The notes under the pieces were generated by a model, which saw only the letters and a program-made list of their open reading frames with translations, was not told where the DNA came from and searched no databases. A stretch of 12,597 nt of DNA, from contig JBHHYO010000076.1 in assembly GCA_046757665.1 (NCBI GenBank), positions 1 to 12,597 of the forward strand, given 5' to 3'. The translations under genes and the position numbers were made by a program. The DNA is from Nitrospinales bacterium. Its GTDB lineage: Bacteria; Nitrospinota; Nitrospinia; Nitrospinales; JAJDAT01. This document shows positions 1 to 12,597 of the stretch, one piece after another (the stretch's first letter is position 1; each line of letters starts with the position of its first letter).

Positions 1-31
1 GGTCATTTTACAATTTAATCCGTCCGTTTGG

Positions 32-164
32 GACTTTTTCAGCAACCTGTTAGACAATGGCAACATTAGCCCCCAAGAGCTTGGGGAATCATCGTTGGCC
101 GACTGGGTGTTGGGATTCCCGGAGACCGCTCTTTCGATACCATCAGCAGGTTGCCGAAAAAGCC
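32..164. repeat. 133-nt long imperfect inverted repeat / rod-like hairpin (MITE-, REP- or sRNA-like)
   Basis: Arms GACTTTTTCAGCAACCTGTTA (32-52) and CAGCAGGTTGCCGAAAAAGCC (144-164) are complementary at 17/21 positions. Nested helices: ATGGCA 57-62/TACCAT 138-143, AAGAGC 75-80/GCTCTT 128-133, GGGAATC 84-90/GATTCCC 114-120, CCGAC 99-103/GTTGG 109-113. Confidence 0.6.
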
Positions 165-191
165 TCAAGACATGCCATGGGTCACAATGAC

Positions 192-213
192 CGGAAAAAA
201 GGTTTTTTTTCCG
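192..213. terminator. Short A/T-rich palindrome downstream of the small minus-strand gene (possible terminator or binding site)
   Basis: CGGAAAAAA-GG(TT)-TTTTTTCCG lies about 10 nt past the stop of the 222..422 gene. The stem is weak and there is no clear U-tail. Confidence 0.25.
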
Positions 214-221
214 AAACACGG

Positions 222-422
222 TCAATTAGAAGAAACCGGGAAATTTGCGATATCCAGCTTCTTGCCCTTTTTTCGGCGGCCCTTGTTTTTGCCCATTTTA
301 AAGGAACGTTCGCCCTCCATTTCCTTGTGGAACGATTCCCAATAACGCCGGCTGAGTTCCCTGCTGGTAACGATTTTTTTCACCTTCCCCTCATCATCCA
401 AAACTTTAACCGGGTAAAACAT
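222..422 (-). CDS. Small basic hypothetical protein (66 aa, MFYPVKVLDDEGKVKKIV...)
   Basis: ATG at 422 has GGAGG (plus-strand CCTCC 428-432) 5 nt upstream. The sequence is protein-like, with a beta-hairpin/helix N-terminus and a K/R-rich tail. The ORF track's start at 434 overlaps this RBS. Confidence 0.7.
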   Translation of the reverse strand: MFYPVKVLDDEGKVKKIVTSRELSRRYWESFHKEMEGERSFKMGKNKGRRKKGKKLDIANFPVSSN

Positions 423-701
423 GACTGCCTCCAATCTACTGAAAAACCCAATCCCAAAACCTCCGGGTTCACGGGTTAATGCCTTTTATCAAATTTATGG
501 CGGCGCATTTTGCCGTGCCGAATATATGTCACCAAAAATATAGTGCAAAAAACGGGCCATAAGCCTTCCCGAATCTGGTAAAATACCAGCACAAACACAC
601 AGAGGGAAACTTGCTTTCATGCTCTTTAGATGTCGGATTCATGCTTTGAGATTCTTTTCCTTTTATAAAACCGCACCGGCCCACAAGGACGGAGAACAAC
701 A

Positions 702-1988
702 ATGAACTATTTGAAAGTATTGATTTTATTATCATTGACGGTGGTTTCGCTGACCGCCGGTTGCGACAAGGAATTAAAGGAACACCCCATGCCCGCTTCC
801 TTGAAACGCCAGATGGAAATGCAAAACGACCCGGAAATTCAAGCCAAAAAAGTTACCGGCACCATCCGGCTGGCCCCGGAACTGGCGGATAAAATGTCAA
901 AAAATTCCACATTATTTATCCTGGCGCGTCCATCTGGCGTGGAATCCGGCCCGCCGATGGCGGTCAAGCGCCTGCGCGGCGTGCAATTTCCCTACGCCTA
1001 CTCCATCGGCCAAATGGATACCATGCTGGAGGGCGTAAATTTCACCGGGAAGGTCAACATCACCGCCCGGCTGGACCAAGACGGCATGGCCCAAGCCGGG
1101 CCAGGGGACATTGAGGGAAAAACAAGCGCCCAGGTGGGTGAGGCAGACAAGAACATCGTTCTCGACCATCTGATACCCGGCGAGCCCGGCGGCGGCCCCG
1201 GCGCGTCCCGCGTGGTGGACAAAGTGATCCCCGCCTTGCTGGCCAAGGCCAAGGGCAAAACCGTTTCCGGAACGGTCACCGCGGATAAAAGCGTTGTTAA
1301 ATCCATCGCCCCGAACTCCATTTTATTTGTAATCCTTCGCAAGATCGGTCAAACCGAAGGCCCTCCCCTGGCGGTGCAATTATATGAAAAGGGCGCACTG
1401 CCCCTGAAATTTACTGTCGGCCAAGATGACGCCGTTTTACCCGACACCTCCGTCGAGGGCAAGGTGGAAGTGATCGCCCGCATCGACCAGGACGGCAATG
1501 CCACGTCCTCGCCCGGCGATATCGAGGGTAGCCGGTACGCCGTCGTTGGCGATCAAAAAGTCAGCATCGTGTTGAACCGGATAGTCGGTCAGTCCGCGTC
1601 GTCTCCGAAAGACCACGCTCCCGGCTTTGTGCCGCCAGTGGGCGAACGCATCGTCTCCGGCGTCATTTCCGTAGCTCCGGGCTTGCAGGAGAAAATTCCG
1701 GACAACGCGGTGCTGTTCATTTTCGCCCGCGGCCAAGGGGTCGAGCAGGGCCCGCCACTGGTCGTCAAGTTGCTCAAGGGAGTCAAGTTCCCCTTCGAGT
1801 TCACCCTGACCCAGGACGATACGATGATGCCGGGCGACGTGTTTGCCGGCGAGGTCACCGTCACCGCGCGCATAGACCAGGACGGTAATGCCGCGCCCTC
1901 GCCGGGTGATCTTGAAGGCAGTGTCAACACCGAAGTCGGCAAGGGCGGCAAAGTGAAAATCGTCCTTAACAACCTGCTCGGCGGCTGA
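702..1988 (+). CDS. Lipoprotein with three tandem CcmI/CycH C-terminal-like (Ig-like) domains
   Basis: RBS GGAGA 691-695. Lipoprotein signal peptide with lipobox LTAG-C21. Three ~110-aa repeats carry the pattern V[ST]G...LF[IV]xxR...GPP[ML]xV...[FL]P...[IT]AR[IL]DQDGxAxxxPGD[IL]EG...IVL[DN], which resembles the periplasmic C-terminal domain of the cytochrome c maturation protein CcmI/CycH. Confidence 0.8.
   Translation: MNYLKVLILLSLTVVSLTAGCDKELKEHPMPASLKRQMEMQNDPEIQAKKVTGTIRLAPELADKMSKNSTLFILARPSGVESGPPMAVKRLRGVQFPYAYSIGQMDTMLEGVNFTGKVNITARLDQDGMAQAGPGDIEGKTSAQVGEADKNIVLDHLIPGEPGGGPGASRVVDKVIPALLAKAKGKTVSGTVTADKSVVKSIAPNSILFVILRKIGQTEGPPLAVQLYEKGALPLKFTVGQDDAVLPDTSVEGKVEVIARIDQDGNATSSPGDIEGSRYAVVGDQKVSIVLNRIVGQSASSPKDHAPGFVPPVGERIVSGVISVAPGLQEKIPDNAVLFIFARGQGVEQGPPLVVKLLKGVKFPFEFTLTQDDTMMPGDVFAGEVTVTARIDQDGNAAPSPGDLEGSVNTEVGKGGKVKIVLNNLLGG
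846..1979 (+). repeat. Intragenic triplicated domain (approx. 846-1175, 1257-1586, 1647-1979)
   Basis: Conserved blocks TARLDQDGMAQAGPGDIEG / IARIDQDGNATSSPGDIEG / TARIDQDGNAAPSPGDLEG, with the domains separated by Pro/Gly-rich linkers. Confidence 0.9.
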
Positions 1989-2028
1989 CCGGGTATCCCA
2001 AGGCCGGGGGAAACGCAAGGACTGACGC

Positions 2029-2961
2029 ATGACAGCAAAGGAACGATCGGCGATGCCCACGCTCTACGATGAAGAAAAAATGCACAAGCTTCCCGCTGGC
2101 CTGCGGTTTTTCGACATCAACGACCTGTGGCCGATTGCCCACCGCAGGGTAGTGCGCTGGCTGTTTGCCCGGCCCGTCACCGCCAACCAGATTACCCTGC
2201 TGTCCCTGGTCATGGGCGTTTTGTCGGCAGGATGTTTTTTGACGGCGGGATACCGCGGCCTGGCGGCCGGAGCGTTTTTTCTCTACGCCAAGCTTTACCT
2301 GGACAACATAGACGGCAACCTGGCACGGGTGCGCGGCGAAACCTCGCGGCTCGGCCGGTTCCTCGATTCAGCCGTCGATTTCACGGTCACGGTTCTGGTT
2401 TATTCGGCCCTGACCTTCCGGCTGGTGCGTGAGACGGGCGACCCGTCCCTCTGGTTCCTCGGCCTGGCGGCCATGCTGAGCGGCCTGATCCATTGCTCGT
2501 TCTTTGTGTTCCACCTCGTCAGTTGCGCCTCCCTGGAAGGGGCTTACGAAAAAAACCGGCGCGATGAAAGCATCACCGAGGAAGACCGGACGGCTTGCCG
2601 ACAGCAGACTCCTCTGGTGCATTTCCTGCAACGATTTCATCTCGCCGTCTACGGCTGGCAGGACCGGCTGGTGACGGGACTGGATCGGTTCAGCCGCCAT
2701 CTGGCCGGTTTGCCGGATACGCCGCAAGCCCACAAGACCTGGTACGCCAACAAACGGTTTTTGACCCTTGCCAGCCCGCTGTGCCTTTGCACCAACAACA
2801 TGACGCTGGTGGTTTTTTCCCTGTGCGACGCATTGCAGGCATGTTTTATCTTTATCGTCGGATTGGGAAACCTTTACATGGCGGGCTTGGCGGGTTGGAA
2901 AATCGTGCGGTTCAAATGCGCTCCGCAGAAGGAAGAAGGCCCGGTCCGCGCCGAAGCCTGA
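2029..2961 (+). CDS. CDP-alcohol phosphatidyltransferase family membrane protein
   Basis: Family signature DxxDGxxAR-x8-GxxxDxxxD appears as DNIDGNLARVRGETSRLGRFLDSAVD. TANQIT motif and several TM helices present. AAGGA lies upstream of ATG 2029; an alternative start is at 2053. Confidence 0.9.
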   Translation: MTAKERSAMPTLYDEEKMHKLPAGLRFFDINDLWPIAHRRVVRWLFARPVTANQITLLSLVMGVLSAGCFLTAGYRGLAAGAFFLYAKLYLDNIDGNLARVRGETSRLGRFLDSAVDFTVTVLVYSALTFRLVRETGDPSLWFLGLAAMLSGLIHCSFFVFHLVSCASLEGAYEKNRRDESITEEDRTACRQQTPLVHFLQRFHLAVYGWQDRLVTGLDRFSRHLAGLPDTPQAHKTWYANKRFLTLASPLCLCTNNMTLVVFSLCDALQACFIFIVGLGNLYMAGLAGWKIVRFKCAPQKEEGPVRAEA

Positions 2962-2980
2962 CCACCCACCGGACGCCGCT

Positions 2981-3664
2981 TCAGTTCATCCGCCCATCAA
3001 TGCCCTTTATGTTTTGCGATTTCGAAATGCCGGCGATGCGGATCTTCAACACCAGCATTGAAATCAAAGTCTCGGCCCTTTTGCGGACATCCGTCTCCTC
3101 GAGAAACGCCTGCTTGCGCTCCAAATTCAGGTCAAACCGGTAGGCAATGCGGTCGACAAAATGGCTGAAGCGCCGGCAAGGAGCCAAGTCCGCTTTTTGT
3201 CTCTCCGGATGTTCCGGAGGCAGGAGACCTATATAATTTTCATAACAGGCCAGCAGTCTGGCGGCGAGCGCAGTTTCCGAAAAATCGGATGTCTCGTCGT
3301 GGATTTCCTCCAGAAATTCCACTTGCGCCAGACGGAAAGGCTGGCCGCCGATTTCGTGAAGAATGCGGAAACGGCTCACGCCCCGGAGAACAATATTGAA
3401 TTTGCCGTCGGCCAGGGGTTGCGCCTTGTCGATATTTCCGGCGCAACCGACCGCGGCCACCTCCGGCCTGTCATAATAATTTTCCTCCCAGCCGGGTTTC
3501 AGCAAAACCATGCCGATGAGCCGCCGGTTGTCCAGCGCGTCCCGGACCATCTGCCGGTAGCGGGGCTCGAAAATGTGCAACGGCAAAAAGGTTCCCGGAT
3601 AAAACACCGATGACGGCAGTGGAAAGAGCGATATGGGATTTTGCAGTGCTTCCTGATCAGCCAT
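2981..3664 (-). CDS. Stand-alone Lon protease N-terminal (substrate-binding) domain protein
   Basis: LFPLPSSVFYPGTFLPLHIFEPRYRQMV...VGC...DGKFNIVLRGVSRFRI is the typical LON_substr_bdg pattern, with C-terminal KQAFLEETDVRKR. No AAA+ or protease domain. The start at 3664 (MADQE) was chosen because it follows GGGG. Confidence 0.9.
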   Translation of the reverse strand: MADQEALQNPISLFPLPSSVFYPGTFLPLHIFEPRYRQMVRDALDNRRLIGMVLLKPGWEENYYDRPEVAAVGCAGNIDKAQPLADGKFNIVLRGVSRFRILHEIGGQPFRLAQVEFLEEIHDETSDFSETALAARLLACYENYIGLLPPEHPERQKADLAPCRRFSHFVDRIAYRFDLNLERKQAFLEETDVRKRAETLISMLVLKIRIAGISKSQNIKGIDGRMN

Positions 3665-3906
3665 GAAATTCAACCCCGTCTTGTAGTGAAACATGCAGTA
3701 GCCGAACCACGCCACGAAACGTGCGATCGCGCATGATGTGAAAAAACCTCTGGTAACAAAGGTTATACGAAATCATCCGAAACCGTTTTTTAAAGTTCAA
3801 GCTTTTTATACGCGGGCCGGCGCATTTTTCAAGGCATTCGCTGGTGGTTTCCCCTTGCCGGGAACATACTGAACTTATGCTCAAACTTTCTTAAGGAGAA
3901 TGAATT

Positions 3907-4314
3907 ATGATTCATAAAAAAGGTTTTGTTTTTGTTCTGGCTTTAGCTGTGTCCCTGGCATTTGTCATCCAATCCTCGGCCGATATGGGGGGAGGAATCG
4001 ACAAGCCCGTCGTTTCCGGATGGTTCCTGCAGGAAATGGAAAACGACCGGGTAATACTGGATCCCGGCGATTCCACCCTGTGCAACCGCGATTTCACCGT
4101 CCGCAATGAAAGCCGCGAGATGGCGGAAGTCGGCGTGATTCTGGGTAATGGCGACAACTATGCCTTCCATCAGGTTGCGCCAGGGAAGACTCTGCACTAC
4201 AGCCTGGAGTCCGGTTACGAATCCAGCATCACCGGCGGAATAACGGCCATTGACGAAGCGCGCATCGTCAACACAACCGGCGGCGTCACCCCCCTCAAGG
4301 TGGAGTGCAAGTAA
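3907..4314 (+). CDS. Exported two-cysteine hypothetical protein (family member 1, divergent paralog of the 6837-8215 array)
   Basis: RBS AAGGAG 3893-3898. Sec signal peptide ending QSSA. Motifs ILDPG-x4-C-x2-DF-x-V-x-N, VILGN, IDEARIVN and a near-terminal Cys are shared with the three downstream paralogs. Confidence 0.85.
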   Translation: MIHKKGFVFVLALAVSLAFVIQSSADMGGGIDKPVVSGWFLQEMENDRVILDPGDSTLCNRDFTVRNESREMAEVGVILGNGDNYAFHQVAPGKTLHYSLESGYESSITGGITAIDEARIVNTTGGVTPLKVECK

Positions 4315-4331
4315 CCCGTTTGTTGAACCTC

Positions 4332-4406
4332 AAAAAAGAGCGATCCGCCACCCCAACCTGCCCCGTGTCTGGGAAGCCGGGTTGGGGTGGCGGGCCGACC
4401 TTTTCT
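4332..4406. terminator. Bidirectional intrinsic terminator between convergent genes
   Basis: Perfect 14-bp inverted repeat CCGCCACCCCAACC (4345-4358)/GGTTGGGGTGGCGG (4380-4393), flanked by AAAAAAGAG on the left and CCTTTTCT on the right. Confidence 0.75.
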
Positions 4407-4422
4407 CCGGTTCGGTTTTTCC

Positions 4423-6093
4423 TCAGTTTTGCACCACAGGCGGAGGCAGAATGGGTCTCCGCAGGCGAGGCCCGTGCGCGGCCTGCAATTCCACCTCCGA
4501 AAGAAGAGCGCTCGGCGCAATGGTGCTGACGGGAATGAATCCGGACTCCGCGCCGCAAAAGGCATTGAACGCCGTGTCATCGTCCCCCGCCAGAATCACC
4601 TTGTTGATCATGGCAATCGGCGTACCAACAAACTCCACGCCGCGAACCAGCTCTTCCCTGCCGTCCGGGTACACCTTGTACAAGTACAGCGGTTTGCCCT
4701 TGAACACCTGAAAATCCCGGGAACCGGTTTCCGTTTCGCCGCCGATCATTTTCTTGATCATGATACCGTAAGGCTTGTTCTGTTTCTTGATCTCATCGAT
4801 CAAGTGCTGTTTCAGTTCCCCGGTCGCGACCCTGCGGTGCGAGCGCACTACAGTGTTGCCCATCCGCGCCACGGGAAATCTCAATCCGTCACTGCGGCCG
4901 TGTCCGTTGGTTTTGCCGAAACCGGGCGCCGGGTTGCGGGACAGAAGAAAGTGCTTGAGCACACCGTGGTCGATCAGGACTACCTTTTCGCTACGCTGGC
5001 CCTCGTCGTCAAACAGGTAATGCCCCAACAGGTCCGCTCCCTTGAAACTTTCGAGCCTGGGATCGTCGATCAGCGAAATAAAAGGCGGCAGAATGGGTTT
5101 GCCGATCTTTTTGACGAACGTTTTGCCGTCATTCGCCGTCCGCAGGCGGTCGCCTTCGAGGCGGTGGCCGATGGACTCGTGAAACAGAATCGCCGTCGCT
5201 TCGGGATTAAAAATAGCCGGCCCGACATAAGGGTCCATTTGCGGAGCCTTGCGTAAAGCCGTGATCCCCGCGATCAGCTTGCCGGCTCTCGCGATCAACG
5301 CCTGTTTGGAAGGAACGTGTTCCCGGTTGACGAAATACAACGTGTCCTGATCCTGAATACGCCGCCCGGAGTCCGTTTTTGTCCAGGCTTCCAGCAACAC
5401 CCCGTAGTTCAAGGAGACGCCGCGAATTTTGTTGCCTTCCGAATCCAGGTAGTACCGGATGTAGCGGTCCGCAAACACCGTCACAAGGGATTTTTCGATT
5501 TCCGGGGCTTCCTTGAAGCGGGCCGAGACCTCGCGCGCCAGGTTTTCCCATTCGGACCGGTCAACATTCAACTCCACTATCGGGTCGAAGTGCACCACCG
5601 GAAATTGACCCATTGAAAAATCGGCCAGATCATGATTTTCCACCCCGCTGACCAACCGCCCCTTCTTGCGGAGAAAATTCATCACGGCCTGTTTGTAGCG
5701 CAAATCCGTCTCCTGCCAAATGGCGCGTTTCAGGCCATCCAAGTCATCATCCAGCGGAATAATTTGTTTGACCCGGTTGCGGTGGCTTCCGGCCACGGAG
5801 CTGTCGAACTTGGGGTCGCCCACGCGCACATCCACGAACAAGGTGCGTTTTTTTTCCGCGGTCGATTGAATCAGGGAGCCGAAACTGCCGACGATTTCGA
5901 TACGGTCATGATGCCGTATCTGGTATCGGACGAAATAGGGCGTATCGAAAACATCGATTCGCAATTCCCTGAGAGACCGCCCCATCTCTTCTTCCATGGC
6001 TTGAAAAATGACCTGGGACGACTTGTCCAGCGTCGCGCCCTGGACCGGGACGGACGAAAAAATCAAAATCAGGACTGAAAAAAATCTAATCAT
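4423..6093 (-). CDS. TldD/PmbA-family metalloprotease (catalytic TldD-like) with N-terminal signal peptide
   Basis: Zn motif HESIGH (HExxxH) followed by RLEGDR. Other family motifs: IDDP, FDDEGQ, LIDHGVLKHFL, TNGHGR, ARMGN, LVRG, FCGAESG. The likely start is ATG 6093 (MIRFFSVLILIFSSVPVQGA, signal-peptide-like); the ORF extends to 6144. Confidence 0.9.
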   Translation of the reverse strand: MIRFFSVLILIFSSVPVQGATLDKSSQVIFQAMEEEMGRSLRELRIDVFDTPYFVRYQIRHHDRIEIVGSFGSLIQSTAEKKRTLFVDVRVGDPKFDSSVAGSHRNRVKQIIPLDDDLDGLKRAIWQETDLRYKQAVMNFLRKKGRLVSGVENHDLADFSMGQFPVVHFDPIVELNVDRSEWENLAREVSARFKEAPEIEKSLVTVFADRYIRYYLDSEGNKIRGVSLNYGVLLEAWTKTDSGRRIQDQDTLYFVNREHVPSKQALIARAGKLIAGITALRKAPQMDPYVGPAIFNPEATAILFHESIGHRLEGDRLRTANDGKTFVKKIGKPILPPFISLIDDPRLESFKGADLLGHYLFDDEGQRSEKVVLIDHGVLKHFLLSRNPAPGFGKTNGHGRSDGLRFPVARMGNTVVRSHRRVATGELKQHLIDEIKKQNKPYGIMIKKMIGGETETGSRDFQVFKGKPLYLYKVYPDGREELVRGVEFVGTPIAMINKVILAGDDDTAFNAFCGAESGFIPVSTIAPSALLSEVELQAAHGPRLRRPILPPPVVQN

Positions 6094-6338
6094 CTCTCTG
6101 GTTTGAAACCTCAAGTTGGCCCAGCGGATGTACAAGGTGTTCATCTAAATTCTAAGCGAACTTCAGACACAAAACAAAAGTGTATTCTGAATATCCGGCA
6201 AACTTGTTGCCGCACCCAAACGCCCGGCTTATTAACCTGTTAAAAATCAACAGACTGATTAATCCAAATCGTCCGGCAACCGACACAATCCGCAAAAACC
6301 GGTCCAAGCCTTGACTCATGAAATCATGGAAACCCCGC

Positions 6339-6425
6339 TTGCCGCCGGCAAACACCTGCCGGCCGCAACCGCCGCGGCAATTTCCTGAGCACTCTGAAAT
6401 TATTTCCGAACCCGGGGTTGCCGCG
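6339..6425. other. Two adjacent GC-rich hairpins in the long divergent intergenic region
   Basis: GCCGGCA 6344-6350/TGCCGGC 6357-6363, extended by TTGC/GCAA. CGCGGCAA 6373-6380/TTGCCGCG 6418-6425. Confidence 0.4.
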
Positions 6426-6836
6426 AATCATCTTAAATGTATTACCAGTCATTATTATTTCGGTTCAATAAAAGCGGATTTCGCCAAGATTACTCAACTC
6501 TCAAAAAAGGATGGGAAAAAACCTGCTCGGACAGATTCAGATTCGCCGCCCGTCAGTTCCTCCTCCAGGACTGCCCAATCGGACGGAAGTCGCTTCCAGC
6601 GAATAGATTTTCGATCTACTGGCGTTTTTCCTCTTTGGAGTTTTTACCCTCTTCTCCTGTGTTTGCAAGAAAACAACGGCATTAGGTCGGCGATTCATTC
6701 CGGAAACAAACGTTGATCCCAATCGTTCCTGGCAGGCCCCTGTCCGCGAATCGGCAAACAGTCTCCAGTCTCCTTTTGGCCGGATGGTAATGATTCAGCG
6801 TTTCATATCATTCACCTCATCGAAGGAGCAAGCGCC

Positions 6837-7211
6837 ATGATGAATAAAAAACCGGTTTTCATAATGCTGGCAATTCTTGCGGTTATTGGTTTTACCTTTG
6901 GGCAATCTGCGGCAGACACGGCTTCCGCGGAATTCACCGCCGAGATTTCGATTTTGGAGCCGGGAATGGCCAGTAGCTGTCCCGACGATTTCATGGTCGA
7001 AAACCCCGGCAACGACAAGGCCGAACTCAGAGTGGTCCTCGGAGACAAAGCGTTCAACGAGGAATGGGTCCAGGCAAAAGCGAAAAAACATTACAACCGC
7101 AAAGGAACGCTCTCGCTGGCGAAACTGAAAGGAGAGCAAGTTGCGATCGATGACGTCGCCACCATCATCAACAAGAGCGAAAAGCAAATCCGATTGCATT
7201 GTGCCAGGTGA
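6837..7211 (+). CDS. Exported two-cysteine hypothetical protein (family member 2)
   Basis: RBS AAGGAG 6823-6828. Signal peptide ending QSAA. 66/93 residues identical to member 3 from EFTAEIS to the C-terminus (manual count). Confidence 0.9.
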   Translation: MMNKKPVFIMLAILAVIGFTFGQSAADTASAEFTAEISILEPGMASSCPDDFMVENPGNDKAELRVVLGDKAFNEEWVQAKAKKHYNRKGTLSLAKLKGEQVAIDDVATIINKSEKQIRLHCAR

Positions 7212-7271
7212 TCCGGAAACAAAGATCATGATCCGCGGCTCCTTATTCGGAGGAGCTGCGGGTTAAAATTA
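7208..7271 (+). repeat. Duplicated 3' intergenic segment, copy A, with an 11-bp hairpin
   Basis: GTGATCCGGAAACAAAGATCATGATCCGCGGCTCCTTATTCGGAGGAGCTGCGGGTTAAAATTA aligns with 7739-7802. Stem CCGCGGCTCCT 7233-7243/AGGAGCTGCGG 7251-7261. Confidence 0.8.
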
Positions 7272-7367
7272 ACCGAAGACTTCAGGCGGCATTGCCTGAA
7301 GAAGTAACCCCGGACCAAACTGCTCAATGATCGTGCTTTACCGCTTATTTTGTAAGGAGACATTGTG

Positions 7368-7742
7368 ATGAACAAGAAAATGTTTCTTATTTGTATCCTG
7401 ACCGTCTTTGCAATGGTCGGTTTTACGTTCAACCATTCCTCGGCGCAAACGGCTTTCACGGAATTCAACGCCGAGATTTCGGTTTTGGAAACCGGAATGG
7501 CCGCCAGTTGCCCCGACAACTTCATGGTCGAAAACCCTGGTGGCGACAATGCCAAACTCAAAGTGATCCTCGGCAACGAAGCGTTCAAAGAGGAATGGAT
7601 CCAAGCAAGAACCAAAAAACACTACAACCGCAAAGGAATGCTTTCCCTCGCAAAGTCAAAAGGAAAACAGGTTGTGAACGATGACGTTGCCACCATCATC
7701 AACATGAGTGAAAGAGAGATCCTGTTGCATTGCGGCAAGTGA
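7368..7742 (+). CDS. Exported two-cysteine hypothetical protein (family member 3)
   Basis: RBS AAGGAG 7354-7359, with start at GTG 7365 or ATG 7368. Signal peptide ending HSSA. Recent tandem duplicate of member 2. Confidence 0.9.
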   Translation: MNKKMFLICILTVFAMVGFTFNHSSAQTAFTEFNAEISVLETGMAASCPDNFMVENPGGDNAKLKVILGNEAFKEEWIQARTKKHYNRKGMLSLAKSKGKQVVNDDVATIINMSEREILLHCGK

Positions 7743-7802
7743 TCCGAAAACAAAATCACGATCCGCGGCTCCCTGTTCACAATGGGTCCCGGGTTAAAAT
7801 TA
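7739..7802 (+). repeat. Duplicated 3' intergenic segment, copy B (main hairpin decayed)
   Basis: GTGATCCGAAAACAAAATCACGATCCGCGGCTCCCTGTTCACAATGGGTCCCGGGTTAAAATTA aligns with 7208-7271. Confidence 0.8.
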
Positions 7803-7831
7803 TCGGCGGTTCGCTGAGGAGCAAGACCCAC

Positions 7832-8215
7832 ATGAGACACAACAAAATTCCTTTTTATACCCTGGTCATCCTGATCGCGTTGGGTCTCGGCGCTAACCCT
7901 GCCGCGGCCAACCCGTTGAGGGCGGATCAAGATTCACAGGTCGAAGCGTTGATTTTGGAGCCGGGCACGGCCACGAGTTGCCAACAGGATTTCATCGTCG
8001 AAAATACCGGCGACCAAATGGCACATTTAAAAGTGTTGATCGGCGATGAGGAATACACAAACGACCTCATGCAATCCCGGGAGAAAAGATACTACAGCCT
8101 GAACCGGAGCATCTCCATATCCAGGAACCAGGGGAAAAACGTCACCCCGGATGACGTCGCCACCATCATCAACAAGGACGGCCGCGGCAAATTGCGCTTG
8201 CTCTGTGCGGAATAA
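7832..8215 (+). CDS. Exported two-cysteine hypothetical protein (family member 4, 127 aa)
   Basis: RBS GAGGAG 7816-7821 precedes ATG 7832; the ORF-track start at 7730 overlaps the previous gene. Signal peptide ending PAAA. Motifs ILEPGTATSCQQDFIVEN, DDVATIINK and LRLLC. Confidence 0.9.
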   Translation: MRHNKIPFYTLVILIALGLGANPAAANPLRADQDSQVEALILEPGTATSCQQDFIVENTGDQMAHLKVLIGDEEYTNDLMQSREKRYYSLNRSISISRNQGKNVTPDDVATIINKDGRGKLRLLCAE

Positions 8216-8239
8216 TCCAAACGCCGCGGCAAGCCAACG

Positions 8240-8277
8240 GAAACGGGACCGGAAGACAATACCGCCGGTCCCGTTTC
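8240..8277. terminator. Hairpin between convergent genes (probable terminator)
   Basis: Perfect 13-bp inverted repeat GAAACGGGACCGG (8240-8252)/CCGGTCCCGTTTC (8265-8277) with a 12-nt loop. Confidence 0.65.
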
Positions 8278-8309
8278 AACACAACCTTGTCATGCGTTCC
8301 GCGCCGCCC

Positions 8310-9284
8310 TCAGCGGTTCGCCAACCACCGGGGGTGGCGCTTGACCTGCGCCAGAATCTCATCCAGTTGCCGCTCCAAAATGCTGACCCGCTGGTAAACA
8401 TGAGAAGGAAACTTCAAGCCGGGATAGTACGACCGGACCGGCTGATTGTTGCCGAGCAAGCGGTTGAGGTAAGCCAGCTCCGAAACGATCAGGGAAGCCA
8501 GGTTGTACACATCCCCCGGCGCAACGTCCATGAAGTTTTCCTCCGATTCTCCCTCACTGAGTATGGCCAGTCCCGACCGTTGCGCGATGTCGCGGATGAT
8601 CTCAAAGCATTTGATCAGCCGGCGGTAAACGTCGCTCGGCACCTTGTACCGTTCAAAAGGCGAAGCGCGGGGGACCCGCATCTGTTCCGGCACCTCCGCA
8701 AAGCGGCTCAAAATAAGCGACGCATAACTGATGGCTTGAGTGATTTGACCGTAAACGTCGCTCGGCGAAAACTTGCGTACCAGCATGATGTTGAGCTGGC
8801 GGTTGGCTTGCACAATGGAACGAAAAACGTCCGTCGGCGTCTTGTCGTCCCGGCGCTCCGGCTTGACGCTTGTTTCGGCGATCCCCAATACCTTTTTTAT
8901 GATTTGCAGACGTTCCAGGGCGGCATTCACAACCAGGTACACATGGCTGGGGCGGATTCGCTCGGACGGCACCGCCGGGACGGTCGCTTGCTGGCCCGTC
9001 AATTCCAGGCACAATTGATCGGCTTTTCGATAAAGCGTCAAAGCCTGGAAGAACACTTCCCGCGGCGCGGCATGTTTGACCGCGATCTCCGGCCGCCGCA
9101 TCTTCGGCTTTCCCATTTCGCGGCGGATGAGTTCGATTTCTCCATGCACAACCGCGACATGGGCAAAAACATCCGGCGGCGCAATGTCCCGCCCCGCCGG
9201 GCTCGCACCGTATGCGGGTAAAACGAATAAAACCGATGCCAGTGGAAACCAGAACCGGTTTATGCTCAGCCTGGCCGTTGCCAT
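8310..9284 (-). CDS. Exported hypothetical all-helical repeat protein (8 x P-x-[DEH]-V-[YF])
   Basis: Signal-peptide-like N-terminus (RFWFPLASVLFVLPAYGA). Repeats PPDVF, PREVF, PSHVY, PTDVF, PSDVY, PSDVY, PGDVY and PSHVY each open an amphipathic helix. Confidence 0.85.
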   Translation of the reverse strand: MATARLSINRFWFPLASVLFVLPAYGASPAGRDIAPPDVFAHVAVVHGEIELIRREMGKPKMRRPEIAVKHAAPREVFFQALTLYRKADQLCLELTGQQATVPAVPSERIRPSHVYLVVNAALERLQIIKKVLGIAETSVKPERRDDKTPTDVFRSIVQANRQLNIMLVRKFSPSDVYGQITQAISYASLILSRFAEVPEQMRVPRASPFERYKVPSDVYRRLIKCFEIIRDIAQRSGLAILSEGESEENFMDVAPGDVYNLASLIVSELAYLNRLLGNNQPVRSYYPGLKFPSHVYQRVSILERQLDEILAQVKRHPRWLANR

Positions 9285-9459
9285 GATCGAATCGGCGCCT
9301 GTGAAGGAATGTTCGAAGCTGTCGAAAGAGGGTGCTTCCGCCCTTGCCCGGGATTCACATCCCGGTGTTTCCCTGTGTATTATTTAGATAGGTCTCCTCT
9401 GGGAAAAGTTGTAGATTTATCGACGCGGCAGAGTTTTTATTCATGCGGCCGGGCTTCAA

Positions 9460-9488
9460 TTGACAATTTCCGCTTTTTTTCTTACCCT
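9460..9488 (+). promoter_or_regulatory. Sigma70-type promoter for the ligase-glutaredoxin-aminomutase cluster
   Basis: Perfect -35 TTGACA (9460-9465), 17-nt spacer, -10 TACCCT (9483-9488, retains TAxxxT). ATG 9497 follows after 8 nt with no Shine-Dalgarno sequence. Confidence 0.65.
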
Positions 9489-9496
9489 TTTTAGAA

Positions 9497-10900
9497 ATGA
9501 AACCAAAACCGGAAGAAATTTGCCTCAACATTCAATCCTCGTTACTCCGCTCCGGTCTGTTTTCAACCAATGGAAATCATCAGGGTACATGGCGGGTTGC
9601 GCCCGCGCCCTGGTTTTTGTCCGCCGACGAGATTGAATTTTTCTCCGAACTTGGCGGCCACCTCCTCAAGTTTTACCGCACCCTCAACCAGTTTTATTTT
9701 GACAGCCTGAAGGGCAAGTTACCGTCATGGTTCGCCGAATACCTGGACTTGGGCAAACCTCCGGACCTGCTGAATTACGGGCAAATGAACCGGTTCCGCC
9801 GCCGGCTCCCGGGCATCCTGAGACCCGACGTCATCGCCACCGAAGACGGGTTCGCGATCACCGAACTGGACTCCGTGCCGGGCGGGTTTGGGCTACTGGC
9901 TCGCCTCATGTCCCTCTATGGCGAAAGCCATGAAAACATGATCGGCGCCGAACAGGGCGGCATCCCCGAACTGTTTTACCGCATGATCGAATCGACAGCC
10001 GGAAAACCCGGATGTACACTGGCCATCGTCGTCTCCCAGGAATCCCAGGATTACCTCGAGGAAATGAAAGTCCTGGGAACCTTGTTGCGAAAGCGCGGCC
10101 TGCCGGTTTTCGTAGCGCGCCCGCAAGACCTCGTCTTCAGAGAGGACGGCCTGTTTCTTCCCGTCGAGGGCGCCGACACAAGAATCGATGCCGTTTACCG
10201 GTTTTTTGAATTATACGACCTCAAAAATATTCCAAAATCCGAGCTGTTGCTTTACGGCAACAAAAAAGGCGTCGTCACCGTCACCCCGCCCTACAAACCG
10301 TTCCTGGAAGAAAAGCTGGTTTTCGCCCTGTTCCACCATCCTTGCCTGGCGCCGTTTTGGGAAAAATCCCTGGGCCGTGAAACCTTTGCCGCCCTGACTC
10401 ATCTAATTCCTAGCACGTGGATTCTGGATAATCGCGCTCTGCCTCCCCAAGCGGTGATTCCCGGACTCAATATTCGCGGCGTTCCCGTCCGGGAGTGGCG
10501 GGAGTTGCATTCCCTGACCCAGAAGGAACGGGAATTGGTCATCAAAATTTCCGGCTTTTCCCCTTTGTCGTGGGGCGGCCGGGGGGTTACCGTCGGCCAC
10601 GATGTATCGGCGAACGAATGGATGCAGACTTTGCGGGAGCGCCTGGAAAACTTTGAACGCACTCCCGCCGTTTTGCAAACCTTTCGCAAGGGAAAGCGCG
10701 TGACCACCGCCTACTGGTGCCCGCACACCCAATCGCTGAAAGAAATAGAGTGCCGCATCCGGCTGACGCCCTATTATTTCGTGGTGGCAGAAGAGGACGC
10801 CCGGCTGGGGGGAATCCTGGCAACCCTCTGCCCCAAAGATAAAAAGAAAATCCATGGGATGACCGACGCTGTCATGATCCCCTGCGCCGCGAACCCATAG
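9497..10900 (+). CDS. Glutathionylspermidine-synthase / eukaryotic-type glutathione-synthetase-like (circularly permuted ATP-grasp) amide ligase, substrate unknown
   Basis: Motif order matches this fold: LRPDV (RxD), ITELDSVPGGFG (metal-binding ExN-like, here ExD), DAVYRFFE, EEK, VIKISGFSPLSWGGRGV (Lys plus Gly-rich loop), VLQTF and RLTPY. Confidence 0.7.
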   Translation: MKPKPEEICLNIQSSLLRSGLFSTNGNHQGTWRVAPAPWFLSADEIEFFSELGGHLLKFYRTLNQFYFDSLKGKLPSWFAEYLDLGKPPDLLNYGQMNRFRRRLPGILRPDVIATEDGFAITELDSVPGGFGLLARLMSLYGESHENMIGAEQGGIPELFYRMIESTAGKPGCTLAIVVSQESQDYLEEMKVLGTLLRKRGLPVFVARPQDLVFREDGLFLPVEGADTRIDAVYRFFELYDLKNIPKSELLLYGNKKGVVTVTPPYKPFLEEKLVFALFHHPCLAPFWEKSLGRETFAALTHLIPSTWILDNRALPPQAVIPGLNIRGVPVREWRELHSLTQKERELVIKISGFSPLSWGGRGVTVGHDVSANEWMQTLRERLENFERTPAVLQTFRKGKRVTTAYWCPHTQSLKEIECRIRLTPYYFVVAEEDARLGGILATLCPKDKKKIHGMTDAVMIPCAANP

Positions 10901-10916
10901 CGGAAAATAAATTTGC

Positions 10917-11162
10917 ATGAGTGTTTTAACTCTTTACAACCTTAACGGCTGTGGCTATTGTGCCATGGTCAGGGACGTCCTGGATGAACTCGGCCTGGAC
11001 TATGAAACCATCAACGTTCCATGGCTTCGCAAACTGCGCACCGAGGTCTACAAGGTGTCCGGTCAATACAGCGTACCCGTTCTCGTGGATGGTGAAAAGG
11101 TGCTCGATGACGAATACGAAATTATCGACTACTTGAAAAAAACATACCCGAACAAACACTGA
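10917..11162 (+). CDS. Dithiol glutaredoxin-like protein
   Basis: LTLY...CGYC active site, SGQYSVPVLVDG cis-Pro motif and IIDYL. Starts 16 nt after the ligase stop codon. Confidence 0.9.
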   Translation: MSVLTLYNLNGCGYCAMVRDVLDELGLDYETINVPWLRKLRTEVYKVSGQYSVPVLVDGEKVLDDEYEIIDYLKKTYPNKH

Positions 11163-11246
11163 CCGGCTACCGAAACACCGATTTGCAAATGAGTTCCGGA
11201 TCGGTTTTTCGGCAACCGGTCCGCGAGGCTTTTCCGATAACCTGCT
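11161..11246. repeat. 22-bp imperfect inverted repeat plus a third degenerate copy; same motif as 32-52/144-164
   Basis: GACCGGCTACCGAAACACCGAT (11161-11182)/ATCGGTTTTTCGGCAACCGGTC (11200-11221) are complementary at 19/22. GGCTTTTCCGATAACCTGCT (11227-11246) matches the reverse complement of 145-164 at 17/20. Confidence 0.65.
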
Positions 11247-11267
11247 TCCTAGACTAGAAAGGTGACA

Positions 11268-12398
11268 ATGGAACTCTGGCAAAAACTATTGAGTCAAAGC
11301 GTGGTAAAAATCGAAGATTTACCTTTTCTCCCCAACTCCGAGCAATACCGGGAAAAACTGCAAAAAGTTTCCGAGGTGTTTCCCGTCAGGATCAATTCAT
11401 ATTTTCTCTCGCAAATCAAAAGTCAAAACGACCCCCTGTGGAAACAGGTGGTGCCGACGCCGGATGAACTGGACGATTTCCTGAATCCGGAGGAACAACT
11501 GCAATCCGACCCGTTGAACGAAGAAGGCGCCATGCCCGTGCCGGAACTGGTGCATCGCTATCCCGACCGGGTGTTGTTGATGATCAATAACCAGTGCCCC
11601 ATTGTCTGCCGGTTCTGCACGCGAAAACGCAAGATCGGCTTTCCCGGCGTCGTCACCCGCGACACCCTGAGGCAAGGTATCGAATACATCCGCAATCACC
11701 CCGAAGTGCGCGACGTCGTCATGTCCGGCGGCGACCCGTTGCTGGTTCCGGACCGGGAGTTGGACCGCATCCTTGGAGAGTTGCGCTCCATTCCTCATCT
11801 GGAGGTCATCCGTATCGGCACCCGGGTTCCCGGCACCCTGCCCCAGCGCATCACCGAAAACCTGTGCGGCATTCTTAAAAAGTATCACCCCCTTTACTTC
11901 AACATGCACTTCAACCACCCCGCCGAAATCACCCCGGAGGTGGAAACCGCCTGCAACCGCCTGGCCGACGCCGGCATCCCTCTCGGAAGCCAGACCGTTC
12001 TGCTCAAAGGCGTCAACGACGATTCGCAAACCATGAAAACGCTCTTCCAGAAACTGCTCAAACTGCGAGTCAAACCGTATTACCTGTTCCAGGCCGACAC
12101 CGCCATGGGCACCGGCCATTTCCGCACCATGGTGCAAAAGGGCCTGGACATCATGCGCGACTTGCAGGGGCACACATCCGGCATGGCCGTGCCGCATTTC
12201 GTGATCGACACGCCGGGCGGCGGCGGCAAAGTGCGGCTATTGCCCGACTCCGTCATCGAATACCACGACCAGGAAGTCATTGTCAGAAATTTCGAAGGCA
12301 AGGTGTTCCGCTATCCCCAGCAACAAGACAACGAAACCGCCCCTCCCCGGCAGAAACCCAAAAACGGCTCCCACGTCAACCTGTGCGAAATAGCGTAA
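11268..12398 (+). CDS. kamA: KamA-family radical SAM/PLP enzyme, probable lysine 2,3-aminomutase
   Basis: Motifs DPLNEE, LVHRYPDRVL, CPIVCRFCTRKR (CxxxCxxC), SGGDP, RIGTR, HFNHP, QTVLLKGVND, PYYLFQAD and VIDTPGGGGK (PLP lysine). GAAAGG lies upstream of ATG 11268. Confidence 0.9.
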   Translation: MELWQKLLSQSVVKIEDLPFLPNSEQYREKLQKVSEVFPVRINSYFLSQIKSQNDPLWKQVVPTPDELDDFLNPEEQLQSDPLNEEGAMPVPELVHRYPDRVLLMINNQCPIVCRFCTRKRKIGFPGVVTRDTLRQGIEYIRNHPEVRDVVMSGGDPLLVPDRELDRILGELRSIPHLEVIRIGTRVPGTLPQRITENLCGILKKYHPLYFNMHFNHPAEITPEVETACNRLADAGIPLGSQTVLLKGVNDDSQTMKTLFQKLLKLRVKPYYLFQADTAMGTGHFRTMVQKGLDIMRDLQGHTSGMAVPHFVIDTPGGGGKVRLLPDSVIEYHDQEVIVRNFEGKVFRYPQQQDNETAPPRQKPKNGSHVNLCEIA

Positions 12399-12597
12399 AC
12401 GTTGGTCAACGCCATCCTCCCGCGGGCGTCTGCCCGCACCTGACCGAATCGCCCGCACTCGTTACCCGCCCGATTGCGCTTGACCTTGATTAATCGCTGG
12501 ATATAGGTCAGCACATCTCACCCCGGCCTTGGGCCGGCCTGACTGGAGCCGGTTTTCGCGAAAAAAAATTTTTTGAAAAACGAGGAACGAAATAGTC

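Follow-up and report, generated by a model that had tools for sequence, protein, structure and literature searches.

A lineage-restricted family of small exported proteins and its genomic pairing with an exported TldD-like peptidase in Nitrospina-type bacteria

TldD/PmbA enzymes are known as peptide processors of the cytoplasm. The TldD/TldE pair of Escherichia coli encloses a closed chamber that only unfolded chain ends can enter. In the periplasm, small inhibitors such as AprI/Inh, PliG and Ivy block or tune their own enzymes. The Ena proteins of Bacillus (DUF3992/PF13157), in turn, are small subunits that form the fibres of endospore appendages. Each of these systems shares some features with a locus from a Nitrospinales bacterium described here, which lies in a contig of 12,597 nucleotides (the whole stretch analysed, hereafter the window). 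Much of the nitrite oxidation in the ocean is due to Nitrospina-type bacteria, which are sensitive to light and oxygen and have a culturable relative in Nitrospina gracilis. To our knowledge, much of their envelope proteome is without annotation. The new finding is the genomic pairing of a family of small exported proteins with an exported TldD-like peptidase.

Four paralogous genes and their family

A first-pass annotation of the window had described four genes for small secreted proteins starting at 3907, 6837, 7368 and 7832, and all four open reading frames were confirmed on the plus strand. Member 1 (m1, 3907..4314, 135 aa) belongs to subfamily A and is characterized by an N-terminal SGWF motif and the end ...KVECK. 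Members 2 (m2, 6837..7211, 124 aa) and 4 (m4, 7832..8215, 127 aa) belong to subfamily B, and member 3 (m3, 7368..7742, 124 aa) is a tandem duplicate of m2. The strong ribosome binding that had been claimed is borne out by an AGGAG-type site before all four genes. An alternative start of m3 is a GTG at 7365, and the longest frame of m4 opens with a TTG at 7730. We prefer the ATG codons at 7368 and 7832, which follow AAGGAG/GAGGAG-type sites by 8 and 10 nt, respectively. Judged by eye from the sequence, all four products carry the proposed Sec signal peptide, whose K/R-rich start is followed by a hydrophobic stretch and by an SSA, SAA or AAA site near residue 25-26. Each mature chain of about 100 residues contains exactly two cysteines after residue 26, located near core positions 22 and 96 and never in the N-terminal extension; a third cysteine of m3 falls inside its signal peptide. 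The consensus motif proposed earlier fits the four sequences when read against their alignment.

BLASTP comparison of the mature chains agrees with the graded divergence already noted, in which m2 and m3 are closest, m4 is further away and m1 is the most distant. Identity amounts to 70% between m2 and m3 (E 3e-54), 42% between m2 and m4 (E 3e-28) and 39% between m3 and m4. The m1 sequence matches m2 and m4 with 31-33% identity over 79-86 residues (E 2e-8 and 3e-11) and m3 over 23 residues only (E 0.45). It nevertheless scores against an HMM built from m2-m4 (29.9 bits, E 2e-11 at Z=1). The duplicated DNA unit of m2 and m3 extends about 65 nt beyond the stop codon, and a dN/dS of 0.23 between the two genes indicates that they are under purifying selection.

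The beta-sandwich suggested by the first-pass annotation is supported by AlphaFold, which predicts an eight-stranded jelly roll for both m2 (pLDDT 89.8, pTM 0.77) and m1 (pLDDT 81.3; below 50 for the first 12 residues of the mature chain). To judge from strand order alone, the two cysteines could meet, in which case they probably fasten the C-terminal strand. Structural matches were generic, the best reaching Z 7.4-7.5, and according to the structure-search tool values below 8 denote a common arrangement in the background range. Small cupins were among them (Foldseek E 3e-4 to 1e-2, TM 0.4-0.5). Membership in the cupins was rejected because a conserved His/Glu metal-binding motif is missing: in 49 aligned sequences, the columns conserved in at least 90% hold solely Cys, Gly, Phe, Asn and Tyr. 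One cysteine of the pair is invariant in this alignment and the other is present in at least 90% of the sequences.

In agreement with the initial impression of an unrecognized family, no sequence match was found in Pfam, NCBIfam or the PDB, and every member named in a source is called 'hypothetical'. Homologues are also present in the culturable Nitrospina gracilis. Family members occur in 38 of 120 Nitrospinota genomes, all from one order, and in none of the 18 Nitrospinota genomes outside that order. The family is real, undescribed and restricted to Nitrospina-type marine nitrite oxidisers. Genomes carry one to five copies from at least five subfamilies, and the family tree places m1 in clade A with a support of 100/99. 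A WF motif in the N-terminal tail is conserved in subfamily A. Contig scans found no relatives with the alignment of the four sequences and four named loci with a 9-row alignment. Five long profile hits (P0020, P0050, P0056, P0059 and P0060), annotated as DUF11/DUF7507/CARDB or TPR, were dropped as repeat or low-complexity matches covering the first two or three strands only, and P0061 resembles a gene-call chimera with endonuclease V. The accessions WP_005005778, CCQ89409 and M1YG30 were not found in the literature searched, and the listings of Nitrospina proteome and metaproteome studies contained nothing relevant.

A peptidase gene among the paralogues

The strongest clue to the function of the family is a gene lying between m1 and m2-m4, which the first-pass annotation had left out. 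It is located on the minus strand (4423..6144) and encodes a TldD/PmbA-like zinc metallopeptidase of 573 aa with a probable start at M17, a signal peptide, an HExxxH motif at residues 322-327 and Cys530. Together with HExxxH, the C-terminal PF19289 domain (E 7.8e-32; 110.7 bits versus a cut-off of 22) assigns the predicted product to the TldD/PmbA peptidase family. The NCBIfam TldD models stayed far under their cut-off, and the closest solved structure, E. coli TldD (5nj5_A, E 2.9e-13), aligns with residues 309-546 only. H322, E323, H327 and C530 do not vary among 13 orthologues, and all 13 aligned peptidases have hydrophobic N-termini. Owing to the signal peptide, the enzyme is expected in the periplasm, not in the cytoplasm. 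No publication dealing with Nitrospina together with TldD was found in the literature searched, and nothing relevant to a periplasmic TldD appeared at the level of listings.

Within the order, the peptidase is regularly found together with the family. Among its 41 genomes, 17 possess the peptidase and 23 the family, and all 17 peptidase-bearing genomes also contain the family. Outside the window, a family match lies no more than 300 bp from 14 of 17 peptidase copies and no more than 2.2 kb from 16; the remaining copy is at a contig edge. Metagenome contigs, which may duplicate genome entries so that the two counts are not independent, yielded 22 peptidase loci (53-89% identity). A family member lies within 260 bp in 18 of these and at 1.65 kb in one more, the other three being cut by the contig end. 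Despite rearrangement, the adjacency persists in at least four different contexts, and either half of the family tree, divided at its midpoint root, contains peptidase-adjacent members. The block YqeY-peptidase-FAM-activator was found at 12 loci. In two genomes (G027 and G023), the peptidase has moved to a different locus, where it accompanies a member of subfamily B, in G008 and in the window family members flank it on both sides, and G020 has a second copy. Eight homologues of the peptidase that are more distant (32-35% identity) lack a family member within 3 kb, and no signal peptide is seen in any that were readable.

Several observations limit what can be concluded from this pairing. As all genomes come from one order, inherited synteny accounts for some of the adjacency. 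The paired genes are mostly convergent and not co-transcribed, so co-expression is not implied. Six genomes (G003, G009, G015, G017, G034 and G035) contain the family with no peptidase found by this query, among them G015, a single contig that is 97% complete, and G009, where the search returned one weak partial match (E 0.009). A complex prediction of peptidase residues 37-573 (13-row alignment) with mature m1 (30-row alignment), run without controls, scored 0.00 against a mark of 0.32 and speaks neither for nor against binding.

Between the convergent m1 and peptidase genes, a hairpin with a perfect 14-bp stem and flanking A- and T-runs (4345..4393) is likely a bidirectional terminator, as judged from its predicted RNA fold (-53.7 kcal/mol, z -4.3; none of 200 shuffles was as stable). 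On the other side, the peptidase gene and m2 are separated by a divergent intergenic region of 692 bp (6145..6836). It has no other copy in the genome, does not belong to a repeat family present elsewhere in that genome and has no Rfam match. Sigma-54 boxes upstream of the four genes matched at best 6 of 11 positions with GG/GC fixed and none was good; hits to sigma-70 boxes and terminators were no more numerous than in shuffled sequence. The sequencing runs listed as containing the region 3700-8400 comprise two DNA runs, which may come from the source sample, and no RNA run. The eight other genes of the window encode a CycH-Ig lipoprotein, a CDP-alcohol transferase, a Lon N-domain protein, the TldD-like peptidase, two unknowns, a glutaredoxin and KamA. 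YqeY has no clear orthologue in the window's own genome, and neither has the PAS/sigma-54 activator, for which the best full-length match reached 39% identity.

In relatives, subfamily D genes overlap by one base with a gene for a CarH-like light regulator, subfamily A genes are divergent from a PAS/sigma-54 activator gene, and subfamily C genes are found among small enzymes. In some relatives, other subfamilies also have exported neighbours, namely a protein of 231 aa that bears a signal peptide and, in one of the three copies that were read, a lipoprotein-like alpha/beta hydrolase. Since subfamilies C, D and E sit elsewhere, the basic activity of the family does not need the peptidase. Given these further contexts, which are exported or regulated, the family taken together looks like a set of condition-induced envelope proteins.

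Possible roles of the small proteins

The almost constant adjacency makes joint work of the two partners in the cell envelope probable. We favour the view that the small proteins serve as dedicated periplasmic partners of the exported peptidase, be it as substrate, adaptor or inhibitor, and would meet it there. Such a functional link seems to us about as likely as not. In the mechanism that we would propose, members 1-4 would reach the periplasm through the Sec pathway as jelly-roll sandwiches of about 100 residues, and the flexible N-terminal tail would thread into the peptidase; for subfamily C of the relatives it would be the C-terminal tail instead. The enzyme would then trim the tail back to the disulfide-stapled core and thereby mature or switch the small protein. 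By analogy with E. coli TldD/TldE, which take only unfolded chain ends, we prefer tail trimming among the possible mechanisms, yet in this specific form we consider it rather unlikely. Almost as likely is a role of the small protein as a non-cleaved plug or adaptor. Conservation of the WF motif in the subfamily A tail speaks against full trimming and for the retention of at least some of the tail.

The same gene pairing would fit a proteinaceous inhibitor or gatekeeper of the peptidase, other subfamilies acting on other envelope enzymes. The members are small, exported and probably disulfide-stapled, the m1 model matches PliG (4dzg; rmsd 3.1 over 89 residues), albeit with a Z of 5.9 within the background range, and the neighbours of other subfamilies are exported as well in some relatives. 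We nevertheless regard inhibition as decidedly doubtful: the enclosed active site of TldD-type enzymes does not obviously call for a folded inhibitor, up to four paralogues accompany one peptidase, and no inhibitor family in Pfam or NCBIfam matches by sequence. Somewhat less improbable are independent periplasmic jelly rolls for binding or stress, recognizing a ligand, glycan or metal, which would lie close to the peptidase only through inheritance of the gene order or through regulation in common. The six genomes with the family alone, the CarH-like, PAS/sigma-54 and small-enzyme contexts of subfamilies D, A and C, and structural matches that include cupins and carbohydrate-binding modules are in line with independence. 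Persistence of the adjacency across rearranged contexts and in both halves of the family tree is not, and a metal-binding variant would lack any conserved His or acidic cluster among the columns described above.

The first-pass annotation had compared the paralogues to pilins and TasA-like proteins. This likeness to TasA/camelysin or pilins did not hold up, as there was no Pfam or NCBIfam match and no assembly gene (usher, chaperone, sortase or secretin) was recognized among the eight other genes of the window. More generally, the paralogues could supply the major and minor subunits from which a fibre, a surface layer or a periplasmic oligomer is made, for instance an Ena-like polymer built by beta-sheet augmentation and possibly licensed by peptidase trimming, which appears quite improbable to us. 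The predicted jelly roll has the size of Ena subunits, and the tandem paralogues encode a Cys close to either end of the core. Ena1B, Ena2A and Ena1C match the m1 model with Z 6.0-6.4 and an rmsd of 2.5-2.9 over 73-77 residues, and the m2 model with Z 5.8-6.4 at an rmsd of about 6. All of these values (7a02, 6.2-6.4; 9i0y, 6.0-6.2; 9t3p, 5.8-6.4) are below 8, i.e. a common arrangement at background level. Among the language-model neighbours of m1 and m4 are clusters with PF13157 (Enas) in 23-24% of their members (scores 0.86, 0.81 and 0.79), although in the atlas a score below 0.9 counts as a lead only. PF13157 matched none of the 49 members at E <=1 and nothing genome-wide at E <=10, a PDB profile search at E <=10 returned no Ena chain, and the N-terminal Cys-Cys connector motif is absent. 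More doubtful still is a Gram-negative Ena-like polymer in which the subunits stay monomeric until the peptidase trims the tail and then stack through beta-sheet augmentation to give a fibre or lattice, either in the envelope or outside the cell, with the paralogues as major and minor subunits. If true, it would constitute a new assembly route, used by the main nitrite oxidisers of the ocean, with a TldD-type peptidase as the enzyme of pilus maturation.

Whichever role applies, our results define a lineage-specific exported family with a confidently predicted fold and tie it to an exported TldD-like peptidase. The preferred partnership, if correct, would extend the supposed role of the TldD/PmbA family to a periplasmic enzyme with a dedicated folded partner, and the CarH-like and PAS/sigma-54 neighbours point to condition-induced envelope responses.

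Comparison with known systems

By fold class only, the nearest structures are PirA-type jelly-roll proteins (3x0t and 7fcn; Z 7.5, rmsd 2.7 over 81 residues) and the small cupin 3lag (Foldseek E 3e-4, TM 0.48). Identity to these is as low as 10-17% with a TM of about 0.4-0.55, and the family has neither a conserved His metal motif nor a PirB-like partner gene. Inhibitors of the PliG and AprI/Inh type are likewise exported, all-beta, about 100 residues long and encoded next to their enzyme. However, a sequence relationship is missing, several paralogues accompany one enzyme here, and inhibition would be an analogy.

Ena1A/B/C resemble the modelled family members as single-domain, eight-stranded jelly rolls of 100-120 residues that are also encoded by tandem paralogous genes and have one core Cys near each domain end. 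According to excerpts of a preprint, Ena cross-linking depends on a Cys-Cys motif located on the N-terminal connector (bioRxiv 10.1101/2020.08.21.260141). In contrast to Ena, the family has no such connector and no sequence or profile match, and it belongs to a Gram-negative host with Sec signals. Ena proteins are fibre-forming, whereas the family is known from genes and models, with no fibre known.

The peptidase has the PF19289 domain, HExxxH and a conserved Cys in common with E. coli TldD and TldE (PmbA). The microcin-processing E. coli enzymes are cytoplasmic, whereas the window peptidase has a signal peptide and is predicted to be periplasmic. Moreover, E. coli TldD works with TldE; the window contains no PmbA/TldE-type gene, and the constant neighbour of its peptidase is instead a small jelly-roll protein.

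Four related genes for small exported proteins

Four plus-strand genes in the window encode members of one small protein family: m1 (3907-4314, 135 aa), m2 (6837-7211, 124 aa), m3 (7368-7742, 124 aa, with an in-frame GTG at 7365) and m4 (7832-8215, 127 aa, whose longest ORF begins with TTG at 7730). In agreement with the first-pass annotation, each gene has a ribosome binding site (AGGAG-type, 7-10 nt upstream of the ATG, read from the sequence), a signal-like N-terminus and exactly two cysteines beyond residue 26. Judged by eye, the N-termini contain basic residues and a hydrophobic segment, with an SSA/SAA/AAA site at about residue 25-26. The consensus motif proposed there fits all four proteins. 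Pairwise identities are 70% for m2 and m3 (E 3e-54), 42% for m2 and m4 (E 3e-28) and 31% for m4 and m1 (E 3e-11); at the sequence level, this kinship is far beyond chance. An HMM built from m2-m4 recovered m1 with 29.9 bits (E 2e-11, Z=1), and the membership of m1 thus stands. The m2/m3 duplication unit extends about 65 nt beyond the stop codon and the pair has a dN/dS of 0.23. Further copies do not occur in the window's own genome.

Among the other genes in the window, one at 8310-9284 (minus strand) encodes an exported protein of 324 aa in which a P-[ST]-D-V-[FY] motif is repeated and which matches nothing in Pfam or NCBIfam. Four paralogues (53-59% identity) are present in the same genome, but only 4 of 40 relatives were found to have the protein; a plus-strand ORF that overlaps the gene (8151-9221) looks spurious. 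A 428-aa lipoprotein-like protein (702-1988, plus strand) consists solely of CycH Ig-like domains (PF23892, E 4.8e-49), three in tandem. A 467-aa protein (9497-10900, plus strand), likewise lacking a Pfam or NCBIfam match, is encoded upstream of genes for a glutaredoxin and a lysine-2,3-aminomutase-like radical SAM protein.

Predicted fold, distribution and subfamilies

The family had been presented as unrecognised, and database searches agree. None of m1-m4 matched Pfam or NCBIfam at E 0.01 or better, any one Pfam family matched at most two of 49 family members, always far below cut-off, and PDB sequences gave nothing at E below 0.28 against the family profile. AlphaFold2 modelled mature m2 (49-row alignment; pLDDT 89.8, pTM 0.77) as eight strands plus one helix, and mature m1 (30-row alignment; pLDDT 81.3) with the same eight strands and a loop replacing the helix; residues 1-12 of mature m1 were modelled at pLDDT below 50. 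For m2, the best Foldseek E was 1.3e-3 (PirA 3x0t, TM 0.54), ASRT 2ii7 reached TM 0.60, and the best Z in VIA was 7.4. For m1, Foldseek placed 3lag on top (E 3e-4, TM 0.48), and the structural search listed PirA (Z 7.5, rmsd 2.7 over 81 residues), the nucleoplasmin core (6.8), Ena1C (6.4), Ena1B (6.2), Ena2A (6.0) and PliG (5.9), values below 8 that, by the tool's own statement, may signify merely a common arrangement. As all Z remained below 8, we name a fold class, a small jelly-roll sandwich, and no specific relative; the matches of both models are generic jelly-roll or cupin-like only. Thus, of the disulfide-stapled beta-sandwich suggested earlier, the sandwich is supported by the predicted strands, whereas the disulfide is putative and suggested by the order of the strands. 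It would join a conserved cysteine pair, one invariant and the other conserved in 90% or more of 49 sequences.

A four-sequence profile retrieved 58 matches at E ≤1e-3 from 1.84 billion representative proteins. Five long repeat or low-complexity proteins among them were dropped because they align to the first strands only, and one more was read as a gene-call chimera. A second search yielded 98 clusters, the named ones being 'hypothetical' or 'exported hypothetical protein' from Nitrospina or Nitrospinaceae, save one KSB1-labelled MAG. Genomes with the family, each with one to five copies, number 23 of 41 in the window's order and 38 of 120 across the phylum; they all fall into the four families of this order, and it was found in none of the 18 genomes of the phylum's other five families. 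It is a real, undescribed and order-restricted family of exported jelly-roll proteins. A tree built from 44 members at 36 loci places m1 in clade A (support 100/99), which is marked by a WF motif, ...ARIVN... and a C-K/R terminus; group B comprises m2-m4 (...DDVATIIN...HCxE), in clade C the last 17-18 residues form a conserved tail, clade D chains terminate at the cysteine, and group E stands separately.

Pairing with an exported TldD-like peptidase

Between m1 and m2 lies a minus-strand gene (4423-6144) for a 573-aa peptidase with a PmbA/TldD C-terminal domain (PF19289, E 7.8e-32). E. coli TldD (5nj5_A) is a distant match (E 2.9e-13) over residues 309-546 only. All 13 orthologues compared keep H322, E323, H327 and C530 unchanged and have a hydrophobic, signal-like N-terminus. 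The gene is convergent with m1, and a unique 692-bp sequence separates it from m2-m4, from which it diverges. Between the peptidase gene and m1, a hairpin with a perfect 14-bp stem (4345-4393), preceded by an A-run and followed by a T-run (RNA fold −53.7 kcal/mol, z −4.3), is probably a bidirectional terminator.

The peptidase was found in 16 of 40 relatives searched (17 of 41 genomes including the window's own), and all 17 genomes contain the small-protein family. Of the 17 peptidase copies outside the window, 14 have a family match no more than 300 bp away and two have one at up to 2.2 kb; the last copy is located at a contig edge. Metagenome contigs provided 22 loci with the peptidase at 53-89% identity. 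At 18 of these, a family member lies no farther than 260 bp from the peptidase gene, at one it lies 1.65 kb away, and the remaining three end before a neighbour could show; these counts overlap with those from genomes, as some contigs may be identical DNA. Eight loci with distant peptidase homologues (32-35% identity) had no family member within 3 kb, and no signal peptide was visible in the readable homologues. At 12 loci, the order is RpoD-DnaG-YqeY-peptidase-subfamily-A member-PAS/sigma-54 activator-NamZ. The peptidase is relocated next to a subfamily-B member in two genomes (G027, G023), flanked by family members on both sides in G008 and the window, and present in a second copy in G020. 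Members adjoining it fall on both sides of the family tree's midpoint root. In one lineage, the gene between peptidase and family member encodes a protein of two repeats that carries two CxxCH heme motifs (L024, 4418-5605; L081, 2258-3394).

Possible roles and comparison with Ena subunits

The gene link to the exported peptidase is solid and newly noticed. Because the pairing persists through rearrangements, we give a functional link about an even chance, its kind being left unspecified by the pairing. TldD/TldE are known for an enclosed active site reachable by unfolded ends only. As the N-terminal residues of m1 are predicted to be disordered and subfamily C carries its extra C-terminal tail, we favour a reading in which a flexible tail of the small partner protein would enter the peptidase. 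That the small protein serves as a plug or adaptor seems improbable. A binding or stress role independent of the peptidase is somewhat more plausible, though still unlikely. Several points count against strict dependence of the family on the peptidase: the two genes are usually convergent, all data come from a single order, subfamilies C-E are located away from it, and six genomes have the family and no detectable peptidase, one (G009) with a weak partial match only and another (G015) being a 97%-complete single contig.

Relatives, and not the window, offer regulatory leads. The start codon of a CarH/LitR-like MerR and B12-binding regulator gene shares one base with a subfamily-D gene (L029, 8082-9457, minus strand; also L041 and L050). 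In other relatives, the subfamily-D member comes after the gene for an exported 231-aa protein whose N-terminus is His-rich (HSDHDHS after the signal peptide). This locus is a candidate light-controlled periplasmic operon. The PAS/sigma-54 activator gene is divergent from the subfamily-A gene, and TGGCAT-N5-TTGCA-like boxes resembling the sigma-54 −24/−12 consensus (e.g. TGGCATACAGGTTGCA) lie 120-160 nt upstream of subfamily-A genes at four loci (L049, L038, L035, L060); none were seen in the window or at other loci of the same synteny.

Fibre or surface-layer subunits had also been envisaged. Three Ena structures recur in the structural lists of both models, and the language-model neighbours of m1 (0.86) and m4 (0.81, 0.79) include clusters of which a part carries PF13157. 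All these matches are under the tools' own thresholds, and the PF13157 profile found nothing in the window's genome at E ≤10. We therefore keep the family out of the Enas, also because it lacks the Cys-Cys connector that, in the Ena report (bioRxiv 10.1101/2020.08.21.260141), defines their cross-linking, and consider fibre formation very unlikely. According to the same report, Ena subunits are jelly rolls of about 117 aa encoded by tandem paralogues, with core cysteines in strands B and I. Among named proteins, they offer the closest analogy to the family.
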